From NCBI GenBank assembly GCA_965223545.1, contig OZ245006.1:7536505-7600504 (forward strand): 64,000 bases of DNA, written 5' to 3'. This stretch comes from Planctomycetota bacterium. Lineage in GTDB: Bacteria; Planctomycetota; UBA1135; UBA2386. Under the pieces are notes generated by a model, which had not been told where the DNA came from, searched no databases, and worked only from the letters and a program-made list of their open reading frames with translations. The position numbers and the translations under genes are program-made. The number at the start of each line of letters is the position of its first letter. Positions within the stretch are counted from its first letter, which is position 1. Below are positions 1-64,000 of the stretch, piece by piece.

Positions 1-7566: not shown

Positions 7567-10500
7567 ATGTCGTCCTCCCCCGACCGTGTCGTCGTCGTCG
7601 GCGCGCGCGAGCACAATCTGCAGAACGTCGACGTCAGCTTTCCGCGCGACGCGCTGACCACGTTCACCGGCGTGTCCGGCTCGGGCAAGTCGAGCCTGGC
7701 CTACCACACGGTCTACCAGGAGGGGCAGCGGCGGTTCTTGGAAAGCCTGTCCAGCTATGCGCGCCAGTTCCTCGGCCGCATGGAGAAGCCAAAGGTCGAC
7801 CGCGTCGAGGGGCTGTCGCCGACCGTGTCGATCGACCAGAAGCAGGGCAGCCACAGTCCGCGGTCGACGGTCGGCACGCTGACCGAGGTGCTCGACTACT
7901 TGCGGCTCTTGTTCGCCCGGTTGGGCACGCCGCGCTGTCCGGTCTGCGATGCCGAGATCGAGGCCTGGTCGGTGGATCGGATCACCGAGACCGTGCTGCA
8001 GCGTTTCGCAGGGCAGCCCCTGCTCGTCTTGGCGCCGGTCGTGCGCGAGCGCAAGGGCGAGTATCGCAAGGAGCTGGCCGAGTTCCGCGCCCGTGGCTTC
8101 GTCCGTGCCCGCATCGACGGGCAGGTGCGGCGCCTCGACGAGGACATCGCGCTGCACCGCTACAAGTACCACACCATCGAGCTCGTGGTGGATCGCCTGC
8201 GCGTCGACGCCGCGCACAGCTCACGCCTGGCCGAGGCGGTCGAGCAGGCGCTGGGGTTGACCGGTGGGCTGCTGGCGGTGCTCTGCGAAGACGACTACCA
8301 GCTGTTCTCGACCCAGCGGGCGTGCCCGGACGGACACGGCGCCCTGCCGGAGCTCGAGCCGCGGCTGTTCTCGTTCAACAGCCCGATCGGCGCGTGCGCC
8401 CACTGCGACGGCATGGGCGAGGTGCACAGCTTCGCGGAGAGCTTGCTGGTGCCGGACCCCGACCTGTCGCCGCGCGAAGGCGGGCTGCTGTGCATCACCG
8501 GCGAGGGGCGATTGGCGTACAGCCAGCTCACGCTGGATCACCTCGACACGGTGGCCGCCGAGTACGGCTTCGACATGGACACGCCCTGGCGCGCGCTCAG
8601 CGCGGCGCAAAAGCGGGTGATGCTGCACGGCACCGGCAAGAAGAAGTTCGAGTTCGTCTGGCGCCGGCAAGGGCGCGGCTACTCGGCGCGCGGCAAGGAT
8701 CGCAAGGCGTTTCCGGGGGTGATCGCGCACCTGGAGAAGGTCTACCGCGGCGCGACGGCGCGTCACCTCGACCGGTTTCGGGCCTCGACCGCGTGCCCCG
8801 AGTGCGACGGCCGCCGGCTCAACGACGCCGCCTGCGCGGTGCGGTTCGACGGGCACAGCTTGCCGGAGGTCTCCGCGTGGTCGGTGGCCGAGGCGCGCGC
8901 GTTCTTCGACGACCTGGAGCTGACCGGCAACGCCCTGGCGATCGGTCGCGAGGTGGTGCGGGCGATCCAGCAGCGGCTGCAGTTCCTCGACGAGGTCGGC
9001 CTCAGCTACCTGACCCTGGATCGGCGCGCCGACACGCTGTCCGGTGGCGAGTCGCAGCGCATTCGGTTGGCGGCGCAGGTGGGCTCCGGTTTGCGGGGAG
9101 TGTTGTACGTGCTGGACGAGCCCAGCATCGGTCTGCACGCCCGCGACCATGAGCGGCTGCTGGGTACGCTGGCCGCACTGCGCGACCGCGGCAACACCGT
9201 CTGCGTCGTCGAGCACGATGAGGCGACGATGCGCGCCAGCGATCACGTCGTCGACGTCGGTCCCGACGCCGGCCGCGGCGGCGGGCGGATCGTAGTGTCG
9301 GGCACCGCGGCCGACGTCGCCGCCGCGCCGGCGTCGCTCACCGGCGCGTATCTGCGCGGCGAGCGTCGCATCGAGCTGCCGGCGGCGCGCCGGACCGACG
9401 ACTGCGGCGCGCTCGTGGTGCGCAATGCGCGCCACCACAACCTGCGCGGCATCGACGTCGAGCTGCCGCTGGCGCGCTTGGTGGCGGTCACCGGAGTCTC
9501 CGGCTCGGGCAAGTCGACCTTGGTCAACCATATCCTGAAGCGGGCGTTGCGGCGCGCGCTGCACGGCGCACTGGACGTGCCCGGCGCGCACGACCGCATC
9601 GAGGGCGTCGAGCAGATCGACAAGCTGGTGGAGATCGATCAGGCGCCGATCGGCCGCACGCCGCGCAGCAATCCCGCGACCTACACCAAGACGTGGGACC
9701 ACGTCCGCGATCTCTTCGCGGCGTTGCCCGAGTCGCGCGTGCGCGAGTACAAGAAGGGGCGCTTCTCGTTCAACGTCCGCGGCGGCCGCTGCGAGAGCTG
9801 CGAGGGCGCCGGCATCACCCTGCTCGAGATGCAGCTGTTGGCGCCGGTCGAGGTCGTCTGCGAGGACTGCGGCGGGCAGCGCTTCAATCCGGAGACCCTG
9901 GAGATCGAGCTCAAGGGCCACAACGTGCACGACCTGCTCGAGCTCAGCGTCGACGAAGCGCTCGCCTTGCTCGGCGCGTTCCCCAAGATCGCGCGACCCC
10001 TGCAGGCGCTGCACGACGTCGGTCTCGGCTACGTCAAGCTGGGCCAGCCCTCGACCACCTTGTCCGGCGGCGAGGCACAGCGCATCAAGTTGGCGACCCA
10101 GCTGCAGCGGCCACCCACTGGCCGCACGCTGTACTTGTTGGACGAGCCGACCACCGGCCTGCACTTCGAGGACATCCGCCGGCTGATGCAGGCGTTGCAG
10201 CGGCTCGTCGACGCGGGCAACACCGTGGTCGTCATCGAACACAACCTCGACGTGGTTGCCTGCGCCGACTGGATCATCGACCTCGGGCCGGACGGCGGCT
10301 CGGGCGGCGGCGAGATCGTGGGCACCGGCACGCCGGAGGAAGTGGCGGCGTGCGCGGGCTCGCACACCGGCCGTGCGCTGAAGGCCGCACTCGCTCCGCG
10401 CAAGGCGCCGGCGCGGCGGCGGGCCGCGCGGCGCCGCGCGAGCCAGCGGCCGACGCACCTCGAGGTGGTCGGCGCGCGGCAGAACAACCTGCAGTCGGTC

Positions 10501-13356
10501 GATGCGCGGTTGCCGCTGGATCGGCTGACGGTGGTGACCGGGGTGTCGGGGTCGGGAAAGTCGAGCTTGGCGTTCGACACCCTGTTCAGCGAAGGCCAGC
10601 GCCGGTTCGTCGAGAGCTTGTCGACCTATGCCCGGCGATTCCTCGGTCGCATGGACCGCGCCCCCGTCGATCGGCTTGAGGGCATCGGACCGGCGATCGC
10701 CATCGACCAGCGCGCCAGCCACCGCAGCCCGAGGTCGACGGTCGCCACCGCGACCGAGGTGCACGACTACCTGCGGCTGATGTACGCGCGCATCGGCCGG
10801 CCCCACTGTCCGGAGCACGGTCAAGAGCTGGTGCTGCACTCGCCGAGCAGCATCGCCCGCCAGCTGCGAGCCGAGTTCGAGGATGAGCGCGGCTACATCC
10901 TGGCGCCGGTGCGGATGCCAGAGGGCGTCCGCGGTGGTACCGAGGAGGGCCGCCGCGCGTTCCTCGATGCGCTGGTCGCGGGTTGGCGCGAGCAGGGGTT
11001 CGTGCGCGCCTGGGTCGACGGCGGCGAGCACCGGCTGGAGAAGCCGCTGCCGGCGTCCGCTGCCGCCGAGGCTGCGGTCGCGTTGGTCGTCGACCGGCTG
11101 CGGTTCGCCGATCGCGGCCGCGTCGTCGACAGCGTCGCGCAGGCCGGCGTGATGAGTGGCGGCCTGGTGATCGCGCGCACCACCGACGGCGCCGAACGCG
11201 TGTTCTCCACCGACCGTTCTTGCCCGCACTGTGGCGTGTCGGTGCCCGCGCAACCGCACCCGCGCTACTTCTCGTTCAACCACCACAGCGGAGCGTGCAA
11301 GGCCTGCGGTGGGCTCGGGCAGTCGGTGGCGTGCGATCCCGACCTCCTCGTCAACCTGCCGGAGCGGCCGCTGTTCGGCGGCGCGATCAAGCACCGCGGC
11401 GCTGCCTTCACGTTCTTGTCCAAGCGCAACGGCTGGTACCACAAGGTGGCCAAGCAGGTCGCGCAGCACTTGGGCTTCGACCTCACGGTGGCGTACGAGG
11501 AGTTGGCGCCAGAGCACCAGCGCGTGCTGATGTGGGGGCTCGAGGAGCCGCGCTTCGAGGTCACGTTTCGGCGCCAGCGGGCGAGCGGCAGTCGGAGCTA
11601 CAAGGTCGCCGCCAAGTGGAAGGGGCTGTGCTCTCAGGTCGAGCAGTGGTTTCACGGTCACGATCAGAGCCAGGCGCCGGAGCGGCTGTCGGCGGTGATG
11701 CGGGTCGGGTCGTGCCCGGCGTGCGAGGGCGACCGGCTGCAGCTGGCGCAGCGCCACGTGACCATCGGCAAGCGGCCGCTGCCGGCGGTCTGTCGGATGA
11801 CCGTCGACGACGCCCTCGCCCATCTGCGCCGGTTGCGCCTGCGCAAGGCGGAGCGGACCGTCGCCCAGGACATCCTCGCCGAGATCGACAACCGGTTGGG
11901 GTTCCTGTCCGCGGTGGGGCTCGGCTACCTGACCTTGGATCGCTCGGCGGCGACGCTGTCGGGCGGCGAAGCGCAGCGAATCCGGTTGGCGAGTCAGCTC
12001 GGCAACCAGCTGGTCGGCGTGCTGTACGTGCTCGACGAGCCGACTGTCGGGCTGCACCCGCGCGACACCGAGCAGCTGTTGCAGACGCTGCACTCGCTGC
12101 GCGATCTGGGCAACACCGTGGTCGCGGTCGAGCACGACGAGCAGGTGATCCGCAGCGCGGATCACGTGCTCGACGTCGGCCCCGGCGCAGGCCATCGCGG
12201 CGGTCGGCTCGTCGCCAGCGGCAGCCCCGAAGAGGTGGCGGCGGCCGACTCGCTCACCGGTCGCTACCTGCGCGGCGAGCTCGGCATCCCCGTGCCCGCC
12301 GCGCGCAGCACGCCCCGCGCGCACATCGCGGTGCGCGATGCGCGCTGCCACAACCTGCGCGGCGTCGACGTCGACGTTCCGCTCGGCGTTCTCGCCGCGG
12401 TCACCGGGGTGTCCGGCTCGGGCAAGTCGAGCCTGGTGATGGACGTGCTGCTGCCGCAGTTGCGGCAGCCCAAGCTGCGCGTCGACGGCATCGGCGATGC
12501 TTCGGTCGTGGTCGTCGACCAATCGCCGATCGGCACCACGCCGTCGAGCAACCCGGCGACCTACGCCGGGGTCATGACCCCGATCCGCGAGCTCTTCGCG
12601 GCGTTGCCGGAGTCACGGGTCAAGGGCTTTCGCGCCGGCCGCTTCTCCTTCAACGTCGCCGAGGGGCGCTGCCCGACCTGCGAGGGCAAGGGCCAGCTCC
12701 GCGTCGAGATGCACTTCTTGGCGGACGTCTGGGTCACCTGCGAGCTCTGTCGCGGCCGGCGCTACAACCAGGAGACCCTCACCGTGCACTACCGCGGCCG
12801 GACGATCGCGGACGTGCTGGAGATGGAGGTCGAGCAGGCGCTGCCGTTCTTCGCCAACTTGCCCAAGATCCGCGCACCGTTGCAGGCGCTCGCCGACGTC
12901 GGGCTGGGCTACCTGAAGCTGGGACAGCCGGCCAACACCCTGTCGGGGGGCGAGGCCCAGCGCATCAAGCTGGTGTCGCGGCTGTGCAAGGCGTCGCGCG
13001 GTCACGTGATCCACCTCCTCGACGAGCCGACGACCGGGCTGCACCTGGAAGATGTGCGCAAGCTGGTCGATGTACTGGCTCGGCTGGTGCGGGCCGGCGA
13101 CAGCGTGGTGGTCATCGAGCACCACCTCGACGTGATCAAGTGCGCCGATTGGGTGCTCGAGCTGGGTCCCGAAGCGGGCGATGGCGGCGGCCGCATCGTG
13201 GTCGCCGGCACTCCCGAGGAGGTCGCGGCGTGTCGCGACAGCCACACTGGGCGGTTCTTGGCGCCGCTGCTCGCGCCGGCTCGTGCGCCCCGGACAAAGC
13301 GCCCGCGGCGCACATCCGCCGGCGTTTCGCGCCGCAATCGGGAGCAGGCGCAGTGA
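7567..13356 (+). CDS. uvrA: Tandem-duplicated UvrA-like excinuclease ABC subunit A (two complete UvrA modules in one polypeptide)
   Basis: 1929 aa with 4x Walker A (GVSGSGKS[ST]), 4x ABC signature (LSGGE[SA]QRI[RK]L) and 4x Walker B (DEP[ST]xGLH). Each half has Zn-module cysteine pairs. Module 2 restarts at about nt 10450 (PTHLEVVGARQNNLQ) after an Arg/Ala-rich linker. Confidence 0.9.
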   Translation: MSSSPDRVVVVGAREHNLQNVDVSFPRDALTTFTGVSGSGKSSLAYHTVYQEGQRRFLESLSSYARQFLGRMEKPKVDRVEGLSPTVSIDQKQGSHSPRSTVGTLTEVLDYLRLLFARLGTPRCPVCDAEIEAWSVDRITETVLQRFAGQPLLVLAPVVRERKGEYRKELAEFRARGFVRARIDGQVRRLDEDIALHRYKYHTIELVVDRLRVDAAHSSRLAEAVEQALGLTGGLLAVLCEDDYQLFSTQRACPDGHGALPELEPRLFSFNSPIGACAHCDGMGEVHSFAESLLVPDPDLSPREGGLLCITGEGRLAYSQLTLDHLDTVAAEYGFDMDTPWRALSAAQKRVMLHGTGKKKFEFVWRRQGRGYSARGKDRKAFPGVIAHLEKVYRGATARHLDRFRASTACPECDGRRLNDAACAVRFDGHSLPEVSAWSVAEARAFFDDLELTGNALAIGREVVRAIQQRLQFLDEVGLSYLTLDRRADTLSGGESQRIRLAAQVGSGLRGVLYVLDEPSIGLHARDHERLLGTLAALRDRGNTVCVVEHDEATMRASDHVVDVGPDAGRGGGRIVVSGTAADVAAAPASLTGAYLRGERRIELPAARRTDDCGALVVRNARHHNLRGIDVELPLARLVAVTGVSGSGKSTLVNHILKRALRRALHGALDVPGAHDRIEGVEQIDKLVEIDQAPIGRTPRSNPATYTKTWDHVRDLFAALPESRVREYKKGRFSFNVRGGRCESCEGAGITLLEMQLLAPVEVVCEDCGGQRFNPETLEIELKGHNVHDLLELSVDEALALLGAFPKIARPLQALHDVGLGYVKLGQPSTTLSGGEAQRIKLATQLQRPPTGRTLYLLDEPTTGLHFEDIRRLMQALQRLVDAGNTVVVIEHNLDVVACADWIIDLGPDGGSGGGEIVGTGTPEEVAACAGSHTGRALKAALAPRKAPARRRAARRRASQRPTHLEVVGARQNNLQSVDARLPLDRLTVVTGVSGSGKSSLAFDTLFSEGQRRFVESLSTYARRFLGRMDRAPVDRLEGIGPAIAIDQRASHRSPRSTVATATEVHDYLRLMYARIGRPHCPEHGQELVLHSPSSIARQLRAEFEDERGYILAPVRMPEGVRGGTEEGRRAFLDALVAGWREQGFVRAWVDGGEHRLEKPLPASAAAEAAVALVVDRLRFADRGRVVDSVAQAGVMSGGLVIARTTDGAERVFSTDRSCPHCGVSVPAQPHPRYFSFNHHSGACKACGGLGQSVACDPDLLVNLPERPLFGGAIKHRGAAFTFLSKRNGWYHKVAKQVAQHLGFDLTVAYEELAPEHQRVLMWGLEEPRFEVTFRRQRASGSRSYKVAAKWKGLCSQVEQWFHGHDQSQAPERLSAVMRVGSCPACEGDRLQLAQRHVTIGKRPLPAVCRMTVDDALAHLRRLRLRKAERTVAQDILAEIDNRLGFLSAVGLGYLTLDRSAATLSGGEAQRIRLASQLGNQLVGVLYVLDEPTVGLHPRDTEQLLQTLHSLRDLGNTVVAVEHDEQVIRSADHVLDVGPGAGHRGGRLVASGSPEEVAAADSLTGRYLRGELGIPVPAARSTPRAHIAVRDARCHNLRGVDVDVPLGVLAAVTGVSGSGKSSLVMDVLLPQLRQPKLRVDGIGDASVVVVDQSPIGTTPSSNPATYAGVMTPIRELFAALPESRVKGFRAGRFSFNVAEGRCPTCEGKGQLRVEMHFLADVWVTCELCRGRRYNQETLTVHYRGRTIADVLEMEVEQALPFFANLPKIRAPLQALADVGLGYLKLGQPANTLSGGEAQRIKLVSRLCKASRGHVIHLLDEPTTGLHLEDVRKLVDVLARLVRAGDSVVVIEHHLDVIKCADWVLELGPEAGDGGGRIVVAGTPEEVAACRDSHTGRFLAPLLAPARAPRTKRPRRTSAGVSRRNREQAQ

Positions 13357-13991
13357 CGCGGCAGCGGGTGCCGCGCGGCGTGTTGTGGATCAGCGACGGC
13401 CGTGGCGACGTGGAGCGGTTGGTGGCGATCGCCGAGGCGGCGTTGGCCGGGGGGGTGTGCGGCGTGCAGCTGCGCGAGCCCGGGCTCGATGCGCGCGCGC
13501 TCGGCGCTGCCGCCGCGCGCATCCGGCCGCACTGCGACGCGGCCGGTGCCCTGCTCTGGATCAACGACCGCGCCGACGTCGCCGCCGCCACCGCGCACGG
13601 GGTTCATCTCGGCCACCGCTCGCTGTCGGCCGCAGCCGTGCGCCGCTGGGCGCCGGCCGACCTGTTGCTGAGCGTGGCGGTGCACGATGCCGAGGCGGCG
13701 GCGGGCGCAGGGGCGGACCGGGCGGACTGCGCGACCCTGGCGCCGGTGTTCGACACGACGTGCAAGCCGGGCGCGCGCCCACTGGGCGTGGCGGCGGCGG
13801 CGGCGATCGCGGCAGACGTCGCGCTCCCGATCTACTGGCTCGGCGGCATCGATGCCGCCCGCGCGGCGCAGCTGCGGGCGGTGCAGCCGTTCGGGCTGGC
13901 GGTGCGCAGCGCGATCGCCGCGGCCGCCGATCCTCGCGCGGCGGCCCGTGCCCTGGTCGCGGGGTTTCGTGGTGAGGAGGCCGCGCGGTGA
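13353..13991 (+). CDS. thiE: Thiamine-phosphate synthase family protein (ThiE/TenI-like)
   Basis: GTG start overlaps the uvrA-like stop (GTGA 13353-13356). Motifs are GVQLREPGL, LWINDRADVA, HGVHLG, LAPVFDTTCKPGARPLG and YWLGGI. Confidence 0.7.
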   Translation: MTRQRVPRGVLWISDGRGDVERLVAIAEAALAGGVCGVQLREPGLDARALGAAAARIRPHCDAAGALLWINDRADVAAATAHGVHLGHRSLSAAAVRRWAPADLLLSVAVHDAEAAAGAGADRADCATLAPVFDTTCKPGARPLGVAAAAAIAADVALPIYWLGGIDAARAAQLRAVQPFGLAVRSAIAAAADPRAAARALVAGFRGEEAAR

Positions 13992-14359
13992 ACACGTTGC
14001 GGGCGACGCGGGTGGCCATGCGGCTGGGGCTGCCGTTGTTCGTCGCCTCGGTCGCGTTGTTGTGGTGGTTCTTCGGTCTGCTGCGGGTACCGGACGGCAT
14101 GGACTCGATGCTGGACACCCACCCGCCGGGGACGACTTGCATCATCTGGAAGACGCCGCGTTCGGTCCCGGTCGGCGCGGTGGTGTTCTGCGATGTGGAG
14201 GGCGGCAGCTGGCTGGCCCGGGTCACGGCGGTGGCCGAGGACGGTGGCCTCGCCTTGCGCTGCGACAACCGAGCTTCCCGCTTTGTCGCCTTGGAACGGG
14301 CGTCGAGCTATCCCGCCGCAGCGGTGCGCGGCATGGTGCTGACCCAGTTTCCGCCGTAG
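13988..14359 (+). CDS. Small membrane protein, hypothetical (weak S24/S26 peptidase-like motif)
   Basis: 123 aa. GTGA overlap with thiE-like. One TM helix (LGLPLFVASVALLWWFFGLL), then VPDGMDSMLDT..GTTCIIWK, loosely reminiscent of the signal-peptidase fold. G/C-rich third positions. Confidence 0.5.
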   Translation: MNTLRATRVAMRLGLPLFVASVALLWWFFGLLRVPDGMDSMLDTHPPGTTCIIWKTPRSVPVGAVVFCDVEGGSWLARVTAVAEDGGLALRCDNRASRFVALERASSYPAAAVRGMVLTQFPP

Positions 14360-14422
14360 TCGGACGCCCTGAGGGTTGCGTCGGGCACGCTGCCGCCCGA
14401 GAGTCCCGCTGCCGAGATTCTG

Positions 14423-15355
14423 ATGGCAGGCAAGACCGAACGCGAATGGACCGCGTGGTTGGCGGAGCTGTTTCCGCGGCCGCGCTCGGTGCTGGTCGGC
14501 ATCGGCGACGACGCTGCGGTGGTCGCCGAGCGGCGCGGTGCCTCGGTGATCACCACCGATCCGGTGATCGAGGGCGTGCACTTCGACGCCGGTACGCCGC
14601 CGAGCGCGGTGGCGGCCAAGGCCGTCAACCGCAACTTGGCGGACTTGGCGGCGATGGGCGCGCGCCCGCACCATCTGGTGGCCTCCGTGTTGCTGCCGCG
14701 GCGCATGCCCGCGGCGCGCGTGCGGGCGCTGTTCATCGGGCTGCGCAACGCCGCGGTGCGCGCCGACTGCGCGGTGGTGGGGGGAGACGTCGGCGCCACT
14801 CCCGGGCCGCTGACCCTGGCGATCACCGCGGTCGGGCACCTCGGCGGGGCTGCGCTGCGGCGCAGCAACGCGCGCGCCGGCGACGCCCTGCACGTCACCG
14901 GTGACCTGGGCGGTGCCGCGCTCGGACACCACCTGCGCTTCACCCCGCCGGTCAGCGAGGGAGTGTGGTTGGCCGAGCGCACCGACGTCCGCGCCGCGAT
15001 CGACGTCAGCGACGGTTTGCTGCTGGACTTGGCGACCCTGCTGGCCGCGTCCGGCGGCCTCGGTGCCGAGCTCGACCGCGAGGCCGTGCCCATCTCGGCC
15101 GCGGCGCGCCGCCGCTCGAGGCGCAGCGGGCGGACGCCGCTCGAGCACGCGATGAAGGACGGCGAGGATCACGTGCTGTTGTTCGCGGTGCCGCGGGGGG
15201 GGCGACTGCCGCGCGGCGGGCCGCTGCGGCCGGCGGCGCGCCAGCCCATCGGTCGGGTCACGCGGGCACCCGGCTTGTGGCTCGTCGATCGAGAGGGGAC
15301 CCGCGTCCGGCTGGCGGCGGCCGGCTACCAGCACGAGGTCGGGGGCGGCCGGTGA
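14423..15355 (+). CDS. thiL: Thiamine-monophosphate kinase
   Basis: 310 aa from the AIR-synthase-related family, with IGDDAAV, TTDPVIEGVHF, NLADLAAMGA, VVGGD and IDVSDGLLLDL. Confidence 0.85.
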   Translation: MAGKTEREWTAWLAELFPRPRSVLVGIGDDAAVVAERRGASVITTDPVIEGVHFDAGTPPSAVAAKAVNRNLADLAAMGARPHHLVASVLLPRRMPAARVRALFIGLRNAAVRADCAVVGGDVGATPGPLTLAITAVGHLGGAALRRSNARAGDALHVTGDLGGAALGHHLRFTPPVSEGVWLAERTDVRAAIDVSDGLLLDLATLLAASGGLGAELDREAVPISAAARRRSRRSGRTPLEHAMKDGEDHVLLFAVPRGGRLPRGGPLRPAARQPIGRVTRAPGLWLVDREGTRVRLAAAGYQHEVGGGR

Positions 15356-15867
15356 CCGAGGTCGAGCGAGCGCTGTTTGCCGCCGATGAGGCGGCGACCC
15401 TCGCTCTCGGCCGTGCGATCGGCGCCCAGCTGCGCCGGGGCCAAGCCCTGGCGCTGAGCGGCGACCTCGGTGCCGGCAAGACCACGCTGGCGCGCGGCGT
15501 CGCGGTCGGGCTGCGGGTGGACGAGCCGGACGAGGTGTGCAGCCCGACGTATCTGCTCGTGGTCGAGCACCCGGGGCCCCTGCCGATGGTCCACATCGAT
15601 GCCTACCTGCCGGCCAAGACCCAGGCGTTCTTGGCCGATGGGGGAGTCGACTACCTGGCCGACCTCGGCGGGGTGGCGGTCGTCGAGTGGGCCGAGCGGG
15701 TCGCCACCCTCCTGCCGAGCGAGACCCTGTGGGTCGAGCTCGAGCGGGCGGAGCGGCGAGGGATCGCCGGCCGGCGCGCGCGTCTGCGGGGCCGATCGCC
15801 GACGTTCTCGTGGCTGAGGCCGGGCGCCCCCCTTGCCATCGCCGGATGCGAGGAGCTAAGTTGTTGA
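15352..15867 (+). CDS. tsaE: tRNA threonylcarbamoyladenosine biosynthesis ATPase TsaE
   Basis: GTGA overlap with thiL. Motifs are LSGDLGAGKTTLARG, SPTYLLVVEH, HIDAYL and VVEWAE. Confidence 0.85.
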   Translation: MTEVERALFAADEAATLALGRAIGAQLRRGQALALSGDLGAGKTTLARGVAVGLRVDEPDEVCSPTYLLVVEHPGPLPMVHIDAYLPAKTQAFLADGGVDYLADLGGVAVVEWAERVATLLPSETLWVELERAERRGIAGRRARLRGRSPTFSWLRPGAPLAIAGCEELSC

Positions 15868-15980
15868 CTGGCAGATGATTGAGAAATCGTCGGCCGCGGC
15901 CGCTCGGAAGGCCGTTGGAGAAACTCCACGGCCGGCGTGAACCGGTGGCCCGCACGTCGCGTTGGCGCACCACAGACTCG

Positions 15981-16712
15981 ATGGGCCAAGAGCAGGAACA
16001 CGACCGCAGCGGGGACGGCGGCGAAACCGGTTCGCCGCGCGTTTCGACCGGCGCCGCGCCAGCGGGGTCGGGCCCGGTCGGCGACCCCGGTGGTACTGCC
16101 GAGGATTGGCTGGCACGGTTCGCCGAGGGCGACGAAGCCGCGTTCCACCGCATCGTCGGCGAGTACCAGGCTCGCCTGGTGCAGTTCTACTATCGCCTCT
16201 GCTGGGATCGCGACGCCGCCGAGGACTTCGCGCAGGACTTGTTCATGAAGCTGCTGCGCGGCGCCCGGCGCTACCGGCCGGAGGGCAAGCTGTCGACCTT
16301 CATCTTCCGCGTCGCCACCAACCTCTGGATCGACCACTACCGGTCCGCGCGGCCGCAGCCGCGGCTCTACTCGCTCGACCAGCCGATGCTGGGCAGTGGG
16401 CGGAGCATGGCGGCGCGCGTGCCGGCGGGCGGGGCCGGCCCGCAGGAGGTGGCGATCGACGGCGAGCAGCGCGCGCAGCTGCGCGCCGCTCTGGAGTCGC
16501 TGACCGAGCCGCACCGGCTCGTGTTCGAGCTCGCGGTCTACCAGGAGCTGCCGTACGCCGAGATCGGCCAGATCTTGGGGATCCCGTTGGGCACGGTGAA
16601 GTCGCGGATGCACAACTCGGTCAAGGCACTGAAGGCCGTGCTCGATCCCGAGCGGCAGGAGGTGGACCGGCCGTCCCCCGGTTCGTTTCGGGCCGCCGGA
16701 GGTTCCGGATGA
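15981..16712 (+). CDS. ECF-type RNA polymerase sigma-70 family factor
   Basis: Region 2 (FHRIVGEYQARLVQFYYRL..DAAEDFAQDLFMKLL, FIFRVATNLWIDHYR) and region 4 (LVFELAVYQELPYAEIGQILGIPLGTVKSRMHNS). ATG 15981 is chosen; the ORF is open from 15879. Confidence 0.85.
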   Translation: MGQEQEHDRSGDGGETGSPRVSTGAAPAGSGPVGDPGGTAEDWLARFAEGDEAAFHRIVGEYQARLVQFYYRLCWDRDAAEDFAQDLFMKLLRGARRYRPEGKLSTFIFRVATNLWIDHYRSARPQPRLYSLDQPMLGSGRSMAARVPAGGAGPQEVAIDGEQRAQLRAALESLTEPHRLVFELAVYQELPYAEIGQILGIPLGTVKSRMHNSVKALKAVLDPERQEVDRPSPGSFRAAGGSG

Positions 16713-18292
16713 CTCGGTCTGACCACAGGCCCGATCCGGAGTTCGCGGCCCTGGCGGGCGCGGTGGACGCGATCTTGGGTGAGTCGTCGGCGGAGGCTCA
16801 TGCCGCGCGCCGCCAACTCGAGATCGACCCGGCGCAGGCGTTGGCGACGGCGGGCGTGCGCGATCTGTTCGAGCAGCTGCGCGGCTTGACCGTCGAGCCA
16901 TCCGGTCGGGTGCCGGTCGCGGTGCGCTACGCCGCGGCCCGTCGAGCGCGGCTGCGCGCGCGGCGGCCGGGCGCCGGCGCGGTCTTGCGCTCGATGACCG
17001 CGCGCACGTGGCTGGGCGTGCCGGCGGTGGCCGCCGTAGTGTTGGCAGCTCTGGTGCTGTGGCAGCGGCCCGGCGCTCTGGTCACGCCTTCGGTATCGGC
17101 GGTGGATGCGGCCGTTGTCGATGTCGCGGCGGAGGCCGACGAGGAGTCGGCGGGCTTTGCTACCGTCGGTCGACGCACGCTGGTCGGCGCGGCGCCGGTC
17201 GAGCCGGACGACGCCGCGGTGGAGGACGTTCTCGCCGTCGGCGGGCTGGGGCTGCGCGCGACCTACGAGGCCCTGGCCCGCCTCGAGCGCGATGCGCCCC
17301 ATCAGGACGTGCTGCGCGCCGACAACGACTTGGCGCTGCTGCGCTACGAGTTTCGCCAGCGGTTCACCGCGGCCCAGCGCCGGCGCTTGATGCGTGCCAA
17401 CGGTGGAGACCCGGGGCTCGAGGGTCGGGTCCAGGCGCTGGCGGCGGCGATCGCGGCGAGACTGGAGCGGGAGCCGTTGCACGCGGTCGGGCCGCGGGCG
17501 GCGGCGCTGGCGCTGCGCGCGCTGTTGGCGGCTGGCTCGAGTCCGAGCACCGGCCATCGCGGCGCCGTGGCGGCGCTGCGCGCCGATTTGGCCAGGCGGC
17601 TGCCGGAAGTGCGGGGTGCGGACCGGGTCGCCGTGTTGGCGGCGATGGTGGACGTCGCGGTGCTCACCGACGGCGTCGAGGTCGAGCTGGTGCGCCGGTA
17701 CGCGACGGCGTTGGCCAGGTCGGTGTCGCGCCCGGCGGAGGTGCGCGTCGCGGCGCACGGCCACGGCGTCGTCGTCGCCCAGCGCCGGCCCGAGCTGCTG
17801 CGCATCGAGACCCCGGCGGCGAGCCTTGCGGATGCCGGACATGTGCTCCGGCTGGCCCCCGCCTTCGGGGTCGACCCCGCGCTCGCGCGGCAGGCGCGTC
17901 GGTTGGTGGCCGCGCACCTGCAGGAGCGGTTGGCGGCGGCATCGGTCGAGCAGCCGGCGCTGCTCGCCGCGCAGCTGTACGGATTTGGTGACCTCGTCGA
18001 CCGCGGTGAAGTCGACCGCATGCTGAGCCTCTGGCGGCCGCGCCTGATGGCCAGCGCCGACGTCGTGGCCCTGTACCAGATGGCTTGGGGGCAGTATCCG
18101 CCGCGGCCGGGGTGGGCGCGCTTCCAGTGGGAGCTGCGCGAGGTCGGCGCGGCGAAGACACCGGAGTCGGTGTTGGACACCGCGGCCCTGCTGCTCAGCG
18201 TGGCGACCAACTTCGCGGCTCCGGGAGTGGCCGGCGTCCTGGAGTTGGATCGCGTGGCAGGGCAGCCCCCGGCCCGCCTCTCGTGGCTGTGA
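16709..18292 (+). CDS. Putative anti-sigma factor / single-pass membrane protein
   Basis: ATGA overlap with the ECF sigma gene. One TM helix (WLGVPAVAAVVLAALVLW) and an Ala-rich helical extracytoplasmic domain. No zf-HC2 motif was seen, so the function is inferred from position only. Confidence 0.5.
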   Translation: MTRSDHRPDPEFAALAGAVDAILGESSAEAHAARRQLEIDPAQALATAGVRDLFEQLRGLTVEPSGRVPVAVRYAAARRARLRARRPGAGAVLRSMTARTWLGVPAVAAVVLAALVLWQRPGALVTPSVSAVDAAVVDVAAEADEESAGFATVGRRTLVGAAPVEPDDAAVEDVLAVGGLGLRATYEALARLERDAPHQDVLRADNDLALLRYEFRQRFTAAQRRRLMRANGGDPGLEGRVQALAAAIAARLEREPLHAVGPRAAALALRALLAAGSSPSTGHRGAVAALRADLARRLPEVRGADRVAVLAAMVDVAVLTDGVEVELVRRYATALARSVSRPAEVRVAAHGHGVVVAQRRPELLRIETPAASLADAGHVLRLAPAFGVDPALARQARRLVAAHLQERLAAASVEQPALLAAQLYGFGDLVDRGEVDRMLSLWRPRLMASADVVALYQMAWGQYPPRPGWARFQWELREVGAAKTPESVLDTAALLLSVATNFAAPGVAGVLELDRVAGQPPARLSWL

Positions 18293-18380
18293 GCGCGATT
18301 CGCTGAGGCGAGACTCGCCGGGCGCCGCGCCGGGTTTCTTCGGTTCTGGTGTCGAGCAGGCGAGTGCGTATGGTCGGCGC

Positions 18381-20012
18381 ATGATTCGCGCCGGTGCGCT
18401 GTTCTCGTGCTCGGCGGCCGTGGCCGCGCTCGTTTCGATTGGCCCGCGCGTCCACGGCCAGGACCCGGCGGGTCGCGGTGGCGAGTCGGTCGTCGATCCG
18501 CTCGCCGAGGTGCCGATCCCGGCCGATCCCGGTGCCGGAGCCGAGTACCCGCTCACCCTGATGGATGCGCTGCGGTTGGCTCTGCGGCACAACACCACGA
18601 TCAAGGTCGAGGAGCTGTTGCCGCACCAGGCCTCGGAGGACGTGCGCGCCGCGCGCGCGATCTTCGAGCCCGAGTTCTTCAGCCACGTCTCGGTGTCGCG
18701 CAGCAAGGATCCGACCCGCAACGTGTTCCAGCCGGCGATCAGCCGTGAGACCTACGACGCCCGTTTCGGCGTGCGGCAGCTGGTGCCCTCGGGTGGTCTG
18801 TTCGACTTGGCGTTCTCGCCGACGCGGCTGACGCAGAACTCGTCGGTGCAGGGCTTCCCGGCGCGCCAATACACCACCGACTTCACCGCGACCTACACCC
18901 AGCCGCTGCTGCGCGGGGCGTGGGACGACTACACCATGCGCGACGTACACGTGCAGGAGTCGCGGCGCGCGGCGGCGGCGTTTCGCTACGACCGCGTGGT
19001 GCAGGACACGCTGCTGGCGGTCGTGCAGGCGTATTGGGACCTGGTGTTTGCCCGCGAGAATTACCGCGTGGCTTTCCAGGCCTTCGAGCTGGCGCGGCGT
19101 CAGCTGGATCGCACCGACCAGCGGATCCGCGTCGGCGATCTGGCGCCGCTGGATCGCGTCACCGACGAGGCCGAGGTGGCCCGCCGGCGCGAAGAGCTGG
19201 TCACCGCGGAGAACGAGATCCGCGACCGCGAGGACGATTTGCGGCGGCTGTTGTTCGACGACGCCGACGGCGAGCTGTGGCGCCGGCAGATCGAGCCGCT
19301 GACGCCGATCGGTGCGGTCGACGGGTCGGGGTTGCTCGATTGGCGCATCATCGCCGCCCGGGCGCGGCGCGAGCGCCCCGACTTGCGCGCTCTGCGCGCC
19401 GACGTGTCCGCCGCCGAGGTGCAGCTCGAGGCGGCGGAGCGCGACGTGCTGCCGCAGCTCGATCTCGTCGGCTCGTACACCACCAACAGCGTGCGCGAGG
19501 GATTCGACGACGCCTGGTCGGACACCACCGACTTTCAATTCCCCGACTGGAGTCTGCGCCTCGAGCTGTCGGTGCCGATCGGCAACAACGCCGCACGGGC
19601 GGCGCGTGACCGCGCGGGTCTCGAGGTCGAGCGCACGCGGCGGGCGCTGTACGCGGCGATGTTCGACGTCGATCTGGAGGTCCGCGACGCGGTGCGGCGC
19701 TTGGCCACCTTGGCGGAGAGCATCGAGCGGGGCCGCGAGAGCGTGCGCTTGGCGGAGACCAACCTCACCCGCGAGGTGGCGCGCAAGGACGCCGGCGAGA
19801 GCACGACGCTGGACGTGCAGCAGCGCAACCAAGAGCTGCAGGAGGCGCGTTCGCGGCTGCTGCGCAATCTGCTGGACTACCGCATCGCGGAGAGCACGCT
19901 CGAGCACGTGCAGGGAACCCTGGCCGGTGAGGCCGAGGACGAGACCACCGCCGAAGACGGGGCGGCAGGGTCGGAATCCACGGGCGGCGACACCGAGCCC
20001 GGACGGGAGTAG
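18381..20012 (+). CDS. TolC-family outer membrane efflux protein
   Basis: 543 aa with a signal peptide. LTLMDALRLALRHNTTIKVEE plus two repeated OEP-type halves. The C-terminus is acidic. Confidence 0.8.
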   Translation: MIRAGALFSCSAAVAALVSIGPRVHGQDPAGRGGESVVDPLAEVPIPADPGAGAEYPLTLMDALRLALRHNTTIKVEELLPHQASEDVRAARAIFEPEFFSHVSVSRSKDPTRNVFQPAISRETYDARFGVRQLVPSGGLFDLAFSPTRLTQNSSVQGFPARQYTTDFTATYTQPLLRGAWDDYTMRDVHVQESRRAAAAFRYDRVVQDTLLAVVQAYWDLVFARENYRVAFQAFELARRQLDRTDQRIRVGDLAPLDRVTDEAEVARRREELVTAENEIRDREDDLRRLLFDDADGELWRRQIEPLTPIGAVDGSGLLDWRIIAARARRERPDLRALRADVSAAEVQLEAAERDVLPQLDLVGSYTTNSVREGFDDAWSDTTDFQFPDWSLRLELSVPIGNNAARAARDRAGLEVERTRRALYAAMFDVDLEVRDAVRRLATLAESIERGRESVRLAETNLTREVARKDAGESTTLDVQQRNQELQEARSRLLRNLLDYRIAESTLEHVQGTLAGEAEDETTAEDGAAGSESTGGDTEPGRE

Positions 20013-20118
20013 GCTTAGCCATGCGGTTTTCGGTGACGCGCCGGGGTGCTCGGTCTAGGAGGCTGTCGACGACCTCTGGCGGCGATGCGCGCGGTGCCAG
20101 CCTCGACTCGGGATCCCG

Positions 20119-21798
20119 ATGATGCGGCGTTATCTCACCCTGTTGCCCTTGCTGTGGGCTTGTTCGGAGCAACCGCCAGCCGGGGGCGCGGCTGCGGCCG
20201 CCCCGGAGGGGCAGGCGGCTGTCGGCCCTGCCACCCACCCGTTCGGCTTCGAGGTTTGGCGAGCGGACTTTCCGTTCGAGCCGCACCTGTCGCCCGCCGA
20301 GGATCGCTGGTACGGACACTCGCGGCGCCAAGCGCTGGAGCGGATCGTCGACAAGCTGCAGGGCAACTGCACGCGCGACGGTTGGCTGATGGCGATGGCG
20401 TTCTTCGAGCGCGCCGGCGAGGAAGCGGTGCCGGTGCTGGCCGAGGCCCTCGACCGCGCCCTGCAGACCAGCTCGATGGCGGACAAGGTGGAGAACATCG
20501 CCGAGGCGCTCGGCCGGATGGGGCACCTGGACTCCGATGACGTCGCCGAGGCGGTCTTCCGCGCGGCCCAGCACCGCAAGGAGTCGGTGCAGAAGAAGGC
20601 GATGATCGCCATGGTTCCGGCGGGCAACGCCGAAGTCGTGCGCCGCATGCTGCCAGCGCTCGGAGCGCTGCAGACGCGCAGCCAGGTCGCCCTGCTGCAG
20701 GCCGCGCGCGCCCACTTGCCCGAGGCCGAGGTCCGCGCGTTGTTCCGCGGTCTCCTGGTGCGGGAGTCACCGCACTTCAGCATGGCGGTCGACGAGACCT
20801 TGAAGATGCCGCCGCCGCAGGCGATGGACCTACTCGAGCCGCTGTGGGCGATGGCGCGCGGCGAGCTGCAGTGGTCGATTGCCGGCGTGATGCACGCCGT
20901 CGGCGACGCTCGTGGTACGCACTACCTGCGTTCGCAGCTGCGCAGCGACCTCAAGAACGCGCAGATCGCCGCCATCGGCGCCCTGAGCAAGTACGGGCTG
21001 GAGCCCCTGTTCGACGATGTCCTCAAGCTGAGCATCTCGCCGGATCCGCAGGTGCGGCAGGCGGTGATGGTCGCGGTCAGCGGAATCGACGAGGAGAACG
21101 TCAGCAACCTGCTCAGCACGTTCGCGGTCGATCCGGTGATCGACGTGCGGCAGATGGCGTTGCACGCGCTGGTGCAGCGCGGTGAGCGGACGTTCGTCGA
21201 GCAGCTGATCGACACGATGCGCACCGCGACCGGCACCAACCTGATGAGCACGATGGCCGATCTCGCCGCCTCGGGTGACGAGGAGGGGCTGATCGCGATC
21301 GTCTCGCGCATGGAGAACGCCGCCCCGGAGGAGCGCCGGCCGTACATCAAGGCCATCGCCCGGTCCACGGCGCCGTCCGCGTTCGATGCTTTGCGCTCCG
21401 TCTTCATGGAGCCCGAAGCGCCGATCGCCGGCGGGACCACGAACGTCGCCTACGCCGCCACGGTGATGCCGAACCAGCGCGCCGCGGGGGATCGGATGCT
21501 CGAGCTGTTCGACGCGCTGCCTGCCGAGGACTACCGGCGCCGCGCCTTCGCCCTGCACGCCATCGCCAACCTGGCGGCGGTCTCGGCGAAGGACCCGGAG
21601 TTCGCCGCGGAGGTCTATCGCCGCTGTCGCGCGCTGCTCGCCGACCGCGAGGCGATTCCCCAGCTCCGGCTCCTGGCCCTCGAATACCTGCGGCGCGACC
21701 TCACCCTCGACGACATGGTCGCCATCAAGCAGCAGCAGGAAACCGAGGACCCACCGATGCGCAAAGCGCTGTCGAGCTTCCTCTTCGAGTTCTTCTGA
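20119..21798 (+). CDS. HEAT-repeat lipoprotein
   Basis: 559 aa with lipobox LLWAC and repeated HEAT-like units (e.g. DPQVRQAVMVAVSGI, DVRQMALHALVQRG). Confidence 0.7.
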   Translation: MMRRYLTLLPLLWACSEQPPAGGAAAAAPEGQAAVGPATHPFGFEVWRADFPFEPHLSPAEDRWYGHSRRQALERIVDKLQGNCTRDGWLMAMAFFERAGEEAVPVLAEALDRALQTSSMADKVENIAEALGRMGHLDSDDVAEAVFRAAQHRKESVQKKAMIAMVPAGNAEVVRRMLPALGALQTRSQVALLQAARAHLPEAEVRALFRGLLVRESPHFSMAVDETLKMPPPQAMDLLEPLWAMARGELQWSIAGVMHAVGDARGTHYLRSQLRSDLKNAQIAAIGALSKYGLEPLFDDVLKLSISPDPQVRQAVMVAVSGIDEENVSNLLSTFAVDPVIDVRQMALHALVQRGERTFVEQLIDTMRTATGTNLMSTMADLAASGDEEGLIAIVSRMENAAPEERRPYIKAIARSTAPSAFDALRSVFMEPEAPIAGGTTNVAYAATVMPNQRAAGDRMLELFDALPAEDYRRRAFALHAIANLAAVSAKDPEFAAEVYRRCRALLADREAIPQLRLLALEYLRRDLTLDDMVAIKQQQETEDPPMRKALSSFLFEFF

Positions 21799-21830
21799 CC
21801 GTGCGCCGCACCCGCGAACGAACGAACTCG

Positions 21831-21866
21831 TGAAGGTACGGAGCCTGACCTGGCTCCGTACCCTCA
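21831..21866. repeat. Intact copy of the palindromic REP-like repeat (unoccupied IS110 target-type site)
   Basis: TGAAGGTACGGAGCC TGACCT GGCTCCGTACCCTCA. It lies between convergent genes, and its terminal TCA is the stop codon (TGA) of minus-strand CDS 21864..22442. Confidence 0.85.
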
Positions 21867-22442
21867 CGAGTTCGGCAGCGCGAGCCAACGTTCGTCGTCC
21901 GTGCCGCGGTACCACTGGCCGGGCGCGGGTTTGTGGTCGAGCGGGTGGCCGCAGCCGGCGGCGGGGACCGGATCGAGGCCGGCGTAGCCCGCCTGTAGGT
22001 TGCGCGAGAACGCGGGTAGGCCTCGGCTGGGGAAGAAGAACACGCTGCGCCCGGCGTCGAGATAGGAGCGTGGCCAGGCGTACACCTCGAAGGCTGGGGG
22101 TTCGTCGGGCGCGGCTTCGTCTTCAGGCGATGGTAGCAGCGCGATCCGGTAGTGCTTGGCGCCGAACACCAGGCGCTGGCCCGCGATCGACGCCTCCTCG
22201 TCGACCTCGAGGTCGTGGCCCTCGGTGCGCTCCAGCAGGGATGCGGCCAGATCCGGCGTCGCCAAGTCGAACGGTGCCAGCTCGGTCGCGGCGCCGCACA
22301 CGGCGCGCGCCGCCGCTTCCGCGCGGCGCTCGATGCGCGCTACCCGCGCGGCGGTGGCGTACGGAACCCAGAGGGTGACGCCCAGCACGACGCAACCCAG
22401 GAGCAGGAGCGTATTGCCGAGATTCAGGGTCCGGAGACGCAC
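21864..22442 (-). CDS. Hypothetical membrane-anchored protein
   Basis: The track ORF (to 22757) is trimmed to GTG 22442, just before the TM helix (LRTLNLGNTLLLLGCVVLGVTLW). The upstream in-frame part is Ala/Ser/Arg junk overlapping cca. No family recognised. Confidence 0.5.
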   Translation of the reverse strand: MRLRTLNLGNTLLLLGCVVLGVTLWVPYATAARVARIERRAEAAARAVCGAATELAPFDLATPDLAASLLERTEGHDLEVDEEASIAGQRLVFGAKHYRIALLPSPEDEAAPDEPPAFEVYAWPRSYLDAGRSVFFFPSRGLPAFSRNLQAGYAGLDPVPAAGCGHPLDHKPAPGQWYRGTDDERWLALPNS

Positions 22443-22539
22443 GCGCGGGATCTTGCGGCATGGCGCGCGCGTGTGCAATCGCAGGGTCGTTGGCAGGTGG
22501 CCGCTTGCGCCGTGGGGGCCGGCGGTGGACGGTGGGCTC

Positions 22540-23979
22540 ATGAGCCCCGTGCTCGATGTCCCCGCGGCGCTGCGGCAGCTCGCTGCCACGCTGCAGCAGA
22601 GCGGCGGGCGGGTCTGGCTGGTCGGCGGAGCCGTGCGCGATGCGCTCCTCGCGGAGGCCGCAACGCCAGACGCGGATCGGGCGGAGGCGGGCGTCGAGCG
22701 CGACTGGGATCTCGCCACCGACCTGCCGCCGGACGCCGTCGCCGCCGCCATCGGCACCGCGCCACAGCGCGCGCACGCGTTCGGCGCGGTGGCATTCGAG
22801 CGGGACGGTGTCGCCGGCGTCGTGCAGACACTGCGGCGCGAGTCCGGCTACCGAGACCGGCGCCGGCCGGACGTCGTGGAGTTCACTGCCGATCTCGCTG
22901 CCGACGCCGCGCGCCGCGACTTCACGGCCAACGCGCTCTACCTGGATCTGAGCGACGGCCGCTTGATCGATCCGCTCGGCGGTCGCGAGGATCTGCGGCG
23001 CGGCGTGCTGCGGGCGATCGGGGACCCCAGCGTGAGGTTGCGCGAGGACCCGCTGCGCATGCTCCGCGCCGTGCGGTTCTGCGCGGCGGGCGGCCTGCGG
23101 CTGGAGGCGGCCACCGACGCCGCCCTGCGCGCGCACAGCGATGCGGTCCGTGACCTCTCCGCCGACCGGGTGCGCGACGAGCTGACGCGCGCCTTCACCG
23201 GCCGTGGCCGCGGCCGCGCGCTGCGCATGGCGATCGACCTGGGCGTGACAACGCCTTGGCTCCCCGAGCTCGCGCCCATGGACGGGGTTCCTCAACCACC
23301 ACAGTACCACCCGGAAGGCGACGTCCTGACGCACGTGTGCTTGGTCTTGGACCACGTGCCGGCGGACGATCCGGTGTTGTCGTGGGCGGCCGTGCTGCAC
23401 GACGTCGGCAAGCCGCCGACCTTCGAGCGGGCGGCGGACCGCATCCGCTTCACCGGCCACGACGTGCTGTCGGCGCAGATGGCCGAACGCATGCTGCGCC
23501 GGCTGCGTGCTCCGCGGCGCTGGATCGAAGCGGTGGTCGAGATCTGCCGTGACCACATCAGGATCGCGTCGCTGCCGCAGATGGGCAAGACCAAGCGCGA
23601 GCGTTGGCTGCGGACCGAGCTGTTCCCGGCGCACCTGGCGTTTCATCGCGCCGATTGTCTGGGCAGCCATGGCGATCTGCACATCTACGAATTCGCTCGG
23701 CGGGCGTTGGCGGAACTGCCGCCGGAGCCGCCGCCACCGCTGGTGTCCGGTGCCGATGTGCTCGCCCTCGGCGTCGGCGAGGGGCCCATGGTGGGGCAGC
23801 TACTGCGGGCCGCGCAGGCCGAGATCGAGCAGCGTGCCGGTGTCGATCGGAGACAGGCTTTGTCCATTCTCGAGACAGTGGTGAAGAGTGCGGTCAAGGA
23901 GCCCGCAGGCGGGGCCGATACGGAGGGCACTGGCCAAGCACGGACCGATGCCGATGACGAACAGCGACCTCAGTCATGA
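22540..23979 (+). CDS. cca: CCA-adding tRNA nucleotidyltransferase / poly(A) polymerase family protein with HD domain
   Basis: The start is MSPVLDVP. Motifs are VWLVGGAVRDALL, DWDLAT, RRDFTANALY, LREDPLRMLRAVRF and HDVGK..GHD. Confidence 0.8.
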   Translation: MSPVLDVPAALRQLAATLQQSGGRVWLVGGAVRDALLAEAATPDADRAEAGVERDWDLATDLPPDAVAAAIGTAPQRAHAFGAVAFERDGVAGVVQTLRRESGYRDRRRPDVVEFTADLAADAARRDFTANALYLDLSDGRLIDPLGGREDLRRGVLRAIGDPSVRLREDPLRMLRAVRFCAAGGLRLEAATDAALRAHSDAVRDLSADRVRDELTRAFTGRGRGRALRMAIDLGVTTPWLPELAPMDGVPQPPQYHPEGDVLTHVCLVLDHVPADDPVLSWAAVLHDVGKPPTFERAADRIRFTGHDVLSAQMAERMLRRLRAPRRWIEAVVEICRDHIRIASLPQMGKTKRERWLRTELFPAHLAFHRADCLGSHGDLHIYEFARRALAELPPEPPPPLVSGADVLALGVGEGPMVGQLLRAAQAEIEQRAGVDRRQALSILETVVKSAVKEPAGGADTEGTGQARTDADDEQRPQS

Positions 23980-25039
23980 CTTCGAGAGCTACCGGCGCGA
24001 CCGCAACAAGCGGCGCCTGCGCGAAGACGGTCTGCGCGACCTCGGCGCGAAGGGCGAGGTGATCCGCCAGCTCGAGGCGGTAGAGGAAGAGGCCACTCGC
24101 AACGCCCAGCTCGCGCGCGAAGCGACCGAGTTCTTCGCGGACGCCACCCGAACGGCGGCGGGGGTCGTGCAACAGATCAACGACGATCGCGAGGTCGAAT
24201 CGCGGGAGCGGATCGGCGGCGACGTCGAGGAGTTCTTGGGCGAGGTGCGCCGCACGGCCGAATCGTGTGTCCGTTCGTTGGCGGAGGGACGCTCGAGCGG
24301 CGGCGCCGCCCGCGCCAAGGCGGCGACGGCCCCCGTCGTGGAGGACGAGCCAGAAGCCGAGGCGCCGCCGCCGCCGAGCCAACTGCCCGAGCGGCCGCGC
24401 AACGGCACCGGTGGCCGGCGGCCGACCTCGGTGATGCCGGTGTTCCGCGATGGCGAGTCGAATCCGCTGCAGGATCTCGCCGCTGCCGCGGCGGAGCCGA
24501 TGCCCGCCGCGTCGGCTGGCGAAGCGACGGCGGAGATCGCCGATGCCTTCACCGAGGCCGAGATCGCGGCGGATACGGACACGGCGGCTGCCGGTGGTGC
24601 CGCCGCTGACGGCGAGACCGGGGAGGCCGGCAGTGTGTCTTGGCCGATGAGCTTCGGCGAGGTGGATCTGGCCGGCGCCGGCGCTGGCGCCGTGGCCGAG
24701 GACGAGCCGGAGGCTGCGCCCGATGTCGCGACGACCGACGCCGCAGATTCCCCCACCGACTGGGCCGCGGGGCTGGCCGCGGCGCCCAGCGGAGCGTCGA
24801 CCTCGCTGGACGACTACCTGCTGCCGGCGTTCGAGTCCGAGGAAAGCGAGCCCGAGCCGACCCCGGCGCCGGATTCCGGCGACGATGCCGCGCTGGCCGA
24901 GGATGCGGGCATCGGCGTGCAGGTGCTGCGCTCGTTGCTCACCGATCCGGAGCGCTTGCGGGCGGCTCTGCGCGCGCTGCTGCAGGCCGACGTGCTGACG
25001 CCGGAGGAAGCGCGCGACGTGGCCCGTGCATTGATCTGA
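23948..25039 (+). CDS. Hypothetical acidic, largely low-complexity protein
   Basis: Helical N-terminal part of about 120 aa, then a long Ala/Glu/Asp/Pro-rich region and a short helical C-terminus. G/C-rich third positions. Start uncertain (ATG 23948 or 23954; ORF open from 23888). Confidence 0.5.
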   Translation: MPMTNSDLSHDFESYRRDRNKRRLREDGLRDLGAKGEVIRQLEAVEEEATRNAQLAREATEFFADATRTAAGVVQQINDDREVESRERIGGDVEEFLGEVRRTAESCVRSLAEGRSSGGAARAKAATAPVVEDEPEAEAPPPPSQLPERPRNGTGGRRPTSVMPVFRDGESNPLQDLAAAAAEPMPAASAGEATAEIADAFTEAEIAADTDTAAAGGAAADGETGEAGSVSWPMSFGEVDLAGAGAGAVAEDEPEAAPDVATTDAADSPTDWAAGLAAAPSGASTSLDDYLLPAFESEESEPEPTPAPDSGDDAALAEDAGIGVQVLRSLLTDPERLRAALRALLQADVLTPEEARDVARALI

Positions 25040-25062
25040 GAGATCGCGGCCGAGGCCTAGTC

Positions 25063-25908
25063 CTAGGTCAGCGCGATCCGCCGCGCGATCCAGCGCGCCG
25101 GCAAGATCGCCGCCAGCACGGCGAAGCTCTCGACGAAGCGGTGCGCGCTCATGCAGAGCAAGCCGGTGTACACCATCGTGCCGAGCAGCAGCCAGGTCAT
25201 CGAAGCGCGCAGGCTCCCGCGGTCCCACTGCGGCACGCGGGTCACGCGCAGCACGAACAGCAGCGCCAGGACCCCGCCGATCGCCGCCGCCGGCCACGGG
25301 TGGGGCATGCCGAGCAGGGCCAGCGCGGCGGCGATCGGCGGTACCAGCTGCACCGACTCGGCGGTTCGGTGCCGCACCTGCCGCTCGTCCTCGAGGATGC
25401 CGACCACGGTGACCGCGACGATGTAGCAGGCGTAGACCGCGGCCGCGATCCAGACCTCGCGCGGCGGCGAGGCCAGCGTCAGCACGATCGGTCCGGCGGC
25501 CAGGTTGAGTCCGCGCAGAAGCCCCATGTTGAGCGCCCCGGCCCAGTGGTTGTGTTTGACGGCGTAGTTGTAGGCCAGCACGAGAGCCGCGAGCGTGGCG
25601 TGGAACGGCGACCACGGCGACAGCGCGATGCCGGCCGCCAACAGGACGACGCCGAGTCCGAGGGCCGCGCCGGCGGTGATCTCACCGGCCGGAATGGGGC
25701 GCTCGGGTCGGTGCACTGCGTCGCGCTTCCGGTCGGCGTGATCGTTGAGCACCATGCCGGCGGCGTAGACGCAGACACTGGCGGCCGCCGCGCGTGCTCC
25801 ACCGGCGCCGATGGGCAGGCCGGCGAGGCAGAGGCCAGCGACTACGTCGGCCGCCGGCGAAAACAAGGTGCCCGCGCGCAGCAGGCGGAGGTAGGCCAGA
25901 GCGGACAT
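25063..25908 (-). CDS. UbiA-family prenyltransferase
   Basis: 281 aa and polytopic, with the NDHADRKRD (NDxxDxxxD) motif. Confidence 0.8.
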   Translation of the reverse strand: MSALAYLRLLRAGTLFSPAADVVAGLCLAGLPIGAGGARAAAASVCVYAAGMVLNDHADRKRDAVHRPERPIPAGEITAGAALGLGVVLLAAGIALSPWSPFHATLAALVLAYNYAVKHNHWAGALNMGLLRGLNLAAGPIVLTLASPPREVWIAAAVYACYIVAVTVVGILEDERQVRHRTAESVQLVPPIAAALALLGMPHPWPAAAIGGVLALLFVLRVTRVPQWDRGSLRASMTWLLLGTMVYTGLLCMSAHRFVESFAVLAAILPARWIARRIALT

Positions 25909-25934
25909 CGGGGCGTCGGGCGCGAGCGGCCTCT

Positions 25935-27719
25935 TCAGGGCAGCTTCAAGATGTCGTTGTAGGTGACGAACACCAGCAGCGCGACGATGAATGCGAGGCC
26001 GAGAACCTGGCTGTAGTGGAACACGCGTTCGCTGACGGGCGACCCCTTGATGCCCTCGATGAGGACGAACATCAGGTGGCCGCCGTCGAACATCGGGATC
26101 GGCAGCACGTTGATGAACGCCAAGTTGAGGCTGAGCACCGCCAAGAAGTAGAGGAAGCGCTCCCAGCCCGCCTGCGCCAGCGCGTAGCTCACGCGGGAGA
26201 TGGTGATGATGCCGCCGAGGTTCTTGGCGGCGACCTCGCCGGTGAACAGCTTCTTCAGCGTCACGTAGAGCCGCTTGATCCAGTCGAACGAGCAGACCAA
26301 GCCGGCCTGCAGGGCACCGCCGAACGACTCTTCGCGGATGATCTCGCGCACCGGTGTCAGCTGGGCGACGAAGCCGAGGTCGTTCTGCCGGCGGGCGGGT
26401 ACCAGGGTGAGGGAGTGCTCCTCACCACCGCGCCTCACGACCAGCTGCAGCGGGCCCGCGTCGCTCTGTCCAACCGCGGCGCGGAGGTCCTGCCAGCTGC
26501 TCAGCGCGACCCCGTTGATGGCGACGATCTCGTCGCCGGCGACCACGCCGGCGGCTTCCGCCGGCGAGTCGGGGTCCGGCGTCACCGCCGTGCTCTTCGG
26601 CGCGTGCGCCAGGCCGACGTGCGCGGCCAGGGCGGTGCGCGCCGCGGCGTCGGCCTCGGCCTCGAGCACGCGGGTCTCGCCGTCGCGCAAGACCGTCATG
26701 CGCAGCACTCCCGGTGTCGCGGCGACCGTCAGCGTGCCGCCGGCGAAGGGTTCCCCGTCGATGCTCTGGATGCGATCGCCGACCCGCAGATCGAGCGCCC
26801 GCAGCAGCGGCAAGCCGTCGCGTAGGCCGGCGACCTGCCGGTGCGCGGCGCGCACGCCGAGCATCGGCTGTGGCAGGTCGACCTGGCCCGGAGTGTACTG
26901 CAAGGTATGCGCGCGGCCGTCGCGCAGCACGGTCAGCTCCACCGCGCCGTCGGAGAAGCGCGTCGGTAGCTCCACGTCGACGTAGCTGTAGGCGTCCACC
27001 GGCGTCCCGTTCAGGGCGACCAGCGTGTCACCCGTGCGCGCCCCGGCAGCGTAGGCGGGCCCCCGCGCGTCGACGTCGAGCGTGACCGCGGTTTCCACCG
27101 CGCTGCGCACGCCGATCGTGTAGATGCCCTGCTCGCCGTCGTAGGCGGGATGGACCGTCGCGGAGTACTGTTCGCCGTCGCGCTCGACCATCAGGTCGAC
27201 TGGGCGGTCGCCGGCGAGCGCGATCTCGACGTGCAGGTTGTCGAACGAGTAAGTCTCTTTGTCGCCGACTTGCAGGATGCGGTCGCCGGTCTGCAAGCCC
27301 GCCTGCCACGCCGGGCTGCCGGCCGCCACATCGCCGAGCATCGGCGCATCGAACTCCACGCCGGCGCGGAACACGATGGGGAAGGCGACCAGGGCGAACA
27401 GCAGGTTCATCAACACGCCGCCGGCGAAGAACATCGCGCGCGCCGGAATGCTCTTGGAGTGCAGATCGCCCTCGGCGTCGATGCGCGAGGCGGTTGGGTC
27501 CTCGCCGGCGACGCGCACGTAGCCGCCGAGCGGCACCAGCGACAGCCGGTAGTCGGTATCGCCGCGGCGGAAGCCGGCCAGCCGCGGGCCGAACCCCAGC
27601 GAGAACACCAGCACGCGGACGCCGGCGAGGCGCGCGCACATGTAGTGGCCGGCCTCGTGGATGAACACCAAGAAGCCGATGCCCAGAGCGGCGAGCAGAA
27701 TGAAGTAGAGTTGCGACAT
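25935..27719 (-). CDS. rseP: RIP site-2 metalloprotease RseP (M50) with multiple PDZ domains
   Basis: HEAGHYMCARL (HExxH), several PDZ-like units, and the C-terminal NLAFINVLPIPMFDGGH motif. Directly downstream of dxr. Confidence 0.9.
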   Translation of the reverse strand: MSQLYFILLAALGIGFLVFIHEAGHYMCARLAGVRVLVFSLGFGPRLAGFRRGDTDYRLSLVPLGGYVRVAGEDPTASRIDAEGDLHSKSIPARAMFFAGGVLMNLLFALVAFPIVFRAGVEFDAPMLGDVAAGSPAWQAGLQTGDRILQVGDKETYSFDNLHVEIALAGDRPVDLMVERDGEQYSATVHPAYDGEQGIYTIGVRSAVETAVTLDVDARGPAYAAGARTGDTLVALNGTPVDAYSYVDVELPTRFSDGAVELTVLRDGRAHTLQYTPGQVDLPQPMLGVRAAHRQVAGLRDGLPLLRALDLRVGDRIQSIDGEPFAGGTLTVAATPGVLRMTVLRDGETRVLEAEADAAARTALAAHVGLAHAPKSTAVTPDPDSPAEAAGVVAGDEIVAINGVALSSWQDLRAAVGQSDAGPLQLVVRRGGEEHSLTLVPARRQNDLGFVAQLTPVREIIREESFGGALQAGLVCSFDWIKRLYVTLKKLFTGEVAAKNLGGIITISRVSYALAQAGWERFLYFLAVLSLNLAFINVLPIPMFDGGHLMFVLIEGIKGSPVSERVFHYSQVLGLAFIVALLVFVTYNDILKLP

Positions 27720-27721
27720 CG

Positions 27722-28864
27722 TCAGTGCAGCATGCGCATCGCCGCGCGCCGGGCCGCCTGGTCGGCAGCGTGCACGTCGGCCAGAGTCGCGACCGGCTTT
27801 GGCGAGTGGTCTCGCACGACCGCGGTCACGGTGTCGGTGATCGCGGTGAAGCGCGCCTTGCCGTCCAAGAACATCCCCGTCAACACTTCATCGGCAGCGT
27901 TCAGCACCGCACCTGAGTCGCCGCCCGCGCGCAGGGTGTCGTAGGCCAGCGGAATGGCGGGATAGCGCGCCTCGTCGACCGCCGCGAAGGTCAATTGCGA
28001 GAACGCGACCGGGTCGAAGGGCTCGAACTCGAACGGCACCCGCTCCGGATAGGCCAGACAGTAGAGGATCGGAACCCGCATATCGGGGCGGCCCAGCTGT
28101 GCCAGCATGCTGCCGTCGACGAACTCGACGATCGAGTGCACGATGCTCTGCGGGTGGATCAGGACGCGGATCTGGTCCGGCTCGAGGCCGAACAGCCACC
28201 GGGCTTCGAGAATCTCGAACGCCTTGTTCATCATCGTCGCCGAGCCGATGGTGATCCGCGGCCCCATTTCCCAGGTCGGATGGCGCAGCGCTTCTGCCGG
28301 CGTGATGTCGGCGAACGTGTCGAGCGCGCGCTCGCGGAACGGGCCGCCGGAGCCGGTCAGGTAGATGCGGCGCACCTTGCCCCGGTCCTCGCCCTGCAGG
28401 CACTGGAACACGGCGCAGTGCTCCGAGTCGACCGGCAGGATCGGCGCGCCGCTGTCGGCCGCCAGCTGCATCAGGTAGTCACCGGCGACCACCAGCGATT
28501 CCTTGTTGGCCAGCGCCAGCGGGATGCCGCGGCGCAATGCCCACTCCGACGCGGGCAGCCCGGCGGCGCCGGTGATCGCGTTGAGCACGATGTCCGGCTG
28601 GCCGGCCTCGAGGGCTTCGAGGACACCGTCCGCGCCGCGCAGCCACGCGCTGTCGGCGCTCTCGTCGCCCTCGCCTGCCACCAGGCAGACGGCGACCGGT
28701 TCGAAGCGCTCGACCTGCTGCTGCAGGGCTTGCGCGGACCGGTGCGCGGTCAGGGCGACCACCGAGAAGCGCTCCGGCCGGTCGGCGATCAGCTGCAGCG
28801 CCTGACAACCGACCGAGCCGGTGCTGCCGAGGATCGCCACGCGCTTCGGGGTATGGTCGCGCAC
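27722..28864 (-). CDS. dxr: 1-deoxy-D-xylulose 5-phosphate reductoisomerase
   Basis: ILGSTGSVGCQAL, ALANKESLV, PVDSEH, LTGSGGPFR, MGPRITIGSATMMNK. Confidence 0.93.
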   Translation of the reverse strand: MRDHTPKRVAILGSTGSVGCQALQLIADRPERFSVVALTAHRSAQALQQQVERFEPVAVCLVAGEGDESADSAWLRGADGVLEALEAGQPDIVLNAITGAAGLPASEWALRRGIPLALANKESLVVAGDYLMQLAADSGAPILPVDSEHCAVFQCLQGEDRGKVRRIYLTGSGGPFRERALDTFADITPAEALRHPTWEMGPRITIGSATMMNKAFEILEARWLFGLEPDQIRVLIHPQSIVHSIVEFVDGSMLAQLGRPDMRVPILYCLAYPERVPFEFEPFDPVAFSQLTFAAVDEARYPAIPLAYDTLRAGGDSGAVLNAADEVLTGMFLDGKARFTAITDTVTAVVRDHSPKPVATLADVHAADQAARRAAMRMLH

Positions 28865-28928
28865 GACTTCGCTGGTTTATGGTCTCGGCCTCGCCCGGGC
28901 AAACTCAACACCGAAAACCGCCGCCACC

Positions 28929-29459
28929 ATGTCCCGCCGCTGGGAAGACCGCGCCGCGTTCTGCATCGTGTGCGGTGCGCCCCTGCACCGGCGGGAGGCC
29001 TACGGCCGGCCGCGCAAGTGTTGCACCCGCTGCGACTACGTGCAGTTCCGCTCGCCGGCCTGCGCCGCGGGAGTCGTGGTCGCGCGCGGCCGGGAGGTGC
29101 TCCTGATCCGCCGCGGGATCGAGCCCTACCGGGGCGCGTGGGGCATCCCGGCCGGGTTCCAGGACTACGACGAGGAGCCGGAGGCCGCCGCGGTGCGCGA
29201 AGTGCGCGAGGAGACCGGCCTGGAGGTGCGGCTGCACCGCCTGCTCGCCGTGTGCTACACGCGCGACGACCCGCGCAATCGCGTCAACGTCGCGATCTAC
29301 CTCGGCGAGGCCGTTGCCGGCGAGCTGGCGGCGGCCGATGATGCGGTCGCGGCGTGCTACTTCTCCTTGGATGCACTGCCCGAGCCGATCGCCTTCGACA
29401 ACAACCGCGCGGTGCTGCGTGAGCTGCGCCGCCAGTGTCCCACCGGGAGCTTGCTTTGA
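28929..29459 (+). CDS. NUDIX hydrolase with N-terminal zinc ribbon
   Basis: CIVCG..CTRCD zinc ribbon. Nudix box GFQDYDEEPEAAAVREVREETGL. Confidence 0.8.
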   Translation: MSRRWEDRAAFCIVCGAPLHRREAYGRPRKCCTRCDYVQFRSPACAAGVVVARGREVLLIRRGIEPYRGAWGIPAGFQDYDEEPEAAAVREVREETGLEVRLHRLLAVCYTRDDPRNRVNVAIYLGEAVAGELAAADDAVAACYFSLDALPEPIAFDNNRAVLRELRRQCPTGSLL

Positions 29460-30493
29460 GCGAACCATCCTCCGCCTATCGCCAGGCCGGCGTCGACATC
29501 GACGCCAAGTACCAGGCCGTGCAGAGCAGTCGCGAGGCGATCCGCTCGACGTACACGAAGGGCGTGGTCGGCGATGTCGGGCAGTTCGGCGGCATCTTCG
29601 ATCTCGCCGCGGCGGGCGCCGCGGGTCAGCTGCTGGTGGCCTCCACCGATGGGGTCGGCACCAAGGTCAAGGTCGCCAAGGCGGCGGGCCGGCTCGCCGG
29701 GGTCGGCGCCGACCTCGTCAACCACTGCGTCAACGACATCCTCGTGCAGGGTGCGCGGCCGCTCTTCTTCCTCGATTACATCGCCGTGGCGCGCATGGTG
29801 CCCGAGGAGGTGCGCGCGGTGCTCGGCGGCGTCGCCGCGGCGTGCCGCGAGAACCAAACCGCCCTGCTGGGTGGCGAGACGGCGGAGATGCCGGGGGTCT
29901 ACCGCGACGGCGAGCTCGACGTCGCCGGCACCATCGTCGGCTGCGTCGCGCGCGAGCGGGTGCTGGACGGCAGTCGCGTGGCCGCGGGCGACGTCCTGAT
30001 CGCGCTGCCCTCCTCCGGCCTGCACACCAACGGCTACTCGCTGGCGCGCCGGGTCGCGTTCGAACAGCTCAAGCTCGGTCCGGACGACCGGCCGTCGGTG
30101 CTGGCCGGAGCAACCGTCGCCGACGCGCTGCTCGCGGTCCACCGCTCCTACTTGGCCGCGGTCTGGCCCCTTCTCGAGGCGGACCTCGTGCACGCCATGG
30201 CGCACATCACCGGTGGCGGTCTCTACGACAATCTGCCGCGCGTGCTGCCCGCCGGGGTCGGGGTCGAGATCGAGCGCGCGGCGATGCCGCGTCCACCGGT
30301 GTTCGAGCTCTTGGTCGACGGCGGCGAGATCGACGAGGTCGAGGCCTACCGGGTCTTCAACATGGGGTTCGGCATGGTTCTCATCGTCGACCCCGAACAC
30401 GGCGACGCGGTGCAGGACCGGCTGCGCGCCGCCGGTGAAGATGCCCACCGGGTCGGCACGGTGGTCGCGCGCGAGGGTGTCGAGCTGCGCTGA
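29435..30493 (+). CDS. purM: Phosphoribosylformylglycinamidine cyclo-ligase (AIR synthetase)
   Basis: YRQAGVDID, DGVGTKVKVA, DLVNHCVNDILVQGARPLFFLDY, GGETAEMPG. The start is uncertain (GTG 29435 or TTG 29456, which forms a TTGA overlap). Confidence 0.9.
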   Translation: MSHRELALSEPSSAYRQAGVDIDAKYQAVQSSREAIRSTYTKGVVGDVGQFGGIFDLAAAGAAGQLLVASTDGVGTKVKVAKAAGRLAGVGADLVNHCVNDILVQGARPLFFLDYIAVARMVPEEVRAVLGGVAAACRENQTALLGGETAEMPGVYRDGELDVAGTIVGCVARERVLDGSRVAAGDVLIALPSSGLHTNGYSLARRVAFEQLKLGPDDRPSVLAGATVADALLAVHRSYLAAVWPLLEADLVHAMAHITGGGLYDNLPRVLPAGVGVEIERAAMPRPPVFELLVDGGEIDEVEAYRVFNMGFGMVLIVDPEHGDAVQDRLRAAGEDAHRVGTVVAREGVELR

Positions 30494-30508
30494 AAGGCGG
30501 TGTGAGCG

Positions 30509-31480
30509 GTGGTGGAGTGGCAGCGGGACAAGCACGGGTTGGCGGCGGCGCCGCTGCGCGCCGCGCTGATCGTGGCGGCGCTGGGCGCCGGTGGCTTGAC
30601 CGGGCAGGAGGTCACCGTCGGGCTGCAAGATGCCTACCAGCGCGCGCAGGAGCTGGCCGTGGCAGGCGCGCCCGAGGAAGAACAGCGCGACGCCTACGCG
30701 CGGGCGTGGAGTTCGTACGCGCGCCTCGATCCGAGCAGCGACGCGGCGCGGGAGTGGTTCGCCGCCGCGGTCTACAGCGCGATTCGCGCCGGTGAGGCGG
30801 CGCGCGTCGCGGCGCTGCTGCAGCAGCGCGTCGACGCCGGCGATGTCGACGCGGCCACCGTCGAGTGGTTGCTGCGGGCGCACCTCGCCGCCGGCGCCGC
30901 CGACCCGGCACTGCGCGCCGTGCGGCGGCACATCGACGCGCACGGCGATCTCGTGCACCGCGTGTTGGTCGAGCACGGTGGGCTGGCCGGTCTGGGGGCA
31001 GCGGCGGTGGCGGGTGGCTGGTTGCGGCGGGGGGACACCGACGCGGCGATGTGGTTGTTCGAGTTCGCCGTCGAGAGCTCGCAGCGGCACGCCTTCGACT
31101 TGGCCAACCTGGCGTTGGCCAACCGCCACATCGGCCGGATCGAGGACGCCGAGTCGCTGTATCGCGAGGCGTTGGAGGCCGCGCCCGACGACGCCATCCT
31201 GTGGAACGACTGGGCTTTGTTCCTCAAGGGGACGGGGCGGCCGGCGGAAGCGGCGGAGGCGCTGGAGCGCAGCCGGCAGTGTGAGCAGCCGCCCGACACC
31301 GGGCCGGCGACCACCAATCTGCTCCTGCTCGCACTGGGTCGCGGCGAGGGGGTTGGGCCGGCGGTGGGGCAGATGGCAGTGGTGCTGGCCAAGCGACCCG
31401 CGGCTGCGTTGGCGCGGCGCGCCCTTCTGCAGGGGGTCGCCGCGGATTGGCACCGCGGCCTCGGCGCCGCGCGGCGATGA
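30509..31480 (+). CDS. TPR-repeat protein (exported/membrane-anchored)
   Basis: 323 aa with an N-terminal hydrophobic segment and TPR-like units (LANLALANRHIGRIEDAESLYREALEAAPDDAILWNDWALFLKGTGRPAEA). Confidence 0.6.
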   Translation: MVEWQRDKHGLAAAPLRAALIVAALGAGGLTGQEVTVGLQDAYQRAQELAVAGAPEEEQRDAYARAWSSYARLDPSSDAAREWFAAAVYSAIRAGEAARVAALLQQRVDAGDVDAATVEWLLRAHLAAGAADPALRAVRRHIDAHGDLVHRVLVEHGGLAGLGAAAVAGGWLRRGDTDAAMWLFEFAVESSQRHAFDLANLALANRHIGRIEDAESLYREALEAAPDDAILWNDWALFLKGTGRPAEAAEALERSRQCEQPPDTGPATTNLLLLALGRGEGVGPAVGQMAVVLAKRPAAALARRALLQGVAADWHRGLGAARR

Positions 31481-31731
31481 CCGTAATCGTTCCGCCGACG
31501 TAACAGGTCGGTCCCCGCCGGCGATCCTTCCGGGCTGGATTCCCTCGGCGCGGTCGTCACGTCGGGATAAGCTCGTGCCGGACCGATGCCTGAAGGACGC
31601 GAACCGACGCGCCTCCGGTGAGGTTGGCGCGCGGTTTGCACCAACGATTCGCCGGGATGGTTGCGGCGCGTGGTTGGCGCCCCCCGCCCGCGGCATCGCT
31701 TCCACCGAGAATCTGCCAATAGGAGCCAACG

Positions 31732-33066
31732 ATGGTGTTCACCGCAGTCGCCTTGACGCTCGCCCTACTCGCCCCACAGGACCCTCCGGGCGACCCGCGG
31801 CTGACGTCGGTCCTCAAAGCCAGCGAGATCAAGAAGCTCAATGGCCTGGCCGTGAAGTGGTTCCAGGCGCGTCAGCGCTACGATGAGGAGACCGAAGCCC
31901 AAAGCTTGGTCAAGCTCAGCCAGCTGACCTCGCGCGCCAAGGAGAAGTTCATCAACGAGTGGGAGAAGCGCGACGCGCCCCTGCAGCACGTCGGCGATGT
32001 GCTGGCCGTGTTCGCCAACGTGTTCGACTACGACAACGAGTCGGGCACCGGTGAGATGCGGTTGCGCAAGGAGAAGGGGGCGTTGCAGGACTACTACGCG
32101 GCGATCCCCCGGGGCTACCGCGGCAAGGAAGCCATGCGGTGTCTGCTGCAGCTTCCGGCTCGCGAGGACGACGCCACGATCAGCGCGGAGGACTTCTACG
32201 AGGCCACCTGGAAGGGCACCGAGTTCGCCGAGTCCACGCTGGTGCTCGCCCCGCAGATGCCGGAGACGGCGCTCGACTACCTGGGCGATCTGTCGACGCC
32301 GGATGGTGATGCGCGCGAGTCGGACTACATCCGCGCCGTGCTCGGCGCTGCGGGCGAGGCCCAGCGCCAGCTCAACATGGACCGCGGTCGCTTGATCCTC
32401 GATTGCGGCGAGGGCGCCGGCGCCTTCGGTCTGCGGTTGGCGAGCTACTTCCCGGCGCGCTTCGCCGGCGTCATCGTCCGCCACCCCGTCGACATGGGCG
32501 CGTTCCGCATGGCGAGCTTGGGCGGGATGTCGGTGTGCTTGATCTCGTCGGCCGAGACTGCCGAGGCGGCCGGCAAGATCAAGGAGGCCCTCGACGCGCT
32601 CGAACCGGGCGCGTGCACCGTGCTCGAAGCCGAGGGCGAGGCCCCGTACGGCGGCATGCACGAGGCGATCGGCAAGTGGGCCGAGGGTGTGGAGCGCGAC
32701 CTGTTCCGCAGCAAGGTGACGTGGGCGCCGAACAACGATCGGTTCCGCAAGGCCTACTGGGTGACCGTGCCGCTGTTCGAGACCGCGTTCGGCCCGGCGG
32801 AGTTGCAGCCGTTCCTGTCGGCGGAGGCCGACCGCGACTCCAACACCATCCGCATCGAGGCGAAGAACATCACCGAGGTCTCCCTGTTCCTCAACGACGC
32901 GCTGATCGATCTCGACAAGGAGTTCACCGTCGTGGTCAACGGCAAGGCGCTGACCGAGAAGTTGGAGCGCAACTTCCACAACATGACCGACTGGATGTTC
33001 AACCGCTTCGACCCCGGCTACATGTTCACGACGACCTACACGACGGCCGTGCCCGAGGCCCAGTAG
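31732..33066 (+). CDS. Secreted hypothetical protein, alpha/beta-hydrolase-like without a canonical GxSxG
   Basis: 444 aa with a signal peptide (MVFTAVALTLALLA). The central LILDCGEGAGAFGLRLA sits where a nucleophile elbow would be (Ser replaced). More Lys/Glu/Phe-rich than the neighbours, but third positions are G/C-rich. Confidence 0.55.
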   Translation: MVFTAVALTLALLAPQDPPGDPRLTSVLKASEIKKLNGLAVKWFQARQRYDEETEAQSLVKLSQLTSRAKEKFINEWEKRDAPLQHVGDVLAVFANVFDYDNESGTGEMRLRKEKGALQDYYAAIPRGYRGKEAMRCLLQLPAREDDATISAEDFYEATWKGTEFAESTLVLAPQMPETALDYLGDLSTPDGDARESDYIRAVLGAAGEAQRQLNMDRGRLILDCGEGAGAFGLRLASYFPARFAGVIVRHPVDMGAFRMASLGGMSVCLISSAETAEAAGKIKEALDALEPGACTVLEAEGEAPYGGMHEAIGKWAEGVERDLFRSKVTWAPNNDRFRKAYWVTVPLFETAFGPAELQPFLSAEADRDSNTIRIEAKNITEVSLFLNDALIDLDKEFTVVVNGKALTEKLERNFHNMTDWMFNRFDPGYMFTTTYTTAVPEAQ

Positions 33067-33079
33067 GCGTTTTCCGCGG

Positions 33080-35023
33080 TTGGCTAGTCCTAGTACCGAC
33101 AGCGCCGAGCTGCCGGCGGCGCGCGGTGCGTTGGCGTCGTTCGCCGCCGGGCACGCCATCATGAGCATCGAGCTGTCGGCGGTGCGGCTCATGGCACCGC
33201 ATTTTGGCGACAGCGCGTTCGTCTGGACCAACGTCATCGGCGTCCTGCTGGTGGCCTTGGCGGTCGGCGCCTGGTGCGGCGGCCAGCTTGCGGAGCGACC
33301 GCGCGCGCTGGCGCTCACCGCAGTGCTGCTGCTGATCGCCGGCGCCTGGACCGCGGTAGTGCCGCTGGTGGCGCCGGCGATCGGTGGCTTCTTGTTGCCG
33401 CAAGACCTCTTGTTGGACGCGGCGATGCCGGCGATGGTCCGGGGTTCGCTGGTCGCCTCGCTGTTGTTGTTTGCGCCGCCGGTGGCGGTGGCGGGCTGCA
33501 TCACTCCGGTGCTGGTCGTCGCCTTGGCGCGCCATCGGCCCGTCGGGCGGGCGTGCGGTGTGGTGGCGGCGGCGTCGACTCTCGGCAGCCTGACGGGCAC
33601 GTTCGCGACCACGCACTGGTTGATCCCCGAGCTGGGCAGCCGGGCGACGCTGTGGATCGATGCCGCCATTCTGGCATTGGCGGCGGCGCTGTTGCGGCCG
33701 AGCCTGCCGCGGGCCGCCCTGTGCGCCGTGCCGCTTCTGCTCATGCCGGCGCGCGACCTGCCGCTGCGCGCGCCGCCCGCCGACGCAGTCCTGCTCGCCG
33801 AGGTAGAGAGCCCGTATCAGTTCTTGCGGGTGCTGCGGCGCGATGCGGATGGGGGTGCGGTCACCACGTTGAAGATCAACGAGGGGCTGGATTCGTTCCA
33901 TTCGATCGCGATCGAAGGGCAGCCGTTCACCGGCGGCCGCTACTACGACTATCACCTCGCCGCCGCGCTGCTCGCCGGCGACGGCACGGCGCCGGCGGAA
34001 CCGCGCGTTCTGTCTTGTGGCGCGGCCGCTGGCTCGTTCTCACGCGTGTTCGGTGCCGTTTTTTCGCGCTGCACGGTGGACGCGGTGGAGCTCGACCCCG
34101 CTGTGGTCGAGCTCGGAGAGCGCTGGTTCGGTGGCCGTGGGGCAGGCGGTGAGGTGTACTCGGGCGTCGATGCGCGGGTCTTCGTCGAGTGCACCGACAA
34201 GACCTACGACGTGGTGCTCGTCGATGCCTACGAGCACCAGATCTACGTCCCCGCGCACGTCTCCAGCCGCCAGTTCTTTGCGGCGGTGCGACGTTGTCTG
34301 GCGCCCGGCGGAGTGGTCGCCATCAACGCCGGCGGTGTCTCGTTCGAAGACGGCGTGGTGCGCGCGCTCGGTCACACGATGGCAGAGGTGTTCGGCGAGG
34401 CCTGGGCGTTTCGTGTGCCGCGATCGCGCAACTTCGCGATCTTCGCGCGGCGCGACGACCAAATCGAACCGGCGCAGCTGCGCGGTTCGCCGCCGCGGGC
34501 CGAGTTGGCGGAAGTCTGGCGGGAGCTGGCGGCACCGGGGGCGTGGCGTCAGTTCGGCCGCGGCGAGCCGGTGCTCGACGACGACCGTCCCTTGCTCGAC
34601 GTGTTGCAGAACCGCGCGTTGGCGGTGCGCGATGGCGTGGCCGAGCTGATCGCGATGGCCGGCGACGTCGACCCGGCCGATGCCGAGGAGCGCGCCCGCG
34701 CGGCGCGCGCCGCCGGCGACTGGGCCCAAGCGCTCGAGGCGCTGGGCGAGGCGCGGCAGGCCAACGCCAGGCTGCGGCTGGCGGCCGGCGACCTGCGCTG
34801 GTTACAGCGCGACTTGACCGGAGCGGCGGCCGAGTACGAGGCTGCGCGCGCGTTCGACGACGCGGCGCTGCGCCCGTACCTCGAGCCGCGGCAGAGCGAC
34901 CTCGCGGTCGAGCTGGCGGGGCTGGCGCGCGCCGGCGACGTGGCCGCGCGCAACGGCTGGTTGGCCTGGGCGGGGATCGCCGCTGGTGGCCTGGCGGCGT
35001 TCTTCGCGCTGCGCGCCGTCTGA
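33080..35023 (+). CDS. Fused polytopic membrane / spermidine synthase-like methyltransferase-fold protein with C-terminal TPR-like region and TM helix
   Basis: 647 aa with about 7 N-terminal TM helices. Then VLSCGAAAGSFS..VDAVELDPAVVELGERWFG..YDVVLVDAY..LAPGGVVAINAG. TTG start uncertain. Confidence 0.75.
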   Translation: MASPSTDSAELPAARGALASFAAGHAIMSIELSAVRLMAPHFGDSAFVWTNVIGVLLVALAVGAWCGGQLAERPRALALTAVLLLIAGAWTAVVPLVAPAIGGFLLPQDLLLDAAMPAMVRGSLVASLLLFAPPVAVAGCITPVLVVALARHRPVGRACGVVAAASTLGSLTGTFATTHWLIPELGSRATLWIDAAILALAAALLRPSLPRAALCAVPLLLMPARDLPLRAPPADAVLLAEVESPYQFLRVLRRDADGGAVTTLKINEGLDSFHSIAIEGQPFTGGRYYDYHLAAALLAGDGTAPAEPRVLSCGAAAGSFSRVFGAVFSRCTVDAVELDPAVVELGERWFGGRGAGGEVYSGVDARVFVECTDKTYDVVLVDAYEHQIYVPAHVSSRQFFAAVRRCLAPGGVVAINAGGVSFEDGVVRALGHTMAEVFGEAWAFRVPRSRNFAIFARRDDQIEPAQLRGSPPRAELAEVWRELAAPGAWRQFGRGEPVLDDDRPLLDVLQNRALAVRDGVAELIAMAGDVDPADAEERARAARAAGDWAQALEALGEARQANARLRLAAGDLRWLQRDLTGAAAEYEAARAFDDAALRPYLEPRQSDLAVELAGLARAGDVAARNGWLAWAGIAAGGLAAFFALRAV

Positions 35024-35108
35024 CGGCTCGTGGCCTAGACGCGTGGCCGGAAAATGCCGCTTTGGCGAGTCGACTTAGTCGCCAGCAGCAAGCCGGCTTG
35101 AATCCGAA

Positions 35109-36287
35109 TCAGGCACTGCTGGAGTTGCCAAACGTTGCACTGGCCCGGCCGACGATCATCGGGTCTATTGCTCCGACTTGATCCAAGTCCTTACCGTCGT
35201 AGGGGAAGCCGTGTAGGAAGCAGCGCATGGCGTTCAGTCGTGCGCGCTTCTTGCAGTCGGACTTGATGACCGTCCAAGGCGCATCGGCGGTGTCTGTGTG
35301 GAAGAACATCGCTTCCTTCGCCTTGGTGTAGTCGTCCCATTTGTCCAGGGACTCCCGGTCGATCGGGCTCAGCTTCCATTGTTTGAGAGGATGCGCCTCA
35401 CGCGCTTTGAAGCGGCGACGCTGTTCCTCCCGGCTAACCGAGAACCAGTACTTCACGAGATGTGTGCCGCTGCGCACCAGGTGGCGTTCGAACTCCGGGC
35501 ACTGGCGCATGAACTCGACGTACTGATTGTTATCGCAAAAGTCCATCACGCGCTCGACACCTGCGCGGTTGTACCAGGAGCGATCGAACAGAACGATCTC
35601 ACCCTCGGTCGGGAGGTGGCGCACGTAGCGCTGGAAGTACCACTGCCCGCGTTCTGCGTCGGTTGGCTTGTCCAAGGCGACAACCCGCGCGCCGCGTGGA
35701 TTGAGATGTTCCATGAAGCGCTTGATCGTGCCGCCCTTGCCTGCCGCATCGCGGCCTTCGAAGAGAATCACGGCGCGCTCACCCGACCGGCGTGCCCAGG
35801 CTTGCAGTTTCAGAAGCTCCACCTGCAGCAGGTACTTCTGCGCTTCGTAGCGTCGCCGAGACATCTTGTTCCGGTACGGGTAGCCGCCGTTGCGCCAGTC
35901 ATCTGACAGCTCCTCGTCGGGGTGGACCTTGCCCCCGGCCTTGGCCATACGGGTGCGGAGAGCCCGCTGGATCAAGTCGAGCTCTTCGACTGACGCGTCG
36001 CCGAGCAGGTTGCGGATGGTCTTCGGCAGGGCCTTGCCTTCGCCGCGACGCACCGCGTCGTGCACGGCGACGGCCTGTGTCCCAACGGCGCTGGCTGTCG
36101 CGTTGAGTACCGTGCGCCGTGCCGAAGCACTGGGTCTCGTATCGGGCACCGCATCAATGCGCTCGGTGACGTCCCTCAACTCCTCTGCAGTGGACTCAAG
36201 AAGTCCGTTACGGGGTGCGTTGAGGTGTTGGTTGCGCTGACTCCGCCGGTGCTTCCTCTTCTCGCGATTCTTTTTCTTCTTGCCCAT
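35109..36287 (-). CDS. ppk2: Polyphosphate kinase 2 with an N-terminal basic extension of about 120 aa
   Basis: ILFEGRDAAGKGGTIKRF, WYFQRYVRHLP, VLFDRSWYNRAGVERVMDF, KYWFSVSREEQRRRF. The N-terminus is MGKKKKNREKRKHRRSQ. Codon usage is visibly atypical. Confidence 0.9.
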   Translation of the reverse strand: MGKKKKNREKRKHRRSQRNQHLNAPRNGLLESTAEELRDVTERIDAVPDTRPSASARRTVLNATASAVGTQAVAVHDAVRRGEGKALPKTIRNLLGDASVEELDLIQRALRTRMAKAGGKVHPDEELSDDWRNGGYPYRNKMSRRRYEAQKYLLQVELLKLQAWARRSGERAVILFEGRDAAGKGGTIKRFMEHLNPRGARVVALDKPTDAERGQWYFQRYVRHLPTEGEIVLFDRSWYNRAGVERVMDFCDNNQYVEFMRQCPEFERHLVRSGTHLVKYWFSVSREEQRRRFKAREAHPLKQWKLSPIDRESLDKWDDYTKAKEAMFFHTDTADAPWTVIKSDCKKRARLNAMRCFLHGFPYDGKDLDQVGAIDPMIVGRASATFGNSSSA

Positions 36288-36512
36288 GTCGTGCGCGGTT
36301 CGGTGACGTGTGCTCCGGCCTCGATGTGTGTCGCTGGAAATCTGGCAAACGTCCGCACCGCGCTTGGATTTTCAACTGTTGGCCGCTGCTGTGATCTGGG
36401 CGGGCCCCCAGCGTCGCGTCGAGCCATTCCCCAGGCGGGTTCCTGGGTGAAAGGCGTGCGCCAGGCTGGAGGCACGGTTTTGCGGGGCGGGGGCCAGCGG
36501 GAAGCTGTTGTC

Positions 36513-38540
36513 TCACAGGATGTCGAGGACGCCGTTGAGCTGGTTGGTGAGGGTCTCGACCGCGGCGCGGTAGTTCAAGTCGACCGAGATCTTCGAGTTC
36601 CACGGCAGCGGTTCCTTGTCCGCCACACCGCCAAGGGCGACCGCCGCGAAGGCCCGCGACAGCTCGGTGATGCTCTCGTCGTGCAGCATCTTGATCAGCG
36701 GGTCGATGGTCCGCTTGTCGCCGATGAAGCCCAAGGCGGAGGCGATGGCGCTCAGCTTGGCGACGTTGCGGTTGGTGTCCTCCATCAGCATTTGCTGTAG
36801 CGAGTTGGTCACCGACTTGTCGCCGAGCTTGCCCAGCGCGATCGCGGCCTGCTTGAGCAGGTCCGGCCGTCGCACCGAGTCGTCGACGATCTCGCGGATG
36901 GTCTCGCGCGAGCGGTCGTGGCCGACCAGCGCCAGGCCGATGCACAAGTAGCCGGCGAGCTCGTCCCGTTGGCGGTTGGCGTCGAGCAGGGCCCGCAGTA
37001 GTGGGGCCGCCTCCTGCGATCGGCAGAGCCCGAGGGCGACGGCGATCGCCGACAGGGTCTGACCGTTCTTCACCGACGCCAGTGCGCGGCGGAGCTCGAT
37101 CTCGACCTGGCCGGAGGTGGTCGCCCGGCCGTCGCTGGCGGTGCCGTGCGCCAGCACGCCCAAGGCGATCGCCGCCCACGGCTTGACCAACGCCTTGTTG
37201 CCCTTGGCGAAGATCGTCAGCAGCGCGTTGCGGTTGGCGTCGCCGCCGATCTGGCCGAGACCGATGAGCGCAAAGTTGCGGGTCTGCTGGTCCTTGGCGT
37301 TGGCGAAGGTGTCGCGCAGAGAGTGGCTGAAGCGGGCGTCGCCCGGGTTGTCCTCCGCCGGCTGGCACAGGATGCCGAGCGCCAGGGCGGCCGACTGCTG
37401 GATCTCACGGGAGCGCTGAGCACCGCCGAGCGCCGCGGCGAACGCCGCCTTGTACTCACCCGTCGAGTCACCGCCACGGCCGAGGAGCTGGGCGACCGCC
37501 GGCGGCACGTGGGCTTGTACGATCTGCTCGCCCGGACCCGCCGCCTTCCGGTAGTAGCGCCACAGAGTGTCGATGCACTCGTCCCGCAACGCGGCTTCGG
37601 TCGGTCGGATCAAGCGGATGCCGTTGATCGCCGCGACCGGAACGTTGCGGTCGATGATGCCGTGCTCGAGGGTCTGTTCCACGATCTCCCGCAGCGGCGC
37701 GTAGCAGCGGCGCTTGAACTCGGCGTTGTTGGACGCGTGTCCGAGCAGCCCCAGTCCGTAGCAAGCGAACGCGCGCGTCCGCGCGTCGACCGCCGGGCGG
37801 TCGACGAGCCTTTGGCCGGCGGCGGTGTCGCGGGCCAAGTCGGGTAGGTACTCGAGCGCGCCCTCGAGCTGCGAAATGCCCATCGCCAGCGCGGCGGTCT
37901 CGCGGATCTCCTGGTCGCGGCTCGGCAGCCGGTCCCGCATCACTTCGAGCAGGCGGAAGTCGGGGTGATCCAGGCCGATCTTGGCCAGCGCGACCATGCA
38001 GGACGAGACGATGTCGCGCTGGTCGGTGCTGTCGATGGCGCGCTTCAGCGCCGGCAGCACGCGGTGGACGACGTCGGCCTCGGTCGGCTTCATCGTGTCG
38101 CGGCCCAGCCTCCGGCGGCTGCCGCCCATGTAGAACACGTCCGAGCCGGTCGACGTCACGCTCGCGTGGATGGACTCCTTGAGGCTGATGTAGGGGTCCT
38201 TGTTGAACTCCCACCAGAATTGCCACTTGGTCAGGTCGTCGCCGATCGAGATCCCGCGTCCGCCGGTCCGCGTGCCACCGGCCGCGCCGCCACCGGAGCC
38301 GACGCCGGGGCCCGGGGTGTTGCCACCGGCCACGCCGGGCCGCGGCGTCACCGGCCCGGGACCGTTGGGACCGCCGGGCTGGCCAGGACCCGCCGGCGGC
38401 GGACGCTGCCCGCCGCCGCCGCCGGGGTTCGGCGGGACGACGTCGCCGGGACCGCGGTACTGGCCGCCGTGTGCCGATGCCGCCGCCGCGAACAGCAGGA
38501 TCGCGCTGCAGCAGCCGAGATTGCGTAGAGAGTGGTTCAC
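36513..38540 (-). CDS. Secreted HEAT-repeat protein, paralog A
   Basis: The track ORF (to 38984) is trimmed to GTG 38540, preceding signal peptide VNHSLRNLGCCSAILLFAAAASA. The predicted mature N-terminus is HGGQYRGPGDVVPPNPGGGGG, followed by a Gly/Pro-rich linker, WQFWWEFNKDPY and then HEAT repeats. Confidence 0.8.
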   Translation of the reverse strand: MNHSLRNLGCCSAILLFAAAASAHGGQYRGPGDVVPPNPGGGGGQRPPPAGPGQPGGPNGPGPVTPRPGVAGGNTPGPGVGSGGGAAGGTRTGGRGISIGDDLTKWQFWWEFNKDPYISLKESIHASVTSTGSDVFYMGGSRRRLGRDTMKPTEADVVHRVLPALKRAIDSTDQRDIVSSCMVALAKIGLDHPDFRLLEVMRDRLPSRDQEIRETAALAMGISQLEGALEYLPDLARDTAAGQRLVDRPAVDARTRAFACYGLGLLGHASNNAEFKRRCYAPLREIVEQTLEHGIIDRNVPVAAINGIRLIRPTEAALRDECIDTLWRYYRKAAGPGEQIVQAHVPPAVAQLLGRGGDSTGEYKAAFAAALGGAQRSREIQQSAALALGILCQPAEDNPGDARFSHSLRDTFANAKDQQTRNFALIGLGQIGGDANRNALLTIFAKGNKALVKPWAAIALGVLAHGTASDGRATTSGQVEIELRRALASVKNGQTLSAIAVALGLCRSQEAAPLLRALLDANRQRDELAGYLCIGLALVGHDRSRETIREIVDDSVRRPDLLKQAAIALGKLGDKSVTNSLQQMLMEDTNRNVAKLSAIASALGFIGDKRTIDPLIKMLHDESITELSRAFAAVALGGVADKEPLPWNSKISVDLNYRAAVETLTNQLNGVLDIL

Positions 38541-38963
38541 CTGGAGACCTGCCTTTGGCTTCGCGTGTCGTGCTCGTTTCGTTCCGGGGGCGGAGCGAGA
38601 GCCGGCGGCCGCCTGCGCGCAGGGGTCTCCAGGGACGGTTGGGATCGCTGCAAGAGTCGGGCCGCGCCGTTGGCAGGGCGGGTTGGGCCGCGTTCGGCGG
38701 TCGGTGTCACGCGGGCGTGCCAATACCGGCGTTCGTCGAGAATCGCCTCGGCCCCGGCCTCGGGGCGTTCGCGGCGACCGCCGGGATTCGGTCGACGGTG
38801 GGGCGATGACGTCGCAACGCCGGCGGGCGCGAGTTCGAGGAGGGTTGGCGGCCGGTGCCCGGCCGGCATCATGGTCCGAGTGTGCTATGTCGTCGGGTTG
38901 CTGTGGGGCCTGAGCGTCCGGGGCCGAGAATCTTCGCGCGGCGACAACCTTTCGGAAGGCTCG

Positions 38964-39434
38964 ATGGCGCTGGAACTTCGACAACGCAGCTCCCGGAGGC
39001 TCGAAGACAACACTGGCCTCTGGGCTCAGCGCGGCCGCCGGCGACCGCGGGACCCGCGACCGACGCTCGGGTCGCGGAATGCTCCGTGTTTGGTTGCGGC
39101 CTCGGCCGCGCTGAGCTTCTTGCTCTGGGCTCGGGTCGCGTTCGTCACGCTCTTTCCGGGGATTGCCGCGCGGGTCGGCATCGAAGCCGAGTCGATGCTG
39201 GTGTACGCGATCGAGAGTGCGCTGGAGCGGGAGCTCGAGAAGATCCCGACCGGAGGCCTCGGGCCGACCATTCTCAATGCGGGCCTCTGGCTCGCCGCAT
39301 TCGGCATCGCCGTCTTTGGTGGCATCTCGGTCTGTCGAGCGTGTAAGCAGAATGCGAGACGCGCTTGGGCATTCGCGGTCGGTGGAGTGGTCGCGGCCTA
39401 CCTGACTTGGCCCGATCCGTTCAATCCGGGGTGA
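38964..39434 (+). CDS. Small hypothetical membrane protein between the two HEAT paralogs
   Basis: 156 aa with about 3 hydrophobic helices and moderately G/C-rich third positions. No homology recognised; it could be spurious. Confidence 0.35.
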   Translation: MALELRQRSSRRLEDNTGLWAQRGRRRPRDPRPTLGSRNAPCLVAASAALSFLLWARVAFVTLFPGIAARVGIEAESMLVYAIESALERELEKIPTGGLGPTILNAGLWLAAFGIAVFGGISVCRACKQNARRAWAFAVGGVVAAYLTWPDPFNPG

Positions 39435-39487
39435 GGACGAGTCCTGAGCACGAACTCGCGGCGACGACCAACCCCGCCTGCGCGCAC

Positions 39488-39541
39488 TCTTAAACGAGCG
39501 CGCCCGCGAACCCGGCGAGGGTCCGCGGGCGCGCGCTGCGC
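39488..39541 (-). terminator. Two adjacent GC-rich hairpins downstream of paralog B (possible terminator, no U-tract)
   Basis: GCGCGCCCGCG..CGCGGGCGCGC (39488-39524) and GCGCTGC-GCTTT-GCAGCGC (39523-39541), located between convergent gene ends. Confidence 0.25.
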
Positions 39542-39558
39542 TTTGCAGCGCTACGGCG

Positions 39559-41592
39559 TCACAGGATGTCGAGGATCCCGTTGAGCTGGTTGGTCAGGGT
39601 CTCGACCGATGCGCGGTAGTTCATGTCGACCGCGATCTTCGAGTTCCACGGCAGCGGCTCCTTGTCGGCCACGCCACCCAGGGCCACCGCGGCGAACGCG
39701 CGGGACAGCTCGGTGATGCTCTCGTCGTGCAGCATCTTGATCAGCGGATCGATGGTCCGCTTGTCGCCGATGAAGCCCAGCGCCGAGGCGATGGCGCTCA
39801 GCTTGGCGACGTTGCGGTTGCTGTCATCCATGAGCATCTGCTGCAACGAGTCGGTCACCGACTTGTCACCGAGCTTGCCCAGCGCGATCGCGGCCTGCTT
39901 GAGCAGGTCGGGACGGCGCACCGAGCTGTCGACGATCTCGCGGATCGTCTCGGTGGCCCGGTCGTGCCCCATGAGGGCAAGGCCGATGCACAGGTAGCCG
40001 GCGATCTCGTCGCGCTGGCGGTTCTTGATCAACAGCGAGGTCAGCGTGTCCGCGGACTCCTTGAACTTGCACAGGCCCAGCGCGATGGCGATCGCCGACT
40101 GGGTCTGGTCGTTCTTGATCGAGTTGATCGACTTGTGGAGGTCGGTGCCGATCTGGGTGTCGGCGGCCGCGCCCTCACCGGCCGCCTCGGCGGCGTTGAA
40201 GGCCAGGACGCCGAGCGAGACCGCCGCCCATGGCTTGACCAGGGCTTTGTTGCCCTTGTCGAAGATCTTCAGCAGCTCGTTGCGGTTGGTGTTGCCACCG
40301 ATCTTGCCGAGCGCCATCAGCGCGAAGTTGCGCGTCTGCTGGTCCTTGCCGTCGTTGAAGTACTTCAGCAGCACTTGGCTGAACTTCCTGTCGTCCTTGT
40401 TGTCCTCGACCGGCTGGCAGAGGATGCCGAGGGCGACCGCGGCCGACTGATAGATCTCGTTGGCGCGCTTGACACCGCTGAGCTCCTTGGCGAACGCGTC
40501 CTTGTACTTGCCATCGGTGTCGCCACCGCGGCCCAGCAGCTGAGCGACGGCCGGCGGCACGTGGGACTGGACCATCTGCTCGCCCTGGCCGGCGTCCTTC
40601 TCGTAGTACTGCCACAGCGCGTCGACGCACTCCTTGCGCAGGCCTTCGTCGCCGTCGGGCTGCAGCAGGCGAATGCCGTTGATCGCCGCGACCGGCACGT
40701 TGCGGTCGATGACGCCGCTGTCGACGGTCTCCTTGAGCACGTCGCGCAGGGCCTCGAAGCACTGCCGCTTGATGTCGCTCTGGTTGGAGGCGTGGCCGAT
40801 CAGGCCGAGGCCGTAGCAGGCGAACGCGCGGGTGCGCGAATCGACGGCCGGGCGGTCGACCAGCTTCTGCCCGGCAGCGGTGTCCCGCGCCAGGTCCGGC
40901 AGATACTCGAGGGCTGCCTCGAGCTGCGAGATTCCCATCGCCAACGCGGCGGTTTCGCGGATCTCCTGGTCGCGGCTCGGCAGGCGCTCCCGCATCACGT
41001 CGAGGATGCTGAAGTCCTGGTGGTCCTTGCCGATCTTGGCCATCGCCACCATGCACGACGAGACGATGTCGCGCTGGTCGGTGCTGTCGATGGCGCGCTT
41101 CAGCGCCGGCAGCACGCGGCCCATGATGTCGGCCTCGGTCGGCTTCATGGTGTCCTTGGCTTCCGCGCGACGGCTGCCACCCATGAAGAACTCGTCCGAT
41201 CCCGTCGTCACCTGGCTGGCGTGGATCGACTCCTTCAAGTTGATGTAGGGGTCCTTGTTGAACTCCCACCAGAACTGCCACTTGGTCAGGTCGTCACCGA
41301 TCGGTGCGCCGCGACCACCGGTCACCGGGCCGGCACCAGGAGCGGCGGGGCCGCCCGTGGCCGGGCCGGCCGGGCCGGGCGTGCCGGGCGCGGACGGACC
41401 CGGAGTCGTCGGGCCGCTCGGCCCGGGCGTGCCGGGGCCCCGCGGGCCGGGAGCGCTGCCGCCACCACCACCGGGGTTCGGCGGGACCACGTCGCCGGGT
41501 CCGCGATACTGGCCGCCGTGGGCGTATGCGGTGTCCGGCAGGGCGAACAGGAGGCCGGCGCATGCCAGGCCGCTCAGCAGAATCTTGTTCAT
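39559..41592 (-). CDS. Secreted HEAT-repeat protein, paralog B
   Basis: Trimmed to ATG 41592 (MNKILLSGLACAGLLFALPDTAYA signal peptide; GAGGAA upstream). Same architecture and same predicted mature N-terminal 21-mer as paralog A. Confidence 0.85.
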   Translation of the reverse strand: MNKILLSGLACAGLLFALPDTAYAHGGQYRGPGDVVPPNPGGGGGSAPGPRGPGTPGPSGPTTPGPSAPGTPGPAGPATGGPAAPGAGPVTGGRGAPIGDDLTKWQFWWEFNKDPYINLKESIHASQVTTGSDEFFMGGSRRAEAKDTMKPTEADIMGRVLPALKRAIDSTDQRDIVSSCMVAMAKIGKDHQDFSILDVMRERLPSRDQEIRETAALAMGISQLEAALEYLPDLARDTAAGQKLVDRPAVDSRTRAFACYGLGLIGHASNQSDIKRQCFEALRDVLKETVDSGVIDRNVPVAAINGIRLLQPDGDEGLRKECVDALWQYYEKDAGQGEQMVQSHVPPAVAQLLGRGGDTDGKYKDAFAKELSGVKRANEIYQSAAVALGILCQPVEDNKDDRKFSQVLLKYFNDGKDQQTRNFALMALGKIGGNTNRNELLKIFDKGNKALVKPWAAVSLGVLAFNAAEAAGEGAAADTQIGTDLHKSINSIKNDQTQSAIAIALGLCKFKESADTLTSLLIKNRQRDEIAGYLCIGLALMGHDRATETIREIVDSSVRRPDLLKQAAIALGKLGDKSVTDSLQQMLMDDSNRNVAKLSAIASALGFIGDKRTIDPLIKMLHDESITELSRAFAAVALGGVADKEPLPWNSKIAVDMNYRASVETLTNQLNGILDIL

Positions 41593-41943
41593 CAGGTACG
41601 ATTCCTCAGAGAGGGAAGAGTGTTCGGCTGGGGACCCGGCGCGGGATGGACCCGCCAGCCGGCGTCGCGATGGTTCCGAAGTCGTCCAACAAGCAAAATC
41701 GAGGCCCGACCGGGGCTCTCGATGGGAAAACCGCGCGGGCGCGCCGCGGTTCGCCGTGGATTCGCGGAGATGGTGCCCAGAATAGCGCCAGAGCGGATGG
41801 GGTGCAGCGTTTCCCTGGGAGTCGCGGGACAATTGTGGGTTTGCGGTTGTTACGCGGGCGCAACAACAAGGAGAGGGGCTGCGGAAGCTCGCAATCGGGA
41901 AACCTCTGGCATCCGCGCCCAGCCGCCTTCAACTGAACGCCCC

Positions 41944-43035
41944 ATGCGATCCGCTCCGCCCTCGAACCGGCGCTGTGTCGCGGCGGCGGCCTTGTTCTGG
42001 GCGCTCGCTGGTGCGGCCGTTGGCTGTGGATCGCCTGCCCGCCTGACGGACCTGGGCGTGGCCGGCGCCCGCACTGCCGAGCTGGAGCCACCGCCCGCGG
42101 TCGAACGGCGGGACCCAGAAGACGCGCCGCGAGCGCAGGTCACCGAGCCCACCGAGAGCACGCCATCCTCCATCGCGCCGGTGCCGAGCGAGGAGGATGC
42201 GGTGGCCACCGCGCTGCACACCGCGGCGGCCTTGGCCGAGGCCGGCGACCACCGCGGCGCCCTCCGCGCGATCGACCAGGGGCTGGCTGCGACCCCCGGC
42301 GACCTGGCCCTCGCCCTGGCCCGCGCCCGGCTCTTGCGCGACCAGGGGGCTCTGCGCGCGGCGGCCGAGGTGCTCGATGCAGCCCTGCTGCGCGCGCCCG
42401 TGGTCGCGGTCTTGCAGCCGGCGGTCCGCGCCCGGCTGTTGCTCGGCGAGGTCGCCGTCGCCCGCGCGCACCTCGAGGCCGCCGCGGCGTGGCCCGCTGC
42501 GCGCCGGCCCGAGCCCGCCGTCCTGGGCGGGCTACAGGAGGCAGTGGCGGCGGCGGCGGCCGGACGGCCGCAGCTCGACCTGGCCGAGCTGCGCGCGCTC
42601 GCGCGCGGTGCCGAGGCGCCGGTGCAGCGCGCGCGCGCCCTGCGCACCCTGGCGGAGGCGGATCCGGCCGGGCTCGGCCGCGCGCTCGACGCGGCGGCGG
42701 CCGACCCCGAGGCCAGTGTCCGCCGCCTCGCCCTTCGTCTGGGCATGGCGACGGGGCCCGCCGACGAGGACTGGCTGCGCGGGTTCGTCGACGACCAAGC
42801 GCCGATGGTGCGGGCGGCAGCCGCCGTCGCCGTCGCCGACCTGGAGCGCGATCGCGCCGTCGCCTTGCTGTTGGACGTTCTGGATTCCGAAGAGAACGGA
42901 TACGTTTTTCGCCAGGTGCACGACACGCTGAGCCAACTCGCTGGATCGACCGACCTCCTGCCGATGGGAGCGGAGGAGGATCCCGCCGTGCGCCGCCGGA
43001 CTCGGGCGAGGTGGAGGGAGTTTTGGGGCAGGTGA
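41944..43035 (+). CDS. TPR/HEAT-like lipoprotein
   Basis: 363 aa with lipobox AVGCGS and Ala-rich helical repeats. The C-terminus resembles HEAT (DPEASVRRLALRLG, APMVRAAAAVAVADL). Confidence 0.65.
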   Translation: MRSAPPSNRRCVAAAALFWALAGAAVGCGSPARLTDLGVAGARTAELEPPPAVERRDPEDAPRAQVTEPTESTPSSIAPVPSEEDAVATALHTAAALAEAGDHRGALRAIDQGLAATPGDLALALARARLLRDQGALRAAAEVLDAALLRAPVVAVLQPAVRARLLLGEVAVARAHLEAAAAWPAARRPEPAVLGGLQEAVAAAAAGRPQLDLAELRALARGAEAPVQRARALRTLAEADPAGLGRALDAAAADPEASVRRLALRLGMATGPADEDWLRGFVDDQAPMVRAAAAVAVADLERDRAVALLLDVLDSEENGYVFRQVHDTLSQLAGSTDLLPMGAEEDPAVRRRTRARWREFWGR

Positions 43036-44021
43036 TCTTGGTGACGGGTGGCGCGGGCTACATCGGCTCGCACACCGTGCTGGCGCTGATGGAGCGCGGC
43101 CGCGAGGTCGTGGTTCTGGACGATTTCAGCGAGGGGCATCGGGCCGCCGTCGGCGACGCGACGCTCGAAGAGGGCACCTTGTTGGACGCCGGCTTCGTCG
43201 GTGACGTGTTTGCGCGGCACGACGTCGGCGCGGTGTTTCACTTCGCCGCCAAGTGCCTGGTCGGCGAGTCGGTGCGCGACCCCGGCAAGTACTGGTCGCA
43301 GAACGTCATCGCGACCTACAACCTGCTGGCGGCGATGGCGGCGAAAGGGTGTCAGCGGTTCGTGCTCAGCTCGACCGCGGCCACCTATGGCGAGGTGGAG
43401 ACCGTGCCGATCGCCGAGGACGTACCGCAGCGGCCCTGCAACCCGTATGGCGAGACCAAGCTGTCGTGCGAGCGCATGCTGCGCGACTTTGCGGTCGCCC
43501 ACGGCATCGATTCGGTCGCGCTGCGCTACTTCAACGCGGCCGGCGCCGATCCGGAGGGGCGCCGTGGCGAGGATCACGATCCGGAGACGCACTTGATCCC
43601 CAACGTGATCGGCGCCGCGCTGGGCACCCGCCCGGCGCTGACCGTGTTCGGCGACGACTACGACACACCGGATGGCACGTGCGTGCGCGACTACATCCAC
43701 GTCGTCGACCTGTCGATGGCGCACGTGCTGGCGTTGGAGGCGATGGAGCGGGGCGAGGGCGGCGCGCGCGCCTACAACCTGGGCAACACCACCGGGACGT
43801 CGGTCCGCGAGATCATCCGGACGGTCGAGGACGTCGGTGGCCGGCCGGTTCCGTACGAGATCGGCGCGCGCAGGCCGGGCGACCCGGCCACCCTGGTCGG
43901 CAGCAGCGAGCGCATCACCCGCGAGCTGGGATGGTCGCCGCGTTACGGCAGCACTCGGGACATCGTGGAGACTGCCTGGCGCTGGCACGAGAGCCACCCC
44001 GAGGGCTATGCCGATGGCTGA
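43032..44021 (+). CDS. galE: UDP-glucose 4-epimerase
   Basis: GTGA overlap with the upstream gene. Motifs are VTGGAGYIGSH, SSTAATYG, NPYGETK and RYFNAAGA. Confidence 0.9.
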   Translation: MILVTGGAGYIGSHTVLALMERGREVVVLDDFSEGHRAAVGDATLEEGTLLDAGFVGDVFARHDVGAVFHFAAKCLVGESVRDPGKYWSQNVIATYNLLAAMAAKGCQRFVLSSTAATYGEVETVPIAEDVPQRPCNPYGETKLSCERMLRDFAVAHGIDSVALRYFNAAGADPEGRRGEDHDPETHLIPNVIGAALGTRPALTVFGDDYDTPDGTCVRDYIHVVDLSMAHVLALEAMERGEGGARAYNLGNTTGTSVREIIRTVEDVGGRPVPYEIGARRPGDPATLVGSSERITRELGWSPRYGSTRDIVETAWRWHESHPEGYADG

Positions 44022-45177
44022 TCGGTGGGCGCCGGGCGCGGCGCTGCTCTCGGCCCTCGCCGGGTTCGGGTCGTGTACGACGTTCGAGCTCGCGCGCGAC
44101 GAGTTCGACGCGGTGACGCGCCGCGACGACGCCGCCGCGGAGCCGGAACGCCTCAGCTACGATTTCCAGCCGCGCCGCTATCCGTGGCTCGTGCGCTCAC
44201 TCAACGGCCTCGGCCTGGACGGTGTCCTGGCGGCGACGCTGGAGGTCGAGCCCGAGCCGACCAAGGTCGACAACCCGGCCAAGCTCGTCCGCGACTGCTT
44301 GCACGTGCTGGCCGCCTCCGCCGGTCGCGACCTCGAGCGGATCGGCGAGGCGGCGGTGCGCGAGCTGTGGATCGTGCAGGTCGGCAGCGATCAACCGCTC
44401 AACCAGATCGTCGCGCTGCAGGGCATGAGCGGTCACCTGGCCGATCTGGCGGTCGACCCGCTGCAGACGCCGGTGCCCGACCCCGGCGGCACGTCGGCGA
44501 CCGAGGTGGCGGCCTGGTTGGAGACGCTGAGTGCGCACTGGCCGCAGGCGCGCGGCGGCGCGCAGCCGGCGGCCGCCGAGCGCGCTGCCTATCTCGAGGC
44601 CTTGGCCGCGCTCACCGAGGCGCCGCTGCCCGACGGTGTCGAGCAGCGCGCGCTGATCGGCGCGCTGGTGCGTGGCGTCCGCCGCGAGGGCGATGCCGAG
44701 TTGCGCGCGGCGACGCGCGCGGCGCTGCGGCGCGCGCTGGTGCACGGGCTGTCGCTGGGGTTGCGCGGTGCCCTCTACGCCGAGAGCCCGCGCGTGCGGG
44801 AGGCCGCCATCGTCGGTCTGCGCCGGCTCGCGGGGCCGCCGGCGGTGGGCTACGTCCTGGCCCGCTTGGCCAAGCCGCCGGCCATGCTGGTCGCCGACAG
44901 CAACCGCTTCGACGACGATCGCCTGCTGCGCCTCAAGCTGGTGCGGATGTGCGCCCAGCTGGCGCCGAAAGACGCCCTGGAGGCGGTCGCGGGCGGCGTG
45001 CCGCCAGTGGAGTTTCTGTACGAGACCGCGGTCGGCGATCAGGACGCCAACCTGCGCATGGTGGCGCTGGACGCGCTGGCGCGCTGCCTGCAGCGCCCGC
45101 TGTCGTTCGACCTCGCCTGGGCCGAGCGCTGGTGGCAAGACGAGTACGTGCCGGGTGGCCAGCGGGGCAGCGGCTGA
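44014..45177 (+). CDS. HEAT-like lipoprotein, hypothetical
   Basis: 387 aa with lipobox LAGFGSC and HEAT-like units (ESPRVREAAIVGLRRL, DANLRMVALDALARCL). Confidence 0.6.
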   Translation: MADRWAPGAALLSALAGFGSCTTFELARDEFDAVTRRDDAAAEPERLSYDFQPRRYPWLVRSLNGLGLDGVLAATLEVEPEPTKVDNPAKLVRDCLHVLAASAGRDLERIGEAAVRELWIVQVGSDQPLNQIVALQGMSGHLADLAVDPLQTPVPDPGGTSATEVAAWLETLSAHWPQARGGAQPAAAERAAYLEALAALTEAPLPDGVEQRALIGALVRGVRREGDAELRAATRAALRRALVHGLSLGLRGALYAESPRVREAAIVGLRRLAGPPAVGYVLARLAKPPAMLVADSNRFDDDRLLRLKLVRMCAQLAPKDALEAVAGGVPPVEFLYETAVGDQDANLRMVALDALARCLQRPLSFDLAWAERWWQDEYVPGGQRGSG

Positions 45178-45178
45178 G

Positions 45179-45760
45179 ATGAGCGAGGAGCCGCTACAGA
45201 CGGCCTGGCTGCCGCCGGTCACTCCGTACGACGGCAGCCAGCTGCGCCCGCACTGGATCCGGCGCACGACCGGCCTCGTCGGCGACGCGCTGATCGCGTT
45301 CCGCGGTCCGTGCCGGCTGGCGCGGACCGAGATCGCCGACCTCGAAGACCAGCTCGAAGGTCCAGGCATCGCCGGCGACGACATGCTGCACTTCGTCGAA
45401 GAGGTGTTCGACGATGGCGACATCGGCAGGGCGCTGCTGCGCCAACGGCTGTTTGCCGCGACGATGCTGGAGCTCTTGCTCGCGCGCGCGCCGGGAGCCC
45501 CGCTGCGCCGCGACGGCGACGATTTGTTCGCCGGTGACGGCAAACTGTCGATTTCGGTGGCGACGCGCTCCTTGATCTCCGGCCTCATGCACTTCGCCCT
45601 CAACGTCACCAACTCCGGCACGCCGGTGCGCACGGCGTCGCTCACCGATCTCGGTGTCGAGCCGCGCGAGCTGGCCGAAGCCGCGCTGCGGCAGGCCGCT
45701 TTGGAGCGCGGTTCGATGCGGCGCGCCCGCTGTCAGGTGCGCGGGCGGGAGGAGTCATGA
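45179..45760 (+). CDS. Hypothetical cytoplasmic protein (possibly DUF366-like; recalled from memory, not verified)
   Basis: 193 aa. Its stop overlaps the start of the flippase-like gene (ATGA 45757-45760). G/C-rich third positions. Confidence 0.55.
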   Translation: MSEEPLQTAWLPPVTPYDGSQLRPHWIRRTTGLVGDALIAFRGPCRLARTEIADLEDQLEGPGIAGDDMLHFVEEVFDDGDIGRALLRQRLFAATMLELLLARAPGAPLRRDGDDLFAGDGKLSISVATRSLISGLMHFALNVTNSGTPVRTASLTDLGVEPRELAEAALRQAALERGSMRRARCQVRGREES

Positions 45761-46977
45761 GCGCGCGTCGCGGTCACGTCGTGCAGCTGATCAAGCTGCT
45801 GCTGGTGGGCGCCTTGATGGCGTTCGTGTTCTACAACGTGCAGTGGCGCGACGCCCACATCGTGCAGCTCGCCGACGGCGAGCAGCAGCACACCGCCGGC
45901 GAGATCGTCGGCCGGTGGGATACGCAAACGGTGACCTTTCGGCCGCTCGACGCCGACGGCGAGCCGACGGGCGAGGTGCAAGAGATCACGCCGTCCCCGC
46001 CCGAGGACGTGGTCTCGCCCGGCTTCTTCACCTACGTCCTCAACCTCGACAAGGCCTGGTTCGCGCTGGGCGCGCTGTGCTACTGCGCGAGCGTGTTCTT
46101 CGCCAGCACGCGGTGGTGGTGGCTGCTGCGCGTCAACGACCTCCGCGTGACCTGGTTCGAGACGCTGCGATTCACCTGGATCGGGCTGTTCTTCAACAAC
46201 ATCGTGCCGGGTCAGACCGGTGGTGACCTGGTCAAGGCGCTGTACATCGTCAAGCACTGCGAGGGCGGCCGCATGCCCGCGCTGGTCTCGGTGCTGGTCG
46301 ATCGCATCCTGGGGCTGGGGTCGCTGGCGTTGCTCGGCGCGCTGGTCGTGCTCTTCGCGCTCGACAAGGACGGCTTCGGCCTGATCGCCATCGGGGTCTG
46401 GTCGGTGCTCGGCGTCGTCGCGATCGCCGGCGTCGTCGCCTTCAGCAAGCGGGTGCGGCGGCTGGTCCGGCTGGACGAGCTGCTGCGCGCCCTGCCGGCC
46501 GGCATCAGCGGCATCCTGCAGAAGGTCGACCAGGCGGTCTACTTCTACCGCGGCCACAAGCGGGGGATCGCGGTGTGGCTGGTGCTCGGCATGGGCAACC
46601 ACGTGGTCTCGGTGCTGAGCATCCTGCTGGTCGGCGAGGCGCTCGGCGTCGGCATGCCGCCGCTCGAGTACTTCGTCCTGGTGCCGATGATCACCATCCT
46701 GTCGGCGTTCCCGATCGGACCCAACGGCTGGGGTGTCGGCGAAGCGCTCTACAAGACGCTGTTCGGCAAGTTCGGCGCGCCGCACCTGGTCGACGTCGCC
46801 AAGCCGACGGCCGAGTTCATCATGGGAACCCGCGGCGTCGCCCTGTCGGTGCTCTACCGCGTGCACCTGACGTTGTGGTCGCTGGTCGGCGGAGTGCTGG
46901 TGTTGTTCGAGCGCGACAAGGTGACGCGCAGCGACATCGAGCAGGAGGTCGAGCGCGAGGCCGTCGAGGGCGCGTGA
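45757..46977 (+). CDS. Flippase-like / lysylphosphatidylglycerol-synthase TM-region family (UPF0104) membrane protein
   Basis: 406 aa and polytopic. FFNNIVPGQTGGDLVKALYIVKH is typical of the family. Confidence 0.75.
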   Translation: MSARRGHVVQLIKLLLVGALMAFVFYNVQWRDAHIVQLADGEQQHTAGEIVGRWDTQTVTFRPLDADGEPTGEVQEITPSPPEDVVSPGFFTYVLNLDKAWFALGALCYCASVFFASTRWWWLLRVNDLRVTWFETLRFTWIGLFFNNIVPGQTGGDLVKALYIVKHCEGGRMPALVSVLVDRILGLGSLALLGALVVLFALDKDGFGLIAIGVWSVLGVVAIAGVVAFSKRVRRLVRLDELLRALPAGISGILQKVDQAVYFYRGHKRGIAVWLVLGMGNHVVSVLSILLVGEALGVGMPPLEYFVLVPMITILSAFPIGPNGWGVGEALYKTLFGKFGAPHLVDVAKPTAEFIMGTRGVALSVLYRVHLTLWSLVGGVLVLFERDKVTRSDIEQEVEREAVEGA

Positions 46978-47115
46978 GCGCCGGACTCCGGCGTCCTCAC
47001 CACCATGGCAACGACGATGCCGCGCCCGGCGCGCGTGGCCGTATCGCGCTCCTGATCCGACCACCACTCGAGAGTCAGCGGTCCGCGGCCGAACGGGCTG
47101 CTATCCTACTGGGCA

Positions 47116-48015
47116 ATGTCACTGCTCGTAGTCGGCTCCACCGCGTTCGATTCCATCCAGACCCCGTTCGGCACCCGCGAAGACTGCCTCGGCGGCTCGT
47201 CGACGTACTTCGCGCTGGCGGCTTGCCTGTTCACCGAGGTGCGGCTGGTGAGCGTCGTCGGCGAGGATTTTCCCGCCGAGCACCGGCAGCTGCTGGAATC
47301 GCGCGGCATGAAGCTCGACGGGCTCGAAGTGCAGCCCGGCAAGACGTTTCGCTGGAGCGGTCGCTACTCGGCCGACATGAACCAGCGGGAGACGCTGGAC
47401 GTGCAGCTGAACACTTTCGGCGGCTTCGCGCCGGTCGTGCCGGACGCCTTCCGCCGCACCAGCTACGTCTTCTTGGCCAACGGTGCCCCGGCCACGCAGG
47501 CCTCGGTGCTCGATCAGATGGAGGACTCGGTGTTCCGCGTCGCCGACACCATGAACCTCTGGATCGAGAACGACCGCAGTGACTTGATGGCGCTGCTGCC
47601 GCGCGTCGACGGCCTGATCGTCAACGACGAGGAGGTCAAGATGCTCACCGAGGAGACCAACTTGATCCGCGCCGGCCGCAAGCTGCTCGAGCTCGGGCCG
47701 AAGCTGGCGATCGTCAAGAAGGGCGAGCACGGCGCGTTCTTGTTCTCGAACTTCTTCCAGCAGGCACTGCCCGCGTACCCGACCGATCGGGTCGTCGACC
47801 CCACCGGTGCCGGCGACAGCTTCGCCGGCGGCTTCATGGGCTTTCTCGCCGAGTGCGACAGCTTGAGCCTGTGGAACATGAAGCGCGCGATGGCGTTTGG
47901 CACGGTGACCGCGAGCTTCACGGTCGAGGGGTTCGGCGTCGATGCGATCGCCGCCGCCGACCGCGCCACCGTCGAGCGGCGCTACGAAGAGCTGATCCAG
48001 TTCGTCAGCATCTGA
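47116..48015 (+). CDS. PfkB-family carbohydrate/nucleoside kinase
   Basis: 299 aa with GGSSTYFA, KKGEHGA and DPTGAGDSFAGGF. Confidence 0.85.
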   Translation: MSLLVVGSTAFDSIQTPFGTREDCLGGSSTYFALAACLFTEVRLVSVVGEDFPAEHRQLLESRGMKLDGLEVQPGKTFRWSGRYSADMNQRETLDVQLNTFGGFAPVVPDAFRRTSYVFLANGAPATQASVLDQMEDSVFRVADTMNLWIENDRSDLMALLPRVDGLIVNDEEVKMLTEETNLIRAGRKLLELGPKLAIVKKGEHGAFLFSNFFQQALPAYPTDRVVDPTGAGDSFAGGFMGFLAECDSLSLWNMKRAMAFGTVTASFTVEGFGVDAIAAADRATVERRYEELIQFVSI

Positions 48016-48156
48016 GCCTCAGCGCGGTCGCCGGCGGCCGCGCTGAGCCGGGGCGCGGGAGCCGGGGCGCGGGGGTTCGCGGGCCTCGGCATGTGACCGG
48101 AAGCGCCGCGCGGGCCACCAAAATGCGGCGGGCTCGCGCAAAAAGCTGGCGAATGT

Positions 48157-48185
48157 TTGGCTTTTGTAAGGGTCGCCGCTAGTCT
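48157..48185 (+). promoter_or_regulatory. Possible sigma-70-type promoter upstream of recA
   Basis: TTGGCT-N17-TAGTCT, 37 nt upstream of the ATG, with GGGAGGGA as an RBS-like element at about 48203-48210. Pattern match only. Confidence 0.25.
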
Positions 48186-48221
48186 GTCTCCTCAATCTCC
48201 CCGGGAGGGACCGAAACGACC

Positions 48222-49442
48222 ATGGTGACGAACAGCAAGGGCAAGTCGGGCGAACCGCGCCGCGAAGAAGCACTCGAGGACGCGCTGGCCTCGATCGAAA
48301 AGTCGTACGGCAAGGGCGCCATCATGCGGATGGGCGACCAGACGGTGCAGCCGGTCGACGGCATTTCCACCGGGTCGCTGGGCCTCGATCTGGCCATCGG
48401 TGGCGCCGGCTTGCCGCGGGGGCGGGTGGTCGAGGTCTACGGGCCGGAGTCGTCCGGCAAGACCACCCTCACCCTGCACGTCGTCGCCAACGCCCAGCGC
48501 GCGGGCGGGACGGCGGCCTTCATCGACGCCGAGCACGCCCTGGACCCGCAGTACGCAAAGCGCCTGGGGGTCGACCTCGACCAGTTGCTGATCTCGCAGC
48601 CGGACCACGGCGAGCAGGCGCTCGACATCTGCGAGACCCTGGTGCGCTCGGGAGCCATCGACGTGATCGTGGTCGACTCGGTCGCGGCTCTGGTGCCGCG
48701 TGCCGAGATCGAGGGCGAGATGGGAGACACGTTCGTCGGTCTGCACGCCCGGCTGATGAGTCAGGCGCTGCGCAAGCTGACCGCGCTGGTGGCCAAGACG
48801 CGCACCTGCTTGATCTTCATCAACCAGATCCGCGAGAAGATCGGCGTCATGTTCGGCAGCCCGGAGACCACGACCGGCGGTCGCGCGCTGAAGTTCTATT
48901 CGTCGGTGCGCATCGACATCCGCCGCATCGGCCAGATCAAGAGCGGGGACGCCCCGGTCGGCGCGCGCACCAAGGCGACGGTCGTGAAGAACAAGATCGC
49001 GCCGCCGTTCCGCAAGGTCGAGTTCGACATCGTCTTCAACCGCGGCATCGACCAGACCGGCGAGCTGCTCGATTTCGGCGTCGAGCACGGCGTGCTGCGG
49101 CGCAGTGGCACGTGGGTGAGCTACGGGGAGACCCGCCTCGGCCAGGGCCGCGAGCGCGCCCGCGATTTCCTCGACGAGAACGTCGAGATCCGCACCCAGC
49201 TCATGCGCGCGATCTTCGAGGCCAAGGGCTTGCCGGTGCCGGCTGCGGTGGGTGGCGGCAAGGCCGCGGGGTCGGCGGAGGCGGCGGACACCGCTCCTGA
49301 CAAGAGTGCGGCCCCAGGCAAGAGTTCCGCCCCGGCCAAGAGCGGTGGCGCTGGCAAGGCCGGTGGGACGAGCAAGACCAACGGCACCTCGGCACAGACC
49401 AATGCCGCTGCCCTGCGCGGTCAGCGCGGCGCCGCCAAGTAG
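48222..49442 (+). CDS. recA: Recombinase RecA with a basic low-complexity C-terminal tail
   Basis: [86 protein letters not shown]. Confidence 0.95.
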
Positions 49443-49641
49443 GGCCGGGTCGCGCCGGCCGACCTCCCGGTCGGGCCCGCTGGTCGCCTCGGCCAGCTGC
49501 GCGCGCAGGGGGCGCCGGTTTGCTTTCTCCCGCGGGCCGGCCTAGTTTCCGCGGCCCGGAACGCCGGCGCCCCGGTCGCCCCGAGCCGTCTCAGGGCCGT
49601 GCGGCGGCGGTCGGCGTTCTGCAGACCCGAATGCCACTGCC

Positions 49642-52299
49642 ATGACGCCGCTCTCCGTCGCCGAGGTTCGCGAGCGCTATCTGCGCTTCTTCGAGGCCCG
49701 AGGCCACCAACGCCTGCCGTCCGACTCGTTGGTCCCCGCCAACGATCCGACGCTGCTGTTCACCGGCGCGGGGATGAACCAGTTCAAGGACATGTTCTTG
49801 GGCAAGGGGGGGCTGCCGTACCAGCGGGTCACCACATCGCAGAAGTGCCTGCGCGTGCCCGACCTCGACAACGTGGGGGCGACTCCGCGCCACCACACGT
49901 TCTTCGAGATGCTGGGCAACTTCTCCTTTGGCGACTACTTCAAGGAGGAGTGCATCCAGTGGGAATGGGAGTTCTTCTCCCGTGAGCTCGGCATTCCCGA
50001 GCGCAACATGGTCGTCACCGTCTACGAGGACGACGACGAGGCCTTTCGGATCTGGAACGAGGTCGTCGGGCTCGAGCCCGAGCGGATCTTCCGCTTTGGC
50101 GAGAAGGAGAACTTCTGGCCGGCCGAGGCGCCGAGCAAGGGGCCCAACGGCCCGTGTGGGCCGTGCTCGGAGATCTACTACGACAGTGCGCCCGACCGGC
50201 CCTATCCCTCGCACGAAGGCCTGGAAGAGCTGCCCGACGATCGGTTCACCGAGATCGGCAACTGCGTGTTCACCCAGTTCGATCGTCAGGCCGACGGCAC
50301 GCTGGCGCCCCTGCCGCAGAAGAACATCGACGTCGGCTTGGGACTGGAGCGCATCACGGCGGTGTTGGCCGGTGCGCCGAACAACTTCGAGACCGACGCG
50401 TTCCAACCGCTGCTGGACGCGGTCGCCGCGCGCTCGGGCCGGCCGTACGAGACCGACACCGCCGACGGGGTGCGCATGCGCCGCATCGCCGACCACGCCC
50501 GCGCCGTCGTTTTCTGCGTCGCCGACGGCGCGCTGCCTAGCAACGAGGGCCGCGGCTACGTGGTGCGCAAGATCCTGCGGCGCGCCTGCCGCGATGGCTA
50601 CGACCTCGGCATCGAGGACCCGTTCCTGTGCGAGCTGGTCGATGTCGTCGGCCAGGTCATGGGCGAGGCCTACCCCGAGGTCCGCGCGCACGCCGGGCAG
50701 TGCCGGTCGGTGATTCGCGGCGAGGAGGAGAGCTTTCGCACGGTCTACACCCAGGGCATGCAGCGCTTGGCCGCGGCGCTCGAGGGCGCGGGCGATGGCG
50801 GGCTCGAGCACAATGGCGAGCTCGCCTTCCAGCTGCACGACACCTACGGCTTTCCGGTCGACATCACCCGGCAGGTGATGGCTGACCGCGGGGTTGCCCT
50901 GGACGAGGCCGAGTTCGAGGCCGCGATGGAAGCCCAGCGGGCGCGGGCCCGCGCGGCGATGGCGACCGCCGACGCGGTGTTCGCCGACAACGCCGCCATG
51001 CGCTTGCGCGAGGCCGGCGTCCGCCCGACCCGGTTCATCGGTTACGACGCGCTCGAAGCGGACGCGACGCTGGCCGCGGTGATCGGCACGGGCCACGTCC
51101 TGTGCGACGAGATCGGCGAGGGCGAGGCGATCGCGGTCAGCGATACCACGCCGTTCTACGCCCAGGGCGGTGGCCAGGTGGGGGACACCGGCACCATCGA
51201 GCAAGACCACGGCCGCGCGACGGTGCTCGGCACGACGGCGCTGGATGGCTACTTCCTGCACCATGTTCGGGTCGAGCAGGGCACGCTGCGCGCGGGCGCA
51301 CCGTGCCGGCTGCGCGTCGACGCGGCGGCGCGGCGCGCCACCGAGCGCAACCACACGGCGACCCACCTGCTGCACGCTGCGCTCAAGCGCGTGCTCGGCG
51401 ATCACGTCAACCAGGCCGGCTCCGAGGTGGCGCCCGAGCGGTTGCGGTTCGATTACACGCACGGCGAGCGGTTGACCGACGCGCAGATCGAGGAGCTCGA
51501 GGCCATGGTCGCCGGGGTGGTTGGCGAGGCGATCGAGGTCAGCGCCGTGGTCAGGCCGATCGCGGAGGCGAGAGCGTCGGGCTTCGTCGCCCTGTTTGGC
51601 GAGAAGTACGGCGACGAGGTGCGCACGCTGGCGGTCGGCGAGTTCTCCAAGGAGCTGTGCGGCGGCACCCACGTGCGCAACTCCGGCAACATCGGTGGCT
51701 TTCGCATCGTGTCGGACTCGGCGATCAGCGCCGGCACGCGGCGCATCGAGGCGGTGACCGGCGACAGCGCGCGGGCCCTGTCGGCCGCCGACCGCAGCCA
51801 AGTCGGTGCCATCGCCCAGCTGCTCAAGGTGGCGCCGGCAGAGGTGGCCGAGCGGGTGCGCCAGGTCGCCGCCGAGCTCAAGCAGGTCAAGAAGGAGCTG
51901 GCGAAGGCGTTGGCGCCGGACCCGGCGGCGCTGCTGGCCGAGCTCGAGAAGGAGTGCCGCGCGGTCGATGGCGTGCGCTGCGCGATCTACGTCCGCGCAG
52001 GGCTCGACGGCAAGCAGGCGCAGGATCTGCTGAAGCGCGCGGTCAAGAAGTTGGCGCCGTTCGCCGGCGTGGTGCTCGGCACCGGCGCCGCCCAGGTCGC
52101 GGTGGTCGCCGCGGTGTCGCCGGACGTCGCCGACCGCCTGTCGGCCGCCGACCTGGTGGCCGCCGCGACCGGAGCGATGGGCGGCGGCGGTGGCGGCCGG
52201 CCGCAGATGGCCCAGGGCCGCGGCCAGAACGCCGCGGCGCTCGACGACGCGGTGGCGGCCCTGCGGGGCTGCTTCGAGGCGGCTGGACTGCCGGTGTGA
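49642..52299 (+). CDS. alaS: Alanine--tRNA ligase
   Basis: 885 aa with RYLRFFEARGH, FTGAGMNQFKD, RHHTFFEMLGNFSFGDYFK, HTATHLLH and CGGTHV. Confidence 0.95.
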   Translation: MTPLSVAEVRERYLRFFEARGHQRLPSDSLVPANDPTLLFTGAGMNQFKDMFLGKGGLPYQRVTTSQKCLRVPDLDNVGATPRHHTFFEMLGNFSFGDYFKEECIQWEWEFFSRELGIPERNMVVTVYEDDDEAFRIWNEVVGLEPERIFRFGEKENFWPAEAPSKGPNGPCGPCSEIYYDSAPDRPYPSHEGLEELPDDRFTEIGNCVFTQFDRQADGTLAPLPQKNIDVGLGLERITAVLAGAPNNFETDAFQPLLDAVAARSGRPYETDTADGVRMRRIADHARAVVFCVADGALPSNEGRGYVVRKILRRACRDGYDLGIEDPFLCELVDVVGQVMGEAYPEVRAHAGQCRSVIRGEEESFRTVYTQGMQRLAAALEGAGDGGLEHNGELAFQLHDTYGFPVDITRQVMADRGVALDEAEFEAAMEAQRARARAAMATADAVFADNAAMRLREAGVRPTRFIGYDALEADATLAAVIGTGHVLCDEIGEGEAIAVSDTTPFYAQGGGQVGDTGTIEQDHGRATVLGTTALDGYFLHHVRVEQGTLRAGAPCRLRVDAAARRATERNHTATHLLHAALKRVLGDHVNQAGSEVAPERLRFDYTHGERLTDAQIEELEAMVAGVVGEAIEVSAVVRPIAEARASGFVALFGEKYGDEVRTLAVGEFSKELCGGTHVRNSGNIGGFRIVSDSAISAGTRRIEAVTGDSARALSAADRSQVGAIAQLLKVAPAEVAERVRQVAAELKQVKKELAKALAPDPAALLAELEKECRAVDGVRCAIYVRAGLDGKQAQDLLKRAVKKLAPFAGVVLGTGAAQVAVVAAVSPDVADRLSAADLVAAATGAMGGGGGGRPQMAQGRGQNAAALDDAVAALRGCFEAAGLPV

Positions 52300-52462
52300 G
52301 CGTTTCCCCCGGCACTCCGCCGGCCCCAGGCGGCGCTGGATTTCGCGAAAGTCCGCCGTAACATTCCCGGGCTCCTCGGGCGCCAGCAGCCCGTACCCTC
52401 CGGATTCTAACCAGTTCGAACGGTGGACGCCGCGATCCGCGGGCCGAGCCGCCGCCTGACCC

Positions 52463-52645
52463 ATGGCCGTCCCGAAGCGTCGACAAAGTCGTTCCCGTCG
52501 CAACAAGCGCCGCTCGCATGATGCCCTCAAGCCGGCGCAGCTGGTGCGGTGCAGCAACTGCTCGGCGGCGATCCTGCCGCATCACATCTGCGCCAGCTGT
52601 GGGCATTACCGCGGCCGCCAGATGATCCCGGGCAAGATGGCGTGA
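52463..52645 (+). CDS. rpmF: 50S ribosomal protein L32
   Basis: MAVPKRRQSRSRRNKRRSH..C..C..C..CG. 60 aa. Confidence 0.9.
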   Translation: MAVPKRRQSRSRRNKRRSHDALKPAQLVRCSNCSAAILPHHICASCGHYRGRQMIPGKMA

Positions 52646-52685
52646 GCCTCGGCCGGCCACGCCCGTTGCGCCGCGGCGCGGGGCC

Positions 52686-53714
52686 ATGGCCGCCGCGGTC
52701 TCTGTGGAGCATCGTGTGAGCAAGGTAGTGTTGGATGCCATGGGGGGTGACCACGCCCCGGATGCGATCCTCGACGGGGTTGCCCTGTCGCTGGAGCGCG
52801 GCATCTGTACCGGCGAGCAGCTGTTGCTCACCGGCCCGGCGCAGCAGCTGCGCGACGCCCTCGCCCGGCGCGGTCTGCCCGCGGCGATCGAGGTCCACGA
52901 CGCCCCCGATGTCCTCAGCGGCGAGTCGCCGATCGACGGCCTGCGCCGCAAGCCGCGCAACAGCATCGCGGTCGGCATCGGTCTGATCCGCGAGGGCCGG
53001 GCAGATGCCTTCCTCAGCGCCGGGAGCACCGGCACCGTGGTCGCCGCCGCCAAAGTCGGCTTGCCGGGTCTGGAAGGCATTCGCCGGCCGGCGATCGCGG
53101 TGACGATCGAGGCCGAGGCCGGCCCGTTCATCGTCGTCGACGTCGGTGCCAACCCGCAGCCCAAGGCGGTGCATTTGCTGCAGTACGGGCTGATGGGCGC
53201 GGCCTACCACCACGACGCGTTCGGCACCGAGGAGCCGCGCGTCGGTTTGATGAACATCGGCTCGGAGGCGGGCAAGGGCAGTCCGCTGGCGGTCGAGGCC
53301 GGCGCCCTGCTGCGCGCCGCGCCGATCAACTTCGTCGGCAACGTCGAGGGTGTCGATGTGTTTCGCGGAGCCTGTGACGTGATCGTCTGCGATGGCTTCA
53401 CCGGCAACGTGCTGCTGAAGACCAGCGAAGGCGTCGCCGAGTGGATGCTGCGCACGGTCAGCGGCCTGCTGCACGAGTACGAAGTCGGCGACGAGAAGAA
53501 ACGCCAGATTCTCGCCCGACTCATGGACAAGGTGGACTACTCCGAGTACGGCGGTGCACTGCTGCTCGGCGTCGAGGGCATCGTGACGATCTGCCATGGT
53601 CGCTCGGGAGCTTCGGCGATCGCCAACGCGGTCAAGGTCGCCCTGCAAGCGGTCGGCGCCAATCTCAACCAACACATCGTTTCGGCGGCACGCGCTGCGG
53701 CCGCCCGCTCCTGA
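52686..53714 (+). CDS. plsX: Phosphate acyltransferase PlsX
   Basis: LDAMGGDHAP, SAGSTG, GNVEG, CDGFTGNVLLK. The start may be GTG 52716. Confidence 0.9.
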   Translation: MAAAVSVEHRVSKVVLDAMGGDHAPDAILDGVALSLERGICTGEQLLLTGPAQQLRDALARRGLPAAIEVHDAPDVLSGESPIDGLRRKPRNSIAVGIGLIREGRADAFLSAGSTGTVVAAAKVGLPGLEGIRRPAIAVTIEAEAGPFIVVDVGANPQPKAVHLLQYGLMGAAYHHDAFGTEEPRVGLMNIGSEAGKGSPLAVEAGALLRAAPINFVGNVEGVDVFRGACDVIVCDGFTGNVLLKTSEGVAEWMLRTVSGLLHEYEVGDEKKRQILARLMDKVDYSEYGGALLLGVEGIVTICHGRSGASAIANAVKVALQAVGANLNQHIVSAARAAAARS

Positions 53715-53734
53715 GTACGGACACCCGAGTCGCG

Positions 53735-54739
53735 ATGGCCAGCATGTCGACCCCGACGTTGATTCCCGTGGGCATTGCCGGGCTCGGCAAGTCCGTGCCC
53801 GAGCGCGAGCTGCACAACGACGAGCTCGAGCGGATGGTCGATACGTCCGACGAGTGGATCGTGCAGCGCACCGGCATTCGCAGCCGCCGGATCGCGGCCG
53901 ACGACGAGTGCACGAGCGACATGGCGACCGAGGCGGCGCGGCGTGCGTTGGACGACGCCGGGATCGCGCCCACCGAAGTCGACGTGATCTTGTGCTGCAC
54001 GGTGACCGGCGACATGGTGTTTCCGGCGACGGCCTGCAAGATCGGCGAGAAGCTCGGTGCTCCGCAGGCGGGTGGCTTCGACATCGGCGCGGCCTGCAGT
54101 GGGTTCGTGTTCGGCCTGCACACCGGCGCGCAGTACATCGCCGCCGGGGCGGCCAAGACCGTCCTCGTCGTCGGCGCCGAGAAGCTGAGCACGATCCTCG
54201 ACTACCAGGATCGCAACACGTGCGTCCTGTTCGGCGATGGCGCCGGCGCAGTGGTGTTGACCTCGCTGGAGCGGGCCGGTCAGGGCGAGTACATCGAGGG
54301 CTCCCTCGGCATGGAGGGGGGCAACGACGAGGTCTTGTGTGTGCCGGCCGGTGGCGCTCTGCACCCGGCCTCACACGCCACGGTCGACCAGCGCATGCAC
54401 TACATGAAGATGGGGGGCACCAAGGTGTTCCGCTTCGCGGTGCGCGTGTTCGCCGACATGGTGGCGAAGTCGATGCGGCCGTACGGCTACGACCAGCTCA
54501 GTGTCGTGGTGCCGCACCAGGTCAACCAGCGGATCATCGAGGCCGCCGCCGAGCGGCTCGAGTTGCCGCTCGACAAGTTTTTCGTCAACATTGCGCAGTA
54601 TGGCAACACTTCCGCGGCCTCGGTGCCGATCGCGCTGGCCGAAGCGCGGGATGCCGGTCGGCTCGAGAAGGGCAAGATCGTCTGCATGGTGGCGTTCGGC
54701 GCGGGTCTGATGTGGGGGCACGTCCTGGTGCGCTGGTAG
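53735..54739 (+). CDS. fabH: 3-oxoacyl-ACP synthase III
   Basis: DEWIVQRTGIRSRR, AACSGF, FGDGAGAVVL, HQVNQRI, GNTSAASVP. Confidence 0.92.
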   Translation: MASMSTPTLIPVGIAGLGKSVPERELHNDELERMVDTSDEWIVQRTGIRSRRIAADDECTSDMATEAARRALDDAGIAPTEVDVILCCTVTGDMVFPATACKIGEKLGAPQAGGFDIGAACSGFVFGLHTGAQYIAAGAAKTVLVVGAEKLSTILDYQDRNTCVLFGDGAGAVVLTSLERAGQGEYIEGSLGMEGGNDEVLCVPAGGALHPASHATVDQRMHYMKMGGTKVFRFAVRVFADMVAKSMRPYGYDQLSVVVPHQVNQRIIEAAAERLELPLDKFFVNIAQYGNTSAASVPIALAEARDAGRLEKGKIVCMVAFGAGLMWGHVLVRW

Positions 54740-54786
54740 AATCGCCCTGGGATCGACAAGCCAAGCTCGATGATGGAGACAAAACA

Positions 54787-55527
54787 GTGACGCTCGAAGG
54801 CAAGGTCGCGGTCGTCACCGGTGCGTCGCGCGGCATCGGTCGCGCCATCGCCGGTGCCCTGGCCGAGCGCGGAGCACGCGTCGTGTGCACGGCGACCCGC
54901 GACGGCGGTTGCGCGGCCACGGTCGACGAGATCCGCGCCGCCGGCGGCGAGGCCCATGGTTACGCCTTGGAGGTGTCGTCGCTCGAGGCGGTCGATGGTT
55001 TTGCCAAGGCGGTGACCGACGATGTCGGACCGGTGTCGGTGCTGGTGAACAACGCGGGCATCACCCGAGACGGGTTGTTTCTGCGCATGGCGGCCGAGGA
55101 CTTCGACGCCGTGCTCGCGGTCAATCTGCGCGGCGCGTTCGCCACCTGCCGGGCGTTTGCCCGTGGCATGGCGAAGGCCCGTCACGGCCGGATCGTCAAC
55201 GTTGGCTCGGTGGTCGGGCTGACGGGCAACGCCGGTCAGGTCAACTACGCCGCGGCGAAGGCCGGCCTGATCGGGATGAGCAAGTCGCTGGCGCGTGAGC
55301 TGGCGGGACGCGGGGTGACCGTAAATGTCGTTGCCCCGGGGTTCATCGAGACCGACATGACCGCCGGGCTGCCCGAGGACGTCCGCACCGAGGCCGTCAA
55401 AAACATTCCGTTGGCCCGTTTCGGCACCCCATCGGATGTTGCAGGCACCGTTTCTTTTCTGTGTAGTGACGCCGCCGCGTACCTCACGGGACAAGTGCTC
55501 GTCGTGGACGGCGGCATGGCCATGTGA
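54787..55527 (+). CDS. fabG: 3-oxoacyl-ACP reductase
   Basis: [49 protein letters not shown] start. Confidence 0.9.
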
Positions 55528-55590
55528 CCGGCCGCAGCCGTGCCGGCGTGAGCGTCGACCCTCATTCCGTATCTGACCCTGGCTCCCCCA

Positions 55591-55597
55591 AGGGAGG
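55591..55597 (+). promoter_or_regulatory. Shine-Dalgarno for acpP
   Basis: AGGGAGG lies 7 nt upstream of GTG 55605. Confidence 0.5.
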
Positions 55598-55604
55598 TTT
55601 GAAA

Positions 55605-55850
55605 GTGGCGAAAGTCGAGAACGTCGAGGAACGAGTCCTCAACATCGTTTGCGAGCAGCTCGGGACCAGCCGTGAGAAGATCACGCGGGAGACCTCGTTC
55701 ATCAACGACCTTGGTGCCGACTCGCTCGACACCGTCGAGTTGGTGATGGAGTTCGAGGACGAGTTCGAGATCAACATCCCCGACGAGGACGCCGAGAAGA
55801 TCCAGACTGTCGGTGACGCGATCACCTACATCGAATCCAAGCTCTCCTGA
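55605..55850 (+). CDS. acpP: Acyl carrier protein
   Basis: [30 protein letters not shown] (DSL phosphopantetheine site). The track ORF is trimmed to the GTG that follows the RBS. Confidence 0.92.
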
Positions 55851-55865
55851 GCGCGGGTGGTGGCC

Positions 55866-64000: not shown

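Follow-up and report, generated by a model that had tools for sequence, protein, structure and literature searches.

Canonical class I UvrA, for which our references were the NF001503 and TIGR00630 models and the structures 2R6F, 3UWX, 3PIH, 3ZQJ, 9GA2-5, 9GXK and related entries, is a homodimer of ~940-aa chains. Labor in this homodimer is already split between the protomers, which differ in carrying a recognition-ID or a support-ID; a UvrA2UvrB1 state comes before UvrA2UvrB2, and current models propose that the dimer interface loosens or separates during hand-off (PMC11985968). The UvrB/Mfd surface is defined by residues R216 and E222 (PMC3025350). Class I is set apart by its UvrB-binding features, which the drug-resistance class lacks, and class II UvrAs, represented by D. 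radiodurans UvrA2 (2VF7), DrrC and Ecm16 (7SH1), lack the UvrB-binding domain and function outside NER (PMC9328131, PMC3167621).

A double-length UvrA has also been catalogued: NF001885/PRK00635 ('excinuclease ABC subunit A'), an equivalog model of 1809 positions, is annotated as an NER damage sensor. We take this model to have been built on the ~1800-aa UvrA of Chlamydiaceae. Annotation pipelines call two-module UvrAs simply 'UvrA', and the open-access text that we searched holds no functional study or description of a tandem or fused UvrA. The protein analyzed here is a member of this database-known but uncharacterized kind, in agreement with a sequence-only reading of the locus that preceded this analysis. 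The kind is common in uncultured bacteria.

The 64-kb window, by which we mean the whole stretch of DNA that was analyzed, contains one real gene that encodes two class I UvrA modules in covalent fusion, with the following features:

7567..13356, + strand: tandem two-module class I uvrA gene, 1929 codons plus stop; a single ORF, matched twice by UvrA equivalog models
7567..10371, + strand: N module, a complete class I UvrA (aa 1-935), from equivalog and PDB matches
7969..8289, + strand: UvrB-binding domain of the N module (aa 135-241); Pfam UvrA_inter, 112.4 bits, cut-off 23.3
8440..8757, + strand: insertion (DNA-binding) domain of the N module (aa 292-397); Pfam UvrA_DNA-bind, 67.5 bits
10372..10449, + strand: inter-module linker (aa 936-961), RALKAALAPRKAPARRRAARRRASQR; about 26 aa, basic
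10450..13287, + strand: C module, a complete but more diverged class I UvrA (aa 962-1907), from TIGR00630 and an AF2 model
10840..11181, + strand: UvrB-binding domain of the C module, diverged (aa 1092-1205); Pfam UvrA_inter, 40.1 bits, cut-off 23.3
11335..11688, + strand: insertion (DNA-binding) domain of the C module (aa 1257-1374); Pfam UvrA_DNA-bind, 53.5 bits
13288..13353, + strand: basic C-terminal tail, predicted to be disordered (aa 1908-1929)
13353..13991, + strand: downstream ThiE-like (TMP-TENI) gene, Pfam TMP-TENI 133.8 bits; context only, outside the repair function

The reading frame begins with ATG and encodes 1929 aa with no internal stops, its GC3 of 0.92 is like that of neighboring real genes, and an identical protein is present in a public collection, on a contig of 8,065,702 bp. 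Pfam UvrA_inter (PF17760) and UvrA_DNA-bind (PF17755) each match the protein twice, and the NCBIfam UvrA equivalog models give two near end-to-end matches along it. In all, the chain contains four ATPase sites, six zinc modules, two UvrB-binding domains and two insertion domains. Walker A motifs lie, by position, at aa 35-43, 643-651, 992-1000 and 1614-1622, followed by LSGGE signatures at aa 491, 832, 1464 and 1792, Walker B motifs at aa 513, 855, 1486 and 1815, and H-loops at aa 547, 889, 1520 and 1849. A motif position search located 11 of the 12 zinc-module ligand motifs, and the twelfth, the second Zn1 motif of the N half (CPDGH, ~aa 253), was recognized from the translation and alignment. 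The two complete modules, four intact ABC sites, zinc cysteines (Zn1-Zn3 ligands in both halves) and inserts of UvrB-binding length (PF17760 in both halves) that the sequence-only reading had described are thus all present.

The pairwise alignments proposed in that reading show the two halves to be 48% identical over 953 aligned positions (about 48-50% overall), while the N and C halves are 53% and 48% identical, respectively, to G. stearothermophilus UvrA (2r6f; 1035 and 901 bits in PDB sequence matches). The N half exceeds the cut-offs of both equivalog models (NF001503, 1283.6 bits against 1147; TIGR00630, 1241.6 bits against 729.8), and its UvrB-binding domain matches the UvrA domain 4dfc_B at 1.7e-21 and retains the equivalents of both E. 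coli R216 and E222. The C half scores well above the TIGR00630 cut-off of 729.8 (1082.5 bits) and falls just under that of NF001503 (1119.9 bits against 1147), a result that we count against our main reading. Its AF2 model (pLDDT 86.2) finds its best PDB matches in 2r6f_A and 3uwx_A (TMq 0.81-0.82) and reaches only 0.64-0.67 with the class II UvrA2 structure 2vf7; class I structures match it better than either 2vf7 or 7sh1. Within this model most 10-residue blocks of the UvrB-binding domain have pLDDT values of 81-94, with one block at 68, the insertion domain includes a predicted beta-hairpin at C-half residues 368-389, and pLDDT drops below 50 for the tail, at C-half residues 947-968.

Like canonical class I UvrA, each half has two ABC nucleotide-binding domains, a UvrB-binding domain, an insertion domain and three zinc modules, together with the DNA-binding arginines and the wedge tyrosine. 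Unlike it, the protein is one 1929-aa chain of two non-identical modules and is incapable of dissociating into free monomers. With class II UvrAs it shares the ABC/zinc core fold, 2vf7 and 7sh1 being weaker matches, but it differs from them in retaining a UvrB-binding domain in both halves. The double length is shared with NF001885; however, the protein scores 1297.3 bits against this model, below the cut-off of 3054, and both halves align best to the model's first half, which points to a different lineage of tandem UvrA. Five other ~1800-aa representatives likewise fall below the NF001885 cut-off.

The architecture is far commoner than the sequence-only reading had implied. When the C half was used as query, each of the 150 best representatives of 50%-identity clusters proved to have two UvrA modules, with several architectures among them, and at least 120 clusters listed, of ~1540-2340 aa (most of at least 1900), show 47-74% identity over 80-100% of the query; the tandem UvrA is conserved across the genomes of hundreds of species. 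The complete UI/UI layout is found in 44 of the 150 best representatives, 32 others are two-module clusters without the insertion domain of module 2, 31 have no UvrB-binding domain in either module, and the remainder are mixed. Compared with these other unnamed metagenome clusters, many of which lack domains, the present protein is of the fully equipped type.

A phylogeny of the halves, which had also been proposed, bears on the origin of the family. Every half has a same-type half as its nearest neighbor, 83% of quartets are best paired as N-N|C-C, and the halves are separated by a distance of 0.69, against distances to canonical UvrAs of 0.56 (N) and 0.63 (C). Since halves of like type group together within the family, these relationships indicate one old fusion, common to Planctomycetota and to MAGs labeled SAR324, Latescibacterota, Gemmatimonadota and Fimbriimonadaceae. 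This conclusion extends to the present family only: for two-module UvrAs as a whole, the neighbor-joining tree has very short internal branches and just three canonical outgroups.

The linker that joins the modules reads ...SHTGRALKAALAPRKAPARRRAARRRASQRPTHLEVVGAR..., as had been quoted in the sequence-only reading, and is indeed Arg/Ala-rich; it does not align to canonical UvrA beyond the C-terminal helix. In each of 58 family members the junction window (query aa 937-966, a span that covers the flanking helix and the beginning of module 2) contains 28-73 unconserved residues and is always in frame. The linker is K/R/P/A-rich in this protein and acidic or Thr/Gly-rich in other clades, and a passive tether would be expected to vary in length and composition in this way. 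A DNA-binding role for the Arg-rich linker is not favored, as its charge is not conserved among these clades.

Residue conservation was scored in the same 58 proteins, with positions given as their E. coli UvrA equivalents. The Walker A Lys, Walker B Asp-Glu and H-loop His are 100% conserved at all four sites, as is the SGGE core of the signature, the first residue of this motif varying in one site, and the Zn2 and Zn3 cysteines are 100% conserved in both halves. The equivalents of K37, K646, G502, R216 and R712 are found in 58 of 58 proteins in each half and that of R730 in 57 of 58 in each half, Arg or Lys is retained at R722 and R724, and the wedge Tyr is present in 57/58 and 58/58 in the two halves. 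By this measure, both halves are under purifying selection across the 58 proteins. The UvrB-binding domain is the exception to their similarity in rate: N halves share an identity of 0.52 there and C halves one of 0.38, and the divergence ratio is 1.30-1.42, the C half being faster, as compared with 1.06-1.13 elsewhere. The E222 equivalent is Glu in all 58 N halves and in 45 of 58 C halves; in the C half of this protein Ala takes its place, the closest relatives likewise have a residue other than Glu, and the C-module domain retains its R216 equivalent. The divergence of the UvrB-binding region of module 2 noted from the sequence is therefore borne out (UvrA_inter scores of 112 and 40 bits, 1.3-1.4-fold faster change, E222 to A). 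As for the functional asymmetry that the sequence-only reading had drawn from it, asymmetry is present but modest, most functional residues being conserved in both halves family-wide, and it is located in the C-half UvrB-binding domain.

Taken together, these observations make it likely that the tandem UvrA, a member of a widespread family derived from a single fusion, is a natural single-chain UvrA pseudo-dimer that serves as an NER damage sensor. Most likely, we infer, its two halves pair within the chain, it acts in NER and it loads UvrB asymmetrically. In the mechanism that we propose, the two ~940-aa modules, held by a flexible, unconserved linker, would fold back onto each other to form an intramolecular equivalent of the canonical UvrA2 homodimer. 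The pseudo-dimer would bind DNA through both of its signature-II/zinc-finger surfaces and both insertion domains, using all four ATPase sites as it probes for damage, and would then pass the lesion on to UvrB. Once fused, the halves would dimerize irrespective of protein concentration and be free to specialize, and since the modules are only 48% identical, such a pseudo-dimer should be intrinsically asymmetric. The N module retains a canonical UvrB/Mfd-binding domain, whereas the copy in the C module evolves faster and, in this clade, has lost one of the two mutationally defined contact residues. With the N domain canonical and the C domain diverged and lacking E222, UvrB loading is probably biased to one side. 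The tether may also constrain the proposed opening of the dimer interface at hand-off.

A more specific form of this proposal is conceivable, although we hold it to be rather doubtful: the fused protein would be the only UvrA that these genomes encode and a sensor with built-in asymmetry, in which the N module is the canonical UvrB/Mfd dock and the diverged docking and insertion domains of the C module have a distinct fixed role, either as 'recognition' or 'support', functions that the homodimer allots ad hoc, or in docking Mfd instead of UvrB.

It could also be that the fused chains pair between molecules, N with N', C with C' or head to tail, and build assemblies of at least four UvrA modules, either as dimers of tandems or as something longer. 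Identity between the halves is no more than 48-50%, and they lie further from each other than from canonical UvrAs, so self-type interfaces could have been retained. Intermolecular pairing nevertheless seems unlikely to us, since the tether gives the partner half an enormously higher effective concentration, the junction window is just 28 aa in some members, which favors the intramolecular partner if geometry allows, and canonical UvrA acts as a dimer, not a tetramer (PMC3167621, PMC11985968).

The surroundings of the gene bear on whether it could instead encode an accessory UvrA paralogue with a specialty such as tolerance of certain adducts or intercalators, like that proposed for class II, while a separate canonical uvrA carries out housekeeping NER. 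UvrA paralogues with non-NER roles are known, including Ecm16 and DrrC (PMC9328131), and many other two-module UvrA clusters are devoid of UvrB-binding or insertion domains. Here, however, both modules have UvrB-binding domains with an invariant R216, the N half exceeds both UvrA equivalog cut-offs, and the protein is conserved in the genomes of hundreds of species. The gene is set among housekeeping genes (thiE-like, thiL, tsaE, dxr, rseP-like and alaS), and no biosynthetic or resistance cluster was seen near it. On this evidence an accessory function is improbable. The 64-kb window contains no separate canonical uvrA, uvrB or uvrC.

The uvrA stop overlaps the start of the ThiE-like gene as GTGA (GTG at 13353-13355, TGA at 13354-13356); a 123-aa ORF with no Pfam match, a ThiL-like AIRS protein and TsaE (15352-15867) follow downstream. 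This overlap had been correctly noted from the sequence, but the placement, which had been called odd, is just local synteny within a housekeeping region. Among 80 related loci, a ThiE-like gene lies downstream in 29, adjoining in some and ~4-5 kb away in others, and ThiL is found in 11; most loci below ~55% identity have neither, an exception being L039, with a ThiL match. We reject a functional link of the tandem UvrA to the thiamine/t6A genes, given that the synteny is almost wholly confined to close relatives and its spacing is variable.

Finally, that a sequencing or assembly error at the linker conceals a stop and a start, and that these are really two adjacent uvrA genes, as the sequence-only reading had allowed, is refuted for practical purposes, since all 80 related loci, from independent assemblies of other species and with linkers that differ in length and sequence, align in frame and without a break over query residues 900-1000, and at least 57 of these loci have a single stop-free ORF spanning both modules, since the only frameshift seen (in L058) sits within the C module, away from the linker, and since the C module opens with PTHLEVVGAR, which offers neither a Met nor a plausible start.

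Two-module UvrAs emerge as a large and architecturally varied group that is untreated in the open-access text searched. In homodimeric UvrA any mutation strikes both protomers, which makes it hard to separate the roles of individual ATPase sites and also obscures whether one or two UvrB docks are needed, whether the jobs of the two insertion domains differ and whether hand-off of the lesion to UvrB requires the dimer to separate. In a natural single-chain UvrA each site can be altered in one half alone, and we regard the fused protein less as a new kind of system than as a useful tool supplied by nature. Were the doubtful reading of a sole, asymmetric UvrA true, repair in these bacteria would proceed through an obligate one-UvrB intermediate, with a UvrA dimer that never dissociates. 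If the tandem protein is their working NER sensor, its occurrence in hundreds of species argues that full dissociation into monomers is unnecessary for repair.

The tandem UvrA is encoded by a single reading frame in which a second, complete UvrA module follows the first. The gene and the two versions of its zinc module 1 lie as follows:

7567-13356, + strand: tandem uvrA, ATG start, 1929 codons without interruption
7936-7950 and about 8323-8337, + strand: zinc module 1 of the N half (aa 1-935), CxxC...CxxxH, as in M. tuberculosis UvrA
10807-10821 and 11221-11235, + strand: zinc module 1 of the C half (from aa 962), CxxH...CxxC, as in G. stearothermophilus and E. coli UvrA

The GC content at third codon positions (0.92) is similar to that of adjacent genes. 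Pfam places a UvrB-interaction and a UvrA DNA-binding (insertion) domain in each half, the NCBIfam equivalog models for UvrA each match twice at nearly full length, and pairwise alignment of aa 1-935 with aa 962-1929 gives 48% identity across 953 positions. Four sets of Walker A, signature, Walker B and H-loop motifs and six zinc modules are all at their expected positions, and an Arg/Ala-rich linker joins the halves, so that the architecture described in the sequence-only reading holds in every detail. Both halves match G. stearothermophilus UvrA (2R6F) along its whole length, with 1035 bits for the N half and 901 bits for the C half. The C half was modelled with AlphaFold2 from a 32-sequence alignment, reaching a pLDDT of 86.2 and a pTM of 0.74; confidence holds across the UvrB-binding and insertion domains, and disorder is confined to the final 22 residues. 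The model's top structural matches are the class I UvrAs 2r6f_A and 3uwx_A (TMq 0.81-0.82 over ~960 columns), above class II UvrA2 (TMq 0.64-0.67).

A sequencing or assembly error near the linker, hiding a stop and start between two adjacent genes, had been raised as the condition that would undo this picture. It is ruled out because the alignment runs in a single frame over query residues 900-1000 in 80/80 of the best related loci (from 476), at least 57 of which carry one stop-free ORF covering both modules, and because, of nine loci inspected individually for alignment frame, the single broken copy is interrupted elsewhere. In that copy (L058, CAXBFC010000161.1), the frame changes at about 10104-10110, within the C module (query aa 1337-1346), and reflects either a pseudogene or an assembly indel. 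An identical protein, encoded on an 8.07-Mb contig, is already in a public collection. The junction itself, taken as query aa 937-966, running from the final module 1 helix (…HTG-RAL…L) into the first module 2 strand and thus including some structured flanking residues, spans 28-73 residues across the family. In the Planctomycetota clade its composition is K/R/P/A-rich, in a clade labelled Gemmatimonadota/Latescibacterota acidic or Thr/Gly-rich. Since length and composition vary and the sequence is never conserved, the linker behaves as expected for a flexible tether with a passive role rather than for a functional motif.

Alignment of the halves of 58 family members with E. coli, G. stearothermophilus and M. 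tuberculosis UvrA showed that the Walker A Lys, Walker B Asp-Glu, signature SGGE core and H-loop His are 100% conserved at all four sites, as are the Zn2 and Zn3 cysteines; variation is seen in the first residue of the signature at one site. Among the mutated residues of E. coli UvrA listed by Manelyte et al. (PMC3025350), the equivalents of K37, K646, G502, R216 and R712 are present in 58/58 members in both halves and that of R730 in 57/58, while Arg or Lys is retained at R722 and R724. Nirwal et al. (PMC12796330) draw attention to a wedge tyrosine, which all 58 C halves and 57 of the 58 N halves retain. This retention of catalytic, DNA-binding and wedge residues argues that both modules are under purifying selection as working UvrA modules.

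The two halves have nonetheless diverged unequally. Divergence is consistently greater in the C half (0.48-0.50 overall identity with canonical UvrAs, versus ~0.53 for N halves), and the UvrB-binding domain of module 2, named together with the insertion region in the sequence-only reading, is where the difference is largest: within-family identity is 0.38 in C halves versus 0.52 in N halves, and the divergence ratio is 1.30-1.42 versus 1.06-1.13 for the ATPase cores and insertion domain. The Pfam UvrA_inter score drops from 112 bits in the N half to 40 bits in the C half, and the isolated UvrA domain of 4DFC matched only the N half at the threshold used. The UvrB/Mfd surface is defined by two residues, R216 and E222 (PMC3025350, citing Pakotiprapha 2009). 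R216 is invariant in N and C halves alike. The E222 equivalent is invariant in N halves and Glu in 45/58 C halves; it is Ala in the C half of the window's protein and non-Glu in its closest relatives (loci L001, L002, L004, L005, L008, L054, L057, L059 and L070). The insertion domains of the two halves share ~0.20-0.24 identity and carry distinct conserved signatures, and at zinc module 1 each half switches across the family between its own pattern and CxxC/CxxC. Because the C half is more diverged, chiefly in its UvrB-binding domain, the proposed functionally asymmetric pseudo-dimer seems a reasonable interpretation; the asymmetry would be modest, and both docking domains look functional at the family level.

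Each half passes the domain and motif tests for class I UvrA, but the chain differs from the ~940-aa subunit of the class I homodimer. It is not a class II UvrA, since UvrB-binding domains are present in both halves, nor a member of the catalogued 1809-aa family NF001885: its score there is 1297 bits, the cut-off is 3054, and both of its halves align with the first half of that model. Duplicated UvrAs are mentioned in reviews; no study of a fused UvrA was found in the open-access full text searched.

Quartet tests on ATPase-core columns with three canonical references bear on the origin of the fusion. N halves paired with N and C with C in 83% of samples, and the nearest neighbour of each half was without exception a half of the same type, from which we infer that the family descends from one old fusion. 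The references were closer to N halves in 70% of quartets, and the mean N-C distance (0.69) exceeds the C-reference (0.63) and N-reference (0.56) distances. The fused gene arose either by an ancient tandem duplication whose C half evolved faster or by the union of two already diverged paralogues, and its later spread was vertical and probably horizontal. A neighbour-joining tree of all two-module representatives contains other families in which N and C halves again form separate clades, with deep branches too short for counting independent fusions.

At least 120 clusters (about 1540-2340 aa, most at least 1900 aa) are 47-74% identical to the query across 80-100% of its length, mostly labelled 'excinuclease ABC subunit UvrA' and from Planctomycetota MAGs. 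With one genome scanned per species, relatives are encoded in 476 stretches; the best 80, with MAG labels taken at face value, come from Planctomycetota (among them Brocadiaceae/Kuenenia, Pirellulaceae, Rhodopirellula and Phycisphaerales), SAR324, Deltaproteobacteria, Latescibacterota, Gemmatimonadota and Fimbriimonadaceae. The C half was also used to query 1.84 billion representatives clustered at 50% identity in an exhaustive HMMER search; each of the 150 best matches (P0121-P0270) has two UvrA modules. Complete sequences make up 127 of these: 44 are fully equipped in both modules, like the window's protein, 32 are missing the module 2 insertion domain, 31 have no UvrB-binding domain in either module, and the layouts of the remainder are mixed. 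Two-module UvrAs therefore form a large and varied group. A simple regex suggests that many of these representatives may have lost a signature or Walker A motif at one site.

Tandem uvrA is the first gene of a co-directional run, in the following surroundings:

4876-6258, - strand: IS110-family transposase (DEDD_Tnp_IS110, Transposase_20), two genes upstream of uvrA and adjoining the VanZ-like gene
6465-7496, - strand: VanZ-like gene, upstream of uvrA and divergent
from 7567, + strand, in order: tandem uvrA, ThiE-like (GTGA overlap), 123-aa ORF, ThiL-like, TsaE, ECF sigma factor
13988-14359, + strand: the 123-aa ORF, overlapping the ThiE-like stop
63156-63239, + strand: tRNA gene near the far end, the sole Rfam match in the window at gathering threshold

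The 123-aa ORF has no Pfam match; relatives occupy the same position in 11 related loci. Neither the VanZ-like gene nor the transposase has a counterpart near uvrA among related loci. Elsewhere the window carries housekeeping genes (dxr, alaS and those for an RseP-like protease and a CCA-adding-type enzyme); HEAT repeats are the only Pfam matches of three large proteins (20119-21798, +; 36513-38984, -; 39559-41832, -). The overlap and gene order behind the suggested translational coupling to thiE-like, thiL and tsaE are present, but they represent local synteny: a ThiE-like gene lies downstream in 29/80 of the best related loci, adjoining in some and 4-5 kb off in others, ThiL occurs in 11/80, and more distant relatives mostly lack both (L039, with a ThiL match, is an exception). 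Functional coupling to the thi and tsaE genes is therefore rejected. In many of the loci L006-L029 (61-64% identity) the ThiE-like gene lies ~5 kb past the uvrA end without overlap, reflecting either insertion there or loss in the window's lineage.

The interpretation of the tandem UvrA with the best support is a one-chain counterpart of UvrA2. Its two tethered halves would pair within the chain, contact DNA through the insertion domains and signature-II/zinc-finger surfaces of both modules, turn over ATP at four sites and load UvrB, probably with a bias to one side, in NER. Fusion would make dimerisation independent of concentration and leave the halves free to specialise. In homodimeric UvrA, cryo-EM shows labour split between 'recognition' and 'support' insertion domains, a UvrA2UvrB1 state that precedes UvrA2UvrB2, and a dimer interface that shrinks from ~2849 to 1189 square angstroms upon second UvrB binding (PMC11985968). 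A fused UvrA would hard-wire such protomer asymmetry; it could loosen the interface, but would not release free monomers.

The tandem UvrA is real, well conserved and fully equipped. It will be little surprise to specialists, since annotation pipelines already name it UvrA; proteins of this kind are already in databases and experimentally untouched. It offers a ready-made tool for telling apart what each UvrA protomer does, and a two-module group of this breadth merits a proper survey.
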